Source: a virus
Taxonomy: Duplodnaviria > Caudoviricetes
IMG/VR virus record: IMGVR_UViG_3300037461_000186
Span: 1-40,560 of that record
DNA length: 40,560 nucleotides
Direction: 5' to 3' (one strand)
The notes under the pieces are model-generated. The model searched no databases, had not been told where the DNA came from, and saw only the letters and a program-made list of their open reading frames with translations. Numbering within the stretch: position 1 is the first letter of the stretch; each line of letters starts with the position of its first letter. This document shows positions 1-40,560 of the stretch, piece by piece. A program made the position numbers and the translations under genes.

Positions 1-127
1 GGGGGCAACGCTGAGTTACTTTGAGCCCATCTGGGCTCAAAGTGGACGGGCCACCAACTCCTCGCTCGGCCAGAACACGCTCTACTTCCAGCCGTTCGAT
101 CTGCCTTTCTACCTGAGTGCCAGCCGG
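1..127. repeat. Terminal direct repeat, left copy (assembly circularisation overlap)
   Basis: 1-127 is identical to 40434-40560, and one reading frame runs straight through the join. 127 is a common assembler k-mer length. Confidence 0.95.
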
Positions 128-763
128 ATCAACTTCTACATCTCGATCAGCGGCGCAATGACCGCAGCGAACAGCACGGGAACGTGTCAGCAGGGGTTCG
201 GGTACGCGCTGTACACGCGGGACATGACGGGAGCGGCGTCTCAGACGCTGTCGCTGCTGACCAGCTACAGCGTGACGCACCTGTCTCACTCGTTCACCAG
301 CAACACGCAGTACCAGGCCACGCACTACTTCGGGCTGTCGAATGCCACGACGCACAGCACGCGGCAGACGGCTATCAGCGCCACGAACGCGACGACGTAC
401 CTCTCGACGAACATCAACGGGCCGAGGGTGCTTGCCTTGCCGCTGAACTCGGTACTGACGCCAGGGCGGTACTGGCTCGCCGTGGCGGTATCGACCGTGA
501 CCGGGAACGGGATGACGAACGGCCTGAGCGTGCAGATGACCAGCGTTGGCGTGGTCGGCGCGGCCTACCACTTCGGTTCGGCCTCGGCTGCCACGAACGC
601 GAGCGTCTATCGTGCCCAGCAGGGATGGGGAAGCTACAGCGCCACATCGGCGGCGTTCCCCAACTCGGTGGCGTACTCGACGGATGCCATTCGTCACCCG
701 GTGGCGATGACTGCGGTTCACTTCGACATCCGAGGTTTCGGGACGAGCACGAACCAGCTATGA
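1..763 (+). CDS. C-terminal part of the origin-spanning S/T/N/G-rich repeat fibre protein (about 624 aa in total, starts at 39322)
   Basis: The frame from GTG 39322 stays open to 40560, continues at 128 into the 158..763 ORF and stops at TGA 761-763, overlapping the next ATG. Confidence 0.85.
   Translation, partial: GATLSYFEPIWAQSGRATNSSLGQNTLYFQPFDLPFYLSASRINFYISISGAMTAANSTGTCQQGFGYALYTRDMTGAASQTLSLLTSYSVTHLSHSFTSNTQYQATHYFGLSNATTHSTRQTAISATNATTYLSTNINGPRVLALPLNSVLTPGRYWLAVAVSTVTGNGMTNGLSVQMTSVGVVGAAYHFGSASAATNASVYRAQQGWGSYSATSAAFPNSVAYSTDAIRHPVAMTAVHFDIRGFGTSTNQL
18..43. repeat. 12-bp perfect inverted repeat inside the fibre gene
   Basis: ACTTTGAGCCCA-TC-TGGGCTCAAAGT. Confidence 0.9.
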
Positions 764-1467
764 GGCCCCAGCTCATCGAATCCGGCGTCCACAACGCAGA
801 CCTCGTGTCCTCGTCCGGTCGGATCATGCGCGGCTCTTCGTGGAAGGAGCAGAGCATCGTCTGGATCACGCCCTCGGCCGACTCGATCCCGGCGAAGGTC
901 GTCTGGTCCTGGCTCAACCTCGTCTTCCCGCCGAACAACAAGCTCTACCGGATGCTCGCCCTCGGGATGGAGGTGGGCGAGGCGTACAGCAACGCCATCG
1001 ACGCCATCCTCGCGCACCCGGAGTTGAGCAAGTGGAAGTACGTCCTGACGGTGGAGCATGACAACGCCCCGCCGCAGGACGGCGTGATTCAACTCCTCCG
1101 CAGGATGGAGGAGCGGAAGGATCTCGCCTGCATCGGCGGGCTGTACTGGACGAAGGGGCCGGAAGGCGTCCCGCAGATTTGGGGCGACCCAAAGGCACCA
1201 GATCTCAACTTCCGGCCGCAGGTTCCGGTCCCTGGTCAGATCGTGGAGTGCTGCGGGACGGGCATGGGATTCAACCTCTGGCGCATGGAGATGTTCAAGG
1301 ACAAGCGGCTCCCGCGCCCGCTGTTCAAGACGAAGGCCGGCGTGGAAGGGGTTGGGACGCAGGATCTCGCGTTCTGGGGCGAGGCCCGGAAGTGCGGCTA
1401 CCGCTGCGGAATCGACTGCTCGGTGCTGGTCGGCCACTACGACGCGGCCACGGACACGATGTGGTGA
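760..1467 (+). CDS. GT-A fold (GT2-like) glycosyltransferase
   Basis: ATG 760 overlaps the upstream stop (ATGA). Motifs: YVLTVEHDNAPP (DxD-equivalent), GTGMGFNLWRMEMF, TQDLAFW...GY..GIDCSVLVGH. Confidence 0.75.
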   Translation: MRPQLIESGVHNADLVSSSGRIMRGSSWKEQSIVWITPSADSIPAKVVWSWLNLVFPPNNKLYRMLALGMEVGEAYSNAIDAILAHPELSKWKYVLTVEHDNAPPQDGVIQLLRRMEERKDLACIGGLYWTKGPEGVPQIWGDPKAPDLNFRPQVPVPGQIVECCGTGMGFNLWRMEMFKDKRLPRPLFKTKAGVEGVGTQDLAFWGEARKCGYRCGIDCSVLVGHYDAATDTMW

Positions 1468-1469
1468 GC

Positions 1470-2021
1470 ATGGGGAAGAAGAGCAAGGCGAAGAAGGAAC
1501 CGAAGCCGCTCAGGCTGGACCTGGGCTGCGGCAAGGCGAAGCGCGAGGGCTTCACGGGCGTGGACATGATCGCCTTCGACGGTGTGGACATCGTGGCCGA
1601 CCTCACGAAGCGGTGGCCCTGGAAGGACGGCACCGTGGACGAGGTCGTCTGCTCGCACACGGTCGAGCACCTCGAATGGCCGCAGCGGGTTCACTTCTTC
1701 AATGAGCTTCACCGCGTGCTGAAGCCCGGGGCTCAGGCTCAGATCATCACGCCGCACTGGTCCCATGCCTGCTACTACGGCGACCCGACGCACAAGGCGC
1801 CGCTGTCGGAGTGGTTCGCGTTCTACCTCAACCGGGAGTGGCGGGAGCGCGAGGCTCCGCACGCGCCGTACACCTGCGACTTCGACTGGGTGTTCGGGGG
1901 ATCGTGGGACCCGTGGCTGGAGACGAGGAATCAGGAGTTCAGGACGTTCGCGATGAACCGTCACGTCAACTCGTGGCGGGATCTCATCGTCACGCTGACT
2001 AAGAGGAACCCCAATGCCTGA
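1470..2021 (+). CDS. Class I SAM-dependent methyltransferase (type 11-like)
   Basis: LDLGCG motif I; DLTKRWPWKDGTVDEVVCSHTVEHL; ELHRVLKPGA. Confidence 0.85.
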   Translation: MGKKSKAKKEPKPLRLDLGCGKAKREGFTGVDMIAFDGVDIVADLTKRWPWKDGTVDEVVCSHTVEHLEWPQRVHFFNELHRVLKPGAQAQIITPHWSHACYYGDPTHKAPLSEWFAFYLNREWREREAPHAPYTCDFDWVFGGSWDPWLETRNQEFRTFAMNRHVNSWRDLIVTLTKRNPNA

Positions 2022-4215
2022 CAAGAGGGACGCCATCATCGAGCAGGCCCGCGAGCGGTTCAAGCTCGTGTGCGAGGCCGAGTCGGCGCAGCGCGAGCGC
2101 GAGAACGACGACCTCCGCTTCCAGATCCCCGAAAACCAGTGGGACGACAAGGCCCGCTCGGCCCGGCAGGGCGACGACAAGACGCCGCCCCGGCCCATCC
2201 TCTCCATCTCGAAGCTCGACCAGCCGCAGCAGCTCATCCTCAACCAGATGCGCCAGGCCGACCTCGGGGTGATGATCCACCCGATCAGCGAGGACGCGGA
2301 GCAGGACACGGCCGAGATGCTCCAGGGGCTGTACCGCCACATCGAGCAGAAGAGCCACGCGGAGCTCGCGAGGTACTGGGCGTTCCAGCGTGCGGTGGCG
2401 TGCGGGCGCGGCGCCTACCGGGTCCTCACCGAGTACGACGAGGAGGGCGGGCACCCGTCGGACCAGCGGATCGTGATCAAGCGCATCCTCCACCAGGAGG
2501 GCGTCTACTTCGACCCCTCCGCGGTGGAGCCGGACTTCTCGGATGGACGCTTCGCGTTCGTCGTGTCCTGGGTGAGCCGTGACGCCTTCGCTCGGATGTG
2601 GCCGAAGGCGAAGGGCGCGAACGCGGCGAAGCTCGAGTGGGAGGGCATGGCGCACGACGCCCCCGAGTGGGTGCGCGAGGACGACGTGCTCGTGGCCGAG
2701 TACTGGTACAAGGAGTACAGCGAGGAGAAGTTTGCGGTCGAGGGCGAGGAGCGGACCCGCGAGGTTGTCACGGTCAAGGTGTGCAAGCTGACCGGGTGGG
2801 AGGTTCTCGAGGAATCGGTGTGGCCGGGCCGGTGGATTCCGATCATCCCGGTGATCGGCCGCGAGCTCACCCCGTTCGACGAGGAGCGGCGCTTCGTCGG
2901 TCTGATCTCGGGCGCGAAGGACGGGCAGAAGTTGTACAACTACGCGGCCTCGACGCTCGTGGAGCGGATGGCCCTCGAGCCCAAGGCCCCATTCGTGACG
3001 CCGGCCGAGGTCATCGAGGGGTACGAGGACTACTGGCAGCAGGCGAACGTCAGGAACTTCCCGTACCTGCCTTACAACGCTGTCGTGAAGGGCGGGGCGA
3101 TTCTCCCGCCTCCGCAGCGGGCTCAGATCGACCAGACGGGGACGAGCCTCGCGATGGCGGCGCTGCAGCAGGCCGACAACTTCATCCAGAGCGCGACGGC
3201 GATCTACGACCCGTCGCTGGGTCGGCTGTCGGAGCGGGACCGCAGCGGGCGGGCCATCCTGGCGCTGCAGCAGCAGGCCGACAGCGGCACGGGACACTTC
3301 CTCCAGAACCTCGCGGACATCTCGATGGTGTACGAGGCGAAGGTAGTGCTCGACCTGATCCCGAAGGTGTACGACCGGCCCGGGCGCATCACGCGCATCG
3401 TGCGAGGCGAGGACCGCAAGTCGGCGCCAGTCATGCTCGGAGTGCCGTTCGTGCCGGACCCGCGCACGGGACGGCCGATGCCGGCGCCGCCCACCGCGCA
3501 GGGAGTGAAGCAGTACGACCTCTCCCGCGGGATCTACGACGTGTCGGTGACGATCGGGAAGTCGTTCCAGACTCGGCTGCAGGAGGGGAGCGAGCGGATC
3601 GGAGAACTCCTCGCGCAGAAGCCCGAACTCTTCGTGATGATGGGCGACCTCTTCCTGCGCTTCCAAGACTGGCCGGGCGCGAAGGAGATGGCCGACCGCA
3701 TGGCGAAGGTCAGGGAACGTCAGTTCCCGGGCCTGGGCGAGAGCGAGGACGGGCAGATGCCGCCCGAGCAGATGCAGGCGCAGTTCCAGGGGATGCAGGC
3801 CCAGATGCAGCAGATGGGGCAGCAGCTCCAGGCCGCGATGCAGGCCCTCCAGACCGAGCAGGCGAAGCAGCAGGCTCAGATCGCGAAGGCGCAGCTTGAC
3901 GCGCAGGTGAAGATGCAGCAGGCCGAGCTCTCGATGCGCGAGGCCGCGATGGAACGCGACACGAAGCTGCGGATCGCCGCCGCGGACAACGAGACGAAGC
4001 TGCAGATCGCCGGGCTGGAGGCCAAGCTGGAGTCGCTCCTGACGCTGCTCAACCTCGAGGCCGAGGCGAAGAAGATCGAGCGGATGGAGCAGACTGCGGA
4101 GCGCAGCGAGGAGCGCGGCCGGCAGCACGAGGCCGCTATGACGGAGATGAAGAAGCCCGCGCCGACGGTTCCCGAGACGAGTGTCGACGGCGGGCTGGGA
4201 GGGTTGGATCGGTGA
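2014..4215 (+). CDS. Portal protein, P22-like
   Basis: 733 aa. DDLRF..NQW N-terminus, WPGRWIPIIPVIG, GLISGAKDGQKLYNY, SGRAILALQQQ, YDVSVTIGKSFQTR, and a Gln-rich C-terminal coiled-coil barrel. Confidence 0.9.
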   Translation: MPDKRDAIIEQARERFKLVCEAESAQRERENDDLRFQIPENQWDDKARSARQGDDKTPPRPILSISKLDQPQQLILNQMRQADLGVMIHPISEDAEQDTAEMLQGLYRHIEQKSHAELARYWAFQRAVACGRGAYRVLTEYDEEGGHPSDQRIVIKRILHQEGVYFDPSAVEPDFSDGRFAFVVSWVSRDAFARMWPKAKGANAAKLEWEGMAHDAPEWVREDDVLVAEYWYKEYSEEKFAVEGEERTREVVTVKVCKLTGWEVLEESVWPGRWIPIIPVIGRELTPFDEERRFVGLISGAKDGQKLYNYAASTLVERMALEPKAPFVTPAEVIEGYEDYWQQANVRNFPYLPYNAVVKGGAILPPPQRAQIDQTGTSLAMAALQQADNFIQSATAIYDPSLGRLSERDRSGRAILALQQQADSGTGHFLQNLADISMVYEAKVVLDLIPKVYDRPGRITRIVRGEDRKSAPVMLGVPFVPDPRTGRPMPAPPTAQGVKQYDLSRGIYDVSVTIGKSFQTRLQEGSERIGELLAQKPELFVMMGDLFLRFQDWPGAKEMADRMAKVRERQFPGLGESEDGQMPPEQMQAQFQGMQAQMQQMGQQLQAAMQALQTEQAKQQAQIAKAQLDAQVKMQQAELSMREAAMERDTKLRIAAADNETKLQIAGLEAKLESLLTLLNLEAEAKKIERMEQTAERSEERGRQHEAAMTEMKKPAPTVPETSVDGGLGGLDR

Positions 4216-4391
4216 GTGGTCTGAGCCGTGCGGCGTTCGCTGAGTTGCGGGCGCAGCGCGAAGACACGAAGAAGATGGCCGAGGCCGCGGTCAACAACGA
4301 GTTCCTGACACGGCATCGGGTCGAGGCGCTCGAAGGGATTCTCGGACGTGGTTTCTGGGGCCGGCTGCGCTGGCTCCTGTTTGGGAGGTGA
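4212..4391 (+). CDS. Small hypothetical protein (59 aa), not in the ORF track
   Basis: GTG overlaps the portal stop and TGA overlaps the next start. MSGLSRAAFAEL...RGFWGRLRWLLFGR. Confidence 0.6.
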   Translation: MSGLSRAAFAELRAQREDTKKMAEAAVNNEFLTRHRVEALEGILGRGFWGRLRWLLFGR

Positions 4392-5494
4392 CGGTGAGCA
4401 GCACGGTCGCGGTCGGCGGGATGGAGATCTCGAGCAACCACGAGAGCGCGGAGGAGATGGTCACGGCGCTGAAGCCTCCGAAGGAGGACGACGGGAAGAC
4501 TCCGCGGGTGGTCGAGGACGCGGGCAAGGTCCTCGAGCCCGAGGCCGAGCCCGACCCGCTGTCGAAGGCCGCTGCGGAGCTCGGGAAGAAGGGCGGCGAG
4601 GCGGCGGCGAAGGCCCGGGCCGAGCGGGACAAGGAAGCGGACAAGACCCCGGACAAGGCCGAGGCCAAGTCGAAGGAGGACAAGGCCGAGGGCGAGGACA
4701 AGGGGGAGGACAAGCTGGGGCACCGCCGGCACGACCCGCGGGCCGCGGTGATGGAGGCCCGGCGGGCGCAGCGGGAGGCCGAGGACCGGGCGAGGGCGCT
4801 CGAGGAGCGGCTGGCCCGCCTGGAGGCCCGGGTGGCCCCGGACGACCCCAAGGGTGGGGACGCCCCGAAGAAGGCCGTAACGGGGCAGGACGGCAGCGCC
4901 AAGGGCAACGGGAAGCCCTCGCCCGACCAGTTCGACACCTACGAGGACTACATCGAGGCGTTCACGGACTGGAAGGCCGACCGCATCCTCGAGCGCCAGG
5001 CCGAGCGGGCGCGGATGGAGAGCGAGTCGGAGGCATTCGCCCGTAGGCAGCAGGAGAAGGTGGACGCCTTCAACGCCCGGGTGAAGAAGGCGCAGGAGGC
5101 CGACCCCGAGGTCATCGACCGGATCGACCCGCGGCTGCTCCAGCTCCAGCCGACCTTCACCCTCCCCCCGGGGTCTGCGGTGACGGCGGCGAACGACATC
5201 GCGCAGGCGATCATCGAGTCGGAGCACTCCGCGGCGCTCCTGCTCTACCTGTCGGAGCACGAGGAGGTGATGGGCGAGCTCCTGCGCCTGCCGGACAGCT
5301 ACGCGGTCACCAGGGCGGTGGGGCGGCTCGAGGCGAAGCTCGAGAGCGTTCCCCCTCCCGCCCCGAGGGGTGTGAGCAAGGCACCGCCCCCGGTGCGGCC
5401 GGTGGCCTCGACCCCGAACCCGGGCGAGCTCGACGTGATGGGCGAAATGGACTTCGACACGTTCTACCGCCGCCGAGCGGCGCGGCGGGCGTAG
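4388..5494 (+). CDS. Capsid scaffolding protein
   Basis: Follows the portal; charged coiled-coil with PSPDQFDTYEDYIEAFTDWKA, LLLYLSEH and SKAPPPVRPV, typical of P22-like scaffolds. The start may be GTG 4394. Confidence 0.75.
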   Translation: MTVSSTVAVGGMEISSNHESAEEMVTALKPPKEDDGKTPRVVEDAGKVLEPEAEPDPLSKAAAELGKKGGEAAAKARAERDKEADKTPDKAEAKSKEDKAEGEDKGEDKLGHRRHDPRAAVMEARRAQREAEDRARALEERLARLEARVAPDDPKGGDAPKKAVTGQDGSAKGNGKPSPDQFDTYEDYIEAFTDWKADRILERQAERARMESESEAFARRQQEKVDAFNARVKKAQEADPEVIDRIDPRLLQLQPTFTLPPGSAVTAANDIAQAIIESEHSAALLLYLSEHEEVMGELLRLPDSYAVTRAVGRLEAKLESVPPPAPRGVSKAPPPVRPVASTPNPGELDVMGEMDFDTFYRRRAARRA

Positions 5495-5503
5495 GAGGGC
5501 GCT

Positions 5504-7744
5504 ATGGCCTCGGCGGGATCTCCCCTCGGAGCGTTCATCAACGTCAGGAAGGGCCAGGAGCACGACCCTCGCGGTCTGACGCTGGGCGACCTGATGGAGA
5601 TGACGCCGCACGAGGCTCTGATGGCGGGCCTCGACATCGCGGGGGAGGACCTCGCCGCGCTGGACGCCGGCCAGCCGGCGCTGCGGCCCGCCCGGGAGGT
5701 GTCGGACCCGTGGGGCGCGAAGATCACGGCCGACGAGCAGGCGCAGCGCGAGGGCGCGGTGCGGGCGATGCAGAACATCCCGTACTCGCCCCTCGCGGCC
5801 GGCGTGGAACTGGCGGCGCCGTCGGCGTACGACGCGCTGACGCGGGAGGTGCCTGGGGCGAACCCTGAGGCGCCGAACGTGGTGGCGGCGTTGGACAACC
5901 TGAGCCTCGGGGGGCTGATCGAGGCCCCTGTGGCGCGGAGCCTGCTGCGGACGCGACCTCCTTCGGCGCGGGAGACGGCGCCGGCCCGGCTGCGCGGGAT
6001 GCCGCGGGGCGGGGAGGAGACGGCGCCGCCGTTCTACTCTCAGGCGCGGACGGTGGTGGAGGACCCGAAGACGCAGGGGACTCAGACGGGCGAGGCGTGG
6101 CTGAAGTTCATGCAGGACCCGAAGCGTGGCGTGAAGGCTGAGGAGTTGGAGTTCACGCGGCTGGGTGACTTTCTGAAGGAGCGGCGCGGGGAGCGGGTGA
6201 CGCGGGACGAGATCCTGGGGCACTTGGACTCGAACGAGATCGAGGTCAAGGAGGTGACGAAGGGGTCGCCGCTTCAAAGCGAGCTTGGTGCTGCGGAAGA
6301 TGCGTTCAAGGCTATCGCGCATCGGGCGTTGAGCGCGAGCGATCAGCAGATCCAAGACCTTGCGCTCGATGTTGCCCGTGGAGATGTTGGGATGGAAAGT
6401 CTCAATGACTCCATGCGGCCAGCCGCCCAGGAACTACGACGGACGTATCTGGCGAGACAACACGGGACCCCATTCAAGCCTACGAAGTTCGAGCGTTACA
6501 CCCTCCCCGGCGCGGAGAACTACCGCGAGGTGCTGCTGACGCTGCCGGCAACCAAGCCAGCGGGACAGACGAAGTGGACGACGCTGGAGGGTCCTAGCGG
6601 CTGGAGCGTGTTCGCTGATGGTCGCCAAGTGGGGCACTGGTACAAGTCGGAGGCCCCCACGGCAGCGGATGCAATTCGTGAAGCTCAGGTCGGATGGTCG
6701 TCCGGAGAGCTGCCCGAGAGTCAGCGTGGCGGTTTCACCTCTTCCCACTGGGACGAGCCGAACGTGCTAGCGCATCTGCGTCTGAGTGACCGGGACATGG
6801 ACGGGAAGCGGACGCTGCTGGTGGAGGAGATCCAGTCCGACTGGGCGCAGAAGGGACGCAAGGAAGGGTTCAGGCCAGATGACGCGGACTGGCTCGACAA
6901 GCGGCGTCAGCAGATCGAAGCTCTTGGCGAGAGGGCGACCCAAGAGCAGAAGCGCGAGTGGGCCGCGATCAAGAATGAGTTGGAGAAAAACATTCCCACC
7001 GCACCCTTCGTCCGCGACACGACGCGGTGGACGACGTTGGGTCTGAAGCGGATTCTGAAGATGGCAGCGGACGAGGGGTACGACCGTGTCGCCATCGTGC
7101 CCGGAGCGGAGCAGGCCAAGCGGTACGACCTGAGCAAGCAGGTGGACAGAGTCGAATGGATTCCAGGCGATAAGACCCTGCGGGCCTACAGGCAGGGCGC
7201 AGACACCAGCCCAGTCATCTCTCGGACGCTGAACAGTGAATCAGAGTTGGCTGACGTGATCGGCAAAGAGGCCGCCGAGAAGCTTCTCAGGCAGCCGCTG
7301 GATGAGAGCAAGATCAACCGTGCACCTTTTCAGAAGCTTGAGGGCGAAGAACTCAGCATCGGCGGCGAGGGCATGAAGGGCTACTACGACAAGATCGTGC
7401 CCGACGCCTTGAACAAGCTCGCCAAGGAGTACGGGGTCAAGGTCCAGCTCGAAGGCGGGAAGGTGCGGCCCAAAGGAACCGAGGGGGCAGACTTCTACAT
7501 CTCTTCGGATGAGGCGGGCGGCTTCGCAATCTACGATTCGGCCGATGAAATGGGGGCTCCAATCGCAGAAGGATTCAAGACCGAGGAGGATGCCAGGAAG
7601 TACATGCGGACCCTTGACCTTGATGCGGTTCCCGTCCACACCCTCGAAGTCCCGCCGGAGATGCGGGAGAAGATCAAGAAGAAGGGCTTCCCCCTCTACT
7701 CCAGCCTCACCCTCGGGGACATGATGGGAGCCCAGAACGCTTGA
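5504..7744 (+). CDS. 746-aa protein with an EEIQSDW domain of the kind found in large polyvalent or internal virion proteins; function unknown
   Basis: Motifs PFYSQA, GVKAEEL, YTLPGAENYREVLL, SHWDEPNVLAHLR, EEIQSDW, APF..W..LGLKRILKMAADEGYDRVA, GMKGYYDKIVP. Family assignment is from recollection. Confidence 0.6.
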   Translation: MASAGSPLGAFINVRKGQEHDPRGLTLGDLMEMTPHEALMAGLDIAGEDLAALDAGQPALRPAREVSDPWGAKITADEQAQREGAVRAMQNIPYSPLAAGVELAAPSAYDALTREVPGANPEAPNVVAALDNLSLGGLIEAPVARSLLRTRPPSARETAPARLRGMPRGGEETAPPFYSQARTVVEDPKTQGTQTGEAWLKFMQDPKRGVKAEELEFTRLGDFLKERRGERVTRDEILGHLDSNEIEVKEVTKGSPLQSELGAAEDAFKAIAHRALSASDQQIQDLALDVARGDVGMESLNDSMRPAAQELRRTYLARQHGTPFKPTKFERYTLPGAENYREVLLTLPATKPAGQTKWTTLEGPSGWSVFADGRQVGHWYKSEAPTAADAIREAQVGWSSGELPESQRGGFTSSHWDEPNVLAHLRLSDRDMDGKRTLLVEEIQSDWAQKGRKEGFRPDDADWLDKRRQQIEALGERATQEQKREWAAIKNELEKNIPTAPFVRDTTRWTTLGLKRILKMAADEGYDRVAIVPGAEQAKRYDLSKQVDRVEWIPGDKTLRAYRQGADTSPVISRTLNSESELADVIGKEAAEKLLRQPLDESKINRAPFQKLEGEELSIGGEGMKGYYDKIVPDALNKLAKEYGVKVQLEGGKVRPKGTEGADFYISSDEAGGFAIYDSADEMGAPIAEGFKTEEDARKYMRTLDLDAVPVHTLEVPPEMREKIKKKGFPLYSSLTLGDMMGAQNA

Positions 7745-7759
7745 CGTTCGCGGTACAAT
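7741..7759 (+). promoter_or_regulatory. Short-spacer promoter-like motif upstream of the capsid gene
   Basis: TTGACG-7 nt-TACAAT. Confidence 0.55.
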
Positions 7760-7764
7760 GTACC

Positions 7765-7973
7765 CGACGGTTTTCTGCAACTCGGGAGAGACGCCCCGCT
7801 TCCGACGTTGGCCGCTCCTGGGGCGCTCGGGAACGTGGCAACGCTGGCACCCACGCCCGGGCACGAAGTCGGCCGCAGCGTCCTGCCAGGGACGAGCGCG
7901 GCAAGCGGACTGAGGAACTGAAAGACCTCGACGCTAGCTTCCGGGCCGCATCGGCCCCCAGGAGCAAGACCAC
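7765..7973 (+). promoter_or_regulatory. Structured 5' leader of the major capsid gene that can sequester its RBS
   Basis: GCTCCTGGGG (7814-7823) is the perfect complement of CCCCAGGAGC (7956-7965), which contains the SD AGGAG. Confidence 0.5.
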
Positions 7974-9206
7974 ATGGCGAACACGCTCGTCACCCCGACG
8001 TGGGTGACGAACGAGACGGCCCTCCGATTCATGAACTCGGTCAAGGGCGTCGCCAACTTCAACCGATCCTACGACGACCGCTACAAGGCGGGCGGCGCGA
8101 AGGTCGGGGCGACCGTTCTCGCTCGTCTCCCGCAGCAGTTCACCGTTCGGCGCGGCCAGGCATGGGCCCCGCAGAACCTCTACGACCAGACCGTGCCGAT
8201 CACCCTCTCGTACCAGACGGGTGTGGACTTCGAGTGGAGCTCCGCGCAGGAGACGCTCGAGGTCGATCGCATCCGTGAGCGGTACGTCAACCCCGCCGCC
8301 GACACCCTCGCCTCCGACGCGGACGCGCAGGGCATGGCCGACGTGTACCAGTCGGTCTGGAACGCGGTCGGCACGCTCGGCACCACGCCCTCGGCCAACC
8401 TCACCTACCTGCAGGCGAAGGTGAAGCTGCTCGACGGCGCGACTCCCGAGGACGGCCTCGTCGCGGTGCTCGACCCGCTCGCGGAGGCCACCCTGGTCAA
8501 CGCGAACCTGACCCTCTTCAACCCGGCTCAGACGATCTCCGATGCGTACAAGCGGGGGATGTTCGGCCGCGGTTCGCTGGGGATCGGGGAGTGGTATCGG
8601 GACCAGAACGTGCCGCGGCACACCTCGGGCACGTTCACGGCCTCGACCCCTCTGGTCAACTCCGCGAACCAGACCGGCTCGAGCCTCGTGACGAACGGCT
8701 GGGCCTCCGGTGCGACCTCGCTGAAGAAGGGCGACATCTTCACCGTGGCCGGCGTCTACTCGGTGAACCCGCTCTCGAAGGTGAGCACGGGCCGGCTGCA
8801 GCAGTTCGTCGTGACCGCCGACATCAGCGACACGTCGGGCGACATGACGATCTCGATCAGCCCGTCGATCATCACCTCGGGCGCTCTCCAGACCGTGAGC
8901 AACTCGCCGGCGCATCAGGCGGTCATCACCGTCTGGTCCGCGAACCCGGCCGGCGGCACGCTGGCGACCACGGTCAGCCCGCAGTCGCTCGTGTTCCACC
9001 CCGACTTCGCGGCGTTCGTGATGGCCGACCTCACCGACCCGAACGGCGGTGCCAAGGCCACGTTCGCCCGCAGCCGGGACTGGGGCATCTCGATCCGCAT
9101 GGTGCAGCAGTACGACCTGACGAGCGATCAGAACGGGTGCCGTCTCGACATCCTCTTCGGAGCCGCCCCTCTCCAGCCCCGGCTCGCGTGCCGGGTGGTC
9201 GGGTAG
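7974..9206 (+). CDS. Major capsid protein, P22 coat (gp5) family
   Basis: MANTLVTP, NRSYDDRY..GAKVGATVLARLP, GVDFEWSS, ERYVNPAA, LKKGDIFTVAGVYSVNP, LQQFVVTAD, SIRMVQQYD, CRLDILFG. Confidence 0.92.
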   Translation: MANTLVTPTWVTNETALRFMNSVKGVANFNRSYDDRYKAGGAKVGATVLARLPQQFTVRRGQAWAPQNLYDQTVPITLSYQTGVDFEWSSAQETLEVDRIRERYVNPAADTLASDADAQGMADVYQSVWNAVGTLGTTPSANLTYLQAKVKLLDGATPEDGLVAVLDPLAEATLVNANLTLFNPAQTISDAYKRGMFGRGSLGIGEWYRDQNVPRHTSGTFTASTPLVNSANQTGSSLVTNGWASGATSLKKGDIFTVAGVYSVNPLSKVSTGRLQQFVVTADISDTSGDMTISISPSIITSGALQTVSNSPAHQAVITVWSANPAGGTLATTVSPQSLVFHPDFAAFVMADLTDPNGGAKATFARSRDWGISIRMVQQYDLTSDQNGCRLDILFGAAPLQPRLACRVVG

Positions 9207-9215
9207 GAGGGCATC

Positions 9216-9851
9216 ATGGCACTCGCCGAAACCACCTTCTCGGCTGCGGTCAACGCATCGGCCAAGGAGATCACCGTCGCTTCGGCCGCGTCGATCTCCG
9301 CGGGTCGTCTGCTGCAGGCCAGCTCCGAGATCATGCAGGTCGCGAAGAACTACACGAGCGGCACCACGGTTCCGGTGCTGCGCGGGCAGTTCGGCACCGT
9401 CCAGCAGTCTCACGCCTCGGGCGAGCGGATCGTCCACGGGGACGCCGCCGACTTCAGCACCGGCTTCTCCTACTCGCCCTACACCCCGACCGGGCGCTCG
9501 CGCCGGGTCGTGTCCTACACCGGGACGGCGGCTCAGACGTGCGAGCTCCCGCGCCCGGGCGAGGACCTCGTCGTCGTGATGAACGGCTCGGCGATCAACA
9601 CGCTGACCGTTCCCGTGCCGACGAAGGACCTCGACGGCTGCACCATCACGCTGGTCAACTCGGCGGCGGCAGCGCACATCATCACCTTCACGGGTGGTTT
9701 GGGCGGTGCCGGGTCGAGCTACGACGTGGTCACCCTCAACGCCAGCGGCACCTGCGCGCTGCAGGTGATCGCGTGCAACGAGGTCTGGTGCCCGATCTTC
9801 GCCCCGGCGATGGGCGGGACCGTGACCAACCTCATCGGCACGATCGCCTAA
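9216..9851 (+). CDS. Putative capsid decoration/structural protein
   Basis: Directly after the MCP with SD GGAGG; A/T/S-rich beta protein containing EIMQV..VLRGQFGT...H. Confidence 0.6.
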   Translation: MALAETTFSAAVNASAKEITVASAASISAGRLLQASSEIMQVAKNYTSGTTVPVLRGQFGTVQQSHASGERIVHGDAADFSTGFSYSPYTPTGRSRRVVSYTGTAAQTCELPRPGEDLVVVMNGSAINTLTVPVPTKDLDGCTITLVNSAAAAHIITFTGGLGGAGSSYDVVTLNASGTCALQVIACNEVWCPIFAPAMGGTVTNLIGTIA

Positions 9852-9858
9852 GGAGGGA

Positions 9859-10587
9859 ATGACAATGGCTGTCCAGAGAAACCTCCCCTCCACCGCGAAC
9901 GGCGACTCGACTGCGGTCGCGACGACCCCCTCCCGAACGGGCACCTACCTCGAGGCGTACACCCTCCCCCTCGGGGGCGGCGACATGTTCTTCGGGGACG
10001 AGGGCTCGTTCTTCCACGCCTGCAACGCGACCCTGGCGACGGGGATCGCGGGGCACGCGGCGCCTGTCGTGGCCGACAACGACACGAAGGCGCTCCTGCA
10101 CCTGTACAACTCGGGCACGAAGCGGATCTACCCGATCTACCTGCACCTCGAGGTGACCGCGGCCGGCAGCAACGGCACGGCGCACTACACCACGATCTAC
10201 ACGGACGACAAGGGTGCGACCGCTCTGACCTCGGGCGGCACCACGATCACCCCGGTGAACGTGAACGCCGAGGGCAGCAACACGACCGGCGCCATGCTGA
10301 CGTTCGGCGCCGCGGTGACGGCGATGACGACGAGCCGCAAGGTGTTCCAGCAGATCGTGAGGACGGTCATCCCCGTCGTGGGTGACACGCTGATGATCCG
10401 GTTCGGGGCGCCGAACGGGAACTTCTCCTCCGCTCTCGTCACCTCGGGCACGGCCATCGCGAACGTGGTGCAGTACGCGCCTCCGGTCGTGATCGGCCCG
10501 GGCAGCAACCTCAACATCGCGCAGATCCGGCCTTCGCAGTCCGGCGCTGCGAGCTACCAGTTCTCGTTCGGGTACATCGAGCGGTAG
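9859..10587 (+). CDS. Putative structural protein
   Basis: Beta-rich, T/A/G-rich ORF in the head cluster with SD AAGGAGG. Confidence 0.6.
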   Translation: MTMAVQRNLPSTANGDSTAVATTPSRTGTYLEAYTLPLGGGDMFFGDEGSFFHACNATLATGIAGHAAPVVADNDTKALLHLYNSGTKRIYPIYLHLEVTAAGSNGTAHYTTIYTDDKGATALTSGGTTITPVNVNAEGSNTTGAMLTFGAAVTAMTTSRKVFQQIVRTVIPVVGDTLMIRFGAPNGNFSSALVTSGTAIANVVQYAPPVVIGPGSNLNIAQIRPSQSGAASYQFSFGYIER

Positions 10588-10590
10588 CCC

Positions 10591-11031
10591 ATGCCTGCAA
10601 CCGTGACGCTCTCGACCACGTCGCTCGTCCCTCGGGTGGCTGCGAAGGAGCGTTCGGTGCGGGTGGCGTCCACCTCGGGGCTCATCCCCGGCATCTGGCT
10701 CTTCTGCGACGGGGAGCTGATGTCGGTGGTGCGCCTCGGGGTGGGCACCGACGTGACCGTGCTCCGTGGTCAGGGCGGCACCCAGGCCACGGAGCACGCG
10801 AGCGGCGCGACCATCTACATCGGACGACCCGACCAGTTCTACACGTTCGACCCCGTGGGGCTCCCGCCGGAATCGATCCCGGTGTCTCCCCACATCAACG
10901 CCGCAAACGGTTCGGTCTGGTTCGCGACGGGCGCGGGCGAGGGGCGGCGGTGGGTAAAGCAGACCGCCGAAACCGTCGTCGGGCCGCTCGGCGTGACGAC
11001 GACCGCTTTCACGCCTACGTCCTCGACGTAG
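10591..11031 (+). CDS. Putative structural protein, related to the N-terminus of 9216..9851
   Basis: Shares the pattern ELMSV...VTVLRGQGGT.ATEHASG. Confidence 0.6.
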   Translation: MPATVTLSTTSLVPRVAAKERSVRVASTSGLIPGIWLFCDGELMSVVRLGVGTDVTVLRGQGGTQATEHASGATIYIGRPDQFYTFDPVGLPPESIPVSPHINAANGSVWFATGAGEGRRWVKQTAETVVGPLGVTTTAFTPTSST

Positions 11032-11047
11032 GTTCGGAAGGAGACAG

Positions 11048-11560
11048 ATGGCGATCCTGCACAATCCCGAGTCCCCCTACGTCAAGGAGATGGCGAAGTG
11101 GGAGCAGTTCCCCAGCGAGTACACGCTCGGGGGGCTGAAGCCCGGGAACCCGTACACGTTCCGGCCCTACCCGAAGATGCTGTACATGGCCCGCCAGACG
11201 CGCAGCGGGAAGTGGGCCGTCTCGGACGAGCTGCCCTCGCGCTTCGGCTTCCCCGACGACCAGTCGTGGGACCGGGCATGCCAGGAGGTCGCGAAGTTCA
11301 ACGAGTCGTGCTACCGCGTGGTGAACGACGAGGCCGAGGACAAGCGGGCGCACGAGGAGGGCTGGCGCGACAACCCGAAGATGGCGATGGAGTGGCGCGA
11401 GTCCCTCGAAAAGGCCATCGGGGACGCGGCTGCGGAGAGGAACTTCCGCGACCGGAACATGGGCGAGAAGGCGAAGGCCGAGGCCGCCAAGGCCGAGGCC
11501 GAGCACTTCGGGCACCTGGCCGAGATCCCCGAGAAGCCGCGCCGTCGCAAGGCGTCGTAA
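11048..11560 (+). CDS. Hypothetical protein in the head-completion region
   Basis: 170-aa ORF with SD AAGGAG, YPKMLY motif and a basic C-terminus. Confidence 0.6.
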   Translation: MAILHNPESPYVKEMAKWEQFPSEYTLGGLKPGNPYTFRPYPKMLYMARQTRSGKWAVSDELPSRFGFPDDQSWDRACQEVAKFNESCYRVVNDEAEDKRAHEEGWRDNPKMAMEWRESLEKAIGDAAAERNFRDRNMGEKAKAEAAKAEAEHFGHLAEIPEKPRRRKAS

Positions 11561-11572
11561 GGCGGTCGCCCC

Positions 11573-12280
11573 GTGGCGAGCGTCCTCGACATCGTCACCG
11601 ACGGGTTGCGAGAGCTCGGGGTCCTCGCCGCGGGTGAAGTCGCCTCCGCAGACGACGGCGCCTACGGCCTCCGGGCTCTCAATCGCCTCCTCGACCAGTG
11701 GGCCGCGGAGCGGCTCCACATCTACGAGGAGGCCCGCACGACGTTCACGATCGCCTCGGGCACGCAGGCGTACAACGTCGGCACCGGGGCCACCGTGAAC
11801 GTGGCGCGTCCGGTGTCCATCAAGCACGTCACCTACTACGATTCGTCGGTGAGCCCTGTCCACGAGATCCCGCTCGACCTCCTGACGTTCGACGGGTGGG
11901 CCGGCATCCCGCAGAAGGCGCTCACCTCGACGTACCCGACCCACGCCTGGTACGCGACGAACTACCCGCTAGGCTCGCTGAAGCTGTGGCCCGTGCCCAC
12001 CTCCTCGACGCTCGTGGGCGTCGTGTACGCGCCGAAGCAGGTGTCGGAGTTCGCGTCCCTCGCGGCGACGGTGAGCCTGCCCCCGGGGTGGCGCCGGATG
12101 CTGGTGAAGAACCTCGCGGTGGAACTCGCCCCGAGCTACGACAAGCCCGCGGGGCGGGAGTTGACGGACCAGGCGCTCGAGTCCGTGCGCGTGGTGAAGA
12201 GGTCGAACCACAAGATGACGGACCTCGGCTTCGATTTCGCCGGATCGGGCGGGGAGTCGTTCGACATCGAAGAGGGCTAG
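11573..12280 (+). CDS. Head-to-tail adaptor (P22 gp4-like)
   Basis: DIVTDGLRELGVLAAGE...GLRALNRLLDQW, LKLWPVP, LPPGWRRMLVKNLAVELAPSY. Confidence 0.75.
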   Translation: MASVLDIVTDGLRELGVLAAGEVASADDGAYGLRALNRLLDQWAAERLHIYEEARTTFTIASGTQAYNVGTGATVNVARPVSIKHVTYYDSSVSPVHEIPLDLLTFDGWAGIPQKALTSTYPTHAWYATNYPLGSLKLWPVPTSSTLVGVVYAPKQVSEFASLAATVSLPPGWRRMLVKNLAVELAPSYDKPAGRELTDQALESVRVVKRSNHKMTDLGFDFAGSGGESFDIEEG

Positions 12281-12281
12281 G

Positions 12282-13535
12282 GTGAAGTTCGACGCTTTCA
12301 TCGGCGGCAGCTACCAGTCGCAGGCGGTGACCGCCGATCAGGAGCGTACCGTCAACTGGTATCCCGAGCTCCTCGAGGCCCCCGGTGCGACCGCGAAGGC
12401 GGTGCTTTACCCGACCCCTGGCGTCCGCACGCTGTCCTCCGCTGGGCGCGGGAACGGGAGGGCGCACTTCGCGCTCAACGGCCGCGAGTTCGCGATCCTG
12501 GGGACGACGCTCTACGAGATCGACTCGGCTGGGGCTCTCACGCCTCGCGGGTCGGTCGCCCAGGACGCGAACCCGGCGACGATCTCGTCCAACGGTGAGG
12601 GCGGGAATCAGCTCTTCATCACCTCGGGCCGGAACGGCTACGTCTTCAACCTGACGAACAACAACCTGCAGCAGATCACGGCGCTGAACGGGAAGGCGAC
12701 GCAGGGGGCGCACCTCGACGGCTACTTCCTCGCGCTCGACGCGGTGACGGCGACCCTCTACATCTCGGACCTGTACGACGGGGCGACGTGGCAGACGGGC
12801 ATCCAGTTCGCGCAGCGTTCCATCGCGGCCGACCGCTGGGTGGCGATGGCGGTGCTCGGGCGCTTCCTGTGGCTCTTCGGGGAGAGGACCTCTGAGGTCT
12901 GGTACAACACGGGCGCGGTCTTCCCCTTCGCGCCGCACCCCTCGGGCCTCATCCACTACGGCATCGCGGCGCCGTTCTCGTCCGCGATCATGGGCGACTC
13001 GGTGATCTGGGTCGGGCAGACGGCGAGCGGCCGGCGATGCGTGCTCCGGGCTCAGGGGTTCACGCCGCAGCCGATCAGCACGAAGCCGCTCGAGGCCGCG
13101 CTCGCGGACTACCGCGGCGTCTCGGGTGCGGTGTCGGACGTGTACTCCGACGCGGGGCACACGTTCTACCTCGTGTCGTTCGACCGGGACGGGGTGACGT
13201 GGGCCTACGACGACGCCACGCAGATGTGGCACGAGCGGGGGACGTGGATTCCCCAGGAGTCCAAGTTCACGGCCTGGAGGCCGAGGTACTACGCCTGGTC
13301 GTTCGGCCAGCATCGGATGCTCGACGTGGGCAGCGGCGCCGTGTACGAGATGGCCCGGGACGCGACGACGGACGTGGACGGGCTGCTCATCAGGCGGCTG
13401 CGCCGGGCGCCGGCGATCAGCAACGAGAACGACCGCGTGTTCTACGCCTCCTTCGAGGTGGACATGGAGCCGGGCCTGGGGCTGGACCGGCCGAAGCGGG
13501 CGCGGTTCAGCATGAACGGTGTGAGTGGGGTCTGA
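12282..13535 (+). CDS. P22 gp10-like tail hub / DNA-stabilisation protein, N-terminal part
   Basis: RTVNWYPE, LYPTPG, LDGYFL, LWLFGERTSEVWYNTG, GHTFYLVSF, TWAYDDATQMWHER, IRRLRRAP, FEVDMEPGLGL. Confidence 0.8.
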   Translation: MKFDAFIGGSYQSQAVTADQERTVNWYPELLEAPGATAKAVLYPTPGVRTLSSAGRGNGRAHFALNGREFAILGTTLYEIDSAGALTPRGSVAQDANPATISSNGEGGNQLFITSGRNGYVFNLTNNNLQQITALNGKATQGAHLDGYFLALDAVTATLYISDLYDGATWQTGIQFAQRSIAADRWVAMAVLGRFLWLFGERTSEVWYNTGAVFPFAPHPSGLIHYGIAAPFSSAIMGDSVIWVGQTASGRRCVLRAQGFTPQPISTKPLEAALADYRGVSGAVSDVYSDAGHTFYLVSFDRDGVTWAYDDATQMWHERGTWIPQESKFTAWRPRYYAWSFGQHRMLDVGSGAVYEMARDATTDVDGLLIRRLRRAPAISNENDRVFYASFEVDMEPGLGLDRPKRARFSMNGVSGV

Positions 13536-14014
13536 TGCCGATCGAGATCCCCCTCACCTATCGTATCGACTTCACCGACGAGTCCGGGCCGGGCGTGACC
13601 TCGTGGCTGTGGGAGATGGGAGATGGGACGACGTACACGACTCAGAACCCGTCGCACACCTATGCCGCCAAGGGGGTCTACATCGTGAGGTTGACGGTCA
13701 ACGGGGTCGCGACGGTGACGGACACTGTGACCGTGAGCGATGACAACGTGGCCTACACCACGCCTGACCCGGCCTACGGGGAGGCAGTGGGAGGCGACCC
13801 GCGGGTGATGCTGCGCCTGTCGAACGACGGCGGCAAGACCTGGGTGTGCGAGATGCAGCGCCGGGCCGGACGTAGCGGGGAGTACTGGCGCCGGGTGAGG
13901 TGGGACCGGCTCGGGCAGGCCCGGCGCCGTGTCTTCGAGGTGTCGGTGACGGACCCGATCCCGTGGCGGCTCGTGGGGGCCTACGTCAAGATGACCCCGG
14001 CGGGGAGGGCCTGA
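13535..14014 (+). CDS. PKD (Ig-like) domain fused to the C-terminal segment of the gp10-like protein
   Basis: ATG within TGATG. PKD motif FTDES..VTSWLWEMGDGT..TQNPSHTY...G.Y.VRLTV, then DPRVMLRLSNDGGKTW...GEY..RVRWDRLGQARRRVFEVSVTDP. Confidence 0.8.
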   Translation: MPIEIPLTYRIDFTDESGPGVTSWLWEMGDGTTYTTQNPSHTYAAKGVYIVRLTVNGVATVTDTVTVSDDNVAYTTPDPAYGEAVGGDPRVMLRLSNDGGKTWVCEMQRRAGRSGEYWRRVRWDRLGQARRRVFEVSVTDPIPWRLVGAYVKMTPAGRA

Positions 14015-14445
14015 TGGCGCAGCGCCTCCTCGACTCGGCGCCGCCTCCGACCTCGGACCCCGTGGTCGGGCGGGACGGCCTGCTCACCGCGGCGTGGCGG
14101 GAGTGGTTCCTGCGGATGCCGGACACCCTGTCTTCGATCCCGTCGAGGATCAACGTCGTGGAGAGGCCCGCCTCGAGCTCCAGCGTGACCGCCACGGACT
14201 TCAGCGGGGGGACGTTGAAGGCCGGGCTCTACCGGGCGACGTACTACGCCAGGCTGACCGCTGGGGCGCTCACGGTGACGTTCCGGTGGACGGACGGCGG
14301 CTCGGCGCAGTCGTGGGCGAGCACGGAGACGACGGGGTCGGTGATGCTGCGGACGGACGCGGGGGCCTCGGTGACCTACGCCGCCGCATACGTCGGCAGC
14401 GGGACGTACTCTCTCGACGTGGCCCTGGAGAGGATCAAGGCATGA
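14014..14445 (+). CDS. Tail accessory protein (hypothetical)
   Basis: TGATG coupling; P..DP.V...GLLTAAWREWF N-terminus common after gp10-like genes. Confidence 0.6.
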   Translation: MAQRLLDSAPPPTSDPVVGRDGLLTAAWREWFLRMPDTLSSIPSRINVVERPASSSSVTATDFSGGTLKAGLYRATYYARLTAGALTVTFRWTDGGSAQSWASTETTGSVMLRTDAGASVTYAAAYVGSGTYSLDVALERIKA

Positions 14446-14816
14446 AGTGGCGGCTCCTGACGCGGGCAGAGGCAGAGACGGTGCCGGGGATGATCGACCC
14501 GGTGCCGGACAGCCTCGTCGCGGTCGGGGCGGTGGATGACTCCGGGGCGGTGGTGGCGTGCATTGGCGCCTTCGCGGTGCTCCATGCGGACCCGGTGTGG
14601 GTGCGCGAGGACCACCGCAACGGGAAGACGCTCCTGCGGCTGTGGGAGGCGATGAAGCGCGAACTCGCGCAGCGCGGCATCAGCGGGATCGAGGTGCTGA
14701 TGACGGAGCACGTCCCCGGGCCTCCGTTGGAGAGCACCGTGGCGCGGCTGTGCGAGGTCGCGGGCGGGCAGGAGATGAAGCTGCGGCACTTCATCGTGCC
14801 GATCGAGGCGGTGTAA
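14442..14816 (+). CDS. GNAT-like protein (position of P22 gp14)
   Basis: LHADPVWVREDHRNGKTLLRLWEAMKRELAQRG resembles GNAT motif A; syntenic position. Confidence 0.5.
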   Translation: MKWRLLTRAEAETVPGMIDPVPDSLVAVGAVDDSGAVVACIGAFAVLHADPVWVREDHRNGKTLLRLWEAMKRELAQRGISGIEVLMTEHVPGPPLESTVARLCEVAGGQEMKLRHFIVPIEAV

Positions 14817-15376
14817 TGGGCTGGGAAGCCGACGCGGTACAGAGGCAGTACGACATGGCCCGCACGTCGATCCCCGGAGCGAGGAGTGGCGGTATGGACC
14901 CCATCATCGGAAGTTCGCTGATCAGCGCCGGATCGGGCATCGCCTCGTCCGTCACTGGTGGCAAGGCCGCGAAGGAAGCGGCGAAGGCCCAGGAGCGGGC
15001 TCAGGACAAGGCGCTCGCGTTCGCCCGTGAGCAGGAGGCCACCCGGCAGGGCCAGTACGGGCAGGCTTTCAAGATGTGGTACGCCTCGCAGCAGGCGCTG
15101 CGGGAGCGGTACGGCCTGCCTCCGCTGCCTCCGATGGACGCCTTCCCGGCCGCGGGCGGCGGCGCCGCTGCCGCGGGAGCGGACCCGCGTGCAGCGTTCG
15201 CGGACAACATGAGAAGCAAGTTCGGCAGCGGGAGCCGTGTCGCCGCCGTGATGGACCCCCGCCCGGCCGCTGCTGCCGAGATGCCGGCGGGCGCGACCCT
15301 CGGGGACATCATGCGGCGCGATCCCCGGGCCGAACTCGAGGGCTGGAACGACTGGTCGCGGATGGGGCCTGCGTGA
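14816..15376 (+). CDS. Ejection (DNA transfer) protein, gp7-like N-terminal half
   Basis: Gly/Ser hydrophobic stretch followed by GGKAAKEAAKAQERAQDKALAFAREQ. Confidence 0.6.
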   Translation: MGWEADAVQRQYDMARTSIPGARSGGMDPIIGSSLISAGSGIASSVTGGKAAKEAAKAQERAQDKALAFAREQEATRQGQYGQAFKMWYASQQALRERYGLPPLPPMDAFPAAGGGAAAAGADPRAAFADNMRSKFGSGSRVAAVMDPRPAAAAEMPAGATLGDIMRRDPRAELEGWNDWSRMGPA

Positions 15377-15558
15377 TGATGGGCATCTGTCATATCTGCC
15401 AGCGCATCGAGTTCGTGAAGTACTGCGGGCTGTGCAAGCACTGGCTGTGTGACGAGTGCCGTCCGAAGTGGCCCATGAGGGTGAAGGCAGCGGCGAAGGC
15501 CGCGGTGACCCGGATGGGCACGGACTGCTGCGGCCCGCTGAAAGAGGTGACGCGATGA
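15376..15558 (+). CDS. Small Cys-rich zinc-finger-like protein (60 aa)
   Basis: CHIC..CGLCKHWLCDEC..CC; translationally coupled on both sides. Confidence 0.55.
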   Translation: MMGICHICQRIEFVKYCGLCKHWLCDECRPKWPMRVKAAAKAAVTRMGTDCCGPLKEVTR

Positions 15559-16274
15559 CGCCCGAAGAACTCCGACGACTCGCACAGGAGCAGGGATGGA
15601 GCGAGGACTTCCAGCGATTTTCGGCGCCAACTTTGCAGGGATGGCTGGACCAGTACTGGGACCCGAGCCAGAACAAGTTCCGCTCCATGCGCGGCGCCGA
15701 GGGCTACTTCGAGAAGCCGACCGAGTGCCCGCCCGGGATGATGCCGAGCGGCCCCGACGAGACGGACCCCTGCATCCCCAACGAGTCGGCGCCGGGCTGG
15801 GGTGGCGGTGGCGGGGCCGGCGGCGGGGGAGGCCGAGGAGGGCGCGGCGGGTACGGGCCGGCTGGTGACGTGCCCGAGTTCAAGTACACGCCGTTCGTCG
15901 CTCCGACCTACGCGGACATCGGGAACGACCCCGCCTACCAGTTCCGGCTGAAGACGGGCATCGATGCCATCCAGAAGAGCGCGGCGGCTCGAGGGCTGAC
16001 CCGGGCCGGCGGGACTCTGCAGGACATCATGGGGTACGGGCAGGACCTCGCCTCGCAGGAGTACGGGAACCAGTACAACCGCGCCCTACAGACCTGGGGC
16101 GCACAGTACCAGGGCGAGAAGGACGCCTTCGCGCCGCAGTACGGCGGATGGCAAACGATGTACGCGGGCGACCTCTCGAGGTGGACGACGAACCAGAACG
16201 CCGCGCTCCAGAAGTATCTCCAGCGCGAGCAGAACATCTACGGGCTCATGAATCCCGTGATGCCGGGGATGTAG
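15555..16274 (+). CDS. Ejection (DNA transfer) protein, gp7-like C-terminal half
   Basis: DPAYQFRLKTG..AIQKSAAARGL..GGTLQDIMGYGQDLASQEYGNQYNR. Confidence 0.65.
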   Translation: MTPEELRRLAQEQGWSEDFQRFSAPTLQGWLDQYWDPSQNKFRSMRGAEGYFEKPTECPPGMMPSGPDETDPCIPNESAPGWGGGGGAGGGGGRGGRGGYGPAGDVPEFKYTPFVAPTYADIGNDPAYQFRLKTGIDAIQKSAAARGLTRAGGTLQDIMGYGQDLASQEYGNQYNRALQTWGAQYQGEKDAFAPQYGGWQTMYAGDLSRWTTNQNAALQKYLQREQNIYGLMNPVMPGM

Positions 16275-16276
16275 CT

Positions 16277-17500
16277 ATGCCCACTGTGATCCCGATGTTC
16301 CAGCCGCGAGGGGAGTCCATCATGGAGATCCTCATGCGGCAGGGGGACGTTGCTGGCCGTGCTGCGCTGATGCGGGGTGAGGCGATCTCCCGCGGCATCG
16401 AGGGCGTGGGCAACGCTGTTGCTCAGGGCGTCATGGCCTACGGACAGCAGAAGGACCAGAAGAAGCGTGAGGCCCAGCTCGACGCGGCGATGGCGTCGTT
16501 CGACCCAGCGAACCCGATGGACTTCTACCGGCGCACGGCGGTGGCGGTTGGTCCCGAGGCGGCGATGCGGGTGACCTCGGGGATGGCCTCGCTGATGAAG
16601 CTGCAGCAGTCGCAGCAGCCGGACATGAAGGACGCCGCGACTCTGGTCGGTGGCCTAGCTGCGCTCGAGGAGAAGGCGCCGGGGTGGATCGCGAAGAACT
16701 GGGACACGACAGGCCCGAGCCTCGAGCCCGTGGCGAAGCTGTTCGGGGTGCCGCTGAATCCCGAGACGATCGGGGAGACGGTGCTCTCGCTCAACGCCGG
16801 GTTGAACAAGAAGGCGCCCACGGAGCCGAAGACTCGACAGGTGGAGGTGACTCTCCCCGACGGGACGAAGGAAATCCGCATCGTCGAGGACAAGCCGGGG
16901 CAGACGTTCGCGAGCGCGGCGCCGCCAGCGAAGGCTCCCGCAACGCTGAATGTCGGCGGGCGCGTGATGCAGTTCAACGAGAAGACCGGCCAGTTCGACA
17001 TCGACCTCGGGAAGACGGAAGCGGCGATCGGGCGCGAAACGTCAGCCATCGACAGGGAGACGGCGAAGGCAGAGAAGGAAGCGGCGAAAAACCGAGAGGC
17101 ACAGGAGGCCAAGAAGGCAGCGGATAGCCAGGTCGCAGCGGCGTTCGCTGCGATGGAGACTGCACTGGGCGAGGTCAAGAAGTACGCCGGGCCGAAGGCA
17201 TTGACCGTCCCGCTGGAGGCGGCAAACGCTCGGCAGCAGTACCTCAGCGCGGCCAACGCCTTCGCGGCGACCCTCTCCCGAGCCACGGGAGACACTCGGA
17301 TCTCCGACCTTGATCGAAGGGCATACGCCGGCCTGCTGACCTACACCGGCCCCGGCAAGTCGCTCCTGATGATCGCCCGTCCCGATCTCATCGAGTCGCG
17401 GCTGAAGGAGGCCAAGGAGTTCTTCGCCGCCGCCGCGATGGCGAGGGACGGGAAGACGCCTGAGAAGCCTGATCCCCTTGGACTGCGGGGTGGCAAATGA
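16277..17500 (+). CDS. Putative ejection protein
   Basis: Helical A/Q/K-rich ORF in the ejection cluster, ending in DPLGL. Confidence 0.55.
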   Translation: MPTVIPMFQPRGESIMEILMRQGDVAGRAALMRGEAISRGIEGVGNAVAQGVMAYGQQKDQKKREAQLDAAMASFDPANPMDFYRRTAVAVGPEAAMRVTSGMASLMKLQQSQQPDMKDAATLVGGLAALEEKAPGWIAKNWDTTGPSLEPVAKLFGVPLNPETIGETVLSLNAGLNKKAPTEPKTRQVEVTLPDGTKEIRIVEDKPGQTFASAAPPAKAPATLNVGGRVMQFNEKTGQFDIDLGKTEAAIGRETSAIDRETAKAEKEAAKNREAQEAKKAADSQVAAAFAAMETALGEVKKYAGPKALTVPLEAANARQQYLSAANAFAATLSRATGDTRISDLDRRAYAGLLTYTGPGKSLLMIARPDLIESRLKEAKEFFAAAAMARDGKTPEKPDPLGLRGGK

Positions 17501-18663
17501 GCGTCGTCGGACTCATCCGTCAGGCGTATCCCGAAGACTACGACGACCTGTCCGACGAAGAGCTGGAGAAGCTTGTCGCAAAGGCCCCGGCCGAGGTGCG
17601 CCTCAAGTTGGCCCGCGCATACATGGACGCCCTGAGCGTGTCGTCGGCGCGGGACCGCGGGCTTGATGACCCGCAGTCTCCAGAGTTCCGGGCGCTACGC
17701 GAGAGGGGAGAGCGTGAGGGCACGGCACGCGCTGCTGGTCCGACGGTCGGAATCCTCGGCACGGCTGCCGCGTCTGGGATGCTTCCCGCTGCGGTCGCGA
17801 TGCGTGGGGGCGGCGCCGTGATCGGTGGGACCGAAGGCTACCGTAAGGGCGGTGTGCCCGGGGCGTTGGCCGGCGCCGCGGTGGGAGCGGTAAAACCTGG
17901 GACGACCGGGACCGTGGGCGGCGCCCTACAGGGGTACGAGTCGGGAGGGGTTCCCGGGGCCGTGGCCGGCGCCGCTCTCGGGATGCTCCTCGGGGGAGGG
18001 ACGGGACAGGTTGCCCGAGAGGTCGCGGCCCTACGCGGCGCACCGGCCGCAGTCACCCGTGCGGCTGTGCCCGAGGTCGCAGCGGCTAGGGCCGCTACCT
18101 CTGCAGCGCCGGAGGCGGCTGCAGCGGCGCCGAGTGCCGCGAGCGCGGTGCAGGCGCAGGCTGACGAGATCGCCGCTCAGATCCTACGATGGAAGAACGA
18201 GCAGGGATTCTCGGGGGCTCAGATCGTGTCGTCCCTTCGCAACGTCTACGGCATTACTCCGAAGGACGGCAATAAGATGGTGCAGATGGTGCTCGGCACC
18301 CCGGCCAAGGCCGCAGCGAGCCCTCTCCGCGGGCCTCGCATCGAGGTCGGCGCCGAGCGGGTGGGCAAGGGCCTGGGACTGACGAAGGAAGAGGTCCGGC
18401 GCCAGACGGGACCGATCGTCGGTGAGGCCGTGGGCGCGGCGTCTCCTGTCTTCCCGCAGAAGGCTTTCGACGCGATCTACGAGAAGATGATAGCGATGCC
18501 CGCGTCCGAACGGTTGGCCTATGCGGCCGCGGCGAAGGGCGAGAAGGCGATGAGCCAGGTCGAAACGATCAGGCGCGTGCTCGCGAAGCAGGGACTCATC
18601 GTGTCCGCTGCGGCGATTGCCGAGGCCATCAGACGCCGCGAGGCGAGGGACAGGGAGAGTTAG
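17497..18663 (+). CDS. Putative ejection protein with Gly-rich hydrophobic repeats
   Basis: IRQAYPEDYDDLSDEEL N-terminus; duplicated GY..GGVPGA(L/V)AGAA(V/L)G. Confidence 0.55.
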   Translation: MSVVGLIRQAYPEDYDDLSDEELEKLVAKAPAEVRLKLARAYMDALSVSSARDRGLDDPQSPEFRALRERGEREGTARAAGPTVGILGTAAASGMLPAAVAMRGGGAVIGGTEGYRKGGVPGALAGAAVGAVKPGTTGTVGGALQGYESGGVPGAVAGAALGMLLGGGTGQVAREVAALRGAPAAVTRAAVPEVAAARAATSAAPEAAAAAPSAASAVQAQADEIAAQILRWKNEQGFSGAQIVSSLRNVYGITPKDGNKMVQMVLGTPAKAAASPLRGPRIEVGAERVGKGLGLTKEEVRRQTGPIVGEAVGAASPVFPQKAFDAIYEKMIAMPASERLAYAAAAKGEKAMSQVETIRRVLAKQGLIVSAAAIAEAIRRREARDRES

Positions 18664-18666
18664 AGC

Positions 18667-20280
18667 ATGGCCGGAACCATCGCCCCCGTCATCAAGCACC
18701 AGTTCTTCACCGACGCCGGCATCATCGCGTCGGGCTATCTGCTCTTCTCCTACGAGGCCGGGACCACCACTCCGCTCTCCTGCTATCAGGACGCGGACCT
18801 CCTGATCCCTCACACCAACCCGATCACGCTCGACGCCGCGGGCAGGGCCACGATCTTCCTCGCCGCCGCATCGTACAAGTTCAGCCTCGCGCTTCCGACC
18901 GACACCGTGCCCGACTCCCCGGTGTGGACCGTGGACGAGGTGGACTCCCTCGCGGGGATCTCGGTCAATCAGGATGTGGTCGCCGTGGCCGGGGAAGCGA
19001 TCACCGCCCTCGACGCGGTGTACGTCTCGGACGGCAGCGGTGGGCTCACCGCGGGCCGGTGGTACAAAGCCGACTCCACGAACGCCTACTCCTCGAGCTC
19101 AGCGTTCCTCGTCGGCATCGCGCCGGCCTCGATCTCCATTGGGGAGACGGGGACGGTTCGCATCCTGGGGCGGGTGACGGGGCTGTCGAGCCTGACTGCG
19201 GGGTCGATCTACTACGCGGACTCGACCCCTGGTGCAATCGTCGCCAGTGCGCCGAGCAATGCCCGTATCATCGGGTTCGCGGACTCGACCACGACGCTCC
19301 TCGTCTCCTCGTCCGGGAGCGCGACGACGGTCGTGAGCGGCGGGAGCGGGGACAACGGCGAGCAGCTCATCGCGGACACGCAGATGCTGATCTGGGCTGC
19401 TGGTGACGCGGCGGCTCCGTCGCACTACGTTCTGGGCGGGACGACGCCGACGATCACGCGGGCCGGGGACGGCCTCGGGGACACGAACCGCAAGTATGGA
19501 CCGTACTGCGCGAAGCTGACGGGCGCCGCGGGGGGGGCGGGGACGCTCCTGCAGTACGTCCTGCCGGCGGCGTCGTTCGACTCGTACTGGCAGGGGCAGT
19601 CTTTCTCGATGGGGGCGTGGGTCAAGTGCTCCTCGCCTTCCTCGGCGCGACTGCTGATCTACGATGGAATAGGCACGTCCAACTCCAGCTATCACAGCGG
19701 GGGCGGCGCGTGGGAGTGGCTCACGGTCACGAGGACACTCGACGGTGCGGCGTCGGAGCTCACGATGGGCTTCGAGACGGCGCAGTCGGTAGTGTCCTAC
19801 GTCTCGGGGATGCGCGGAGTGCGGGGCGGGACGGTGCCCGCGGGGCCAGCGCCGAGCCCGAGCGTGTACGGCACGATCATCTTCAAAAAGAGCGGGGACT
19901 GCTCCGCGGCCGAGGACTTCGACGGGTTCATGCCGTCGAGGCCGCTGATCGTCAAGGACGTGGTGCTTCGCATCCTGACCGCCCCGACTGGCGCCAATCT
20001 GGTCGTGGATGTGAAGCACTGGGACGGTGCCGCGAGCCAGACCATGTTCTCCAGCAAGCCGACGATCACCGCCGCAGGGAACTACGGCGAGAGCCAGCCG
20101 GACGGGACGTATCGCTACCGTTGCTTCACCGGCTCCCAGGCGGCGACGTATACGGACGGTCTGATGTCCGTGGACATCGACTCGGTGGGCTCCACCATCG
20201 CGGGCGCGAACCTGACCATCTTCGTGAGGTGCCTGCAGTACCTGAGGCCGCTCGAATCCTTCCTCGGCTACAACGAGTAG
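18667..20280 (+). CDS. Tailspike/tail fibre with a carbohydrate-binding-like module
   Basis: N-terminal virion-anchor motif QFF..G..L..YEAGTTTP...NPITLDAAGRA; AGEAITALDAVY..WYKAD module; CBM-like FSMGAWVK..GGGAWEWLTVT. Confidence 0.7.
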   Translation: MAGTIAPVIKHQFFTDAGIIASGYLLFSYEAGTTTPLSCYQDADLLIPHTNPITLDAAGRATIFLAAASYKFSLALPTDTVPDSPVWTVDEVDSLAGISVNQDVVAVAGEAITALDAVYVSDGSGGLTAGRWYKADSTNAYSSSSAFLVGIAPASISIGETGTVRILGRVTGLSSLTAGSIYYADSTPGAIVASAPSNARIIGFADSTTTLLVSSSGSATTVVSGGSGDNGEQLIADTQMLIWAAGDAAAPSHYVLGGTTPTITRAGDGLGDTNRKYGPYCAKLTGAAGGAGTLLQYVLPAASFDSYWQGQSFSMGAWVKCSSPSSARLLIYDGIGTSNSSYHSGGGAWEWLTVTRTLDGAASELTMGFETAQSVVSYVSGMRGVRGGTVPAGPAPSPSVYGTIIFKKSGDCSAAEDFDGFMPSRPLIVKDVVLRILTAPTGANLVVDVKHWDGAASQTMFSSKPTITAAGNYGESQPDGTYRYRCFTGSQAATYTDGLMSVDIDSVGSTIAGANLTIFVRCLQYLRPLESFLGYNE

Positions 20281-20283
20281 CGC

Positions 20284-20940
20284 ATGGCGACCTACCTCTG
20301 CCGCCCGAAGGCCGACGTGGCGAACTTCGGCTGGACGATCAACCTGGGGCTGTCGATGTGGTCGGTTCTCACGTCGGAGGACGACGGCAACTCCTACATT
20401 CGTACGGGCTCGACGAACCGCTACTACTACGCGCTCCTCGACAAGCCCATCGTGGGATCGGTCAGCCCCTCGACGATGTACATCCGCGCCAGGTACGCGG
20501 ACGGCCCGCCGACGCTCACTTACGGCACGGCGCTCTCGACTGTGGACCTCGACACGGACACCTATACCCCGGGCTTCGACTGGGGGCAGGATTCCTTTTC
20601 GCTGACACCCGCCTCGGGCGACGTGAACCAGAGCACGTTCGCGTGCGGCATCACGACGGACGGGACGAATCCCCAGGACGTGCGGGTGTCGTGGATCAGG
20701 CTCGACCTCGTCTACGACCAACCGAGCGCAGACGGGTGGGCGTACCTGATCGGGTCGTTCCTCGGGCCGCTCGTCGCGGTGGGACTGCAGGAGATGCCGG
20801 GGTTGATCCGGCGCGTGAACGAGCTCGCGAGGTCGGTTCCGATCGGGCATCCGTGGAGTCCGCACCGACTGCACGAGGACGAGGCTCAGGCGTACTGGCA
20901 TTCGCTGCGGGAGTTCAGAAGCCCCGTCTATAGCATCTGA
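20284..20940 (+). CDS. Hypothetical protein, last gene of the structural block
   Basis: 218-aa ORF starting 3 nt after the tailspike stop. Confidence 0.6.
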   Translation: MATYLCRPKADVANFGWTINLGLSMWSVLTSEDDGNSYIRTGSTNRYYYALLDKPIVGSVSPSTMYIRARYADGPPTLTYGTALSTVDLDTDTYTPGFDWGQDSFSLTPASGDVNQSTFACGITTDGTNPQDVRVSWIRLDLVYDQPSADGWAYLIGSFLGPLVAVGLQEMPGLIRRVNELARSVPIGHPWSPHRLHEDEAQAYWHSLREFRSPVYSI

Positions 20941-20949
20941 AGTCGAGAG

Positions 20950-20987
20950 GGCGGGGTGGGAGTCATCCCTGGCCGGGCCACCCCGCC
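20950..20987. terminator. GC-rich stem-loop at the end of the late block
   Basis: GGCGGGGTGG / CCACCCCGCC 10-bp stem; no clear U-tract. Confidence 0.4.
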
Positions 20988-21021
20988 TCCCCGATTAGGA
21001 GGCTATGCCCCGCCCAGCCCT

Positions 21022-21040
21022 ATTATAGCCGCCGCGTCAA
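21022..21040 (-). promoter_or_regulatory. Short-spacer promoter-like motif, leftward
   Basis: The minus strand reads TTGACG-CGGCGGC-TATAAT. Confidence 0.55.
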
Positions 21041-21077
21041 CGTTTTGAGGAGGTTGTGCCCTTGGCGAAGAAACCCC

Positions 21078-21106
21078 TTGACATCCTTGCGGCAGGGAGC
21101 GATATT
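21078..21106 (+). promoter_or_regulatory. Canonical sigma70-type early promoter
   Basis: TTGACA-17 nt-GATATT, with ATG 21116 close behind (nearly leaderless). Confidence 0.7.
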
Positions 21107-21115
21107 GAGGGTGCG

Positions 21116-21253
21116 ATGGCGAGCAAAGAGGTCCGGGCGTACATGGCGGCACTGGCGAGGCGCAAGGCCCGCAAGATGACAGCCGAGGAACGCCGGGACC
21201 TGGCGTTGAAGATGAACGCCGCTCGCTGGGGCAAGCGCAAGGGGGGGAAGTGA
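21116..21253 (+). CDS. Small basic putative nucleic-acid-binding protein (45 aa)
   Basis: AALARRKARKMTAEERRDLALKMNAARW resembles the common LTPEQRxEIAxKAAxARW family; first early gene. Confidence 0.6.
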   Translation: MASKEVRAYMAALARRKARKMTAEERRDLALKMNAARWGKRKGGK

Positions 21254-21459
21254 CTCTACATCCAGACGACATGGCTGTCGCGTTCGGGGTGCTCTGCACC
21301 TACGCGCCGGCTGACACGAAGAGCCTGTCGGGGTATCGGCAGATGGAAGACGCCTGGAGCCGGGCGATGATGACGCTTCAGGCCCAGATCGACCGGCGCC
21401 GGGAGGACGACCTCAACGCGCAGTACCGCTACGAGCGGGCTCGGGGGGTGGCACTGTGA
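21250..21459 (+). CDS. Hypothetical early protein
   Basis: GTGA-coupled ORF. Confidence 0.55.
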   Translation: MTLHPDDMAVAFGVLCTYAPADTKSLSGYRQMEDAWSRAMMTLQAQIDRRREDDLNAQYRYERARGVAL

Positions 21460-21707
21460 GCGCCCCGAAGGACTGGGCCGAGCGGCTGCACCGCCGCGCC
21501 TGCGGCGAGACGATCAGCATCCTCTTCAAGAACGACATCGGTCAGGCGCTCGACGTTCTGGCTGACGCGGCGAACGTACTCGAGACCGTGGCGATCGAGC
21601 TTGACAACCACTCCGACGCGGACGAGGACGGCGCGAACTGGGCGATGAGGCTCCTGCGCGACGTGGACGCCGTGCGTGACCGCATCAAGGACGGAGGTGC
21701 CCGGTGA
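21456..21707 (+). CDS. Hypothetical early protein
   Basis: GTGA-coupled ORF. Confidence 0.55.
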   Translation: MSAPKDWAERLHRRACGETISILFKNDIGQALDVLADAANVLETVAIELDNHSDADEDGANWAMRLLRDVDAVRDRIKDGGAR

Positions 21708-21949
21708 GCGACACCCTCTACGACGACTACGTCCGGGTGCAGGACGGCCGGCGCGTCTGCCTGCGCTGTTACCACTACTCCCGGCACCTGGAGGACGGCT
21801 ACTGCCCCCGCTGCAACGGGGAGGCCGAGACGGACCTCGAAGCGCGGCAGCGGGAGGCGGCGCGGCGCGGGGCGCGTCAGACGGCGGCGTACCTGCGGCG
21901 CATGGGTCATCCCGGCGAGGCGCTGATCCACGAGGAGGACGTGCGATGA
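21704..21949 (+). CDS. Zn-ribbon hypothetical protein
   Basis: CLRC..CPRC; SD GGAGG. Confidence 0.55.
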   Translation: MSDTLYDDYVRVQDGRRVCLRCYHYSRHLEDGYCPRCNGEAETDLEARQREAARRGARQTAAYLRRMGHPGEALIHEEDVR

Positions 21950-22236
21950 CCTGCCGATGCTGCGGTCGTGAACTTTCCGAGGAGCAGGGCGGCTGCCTGT
22001 GCGCGGCCCTGCCGAAGTCGAACCTCGCTTGGCGCGACCTCCCGGTGACGGAGGGAAGCGCGATGCTGCGCCGGCTCGCCGCCCAGCAGTTGGAGTTCGC
22101 TGCCTACTACGAGTCGATGGGGCGGGCCGAGGCGGGGATGCACCGCCGCTGTGCCGAGGACTGGATTCGCGGCGCGGAGGCCCTCGAGGCCCAGGCCGCG
22201 GAGGACTCGCGGTGCTCCGACGAGGAGGCGCTGTGA
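21946..22236 (+). CDS. Hypothetical early protein
   Basis: ATGA-coupled, SD GAGGAGG, begins MTCRCCG. Confidence 0.5.
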   Translation: MTCRCCGRELSEEQGGCLCAALPKSNLAWRDLPVTEGSAMLRRLAAQQLEFAAYYESMGRAEAGMHRRCAEDWIRGAEALEAQAAEDSRCSDEEAL

Positions 22237-22544
22237 GCAAGCACACGCCGGGGCCGTGGACGGTTGGCACGAGTGCCACATGTTCCGTCTGGGTTGATGA
22301 GATACAGGTAGCGTCGTGTGACTGGCGCTCTGAAGACGGCTCCGCGCCGGACCCAGATTATCGGGTGGCGAGCCTGGATGAGCGCGAGGCCAACGCCCGC
22401 CTGATCGCCGCCGCGCCGGACCTGCTGGTGGCAGCGATTGCCCTATGCCGGAAGTTGAGCGAGTACGCCGACGATGGGCTCGATGTTCCCGGCGAGAGGT
22501 TGGCGCTGGAGGCCGCGATCCGCAAGGCCGAGGAGGGGCTGTGA
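22233..22544 (+). CDS. Conserved phage protein of the HTPGPW / ANARLIAAAP family
   Basis: SKHTPGPW...EANARLIAAAPDLL. Confidence 0.75.
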   Translation: MSKHTPGPWTVGTSATCSVWVDEIQVASCDWRSEDGSAPDPDYRVASLDEREANARLIAAAPDLLVAAIALCRKLSEYADDGLDVPGERLALEAAIRKAEEGL

Positions 22545-22717
22545 TCGCCTGCTGCCCGAGCTGCGGCCGGCTCCGTGTGGACGGCAAGTGGGGTTACTGG
22601 GACGTAGCCCCGCACGAGACGGAGACGTGTCCGTCCTGTGAGGAGGTGAAAGCCGAGAACCAGCGGCTCATGGATCGGGCGCTCGAACTACGGCGGACCG
22701 CGAGGGCGCAGCGATGA
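22541..22717 (+). CDS. Zn-ribbon hypothetical protein
   Basis: CCPSC...HETETCPSC. Confidence 0.5.
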   Translation: MIACCPSCGRLRVDGKWGYWDVAPHETETCPSCEEVKAENQRLMDRALELRRTARAQR

Positions 22718-22971
22718 GCGCTGGCCTGCCGGTTCGCTGTGAGTTTTGCGGCCGGGTCCGACATGGGCTCGGGCAAGACTGGTTCATCCACTCTTTGGAG
22801 TTCATCCGTGAGGTGGCGGGGGCGTGCCGGTCCTGCGGTGACGAGCGGCACGACGAAGCCGAGCGAACGTACTGGCGCGAGTGGCGTGCAGCGCAGCGAA
22901 GGAAGGCGACCGGGCGGTGCGCTCCGGTCGAGGGCGACGTGTTCCGGGGAATGAGGGGAGAAGACGAATGA
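22714..22971 (+). CDS. Zn-ribbon hypothetical protein
   Basis: CEFC..CRSC; coupled on both sides. Confidence 0.5.
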   Translation: MSAGLPVRCEFCGRVRHGLGQDWFIHSLEFIREVAGACRSCGDERHDEAERTYWREWRAAQRRKATGRCAPVEGDVFRGMRGEDE

Positions 22972-23339
22972 GCAACTGGCGTGACGCACTTCCGTCGCAG
23001 TGGCTGAAGGCGGCGGACTTCGAGAAGCCGGGCCTGCTGACGATCCGCAAGTTCAGCATCGAGCAACTGGGCGACGACAAGCGGCCGGTCGTCTGGTTCG
23101 ACGAGGTCGAGAAGGGCCTCGCGCTGAACATCGTGAACGGCTCCACCATCGAGGACATCTGCGGCAGCGCAGACCCGGAGCGGTGGGTCGGGCACAAGAT
23201 CGTCTGCTTCAAGACCCAGACCGACTACCAGGGTAAGCGAGTGGACTGCATCCGCATTCGGGCGCCGCGACCGGGCACGGTGGCACAGCCGGCCCCGGCT
23301 CCGGAGTTCCTGCCCAGCGACGACGACGTGCCCTTCTAG
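22968..23339 (+). CDS. Putative single-stranded DNA-binding protein
   Basis: PSQWLKAAD..KGLALN..N..W.G.KI...IRIR core with an acidic SSB-type tail DDDVPF. Confidence 0.6.
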   Translation: MSNWRDALPSQWLKAADFEKPGLLTIRKFSIEQLGDDKRPVVWFDEVEKGLALNIVNGSTIEDICGSADPERWVGHKIVCFKTQTDYQGKRVDCIRIRAPRPGTVAQPAPAPEFLPSDDDVPF

Positions 23340-23348
23340 GCCCAGCAC

Positions 23349-23771
23349 ATGGCCTACGTCCCGCGCATCCCGGCCCGAGTAGACGAGCAGGGCCAGCTAC
23401 GCCCGGCCGATCCGGTGGCCTGGCGCAGCTACCTCGCCCGCAACAAGGGCCGGGATGTGTGGGTCACGGTGACGCGGCAACAGGTGTCGCGCTCGCCGCA
23501 GGCGAACCGCTACTACTGGGGCGTCGTGGTCGAGGAGGTGGCGTCGTACATCGGGGAGAGCCGCGAGGAGACGCACCAGCTACTCAAGGCGCAGTTCCTT
23601 CCGAGCCGGGACATCGAGTTGCTCGACGGCAAGCGGCTGAAGATGCCGCCGTCTACTACGCGGCTGACGGTGGAGGAGTTTGCTTGGTACGTCGAGGCGG
23701 TGCGGGCGTGGGCGGCGCGGTTTCTCGGGCTGTCGATTCCCGATCCGGGAGAGGTGGAGGTGGTGCTGTGA
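23349..23771 (+). CDS. NinB/Orf-like recombination mediator
   Basis: RSPQANRYYWGVV...HQLLKAQFL...STTRLTVEEFAWYVE...GLSIPDP. Confidence 0.7.
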   Translation: MAYVPRIPARVDEQGQLRPADPVAWRSYLARNKGRDVWVTVTRQQVSRSPQANRYYWGVVVEEVASYIGESREETHQLLKAQFLPSRDIELLDGKRLKMPPSTTRLTVEEFAWYVEAVRAWAARFLGLSIPDPGEVEVVL

Positions 23772-24004
23772 CGATGCATCTGCTGCACGGGGGCCAGCGG
23801 GAGCGGATCACCCGGTCGGAGCTCGACGCTCTGGACCGGGCCCTCACCCGCATCCGCTGGGAGGAGGCTTACGCCGAGGTCAGCCGGCGCCGGGCGCGGT
23901 GGGAGCGGTCGTGGCGTAGGCGGGCGCGGAAGACGCTGCGGGGCGCTGGGCTGTGGCTCACCGCGGCGCTCGGGGCCGTCCTCGCGTGGTGGGGGCGGCG
24001 GTAG
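23768..24004 (+). CDS. Small protein with a C-terminal membrane anchor
   Basis: GTGA-coupled; hydrophobic GAGLWLTAALGAVLAWW. Confidence 0.5.
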   Translation: MTMHLLHGGQRERITRSELDALDRALTRIRWEEAYAEVSRRRARWERSWRRRARKTLRGAGLWLTAALGAVLAWWGRR

Positions 24005-24025
24005 TGCGTGGTCGTGGGTCGAAGA

Positions 24026-24218
24026 GTGGGGGCCTGGGTTTGATTTTCACCCAGTCCAAGCTGCTGGTCCCCTCCGGCAGCGCCCCCACCCTCCGGTCTG
24101 CGACCGGCGGCGCCGGGCCGATCCCGGTCTGTGACGGTACTGGAGGGACTAGCGCAGCAGACGACTCCTGTTTCCGTGAGTGGCAGGTCGGGCCGGGGGC
24201 GGGTCACTCCCCCGGCCC
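24026..24218 (+). ncRNA. Candidate structured RNA (three-way junction plus hairpins); strand assumed from operon direction
   Basis: Stems 24026-33/24082-89, 24034-39/24049-54, 24060-67/24074-81, 24093-98/24102-07 and 24190-99/24209-18. Confidence 0.4.
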
Positions 24219-24241
24219 ACTTTCGTTCAGGGGAGGCGTGG

Positions 24242-24697
24242 ATGGGGTTGGGAGGGCTGGGAGCCGTGGGTGACTCAGGGAAGGCCGTAACGGACTTGCT
24301 GGGTGGCAAGGATGAGGCGTGGCGGCACTGTCGGCGCTGCCGCAAGGCGTTCGTGGCACGCCGAAGGGACCATGTCTTCTGCTCGGGCCGCTGCGCCGAG
24401 AGCGACTACAACTCCCGCCGGCCCGTGGTCAGGACGGAGCAGCCCCGGTTCGACTTCACCCCGGCCGCGCACGACCTCGCCGTCGAGGGCCGGCGCCGGG
24501 AGTCCAAGGCGCGGGCGATCGTGGCCCTCCTCGCGGAGCGGCCGGCGACCACCTGGGATCTCGCCCGTGTCGGCGGCATCCGCTTCAGCGCCCGGCTTCA
24601 GGAGCTTGAGGCCGAGGGGCTGCGGTACGAGCGAGAGGACCGGGGGGATCACTCGGTCTACCGCATGACCTCGGCGCCGACGTGGTGGGCGGCATGA
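24242..24697 (+). CDS. Zn-finger plus winged-HTH putative DNA-binding protein
   Basis: CRRCRKAF..HVFCSGRC; TTWDLARVGGIRFSARLQELEAEG; SD GGAGG at 24232. Start uncertain. Confidence 0.6.
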   Translation: MGLGGLGAVGDSGKAVTDLLGGKDEAWRHCRRCRKAFVARRRDHVFCSGRCAESDYNSRRPVVRTEQPRFDFTPAAHDLAVEGRRRESKARAIVALLAERPATTWDLARVGGIRFSARLQELEAEGLRYEREDRGDHSVYRMTSAPTWWAA

Positions 24698-24840
24698 GCG
24701 GGCTGTCGCGGGACGACGGTCGGCACCTGTCTGCCGAGGGGGAGGACGGGGCTCGGGCGCTGTGCGGGATGGTCGCCGCGCTGGCCCTGAGCTGCGTCCT
24801 GTGGCTGTGCATCGGGATTCTGCTAGGGGGGCTGCTGTGA
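24694..24840 (+). CDS. Small membrane protein (48 aa), not in the ORF track
   Basis: ATGA-coupled; ALCGMVAALALSCVLWLCIGILLGGLL. Confidence 0.5.
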   Translation: MSGLSRDDGRHLSAEGEDGARALCGMVAALALSCVLWLCIGILLGGLL

Positions 24841-24974
24841 CCTGGGTCGAGGTGTGGGCGATGTGCATGGTCGGGCTCGCTGCGTGGGCGTGGTGGCGGC
24901 TGGACCGGCTGGGGGACGAGCGGGTGAGCCCGGGGTGGCGTCGGCGGCACGAGGCCGGGAGGGACCAGCGATGA
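24837..24974 (+). CDS. Small membrane protein
   Basis: GTGA-coupled; hydrophobic N-terminus. Confidence 0.45.
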   Translation: MTWVEVWAMCMVGLAAWAWWRLDRLGDERVSPGWRRRHEAGRDQR

Positions 24975-25285
24975 ACGTCTACTGCGTGCTGTCCGAGATG
25001 TTCGAGGACGGTGGTTCCGGCTACGAGCCGCCCGAGTGGGCGCGGATCGCCGTGATCGTCGCCGCACCGTCTCGGGGCCGCGCCCGCTATCTCGCCGTCC
25101 GAAGTGACCGTTCGTTTCGTCGCTACGGGCCTAGAGACTGGCCGAGGCTGTGGTGCAAGCGCATAGGTCAAGGACTGCTGCGCGAAGGCGTGCTGGGCTC
25201 CCCGGAAGAGGACAAGTGGTGGCCTCGGCTAGAGGGCTGGGACCCGGCCCGGCGCCGGCACGACCGCGGCGAGGGGCAGCTCTAG
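24971..25285 (+). CDS. Hypothetical protein
   Basis: ATGA-coupled; MNVYCV..IVAAPSRGRARY. Confidence 0.55.
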   Translation: MNVYCVLSEMFEDGGSGYEPPEWARIAVIVAAPSRGRARYLAVRSDRSFRRYGPRDWPRLWCKRIGQGLLREGVLGSPEEDKWWPRLEGWDPARRRHDRGEGQL

Positions 25286-26644
25286 GTGTGCGCGTACTCG
25301 ACCTCTTCTCAGGGATCGGCGGCTTCGCCCTCGGGCTCGAGTCCGTCGGATTCCAGACCATCGGGTTCTGCGAGATCGAAGCATTCCCCCGAGCAGTGCT
25401 TGCCCACCACTGGCCCCACGTCCCCATCCACGACGACGTGCGGACCCTCTCAGCCGAGTCTGTTCCCTGGCTGCGAGCCGAGGCCGAGCGAGGCATCGAC
25501 CTCATCTGCGGAGGATTCCCCTGCCAGGACATCTCGGTCGCGGGGAAAGGGGCAGGACTCAGCGGGGCCAGATCGGGGCTTTGGCGCGAGTGCTCCCGGC
25601 TTGTGGGGGAGCTTAGACCCCGTTGGGCACTGTTTGAGAATGTCGGTGCTCTCAAGCAGCGAGGCATTGACCGGGTGTGCTCGGATCTGGAGGGCCACGG
25701 CTACGCCGTCTGGCCGCTTCTGGTGGGTGCTGGCGTCGGCGTCGGAGCGCCCCACCGAAGGGACCGAGTCTGGATCGTGGCCCACCGCCAGAGCGGAGGA
25801 CAGCGAGTCGGCGGGAGCGCATGTCACGCGGGGGACTGCGGAGACTCTGACGGCGGCGGCACGGGACTGGGCCACGCCCAACACGATGACGGGCGGGCAG
25901 ACGAGCCGGGGCGGGGACAGGAAGGGGGAACTGCTGCTCGGTGGTCAGGTGCGTCGGAGTTGGACAACTCCGACGCAGGACGACGCGGGCGGGAGGGCGA
26001 CCCGGTACAAGCAGGGCGGGACGAGCCTGAGCGCCCAGACTCAGCGGTCGGCCTGGCCGACCGCCACCAGCCGGGACTGCGTGTCGAGCGGGGCAGCGAA
26101 CTACAGCACGGAGTCGGGGCGGCACAGCGGGACGACGCTGACCGACGCGGCGAACGGCCTGTGGGCGACGCCGGCCGCAGCGGATCACAAGAACTGCGGC
26201 GGGACTGGAACCAGCGACTACAAGACCTTGCCGGGGGATGTACTCCGCGCTGGCCTGCTCGACCAGGGGAGCCCCAGCACGACTGGGAAGAGCCGAGACT
26301 GGCCTACAGCACGGGCCGGAACCGACACGCTAGTGGGCGGCACGGGGAATCTGGCCCAGCTCCGGGGAACGGAGCTGGCAAAGGGGATGGGAAACAGGGG
26401 GTCGCTGAACTCGCGTTGGGTAGCGCAGTTGATGGGCTACCCGTCGGACTGGTGCGCGAGCTCGCTGCTCGACACGGCCTCTCGGAAGCTTTTGTCGCGG
26501 AGTGGTGGACGCGCAATCGCCTCAAGGTCGAAAGGGCGCACAACCGGGACGCGCTCAAAGCCTACGGCAACTCGGTCGTCCCGCAAGTCGTCGCCATCAT
26601 CGGCAAGGCCATCCTCGAAGCGGACAGGGAGCAGCGATGAGTAG
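25286..26644 (+). CDS. Overlapping alternative-frame ORF: putative second (beta-like) methyltransferase chain; true start probably internal
   Basis: Six W(P/A/T)T(P/A) repeats and LNSRWVAQLMGYPSDW, which resembles motif IX. Confidence 0.65.
   Translation: MCAYSTSSQGSAASPSGSSPSDSRPSGSARSKHSPEQCLPTTGPTSPSTTTCGPSQPSLFPGCEPRPSEASTSSAEDSPARTSRSRGKGQDSAGPDRGFGASAPGLWGSLDPVGHCLRMSVLSSSEALTGCARIWRATATPSGRFWWVLASASERPTEGTESGSWPTARAEDSESAGAHVTRGTAETLTAAARDWATPNTMTGGQTSRGGDRKGELLLGGQVRRSWTTPTQDDAGGRATRYKQGGTSLSAQTQRSAWPTATSRDCVSSGAANYSTESGRHSGTTLTDAANGLWATPAAADHKNCGGTGTSDYKTLPGDVLRAGLLDQGSPSTTGKSRDWPTARAGTDTLVGGTGNLAQLRGTELAKGMGNRGSLNSRWVAQLMGYPSDWCASSLLDTASRKLLSRSGGRAIASRSKGRTTGTRSKPTATRSSRKSSPSSARPSSKRTGSSDE
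25288..26640 (+). CDS. C5-cytosine DNA methyltransferase, catalytic (alpha-like) chain
   Basis: Motifs I (DLFSGIGG), IV (GGFPCQD), VI (ENV), VIII (PHRRDRVW) and X (LKAYGNSVVPQ). Confidence 0.85.
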   Translation: MRVLDLFSGIGGFALGLESVGFQTIGFCEIEAFPRAVLAHHWPHVPIHDDVRTLSAESVPWLRAEAERGIDLICGGFPCQDISVAGKGAGLSGARSGLWRECSRLVGELRPRWALFENVGALKQRGIDRVCSDLEGHGYAVWPLLVGAGVGVGAPHRRDRVWIVAHRQSGGQRVGGSACHAGDCGDSDGGGTGLGHAQHDDGRADEPGRGQEGGTAARWSGASELDNSDAGRRGREGDPVQAGRDEPERPDSAVGLADRHQPGLRVERGSELQHGVGAAQRDDADRRGERPVGDAGRSGSQELRRDWNQRLQDLAGGCTPRWPARPGEPQHDWEEPRLAYSTGRNRHASGRHGESGPAPGNGAGKGDGKQGVAELALGSAVDGLPVGLVRELAARHGLSEAFVAEWWTRNRLKVERAHNRDALKAYGNSVVPQVVAIIGKAILEADREQR

Positions 26645-26738
26645 CCTCGACGGGGTGGTTGCGGGCCTGGTGCTCTGGGCGGTCATCGTGGCGCTGGAGC
26701 TCGCGTGGCTGCTCAAGCACGGGCGCAGGAGCCGATGA
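26637..26738 (+). CDS. Small membrane peptide (33 aa)
   Basis: ATGA-coupled on both sides; VVAGLVLWAVIVALELAWLL. Confidence 0.45.
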   Translation: MSSLDGVVAGLVLWAVIVALELAWLLKHGRRSR

Positions 26739-27406
26739 AACCCTACTTTGATGACGGGCAGTGCGTGATCTACCACGGGGACTGCCGGGAGATCCTGCCG
26801 GGACTGTGGGCTGATGTGGTTGTGACTGACCCGCCGTATGGAATAGGTGCTGACGTGCGGCAGGCGGCGCGAGCCAACAAACAACATGGGCGAGCGTTGG
26901 CTCCGAGCAGTGACTACGGATTTACTGCATGGGATAGCACGCCTCCTGACGCAGAGACATTCGCTGCACTGCTCCGGTGTGCTCCCTACTCAATCATCTG
27001 GGGCGGCAACTATTTTGCCCTAGCCCCATCCCGCTGCTGGTTGGTCTGGGACAAGGACAACGGAAAGAACGGATATGCGGACTGCGAACTAGCGTGGACA
27101 AACCTTGACAGAGCAGTGCGCCGGTTGCGATATCGCTGGATGGGTATGCTCCAAGAGCCGGGCGTTGAGCGAAACATCCGAGAGCATCCTACACAGAAAC
27201 CTCTAGCGGTGATGCGCTGGGCGATCCAGCAGGCACCAGCCGAGTCTGCAACCGTCCTCGACCCTTTCATGGGCAGCGGCACCACGCTCCGGGCCGCTAA
27301 GGACTTGGGCCGGCGAGCCATCGGGATCGAGATCGAGGAGCGGTATTGCGAGATCGCGGCGAAGCGGCTGGCTCAGCAGGTTCTCCCGCTGGAAATTTCT
27401 GGCTAG
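26735..27406 (+). CDS. Beta-class N6-adenine/N4-cytosine DNA methyltransferase
   Basis: IYHGDC, VVTDPPY, HPTQKP, VLDPFMGSGTT, GIEIEERYCEIAAKRL. Confidence 0.9.
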   Translation: MKPYFDDGQCVIYHGDCREILPGLWADVVVTDPPYGIGADVRQAARANKQHGRALAPSSDYGFTAWDSTPPDAETFAALLRCAPYSIIWGGNYFALAPSRCWLVWDKDNGKNGYADCELAWTNLDRAVRRLRYRWMGMLQEPGVERNIREHPTQKPLAVMRWAIQQAPAESATVLDPFMGSGTTLRAAKDLGRRAIGIEIEERYCEIAAKRLAQQVLPLEISG

Positions 27407-27411
27407 ATGGC

Positions 27412-27430
27412 TAGACATGTGTGCTACACT
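27412..27430 (+). promoter_or_regulatory. Short-spacer promoter-like motif (sense)
   Basis: TAGACA-TGTGTGC-TACACT, which also contains an extended -10 TGn. Confidence 0.45.
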
Positions 27431-27865
27431 GCCGTTGACGGCTCACGTCAGACGGACCTCCGGCTCAGTGGTTGCTGAGCAGGAGGGGCACGGCGGGGGC
27501 CACCGAGAGCAGGTCGGTGACAGACAGATCATACCACAGCCCGTCAAGCCGACAAGCCCTTGGCCGCAGTCTCTCTGCGCTGGCCGAGCGGAACCAGAAC
27601 GCGAGCGCATCAAGTCGAGGCCGTCAAGCCTCGAGCAGTCAGCACACCGCAAAGCTCTCTTCCCCTTCGGGGGTTCTCTCCCGGGCAACGGGCCGGTACT
27701 CGATCCGGCATACGCCATACGTCCCGGTCGCAAAGGCATCAGACAAGCAGAGCTGCAAGCGGACCACCTCAGACTAGTACCGAGGGGAGGTGGTGGTGTC
27801 GGCTGTCGTCCCCGCTTGGGGGGTATGCCCAAGGGAATGGCGGGAGTCCATCTGGGAGGGGGCAA
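27431..27865 (+). ncRNA. Candidate large structured RNA or RNA-primed replication origin
   Basis: At least 10 stems found by eye, including a C(UUCG)G hairpin at 27662-73 and a long-range 8-bp helix 27547-54/27797-804. No convincing ORF. Confidence 0.55.
27528..27547 (-). promoter_or_regulatory. Short-spacer promoter-like motif (antisense)
   Basis: The minus strand reads TTGACG-GGCTGTGG-TATGAT, with an extended -10 TGn. Confidence 0.5.
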
Positions 27866-28123
27866 GTGAGCATCAGGCGTGAGGACCGACCAGGCTACGC
27901 CGAGGCGATCTGGAGCGAGTTCTGCTCCCGGGCAAAGCACGAACGAATCATCAGCCCCGCCGAGTTCCGGCTGGTGGAACGCTGGATGGAGCAGGGCATT
28001 CCGCTGCCTGTTGTGTTCCGCGGCTTCGATGACTTCCGCGACCGACCCCGGCGGCTCGAGGCGATGGAGCTCCCGGTGCAGAGGGCTTACGAGTACTGGT
28101 TTCAAGCGATGGGGGGCAGATGA
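27866..28123 (+). CDS. Small DnaD/DnaB_2-like protein, putative replication or helicase-loading factor (85 aa)
   Basis: SD GGAGG; ISPAEFRLVERWMEQGIPLPVVFRGF matches the lSp.e...i..W...g...evv pattern of DnaD C-terminal domains. Confidence 0.5.
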   Translation: MSIRREDRPGYAEAIWSEFCSRAKHERIISPAEFRLVERWMEQGIPLPVVFRGFDDFRDRPRRLEAMELPVQRAYEYWFQAMGGR

Positions 28124-28187
28124 GGCTGCGGGGCCAGGCGCAGGGGTTGCCGAGCGGGACGGAAGACTACGTCGCGGAGGTGATCAT

Positions 28188-28586
28188 TTGATCAAGCGGC
28201 GCAAGCCCCTCCGACGAGGCAAGCGGACCTCGGCGCGCAAGAAGTCCCGCATGGCCCTCCGCAAGGAGTGCGACCGCCGCTTCGCCCTGGCGATCAAGGC
28301 GAGGGACGGCTGGCGCTGCGTGATGTGCGGGCGCACGCAGGGAGTGCAGTGCGCGCACCTGATCTCCCGGCGCTACCACGCAACGCGCTGGATGCTGGGC
28401 AACGCTGTCACGCTCTGCGCCTCGTGCCACCTGGGCGGGCACATGGACCCGTTGAGGTTCGAGGACTGGTGTGTGGCGCGACTGGGCGAGGCTGGGTGGG
28501 CCGAGCTCCGTGCGATCGCGAGGAGGGGGACGCCGTGGGTGGACTACGAGGCGGTGCTGAAGACGCTGCCGAAGGAGGGGGTATGA
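28188..28586 (+). CDS. NinG/Rap-like HNH endonuclease
   Basis: TTG start with SD GGAGG; RDGWRCVMCG...QCAHLISRRYHATRW..NAVTLCASCH. Confidence 0.75.
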   Translation: MIKRRKPLRRGKRTSARKKSRMALRKECDRRFALAIKARDGWRCVMCGRTQGVQCAHLISRRYHATRWMLGNAVTLCASCHLGGHMDPLRFEDWCVARLGEAGWAELRAIARRGTPWVDYEAVLKTLPKEGV

Positions 28587-28822
28587 CTGACGCTGGCCGT
28601 GCTTTGGACCGACTGACCGACGTAGCTGCCGGGCGGGGCTACGAAGGCTGGTATGTGCCCAAGGCGATACAGGCTGACGTGGCTGTGCTGCTGGCCCGCG
28701 TCCGCACGCTGGAGGAGGCGCTGGACTGGATCGCCCTTTATGCCGAGACGTATCGCAGAGGAGACTGGCAGACCGAGATTCTTGATCGTGCCAGTGCCGC
28801 CCTGCGGGGAGGTGAGAAGTGA
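28583..28822 (+). CDS. Hypothetical protein, cassette 1 of the repeat-bounded array
   Basis: Ends in ASAALRGGEK. Confidence 0.55.
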   Translation: MTDAGRALDRLTDVAAGRGYEGWYVPKAIQADVAVLLARVRTLEEALDWIALYAETYRRGDWQTEILDRASAALRGGEK

Positions 28823-29373
28823 GCAGGGCCGAGGTGGAGCGGCTGGCACACAGCAAGGGCACGTTGGTGAAGGTGCTGGAGTACGTCCATCATGTCCTGA
28901 CTGGTGGTGGCCCGGTGGAAGCCGACCTGTGCAATTCCGTGCAGCTTGCCGCCGACCGGCTCGCCGCCGAGGTGGCGCGGCTGCGGACTCGACTTCGCAA
29001 GTGTGAGGATGTCGTGAAGCGCGCCGAGACAGCCGAGGCTGAGAACGAGCGGTTGCGTGAGGAGATGAAGCCCCTGCTGGAGCTAACTGGGGTTGAGGAG
29101 AAGCTGTTGCGGCGGGCGATGTATGCCGAGGCCGACGCGGAGCGGCTTCGGGCGGCGCTGCGGGCGATGGTCGAGAGGTACGCCAAGCATTCTGGCCTGT
29201 GCGTCCCGGTCATCGACGGCAAGATGGGCGATGTGACCGAGGAGTCCTGCGTCTGCGAGCCGCTGTACAAGCAAGCCCGCGCCGCCCTGCGGGGAGGTGA
29301 GCGGGAGTCCAACGTAATCACCGAGGGGTCTACCACCTACGTCCGCAGCCTGCATCCGCGTGGGGGGAGGTGA
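28819..29373 (+). CDS. Coiled-coil hypothetical protein, cassette 2
   Basis: AEVERL repeats; ARAALRGGE. Confidence 0.6.
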   Translation: MSRAEVERLAHSKGTLVKVLEYVHHVLTGGGPVEADLCNSVQLAADRLAAEVARLRTRLRKCEDVVKRAETAEAENERLREEMKPLLELTGVEEKLLRRAMYAEADAERLRAALRAMVERYAKHSGLCVPVIDGKMGDVTEESCVCEPLYKQARAALRGGERESNVITEGSTTYVRSLHPRGGR

Positions 29374-29781
29374 GTGATGGACGCCCGCGAAATGCTGGAG
29401 AACCTGCGTGATGCGTTGGTCGAGGCACCCGTAAAACGCGAAGTCAATGTCAACAGCATTGGCTACGACGTGCTGTTTCTCTCAGCATCGCTGAGAGAGA
29501 GGCGGATCGACGCCATCCGCGAGGTGCTAGCCGAGGTGGATCGGCTGCGAGAGGACTCCCAGAACGACTACAAGGCGTTGTGGGAGGCCGAAGAGGCCCG
29601 CGCAGAGAAAGCCGAGGCCGAGGTGGAGCGCAGCCACAAGGCCATCCTCGCCCTGACTGGGGAGGTGGAGCGGCTGCGGGCCGTACAGGGCAGAGTGCTG
29701 AACCTGCTCACCCATGTCGAAGACGCTGGCGACTGGGAGGCCGTAAGGCTGGCCCGCATCTCCCTGCGTGGAGGTGAGTGA
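29374..29781 (+). CDS. Coiled-coil hypothetical protein, cassette 3
   Basis: AEVDRL and EVERL; ends in ARISLRGGE. Confidence 0.6.
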   Translation: MMDAREMLENLRDALVEAPVKREVNVNSIGYDVLFLSASLRERRIDAIREVLAEVDRLREDSQNDYKALWEAEEARAEKAEAEVERSHKAILALTGEVERLRAVQGRVLNLLTHVEDAGDWEAVRLARISLRGGE

Positions 29782-30128
29782 TGAGCATCTCATCGAAGCG
29801 GCACGCCAAGTCCTACCAGACGAAATCGGAATGGGAGCGTCGTGCCCTCGCCGCCGAGGCCGAGGTGGAGCGGCTGCGGGCTGATGAGCCCCGTTGTCCC
29901 CTGTGCGAGGCAGCGGTTACACACGACCCCGAGACATGCACGCGTGTCCACCTACAGGACCGCATGGCGAAGCTACGAGAGGCGCTGATAGCTTACGACA
30001 AGCTCTCGCTGGTAATCGAGAGTGCCGTCCGAGAGCGGCGCGACAGGGACTCCCGCGAGGAGGGGAATTACGAGCTACTGCTGCGCGTGATCTCTCAAGC
30101 CCGCGCCGCCCTGCGGGGAGGTGAGTGA
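29778..30128 (+). CDS. Coiled-coil/Zn-site hypothetical protein, cassette 4
   Basis: AEVERL; CPLC..H...C; ends in ARAALRGGE. Confidence 0.6.
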   Translation: MMSISSKRHAKSYQTKSEWERRALAAEAEVERLRADEPRCPLCEAAVTHDPETCTRVHLQDRMAKLREALIAYDKLSLVIESAVRERRDRDSREEGNYELLLRVISQARAALRGGE

Positions 30129-30457
30129 TGAGTGACCTTCGGATCAATGTGGAGGTGGACCTCATCACGAAGCTGACCCGCGAGCTAGACGATGCCCGCG
30201 CCGAGGTGGAGCGGCTGCAAGGTCTGCTGAACGAGCAGAAGCTTTTGACCGCCAGCTATGCCACCGATGTGGGAAGGCTGGAGGCCGAGGTGAAGCGGCT
30301 GCGGGGCCAACTGGACGCCTGCAACGCATCCGCAGCCGAGACTGAGCGCCAGCTTGCGGCTCTGGTCGAAGCGGGGGATCGGCTGGCCGCTGACGATGAC
30401 TATGGGATCGCCCTACTGGAGGCGTGGGCCGAGGCCAAGAGAAAGGCGGGGCTGTGA
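30125..30457 (+). CDS. Coiled-coil hypothetical protein, cassette 5
   Basis: AEVERL and AEVKRL. Confidence 0.6.
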   Translation: MMSDLRINVEVDLITKLTRELDDARAEVERLQGLLNEQKLLTASYATDVGRLEAEVKRLRGQLDACNASAAETERQLAALVEAGDRLAADDDYGIALLEAWAEAKRKAGL

Positions 30458-30645
30458 GTCCAGCCCGTGACGGCCGCAGCAAAGCCAAGCGCCGAGTCTG
30501 CCCCCGCCCCGGCTGCGGCCGAGTCTGGTACGCCCTCGACGATTCTGAGCCCGACATCTGCCCCTCCTGCCGCATCGGCGCCCCCCTCGCGGTGGTCGGC
30601 TCTTCCCGCGTCAAACCCGTTGACTCCAAGCGTATAATGCCCTGA
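30454..30645 (+). CDS. Zn-ribbon small protein
   Basis: CPRPGC...CPSC; last early gene before the late promoter-like motif. Confidence 0.5.
   Translation: MSPARDGRSKAKRRVCPRPGCGRVWYALDDSEPDICPSCRIGAPLAVVGSSRVKPVDSKRIMP
30620..30638 (+). promoter_or_regulatory. Short-spacer promoter-like motif upstream of the lysis/late block
   Basis: TTGACT-CCAAGCG-TATAAT, overlapped by the inverted repeat GTCAA-ACCCG-TTGAC. Confidence 0.6.
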
Positions 30646-30667
30646 CGCACCTTCGTGGGGAGGGTGT

Positions 30668-31222
30668 TTGGACGGGGCCGCTGGAAGCGCGACGACCGAG
30701 ACGACAGCCGAGCGCAGCGTCTTCCGTGACGCCTGCCGCTTCGTGGTCGATGCCCTCGAGGGCGGGGGCAAGCTGATCTCAGACCAGGGCGGTCGCACGC
30801 GCTGGGGGATCAGCCAACGCGCCTACCCCACGCTCGACATCGAGCACCTGACCCGTGAGCGAGCGGAGACGCTCTACCACGAGGACTTCTGGCGCCCCGT
30901 CCGCGGCTACGCCCTCCCTCCCGCGCTGAGCCTCGTGGTCTTCGACGCCGCTGTGAACCATGGCGTGACCCGCGCCGCGAAGATGCTCCAGAAGGCGCTG
31001 CGCCTAGAGGTCGTGGACGGCGTGATTGGCCCCATCACGGTCAGCGCGGCGAAGATGGCGATGCCGCAGTCGGAGCTCATCGTGCGGCTGCTCTCGGAGC
31101 GGCTGTCCGAGTACGAGTGGCTCGCACGCGCCGACCCGGCGAAGCACGGGTCCTCGCTCCTCGGCTGGCGTAACAGGCTCTTCCGGCTCGCGATGAAAGC
31201 GGGCCGCTGGCAAATGGCATGA
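30668..31222 (+). CDS. Endolysin, glycoside hydrolase family 108 with a peptidoglycan-binding tail
   Basis: EGG, DQGGRTRWGIS, LTRERAETLYHEDFW, FDAAVNHG, LQKAL..DGVIGPIT, GWRNRL. Confidence 0.88.
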   Translation: MDGAAGSATTETTAERSVFRDACRFVVDALEGGGKLISDQGGRTRWGISQRAYPTLDIEHLTRERAETLYHEDFWRPVRGYALPPALSLVVFDAAVNHGVTRAAKMLQKALRLEVVDGVIGPITVSAAKMAMPQSELIVRLLSERLSEYEWLARADPAKHGSSLLGWRNRLFRLAMKAGRWQMA

Positions 31223-31359
31223 CTCACCCGCCTGCCTCGGGGCACCCCTCCCCTGCGGGCGTATCCCCCGTGAGTCCTCCCGGTCCCCGGCGGGGGGCAA
31301 GCCCAGCCCCCGGTTTCGCTCCCCGCCGGGGAGACGTACCGCATGGAGGTCCCCACCCG

Positions 31360-32760
31360 ATGCGAGCTCTCGCTGTTGCCCTCTGCCTCGCCCTCGTCGC
31401 GGCCTGCACTCCGAAGCGTCCCCCGAAGCCGCCCGAGCCCCCGCCGCCTCCCGTCAAGGAGGCGAAGTTCCTGAACCTCCTCGTGCGCCAGGAGGCCGGC
31501 GGGACGCTAATGAAGGGTGGACAGCCGTGGAAGCCCTTCGGCTTTGTGCCCTGCTGGGACGGCGAGGAAGTCGATCACATGGGCTGGCCCGGGATCGACG
31601 ACGCCGGGATGGACTACGCCTTGCAGTACGGGGCCGACGCCTTCCACATCAGGCTGGGGCCTTTCACGCGGGACGACAAGTGGCCGAACGGTCTGAACGC
31701 CGGTAGCTCGGCCTACATCGACGACGACCCGGCCAAGGGGTTCAACCCAGCGTGGTGGGCGAAGGTCAGGCGCATCGTCGAGCGTGCGGGCCAGCGCGGA
31801 GCCGTCGTCGAGGTGGACCTGATCGACGGATGGCAGTGTCGGCACGCGACCCCGAAGGGCGACCCCGGATCGGTGCCGCACCCCTGGAGCGCGGCTGACC
31901 TCAACGCCTGCGCGAACACGCTCACGCCGACCCATCGGGACTGGCTGCGGAAGATCGTGGACGAGGTGGGCTGTTTCGGGAACGTCATCTGGCAGGACGG
32001 GAACGAGATCGGCATCAACGCCTCGTACAAGCCAGCGTGGTCCTTTGCCATCCGAGACGTGATCCGCGAGGCCGAGCAGGAGCTCGGGTGCGGAGTCGTC
32101 CACCTCTTCGGGACGAATAGCGGTCACGCGGACGTGGAGTCCGACCCGCGCATCGACTACACCGTGACTCACCAGCGTGCGGGCGTCTCGGGGCCGTACT
32201 ACGGGAAGCACCGGATGAACAACGAGCGCAACCCGCCATTCTTGCCGGATCAGGAGCACGCGCTGTGGTGCGCGGCTCGAGAGAACGGCGCCGCGACGTG
32301 GTGGTACTGGCGCGGTGGAACCCACAAGGACGAGATGAGCGACACGCTCGCGCTTTGGCAGAAGGGCTGTGAGGGGATGGGGGGCGGTGACTGCCCCTTC
32401 GAGGTCCCGGTGCCAACCGTGATCCGGGTCAAGCCTCACGGGACCGACTACTACGACGCGACGCCGCTCGTGCAGAACTTCACCTACTGCCGCAGCATCG
32501 ACTCCGACCGCTCCCTGTGCCCCGTGCGCCCCGAGGGGGACCCCTTCAGGGAGCCATGCGAGCAGTCAGCGATGGGCTCTCAGATCCAGTGGTGGCTCAC
32601 TGATGTCGAGGGCGACCTCGGGATCAAGGTCAGCCACCGCGGGTACGGCGTAACGGTGACGGGGCGTGGGAAGGCTCGGCTCCGCTGCACCTTCGCCACG
32701 GCGAACGGCGAGGACAAGTGCTCCAACGCGCAGGGCGGCGAGCTGTGGGTGAGCCGATGA
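31360..32760 (+). CDS. Lipoprotein with a clan GH-A (GH5-like) TIM barrel and a Cys-rich C-terminal domain
   Basis: SD GGAGG; signal MRALAVALCLALVAA|C; Pro linker; FNPAWWAKVRRIVERAGQRGAVVEVDL; NVIWQDGNE (acid/base); MNNE (possible nucleophile). Confidence 0.65.
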   Translation: MRALAVALCLALVAACTPKRPPKPPEPPPPPVKEAKFLNLLVRQEAGGTLMKGGQPWKPFGFVPCWDGEEVDHMGWPGIDDAGMDYALQYGADAFHIRLGPFTRDDKWPNGLNAGSSAYIDDDPAKGFNPAWWAKVRRIVERAGQRGAVVEVDLIDGWQCRHATPKGDPGSVPHPWSAADLNACANTLTPTHRDWLRKIVDEVGCFGNVIWQDGNEIGINASYKPAWSFAIRDVIREAEQELGCGVVHLFGTNSGHADVESDPRIDYTVTHQRAGVSGPYYGKHRMNNERNPPFLPDQEHALWCAARENGAATWWYWRGGTHKDEMSDTLALWQKGCEGMGGGDCPFEVPVPTVIRVKPHGTDYYDATPLVQNFTYCRSIDSDRSLCPVRPEGDPFREPCEQSAMGSQIQWWLTDVEGDLGIKVSHRGYGVTVTGRGKARLRCTFATANGEDKCSNAQGGELWVSR

Positions 32761-32984
32761 CGGACCTCGTCCGCGCCGGCTACGCCTCGAAGCGGAAGAT
32801 GACTCCGCAGGAGGCCGCTCTGGTGATCGAGATGCTCCGCGATGAAGCACGGGCCTGGGCCTCGAGGTACTCCCGGCTGTGGTGTGCGGTGGACGACTAC
32901 CTGCGCTGCCTGCCTGGGGACAAGGTGCGCTACGGGACGAGGCTCAAGCAGGTCGCGGGCAAGCGGAAGGAGTGCAGGCTGTGA
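32757..32984 (+). CDS. Hypothetical protein
   Basis: ATGA-coupled. Confidence 0.5.
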   Translation: MTDLVRAGYASKRKMTPQEAALVIEMLRDEARAWASRYSRLWCAVDDYLRCLPGDKVRYGTRLKQVAGKRKECRL

Positions 32985-33307
32985 GCACACCGATGACGGG
33001 TCGTCCCGATCTTCCGGTCGTCGTGGACACGCCAGCCCGCCTCGTGACGGTAACGAAGCAAAGCGGGGCGCCGGACGTTCGGATGTTCGACGCCTCCGCG
33101 GTCAACGCTTCGATCGACAAAGCCATGAGCACGCTGGCACCCGGCGAGAAGGTCGCGGCCATCGTGTACGTGGATCGGGACGGGGCCAACCTCGCTTTCG
33201 TCGGAAAGCTCAAGGCGCCGGTCGGACAGGCGTCATGGACGGTGGTCGGCACCAAGCGTTGGGATGGGGACTGGCAGGCCAGTGCCGCCCTGCGCTGGGC
33301 CATTTGA
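32981..33307 (+). CDS. Hypothetical beta-rich protein
   Basis: GTGA-coupled. Confidence 0.5.
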   Translation: MSTPMTGRPDLPVVVDTPARLVTVTKQSGAPDVRMFDASAVNASIDKAMSTLAPGEKVAAIVYVDRDGANLAFVGKLKAPVGQASWTVVGTKRWDGDWQASAALRWAI

Positions 33308-33317
33308 GGGAGGTCGA

Positions 33318-33623
33318 ATGGACTGGATGGAAGTCGGACTCACGGCCCTGACGGCGCTCACGCCGGTCATCACGATGATCCTCGTGTGGGGCTTCAAGCT
33401 GATCTGGAACAAGATCCCGGCGTCGATCGTGCTGGTCGCCACGCCGATCTTCGGGGCACTCGTCAACTTCGGCCTGCTCTGGATTCAGGGTCATGCCGGG
33501 TCCTTCCACCCGCTGGTCGGGGCCGCGCTCGGCGTCCTCGCCATCGCGCTGCGTGAGGTCATCACCTCGCTGCAGACGAAGGGTCTCACGGGCTCGGTGT
33601 CGCAGACGAACCGGATGCTGTAG
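33318..33623 (+). CDS. Putative holin (three transmembrane segments)
   Basis: SD GGAGG; three hydrophobic segments; lies in the lysis region. Confidence 0.55.
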   Translation: MDWMEVGLTALTALTPVITMILVWGFKLIWNKIPASIVLVATPIFGALVNFGLLWIQGHAGSFHPLVGAALGVLAIALREVITSLQTKGLTGSVSQTNRML

Positions 33624-33626
33624 CCC

Positions 33627-33950
33627 GTGCCCGCGCTTGAGCTTCGGGACGCACTCAGCGTCGTGACGGCCATCCTGACCGTGGCTGGGGTGGTCTTTGC
33701 GCTGCGGGCCAGCGTCTCGAAGCTCGAAGCGGGGCAGACGGAGATCGTCCGGCAGGTGGCTGCGCTGCACAAGCGGCTCGATCACTACGGGGACCAGATC
33801 GTGGACCTGAAGGAGAAGCACGGAAGGCTCGACGAGCGGATCAAGAGCCTGAAGGAGTCGCAGTCGTTCCGGTTCCGCACGAAGCTGGCGAGGGTCGAGG
33901 CGGCCGCTGCCGGCGAGGCGCCGATGTTCAGCGACGAGGACGAAGAATGA
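33627..33950 (+). CDS. Membrane-anchored coiled-coil protein (lysis-associated?)
   Basis: N-terminal TM segment followed by heptad repeats. Confidence 0.55.
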   Translation: MPALELRDALSVVTAILTVAGVVFALRASVSKLEAGQTEIVRQVAALHKRLDHYGDQIVDLKEKHGRLDERIKSLKESQSFRFRTKLARVEAAAAGEAPMFSDEDEE

Positions 33951-34306
33951 GTCACACATCGAACGACGACATCATGGTGGCGCTCGATGACATGCGTCGT
34001 CACATCAACGGCCGCCTCGACGACCACGAGCGTCGGATCAACTCTCTGGAGCCAGTCAAGGGCCAAGTACATCGGCTCATCGAGCACGTTGCCGAGATCG
34101 GCGGGAGACAGACGGTCATTCTCGAAAGGCTCGAAGGCATGGAGAGACTCGTCAACGACGCGTTGCGGAATGCGGCCAAGGATCTCACGGTGCAGCTCGC
34201 GGCGACGGTGCGGGCCGAGCTGCATGGGCTGCGGGACGAGATGGGTGCGCTGCGCGACGACATCCGTCAGCGGCCGTGCTTCAGAACCGGGGAGTGTGAG
34301 CGATGA
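33947..34306 (+). CDS. Coiled-coil hypothetical protein
   Basis: ATGA-coupled; ends in RPC.....C. Confidence 0.55.
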   Translation: MSHTSNDDIMVALDDMRRHINGRLDDHERRINSLEPVKGQVHRLIEHVAEIGGRQTVILERLEGMERLVNDALRNAAKDLTVQLAATVRAELHGLRDEMGALRDDIRQRPCFRTGECER

Positions 34307-34512
34307 AGCGGCTGATCCAGTTCTTCGAGTACAAGCACCTGCCCCCGAACTTGCAGGAGGTCAGCAAGCCGTTCGCCCAGATGGCGCAGGTGCTCATGGC
34401 GAAGCTGCCCGAGAACGCGGAGAGCACTGTGGCGATGAGGAAGCTGCTGGAGGCGAAGGACTGTGCGGTGCGTGCGGTGCTCTACAAGGAGGAGCGTGAT
34501 GGCTTCGCGTAG
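34303..34512 (+). CDS. Conserved small phage helical-hairpin protein, possible Acb2/Tad1-like nucleotide sponge
   Basis: QFFEYKHLPPNLQEVSKPF...PENAESTVAMRKLLEAKDCAVRA. Confidence 0.5.
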   Translation: MKRLIQFFEYKHLPPNLQEVSKPFAQMAQVLMAKLPENAESTVAMRKLLEAKDCAVRAVLYKEERDGFA

Positions 34513-35389
34513 GCTGTGGCTGTTCGGACTGGCTTTGCTGCTGTGCCTGCCGCTGATCGGGAGCGGGCAGAGCATCAACTACTACCCGGCGGGTGGGGCT
34601 CCAACCACGACAGGAGGCAGCAGCTTCTTCGCTGGCGGGATCTCGCTAGGGAACACGTTGGCGAGCCCCTACGCCAACCTGTACGGGGACGCCGCCAACA
34701 CTCTCGCCCTGCGGAATGGGGCGAATGCCCAGACGCTGAACGTGTACAACACGTTCACGGACGCCGGCAACTACGAGAGGGCCGAGCACATCTGGTCTAG
34801 CAACATCTACAGAATCGTTACTTCCAAGGCTGGAACTGGAACCACTCGGAGCCTGTGGCTTGGCACGGACGGGACTGGAAGATGGGGTATCGAAGCTAGC
34901 ACAAATGCTTTTTACCCTCTGGCAAACGATATCTACGACCTCGGGTATGGTCCGGCCACGATGAGTGGGCCGAGGAACTTCTTTGTAAACCGCTCCACCC
35001 AAGGCTCCAAGACCAAGGCCCTGACCGAGGGAGCAGCCACAGCCGTCACGCAGATCGCGGTGCCGCAGACGGCCGGCTCGAACTTCGCCGACGCCACCAT
35101 CGAGTGGGTCGTCTACGCCAGCGACGGCACGGACTCGCAGACCCTCAAGGGCTCCAGCTACCTGACCGCCGTCAACAAGGCCGGGACGGAGACTTGCACG
35201 GTGGGCGCGGTGGGCACGGCCATCAACGCCGTCTCGGCGGGCACGCTGACCTGCACGGCCTCCTGCGTCACGGGCCTGACCGATGTGGTCCAGTTCGCGC
35301 TCAACTGCACCTCGTCTCTGACACAGACGACGCTGAACGCGCTGGCCCGCCTCGACATGATGCAGCCCAACACCGTCACGCCGCAGTAA
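34499..35389 (+). CDS. Signal-peptide-bearing, tail-fibre-like protein
   Basis: Signal MASRRLWLFGLALLLCLPLIGSG|Q; LYGDAANTLALRNGANAQTLNVYNTFTD..NYER and FYPLANDIYDLG fibre-like motifs. Confidence 0.6.
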   Translation: MASRRLWLFGLALLLCLPLIGSGQSINYYPAGGAPTTTGGSSFFAGGISLGNTLASPYANLYGDAANTLALRNGANAQTLNVYNTFTDAGNYERAEHIWSSNIYRIVTSKAGTGTTRSLWLGTDGTGRWGIEASTNAFYPLANDIYDLGYGPATMSGPRNFFVNRSTQGSKTKALTEGAATAVTQIAVPQTAGSNFADATIEWVVYASDGTDSQTLKGSSYLTAVNKAGTETCTVGAVGTAINAVSAGTLTCTASCVTGLTDVVQFALNCTSSLTQTTLNALARLDMMQPNTVTPQ

Positions 35390-35404
35390 GGAAAGGAACC
35401 TCTC

Positions 35405-35803
35405 ATGCTGAAGAAGCTCGTGCTCGCGCTCGTCGTCGCCCTCCTCGCCTCCGCGGCCTCCGCGCAGACGGTCACATGCTCGGTGTCCGGCCTGAGCGCC
35501 AAGCAGACCGCGCTGCTCACCGACTTCCTCGCCTCCGTCAACGCGCAGCGTGCCGCGCAGACGCCGCCCCTGGCTCCGTTCGCCAACTTCTCTGCGTACT
35601 GCCAGAACCTCGTGGTCGGGGCCGTCCTCGACTACGTCCGGCAGCAGGAGCAGGTGAACGCCGCGAAGGTGGGGGCCGCCGCCACCGCCAACGGTGACCA
35701 GACCGCGCCGAACGCGCAATGCACGGCGGCCGGGCTCGCCAACGGCTGCACGAAGAATCAGGTGGCCTGCTTCGTCCTCACGGGGAACGTGACCTGTAAC
35801 TAG
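35405..35803 (+). CDS. Secreted Cys-containing protein
   Basis: Signal MLKKLVLALVVALLASAASA|Q; 6 Cys. Confidence 0.7.
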   Translation: MLKKLVLALVVALLASAASAQTVTCSVSGLSAKQTALLTDFLASVNAQRAAQTPPLAPFANFSAYCQNLVVGAVLDYVRQQEQVNAAKVGAAATANGDQTAPNAQCTAAGLANGCTKNQVACFVLTGNVTCN

Positions 35804-35804
35804 G

Positions 35805-36290
35805 ATGCTCTACCTCGCCGCCGCCATCCTCGCGGGCATCGGCTCCACGCAGAACGTGGGAGAGCAGAGCCCCGCCTTCGTTCTGGCCGCTGACGCCCGT
35901 CGAGGTCCGGTCCAGGTCGAGGGCTGGCTGACCACGGCGGCGAAGCTGGAGAGCAAGGACGGCTGGTCTACCCGGCTCGGCGCGGATGTCTGGTCCGGGC
36001 CGCTGTCCATCGGCGCGCACTGGGTACACCGTGAGACGAGCCTGTGGCGCAAAGACCGGCTGCTCATCCGGGCCAGCGCAGCGCACGGCCCCCTCAGGCT
36101 ACTGTGCGAGGTCGCCCCGGACTCGCCCAACAGGGAAGTCAAGGGCGAGGTCCGCATCCGCTTCGCCGTCCCGGTGTTCGGAACGAAGCTCGTACTGGAG
36201 CCCCGCTACTTCGTGGAGTCGCACTCCCAGGTGGACATGACGGGCGAGTTCGGCTGGGGTGCGAGTCTGCTCGGAGGGATAGGCTGGTGA
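35805..36290 (+). CDS. Possible small outer-membrane beta-barrel protein
   Basis: Short hydrophobic N-terminus, alternating beta strands, C-terminal GWGASLLGGIGW ending in an aromatic residue. Confidence 0.4.
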   Translation: MLYLAAAILAGIGSTQNVGEQSPAFVLAADARRGPVQVEGWLTTAAKLESKDGWSTRLGADVWSGPLSIGAHWVHRETSLWRKDRLLIRASAAHGPLRLLCEVAPDSPNREVKGEVRIRFAVPVFGTKLVLEPRYFVESHSQVDMTGEFGWGASLLGGIGW

Positions 36291-36637
36291 GACGCAGGGA
36301 CGCCATCACGGCCATCCTCGCCGCCCTCCCGGCGCTGCTCCTCGCCCTGTCCGGCTGGATCAAGGCAGACGGTGAAGCCAAGGCCAAGGCCAAGGCATAC
36401 GACAGCTACGGCGAGTACGTCACGGAGCAGCTCGAGCGCGACGAGGCCCTACTGCGGGCGCTGCGGGACTGTCAGACGTTGCTCAAGAGCAAGCCCGCCC
36501 TGTGGTCGGCCTACATGATGGGCGTGGAGGTTCACACGTCCGGCCCGGTCGAAGGGATGCCGAAGCAGGACGACAGGCAGGCCCAGGTCGTACTCGATGA
36601 GATCGCCCGGCGTGAGGGCTGGGCAGGAGGTAAGTGA
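36287..36637 (+). CDS. Membrane-anchored helical protein (possibly i-spanin-like)
   Basis: GTGA-coupled; RRR followed by TM AITAILAALPALLLALSGWI and a helical domain. Confidence 0.45.
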   Translation: MRRRDAITAILAALPALLLALSGWIKADGEAKAKAKAYDSYGEYVTEQLERDEALLRALRDCQTLLKSKPALWSAYMMGVEVHTSGPVEGMPKQDDRQAQVVLDEIARREGWAGGK

Positions 36638-36999
36638 TGATCCGCAAGACCCTCGCGCTGGCCCTCGTGGCCGCGCTCCTCGCCGTCCCCGTGGTCGCGG
36701 AGGTGCTCGTCATCAGCATCAGCGCTACGGACGCCTCGGCTACCCGCGTCTTTCCCAAGCCGGTGAACTCCGTCCTCATCTGCAACTGGGGAGCCAACGA
36801 GGTGTTCTTCCGGCTCTTCACCGAAGTGGACACCACCGCAGCCGCGACCACCTCGAGCATCGAGCTCGTGGCTGGGACTGCGACCGCGCCCATCTGCATC
36901 AGCTACGACGTGACCGCCACGCAGCCGGGCCGCTTCGCCGCCATTTCGACCATCTGCAACTCGGGCGAGACGGCCACGGTCACGGTGCAGCTCAACTGA
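36634..36999 (+). CDS. Secreted beta-sandwich-like protein
   Basis: Signal MIRKTLALALVAALLAVPVVA|E. Confidence 0.65.
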   Translation: MMIRKTLALALVAALLAVPVVAEVLVISISATDASATRVFPKPVNSVLICNWGANEVFFRLFTEVDTTAAATTSSIELVAGTATAPICISYDVTATQPGRFAAISTICNSGETATVTVQLN

Positions 37000-37007
37000 G
37001 GTAGGCC

Positions 37008-37448
37008 ATGACCCTCGCGGACATGATCCGAGACTCGAGGCTGGCCCGGGCCATGTTCGGTGGCCGCTACGGGAGCGAGGACCCGCACGCCCTCGCGGTC
37101 CGGGTGGCCGGCGAACTCGGCTACCCGCAGCCCGGCGCCGAGGGCGACGAGGGCGAGGCTCAGCGGTACGCGGCCTCGAGGCTGGCCGCGCAGCGCCTGG
37201 GGCCGCTCCCGCTCATCACGAATCCGATCCACGAGGCGGCGCTGTCGTGGTTCGCGGAGGGCGAGGGCAGGCCGAGCATGAGGCGGCTCATGGCCGGCTA
37301 CCGCGGCGCCCTCGACGCGCTCGAGGCGCAGCCGGCGCCCGGCGTGGTGCGCGAGGGCTTCGGCCTCGGCACCGCGGATGCGATCCGGCCGGCGCAGCGT
37401 GAAGGAACGATCGAGGCCCTCCTGGCCTCGGTCATGGCAGGGAGGTAG
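37008..37448 (+). CDS. Hypothetical protein beginning with TLADMI
   Basis: 146-aa ORF with SD GAGGT. Confidence 0.6.
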   Translation: MTLADMIRDSRLARAMFGGRYGSEDPHALAVRVAGELGYPQPGAEGDEGEAQRYAASRLAAQRLGPLPLITNPIHEAALSWFAEGEGRPSMRRLMAGYRGALDALEAQPAPGVVREGFGLGTADAIRPAQREGTIEALLASVMAGR

Positions 37449-37451
37449 GAC

Positions 37452-37514
37452 ATGGGTTGTGGGAAGAAGGGCAGCATGGGGGCGAAGAAGAGCGGGGGGA
37501 AGGGCAAGCGGTAG
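37452..37514 (+). CDS. 20-aa Lys/Gly-rich micropeptide
   Basis: SD GGAGG at 37441; MGCGKKGSMGAKKSGGKGKR. Confidence 0.4.
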   Translation: MGCGKKGSMGAKKSGGKGKR

Positions 37515-37538
37515 ACCCCATAAAGGCCCGCCGACCTC

Positions 37539-38024
37539 ATGAAGACCTGTAAGGCCAAGTCGAAGAGTACGGGCAAGCAGTGCGCCCGGGCGCCGATCGC
37601 CGGGGGGGAGGTGTGCCGGGTTCACGGCGGCGCCGCCCCCCAGGTGAAGCGCAAGGCCGCGGAGCGGGTCCTCCTCGACCAGGCCATCGTGGCCTTCGGC
37701 CTCGACCGGGCGAAGGACCCCGACCGCCTACTGGCCGAGCTCGGCTGCATCGCCTACGTCAAGACCTCGGACCTGTACGACTCGGACGGCAGGATGCTTT
37801 CGGTCCAAGAGATCAGGGAGCGGGCGCCGCAGGCCGACGCCGCCATCGCCTCGCACGAGGTCGTCACAGGGAACGTGGACGCCGCGGACGGTAAGCGTGA
37901 CCGCCTGGTCAAGGTGAAGCTGCATGACAAGGCCCGCATCCTCGAGATGCTCGCCAAGCATCACAGCCTCTTCGAGGACAAGGTGAAGCACGAGGGCCGG
38001 ATCGAGATCGGCTGGATCAAGTGA
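37539..38024 (+). CDS. terS: Terminase small subunit with an N-terminal HGG-type Zn module
   Basis: CKAKSKSTGKQC...CRVHGGAAP; LAELGCIAY...DLYDSDG; KVKLHDKARILEMLAKH; directly upstream of TerL. Confidence 0.75.
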   Translation: MKTCKAKSKSTGKQCARAPIAGGEVCRVHGGAAPQVKRKAAERVLLDQAIVAFGLDRAKDPDRLLAELGCIAYVKTSDLYDSDGRMLSVQEIRERAPQADAAIASHEVVTGNVDAADGKRDRLVKVKLHDKARILEMLAKHHSLFEDKVKHEGRIEIGWIK

Positions 38025-39325
38025 GAGTCGAGATCCCCTACAAGCCGAGGCCGCTACAGCAGGAGGTCCACGATCTCCGCGAGCTCCATCGCTTCATGGT
38101 CCTCGTCTGTCACCGTCGGTTCGGCAAGACGGTGCTCGGCGTGAACGAGCTCCAGAAGAGCGCCTTTACCGCGGCCCTGCAGCGGCCGAGGACGGCCTAC
38201 ATCGGCCCGACGTACCGCCAGGCGAAGAGCGTGGCCTGGGACTACTGCCAGTACTACGCGAGGCCGATCCCGGGCATCACGGTGAACCAGAGCGAGCTCC
38301 GCATCGACTACCCCACGGGCGGGCAGATGCGCCTGTACGGCTCGGACAACCCGGACGCGCTCCGAGGCCTGTACCTCGACGACGTGGCGTTCGATGAGTA
38401 CGGGTTGCACCCGGCGAAGACCTACACCGAGGTCATCGCGCCGGCCCTTGTGGACCGCGGTGGCCGGGCGCTCTTCCTCGGGACTCCGAACGGGAAGAAC
38501 CAGTTCTGGGAGATCGCGCAGCACGCGAAGGCCCGCCAGGCCGCGGGCGACCCCGACTGGTGCTACCGCGAGTACCGCGCATCTGAGACGGGCATCCTCG
38601 ACTCGGCGTATCTCGCGCAGGCGAAGGCCGTGATGACGCCCGACGAGTACGCGCAGGAATTCGAGTGCTCATTCGAGGCCGCGGTGAAGGGCGCCATCTT
38701 CGCGAAGGAGCTCGAGGCCGCACGCGAGCAGGGCCGCATCTCCCGCGTCCCCTACGACCCGAGCCTGCCGGTGGACACCGACTGGGACCTCGGTATCGGG
38801 GACGCGATGGCGATCTGGTTCAGCCAGAGCCTGCGGAGCGGAGAGGTGCGGCTCATCGACTACCACGAGTCGAGCGGCGAGGGCTTCCCCTACTACGCGA
38901 AGGTGCTGCGGGAGCTGGGCTACAGCTACGGTCGGCACTGGGCGCCGCACGACATCCAAGTGCGGGAGCTCGGGAGCGGTCGGAGCCGCCTCGAGGTCGC
39001 GGCCGAGCACGGCATCCGCTTCGAGGTCACGCCCCGGCTGCACTCCACGGTGGCCGGCGAGGTGGAGGAGGGCATTCACGCAGCGCGGATGCTCTTCGCC
39101 CGTTGCTGGTTCGACGCGGAGAAGACGAAGGCCGGGGTCGAGGCTCTGATGCATTACAGGCGCGACTACAACGAACGGCTGCAGGAGTTCAAAGCGGTGC
39201 CCGTCAAAGACTGGGCCGGACACGCAGCCGATGCGTTTCGAGGGTTAGCGGTGCGGCACCAGACTCCGGTGGAGGCCAAGCGAGCGAAGGGGCCGCGGAT
39301 GCCCGCCGCCTGGAGCTGGTCGTGA
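38021..39325 (+). CDS. terL: Terminase large subunit
   Basis: YKPRPLQ, Walker A HRRFGKT, LRGLYLDDVAFDEY Walker B, GTPNGKN, QEFECSF, nuclease WDLGIGD, HAADAFR. Confidence 0.95.
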   Translation: MRVEIPYKPRPLQQEVHDLRELHRFMVLVCHRRFGKTVLGVNELQKSAFTAALQRPRTAYIGPTYRQAKSVAWDYCQYYARPIPGITVNQSELRIDYPTGGQMRLYGSDNPDALRGLYLDDVAFDEYGLHPAKTYTEVIAPALVDRGGRALFLGTPNGKNQFWEIAQHAKARQAAGDPDWCYREYRASETGILDSAYLAQAKAVMTPDEYAQEFECSFEAAVKGAIFAKELEAAREQGRISRVPYDPSLPVDTDWDLGIGDAMAIWFSQSLRSGEVRLIDYHESSGEGFPYYAKVLRELGYSYGRHWAPHDIQVRELGSGRSRLEVAAEHGIRFEVTPRLHSTVAGEVEEGIHAARMLFARCWFDAEKTKAGVEALMHYRRDYNERLQEFKAVPVKDWAGHAADAFRGLAVRHQTPVEAKRAKGPRMPAAWSWS

Positions 39326-40560
39326 CCGGGCGGCGCCGGCCTCTCGACGGTGGCGTGCATCTGCCGGTCGGGACCGACTGGCTCAGCGGCACGAGCGGAG
39401 GGGGCGGTGGTGGTATCGCCATCTCGGCCGGCGCCGCATCTCAGAGCACTGGCACGGTCATCTTCGCGAATTCCAACGGCGTGAGCTTCGGACTCAACGC
39501 CGGGACGCTGACGGCCAACACCGAGGTGCGCGGGGCGCCGCTCTACCATCTAGGCACGACGTTCCTGGGGAGTTCTTCCGCTGCGGCAGGGACCACGCAC
39601 GTCACGGAAAACAGCGTGTGGGTCGCCGGCGCTGTAACGATGACCGTGCAGACGCTCGATGTGGGTGGTGGGGGCACTAGCTATCTCTACCGGCCCTACT
39701 TGTTCGTGAAGCAAACGGTCAGCGGGTCGAATGGGAGTTTCAGCTACGAGAACGGGCTGACGTTCCAGAACTCGAATGGGGTTTCGTTCTACACGAGTAA
39801 CAGCGCGATCGTCGCCAGCCATAATGGGCTGACGACGGCCGCGCAGTCGGATCACTCCCATGGGAACCCTACGCTGAACCTGACGAACCTCGCTGGGACC
39901 ACCGCAAGCGGATCGGCCGGCTTCACGCTGTCGCTCTCGCACAACATCTCCACGGCGGCTCTGTCGAACCACACGCACGGCAACCCGACCCTTGCTCTGA
40001 CCAACCTCACCGGGACTACGGCCTCGGCGTCGAACGGGCTGACTCTGAGCCTGAGTGCCGCCGCGCAGGGGGCCGGAAGCGGCACGGGCCTGAACCTGAC
40101 CAACCTGACCGGGACGCTCTCCGCGAACACGGCAGGCGTGTCCCTGTCGCTCTCCGCTGCGGCTCCGGGGGCCGGCGGTGGATTCGCGGCTCAGGGCTCT
40201 GGGGCGTACACGCAGAACACCGGCACGATCCAGTTCGCCAACTCGAACGGGATCACGTTCGGGCTGTCGACGAACCAGATGACGGCCTCGCACAACGGGC
40301 TGACCACCGCGGCGCAGTCGAACCACTCGCATGGAAACCCGACGTTGGCCCTCACGAATCTCACGGGCACGACGGCGAGCTCCAGCAACGGGTTCACCCT
40401 GAGCCTGAGTGCGGCGGCGCCGGGTGGGGGGGCGGGGGCAACGCTGAGTTACTTTGAGCCCATCTGGGCTCAAAGTGGACGGGCCACCAACTCCTCGCTC
40501 GGCCAGAACACGCTCTACTTCCAGCCGTTCGATCTGCCTTTCTACCTGAGTGCCAGCCGG
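39322..40560 (+). CDS. N-terminal part of the origin-spanning S/T/N/G-rich repeat fibre protein, missed by the ORF track
   Basis: GTG overlaps the TerL stop and the frame is open to the window end. Repeats F.NSNG(V/I)(S/T)F (3x), H(S/T)HGNPTL.LTNL.GTTAS (3x) and SHNGLTTAAQS (2x). Confidence 0.85.
   Translation, partial: MTGRRRPLDGGVHLPVGTDWLSGTSGGGGGGIAISAGAASQSTGTVIFANSNGVSFGLNAGTLTANTEVRGAPLYHLGTTFLGSSSAAAGTTHVTENSVWVAGAVTMTVQTLDVGGGGTSYLYRPYLFVKQTVSGSNGSFSYENGLTFQNSNGVSFYTSNSAIVASHNGLTTAAQSDHSHGNPTLNLTNLAGTTASGSAGFTLSLSHNISTAALSNHTHGNPTLALTNLTGTTASASNGLTLSLSAAAQGAGSGTGLNLTNLTGTLSANTAGVSLSLSAAAPGAGGGFAAQGSGAYTQNTGTIQFANSNGITFGLSTNQMTASHNGLTTAAQSNHSHGNPTLALTNLTGTTASSSNGFTLSLSAAAPGGGAGATLSYFEPIWAQSGRATNSSLGQNTLYFQPFDLPFYLSASR
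40434..40560. repeat. Terminal direct repeat, right copy
   Basis: Identical to 1-127. Confidence 0.95.

Follow-up and report, generated by a model that had tools for sequence, protein, structure and literature searches.

Replication origins that depend on RNA are known from plasmids and from tailed phages. The plasmid system is that of ColE1/pMB1 (RNA II and RNA I; Rfam family RNAI). In the passages covered, RNA-dependent origins were reported for mycobacteriophage parABS prophages (Wetzel et al. 2020, PMC7157519), a promoter-dependent RNA-DNA hybrid was described to prime phage replication at the R-loop origins of T4 (PMC3016281), and ARRPOF, GEBRO and PAGEV, covarying motifs of 223–349 nt that could be RNA or single-stranded DNA, were tied to replication regions (Weinberg et al. 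2017, PMC5737381); ARRPOF appears also in the part covered of PMC12641628.

The locus described here lies in a complete 40,560-bp tailed phage genome with direct terminal repeats (DTR), the whole of which was analysed and is called the window. The predicted layout of the locus resembles that of ColE1/pMB1, with a long structured transcript for which no terminator was called, a facing promoter for a ~90-nt three-hairpin antisense RNA with variable loops across the 5' end, a purine-rich 3' part and no recognised origin-binding protein. Unlike ColE1/pMB1, it has a conserved 50-nt tertiary core and no sequence or model match to that system, its antisense layout belongs to one subgroup and comes without an antisense terminator, a DnaD-like helper is kept, and the carriers are tailed phages of Planctomycetota and Acidobacteriota. 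The mycobacteriophage origins are likewise found in tailed phages and, in the passages covered, consist of a transcribed non-coding region of 400–500 bp in place of RepA, so the statement in the preliminary description that no such tailed-phage module was known is not supported; unlike the present element, they serve the plasmid-prophage state beside parABS, and these passages describe neither a structure nor an antisense RNA (PMC7157519). ARRPOF, GEBRO and PAGEV are analogous to the element but, as far as the source was covered, plasmid-borne and from other phyla. Unlike this phage, T4 encodes its own replisome. To our knowledge, the T4 R-loop origins have no conserved folded core. Phage replisome organisers and O-like initiators share the DnaD-like C-terminus, but their N-terminal DNA-binding half is missing here, with the structured element in its place.

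Genome and boundaries of the module

Genes for portal, capsid, ejection, terminase, NinB, NinG-like and methylase proteins were recognised in the window, and the runs best containing it were wetland metagenomes. In agreement with the preliminary description, which saw no initiator, primase or helicase, a search of the complete genome found no DnaB or other helicase, DnaG-type primase or full initiator, and no Pol A or other polymerase and no tyrosine integrase either. No tRNA was found and no parA/parB was recognised in the window.

The features of the module are listed in Table 1. Identity with the nearest relative, L001 (with L002; 87% identical), began exactly at 27401 and that with run X13 at 27398, and the genes upstream differed; small-share DNA runs such as X13 served for sequence variants only. 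The left edge of the module appears to be an exchange hotspot.

In the slot directly upstream (26735–27406 in the window; 222–2423 in L001), the window has an N6/N4 methylase and L001 an unrelated methylase fusion of 733 aa, and in X13 the slot is empty. Within 25150–26644 of the window, a 452-codon ORF matching phrog_1008 lies across a C5 methyltransferase gene (25150–26640) in a different reading frame, and L005 showed the same overlap (934–1959 and 1103–1879). This arrangement presumably recalls two-chain methylases with an alternate-frame subunit.

Table 1. Features of the module in the window, with strand and basis of assignment.
Feature	Position	Strand	Basis
Left boundary of module, two GGCTAGA copies 8 nt apart	27401–27416	+	shared identity begins there
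Predicted sense promoter, extended −10 only, start ~27437	27420–27430	+	score 7.9; uncalled by promoter scan
Predicted antisense RNA of ~90 nt with three hairpins, no support for 3' end	27432–27521	-	z −3.4
Hairpin 1	27432–27455	.	unchanged in L001, hence no covariation
Predicted ~400-nt structured RNA, candidate pre-primer	27437–27845	+	inferred from promoter position and covariation
Hairpin 2, hypervariable loop, candidate specificity loop	27457–27486	.	L001 differences; third loop sequence in X13
Hairpin 3	27499–27521	.	L207 same stem, other loop; L021 other stem
Antisense sigma-70-type promoter-like site, TTGTCG-16-TATGAT with TG	27528–27555	-	promoter scan
Hairpin	27559–27588	+	identical in L001; similar stem in L207
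Window-specific hairpin with second CCGTCAAGCC	27615–27634	+	replaced in L001; not conserved
Helix 27653–58/27749–54 closing core domain, side hairpin 27662–73	27653–27754	+	compensatory change in L001
Family-defining core, ~50 nt	27681–27730	+	covariation; model R1 66.5 bits, sole match in window
P1	27681–85/27723–27	+	covariation
P2, 8-nt loop 27697–704	27692–96/27705–09	+	covariation
Long-range pairs	27698–27722 and 27699–27730	+	mutual information
Invariant pairs	27702–03/27728–29	+	inferred
Hairpin 27763–70/27787–94	27763–27794	+	other complementary stems instead in L001, L021, L028, L207
Conserved purine box AGGGAAKG (AGGGAAK), candidate RNA-DNA hybrid or primer-end region	27832–27839	+	member scan
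85-aa ORF, C-terminal DnaD-like domain of phage replication initiators, standing alone	27866–28123	+	homology, structure model

Folding and coding potential of the region

As a whole, the 434 nt folded no better than shuffled sequences (z −0.5 on the plus strand, −1.4 on the minus strand), so comparison with relatives had to decide. All hairpins and complementary stretches named in the preliminary description were present at the positions given there, among them TTGACGG, which was able to pair with CCGTCAA. The window and L001 differed at eight positions in 27401–27609, seven of them in hairpin 2 (five in the loop, and two forming a compensatory change of a stem pair from A-U to G-C). Three elements of the proposed structure were absent in L001: the closing helix 27547–54/27797–804, the second CCGTCAAGCC (27615–34) and the G6 run 27818–23. 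With this run lost, no conserved G-tract of the ColE1 type was found, and a different purine box was conserved instead. At the position of helix 27653/27749, other complementary sequences occurred in L021, L028 and L207; in the subgroup of the window, this helix and the hairpins at 27662 and 27763 were maintained by differing sequences.

Open frames of 150, 101 and 187 codons traverse the region, which had been said to hold no credible ORF. Protein coding was nevertheless rejected, the frames being unconserved in L001 and core lengths of 49, 50 and 51 nt all being common. Over the element, the longest stop-free run had a median of 77 codons vs 71 in shuffled sequences, and reached at least 130 codons in 12% vs 4% (n = 111).

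The conserved core and the purine box

The best-supported part of the element is the core at 27681–27730, which the first reading of the sequence had overlooked, as it had the purine box at 27832–39. In 100 aligned cores, both-sided changes were found in the five P2 pairs and in the middle pair of P1. Since this alignment had been filtered on pairing, the test was repeated on cores picked by loop sequence alone, with a scan that left the paired positions free; 47 of 105 unique cores were excluded for want of the loop motif. In this set, the middle pair of P1 was Watson-Crick in 58/58 cores (24 expected), the third pair of P2 in 57/58 (15 expected), and 337 of the 348 covarying-pair cells were Watson-Crick, with 3 G-U vs 2 A-C. 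Two further pairs, both starting from the P2 loop, emerged from mutual information. The long-range pair A27698-U27722 was kept in 94/94 parsed cores, with a G-C version in 11 separate flank clusters, and C27699-G27730 in 72/94 (36 expected); 15 of 109 cores were unparsed. Among 88 new metagenome cores held out from the analysis, the 81 that were parsed kept P1 in 80, P2 in 81 and the loop-to-TACGY pair in 81, with two G-U and no A-C. These core counts refer to sequences, not to independent events.

The covarying structure proposed for the homologues was thus found, and the element has a conserved, base-pair-preserving fold that is likely RNA. Because G-U pairs are rare, both RNA and single-stranded DNA are possible. 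The purine box lay 54–175 nt downstream of the core, with 7–8 of its 8 letters present in 84/113 members and a perfect copy in 40 (1.2 in shuffled sequences).

Distribution of the motif family

A protein pattern led to L021, whose upstream region has short motifs in common with the window, and these led to motif scans. The scans gave at least 119 IMG/VR loci (~160 estimated); a filter for hairpin and pairing retained 80 of 109 rows, and the other 29 were discarded as chance. With a more stringent pattern, 34 matches were obtained in GTDB (20 in Planctomycetota, 10 in Acidobacteriota and 4 elsewhere), together with at least 120 metagenome loci (~230 estimated). One copy, L182, is from Paludisphaera soli. 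With model R1, 49 of 50 records had a single copy and one had two. The family exceeds its counted size, because variants such as L207 escape the search patterns.

In L207 (1508–1580), the P2 loop region has an insertion of ~25 nt and invariant bases are altered. The two-copy record is G023 (13334–13388 and 37937–37994), and L261 and L280 share one contig. In L192, L193, L197 and L203 the motif lay in long Planctomycetota contigs with ORFs downstream that did not look like phage genes; these copies may derive from decayed prophages or from integrated elements of another kind. Two of the chance matches, L056 and L094, have in common a different conserved, non-coding-looking stretch, in related phages encoding Pol A.

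No Rfam 15 family scored above its gathering threshold in the window and 40 of 113 member loci, so a match to an unrelated known family was not found; the models of ARRPOF, GEBRO and PAGEV gave no match in the window or the 40 loci. An exact search with 16 nt returned only two near-identical loci and 12 chance matches, and blastn against INPHARED (region and one core) and PLSDB returned nothing beyond chance. In the full text of the literature covered, the motif was undescribed. None of five motif strings occurred in six supplementary files of a study of candidate phage RNAs (PMC10690425), of which three more files, the two largest included, could still list the motif uncharacterised. The motif defines a new, well-supported family of structured elements.

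Predicted promoters and RNAs

The preliminary description had placed a sense promoter at 27412–30, facing an antisense one. The hexamers of the former lie 7 nt apart and form no −35/−10 pair, and what stands is an extended −10 at 27420–30, to which sites at −245 to −267 relative to the core correspond in L001, L066, L050 and L207. The predicted start lies within hairpin 1, which begins upstream of it and for that reason suits the antisense strand better. The antisense site was confirmed and was the sole promoter called in 27200–28300 (0.1 expected). No intrinsic terminator was called at the 3' end of the predicted sense RNA or for the antisense RNA.

On the minus strand, the ~90-nt segment gave three stem-loops as proposed, with 1 of 200 shuffles equally good, and z was −2.7 to −3.4 for the segment between the facing promoters in the four members tested. 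A hairpin at the position of hairpin 2 was present also in L021 and L207. Facing sites 95–103 nt apart occurred in the window/L001, L066/L021, L050 and, just below threshold, L207; L058 was without them. The facing pair and the 5' hairpins were retained in these four distant lineages and not family-wide. Scored in the members with sigma-70 weights, promoter-like sites 100–400 nt upstream of the core numbered 24 sense (2.4 in shuffled sequences) and 23 antisense (4.2). Across 86 members, 8 facing pairs (4.7 in shuffled sequences) and 13 back-to-back pairs (3.7) were found, which argues against the facing layout and antisense control as traits of the whole family. Since the facing pair recurs only in few lineages, the antisense idea was confined to the subgroup of this phage, where a short antisense RNA is predicted to control the element.

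Four metatranscriptome runs held L001-variant contigs over 27401–27704, three starting near 27446–54. They were not taken as proof, because they are unstranded, come from runs found using this stretch and probably from one campaign, and include one contig that extends 20 nt beyond the left edge of the module.

The DnaD-like mini-gene

Among 78 relatives of the 85-aa protein (cluster representatives), many were stand-alone proteins of 79–134 aa. In 14 longer homologues (208–307 aa; 33–51% identity), the 85-aa domain lay at the C-terminus behind initiator N-domains; the N-halves matched DUF1376 in three proteins and initiator PHROGs in 4/4 tested. By this homology, the ORF represents the C-terminal half of an initiator without its N-terminal DNA-binding half, here called headless. 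Pfam gave no match for the protein, Foldseek no significant one, and the ESM Atlas only unnamed clusters. The profile phrog_7498 ('DnaD-like helicase loader') was matched by 8/49 family members (E up to 1; best 1.6e-9), the window protein at an E of 0.12. The structure model (pLDDT 96), compared for the four-helix fold of DnaD/DnaB_2, aligned with 2i5u (Z 5.6, rmsd 2.6, 66/77) and 2zc2 (Z 5.2), and AAA lids were level at 5.6–6.1. The likeness to DnaD rests on phrog_7498 and modest structural scores. The gene of the preliminary description is real and homologous to initiator C-termini.

The element had been described as coupled to this gene. The coupling is not obligate: the gene was one gene away in L021, with another promoter-like site and a gene between it and the purine box, 6 kb away in G001, and absent from 23/26 near-complete motif genomes. 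Profiles detected the headless DnaD-like family in G000, G005, G012 and G001, and a second headless family, the C-half of phrog_270/9474, in the motif-bearing phages G022, G026 and G054; headless initiators are probable also in G006, G010 and G043. G001, found solely through its stand-alone DnaD-like gene, bore the complete module in homologous form 6 kb off, as predicted. No motif match was found in G002 and G004 (full or two-gene initiators; 58% and 68% complete), nor in G003 (14% complete), whose stand-alone domain without a motif argues against an RNA-primed origin.

In L026 (980–1656; a 68%-complete record without a motif match), the initiator was split into adjacent N-domain and DnaD-like genes. 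A split initiator of this kind is a possible intermediate before loss of the N-domain.

Neighbours and replication genes of motif-bearing phages

The genes downstream of the element varied widely and were at times on the opposite strand, which argues against a regulator of one gene. The neighbours included helicases, a primase, RusA, ParB and methylases. A same-strand gene came next in most members; in L028/L058 both flanking genes were opposite to the element, as was the next called gene in G047 and G036. HNH nuclease genes were often within two genes after the element (L053, L060, L063, L102, L105, L108, L109 and others), which may be normal for a nin region or reflect a means of spread.

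Pol A or DnaG-type primase was encoded in 2/26 near-complete motif genomes vs 9/15 controls (Fisher p 5e-4), the motif genomes not being dereplicated and the controls being unmatched, drawn from chance hits in other hosts and scanned with R1 only in part; a capsid-based search for controls among close relatives gave six short or partial contigs only. DnaB was found in 4/26 and a tyrosine recombinase in 10/26, so phages of more than one lifestyle carry the element. In a subset of eight genomes, at least one had an initiator and one a primase domain.

Several results argue against an RNA-primed origin. Full-length initiators were present in 3/26 genomes (G028, G037 and G038), 6–33 kb from the motif; two of these phages had a DnaB-type helicase and one an RNase H. 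Before inspection, phrog_270 matched 5/26 motif genomes vs 5/15 controls. The GC/TA skew at four-fold sites, compared with the strand of the motif in 15 genomes, had mixed signs and gave no signal. A seed search for the initiator N-terminus gave one weak match in 15 genomes, some of them partial; the initiator ORF of G037 is not among the called genes. In G038 (32500–36500; L382), a full initiator, an RNase H and a primase-helicase fusion are consecutive, 32 kb from the motif.

Proposed function and alternatives

We give about an even chance to the reading that the element is an RNA-primed replication origin, ColE1-like in its working and not a member of the ColE1 family. It would take the place of the origin-binding half of a phage initiator. 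The origin reading is based on the covariation, the single copy, the upstream promoter-like sites, the varied neighbours, the scarcity of polymerases and primases, the headless initiators, the prediction that held in G001 and the precedent described in the passages covered of PMC7157519. What survives of the preliminary origin hypothesis is a structured, covarying non-coding element in the position of a replication module, with facing promoters around variable-loop hairpins, a DnaD-like mini-gene, no replication enzymes found in the genome and no Rfam family; its membership in ColE1 does not.

Under the origin reading, host RNA polymerase would transcribe ~400 nt starting at 27437. The compact core would fold, and the purine-rich 3' part of the transcript would stay hybridised to the template near 27832 as a persistent R-loop, which could be turned into a primer and an open fork by RNase H and Pol I of the host or by its restart proteins. 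The 85-aa DnaD-like protein may then aid recruitment of the host helicase loader, as the C-terminal half does in full initiators. In this subgroup only, the ~90-nt antisense RNA would pair with the 5' hairpins through the variable loops and would limit firing or exclude related phages.

An origin captured by the phage from the ColE1 family itself (RNA II/RNA I) is highly improbable and largely refuted: the layouts resemble each other and the core has a loose linear likeness to a stretch of ColE1 RNA II, but the similar letters form a local hairpin in ColE1 instead, R1 on the ColE1 record reached 6.4 bits at best, and Rfam (RNAI) and PLSDB gave no homology to RNA I/RNA II beyond chance. A compact tertiary fold is suggested by the invariant bases of junction and loop and by the two isolated long-range pairs. 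Such a fold, with a predicted promoter of its own, indifference to neighbours and coexistence with full initiators in 3/26 genomes, would also suit a trans-acting or catalytic RNA of the early region (for instance a ribozyme of a new class or an RNA that binds a protein) without a part in priming replication. We consider such an RNA unlikely, as it leaves unexplained the headless initiators of at least two unrelated families and the scarcity of polymerases and primases, and no terminator was called to delimit a discrete RNA. Candidates judged on general features only, and dropped, were c4/CI antisense, T-loop, group II domain V, REP, attC and oriT.

Control of plasmid rep genes in IncFII or pIP501, and the put sites of HK022, are analogues of an antisense-controlled leader or antiterminator, which here would set the expression of downstream early genes. 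The facing promoters and variable loops, TTGACGG pairable with CCGTCAA, and the next gene on the same strand in most members fit such a leader, and in the window the start codon of the DnaD-like gene lies 27 nt past the purine box and coincides with the end of the 150-codon frame. However, the downstream genes are unrelated among members and opposite in L028/L058 (both flanks), G047 and G036, L021 has a promoter-like site and a gene between box and DnaD-like gene, and the leader frame is unconserved; a leader of this type is quite unlikely. The gene content that speaks for an RNA-primed origin speaks equally for an origin whose fold forms in single-stranded DNA, on the strand that transcription displaces, as a primosome-assembly or primase signal. 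Covarying pairs that are almost all Watson-Crick (337/348 cells, 3 G-U) agree with this, and plasmid motifs found in the same way could be single-stranded DNA according to the passages covered of PMC5737381. We regard a DNA fold as distinctly improbable, since a promoter upstream and another 250 nt of helices suit a transcript. Domains of several helices and lone tertiary pairs are seen more typically in RNA.

Significance

Many uncultured phage genomes have no recognisable replication start, and for a large group of phages that infect abundant soil, sediment and freshwater phyla the motif offers a marker to search with and an answer that can be tested. In its widest form, which is possible though doubtful, the RNA-primed origin reading would make this compact pseudoknotted RNA a new class, a module by which many tailed phages recognise the origin and prime replication. 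The module would have repeatedly replaced the DNA-binding half of unrelated initiators and left their helicase-recruiting halves as mini-genes, and one subgroup would have added an antisense RNA with fast-evolving loops for copy control or superinfection exclusion. Should the element prove not to be an origin, its strongly covarying tertiary core still marks a new RNA family of phages, at hand for structural work and ribozyme assays. As an origin, it would represent an RNA-primed replicon without relation to ColE1, from which vectors could be derived for Planctomycetota and Acidobacteriota, phyla with few known vectors.
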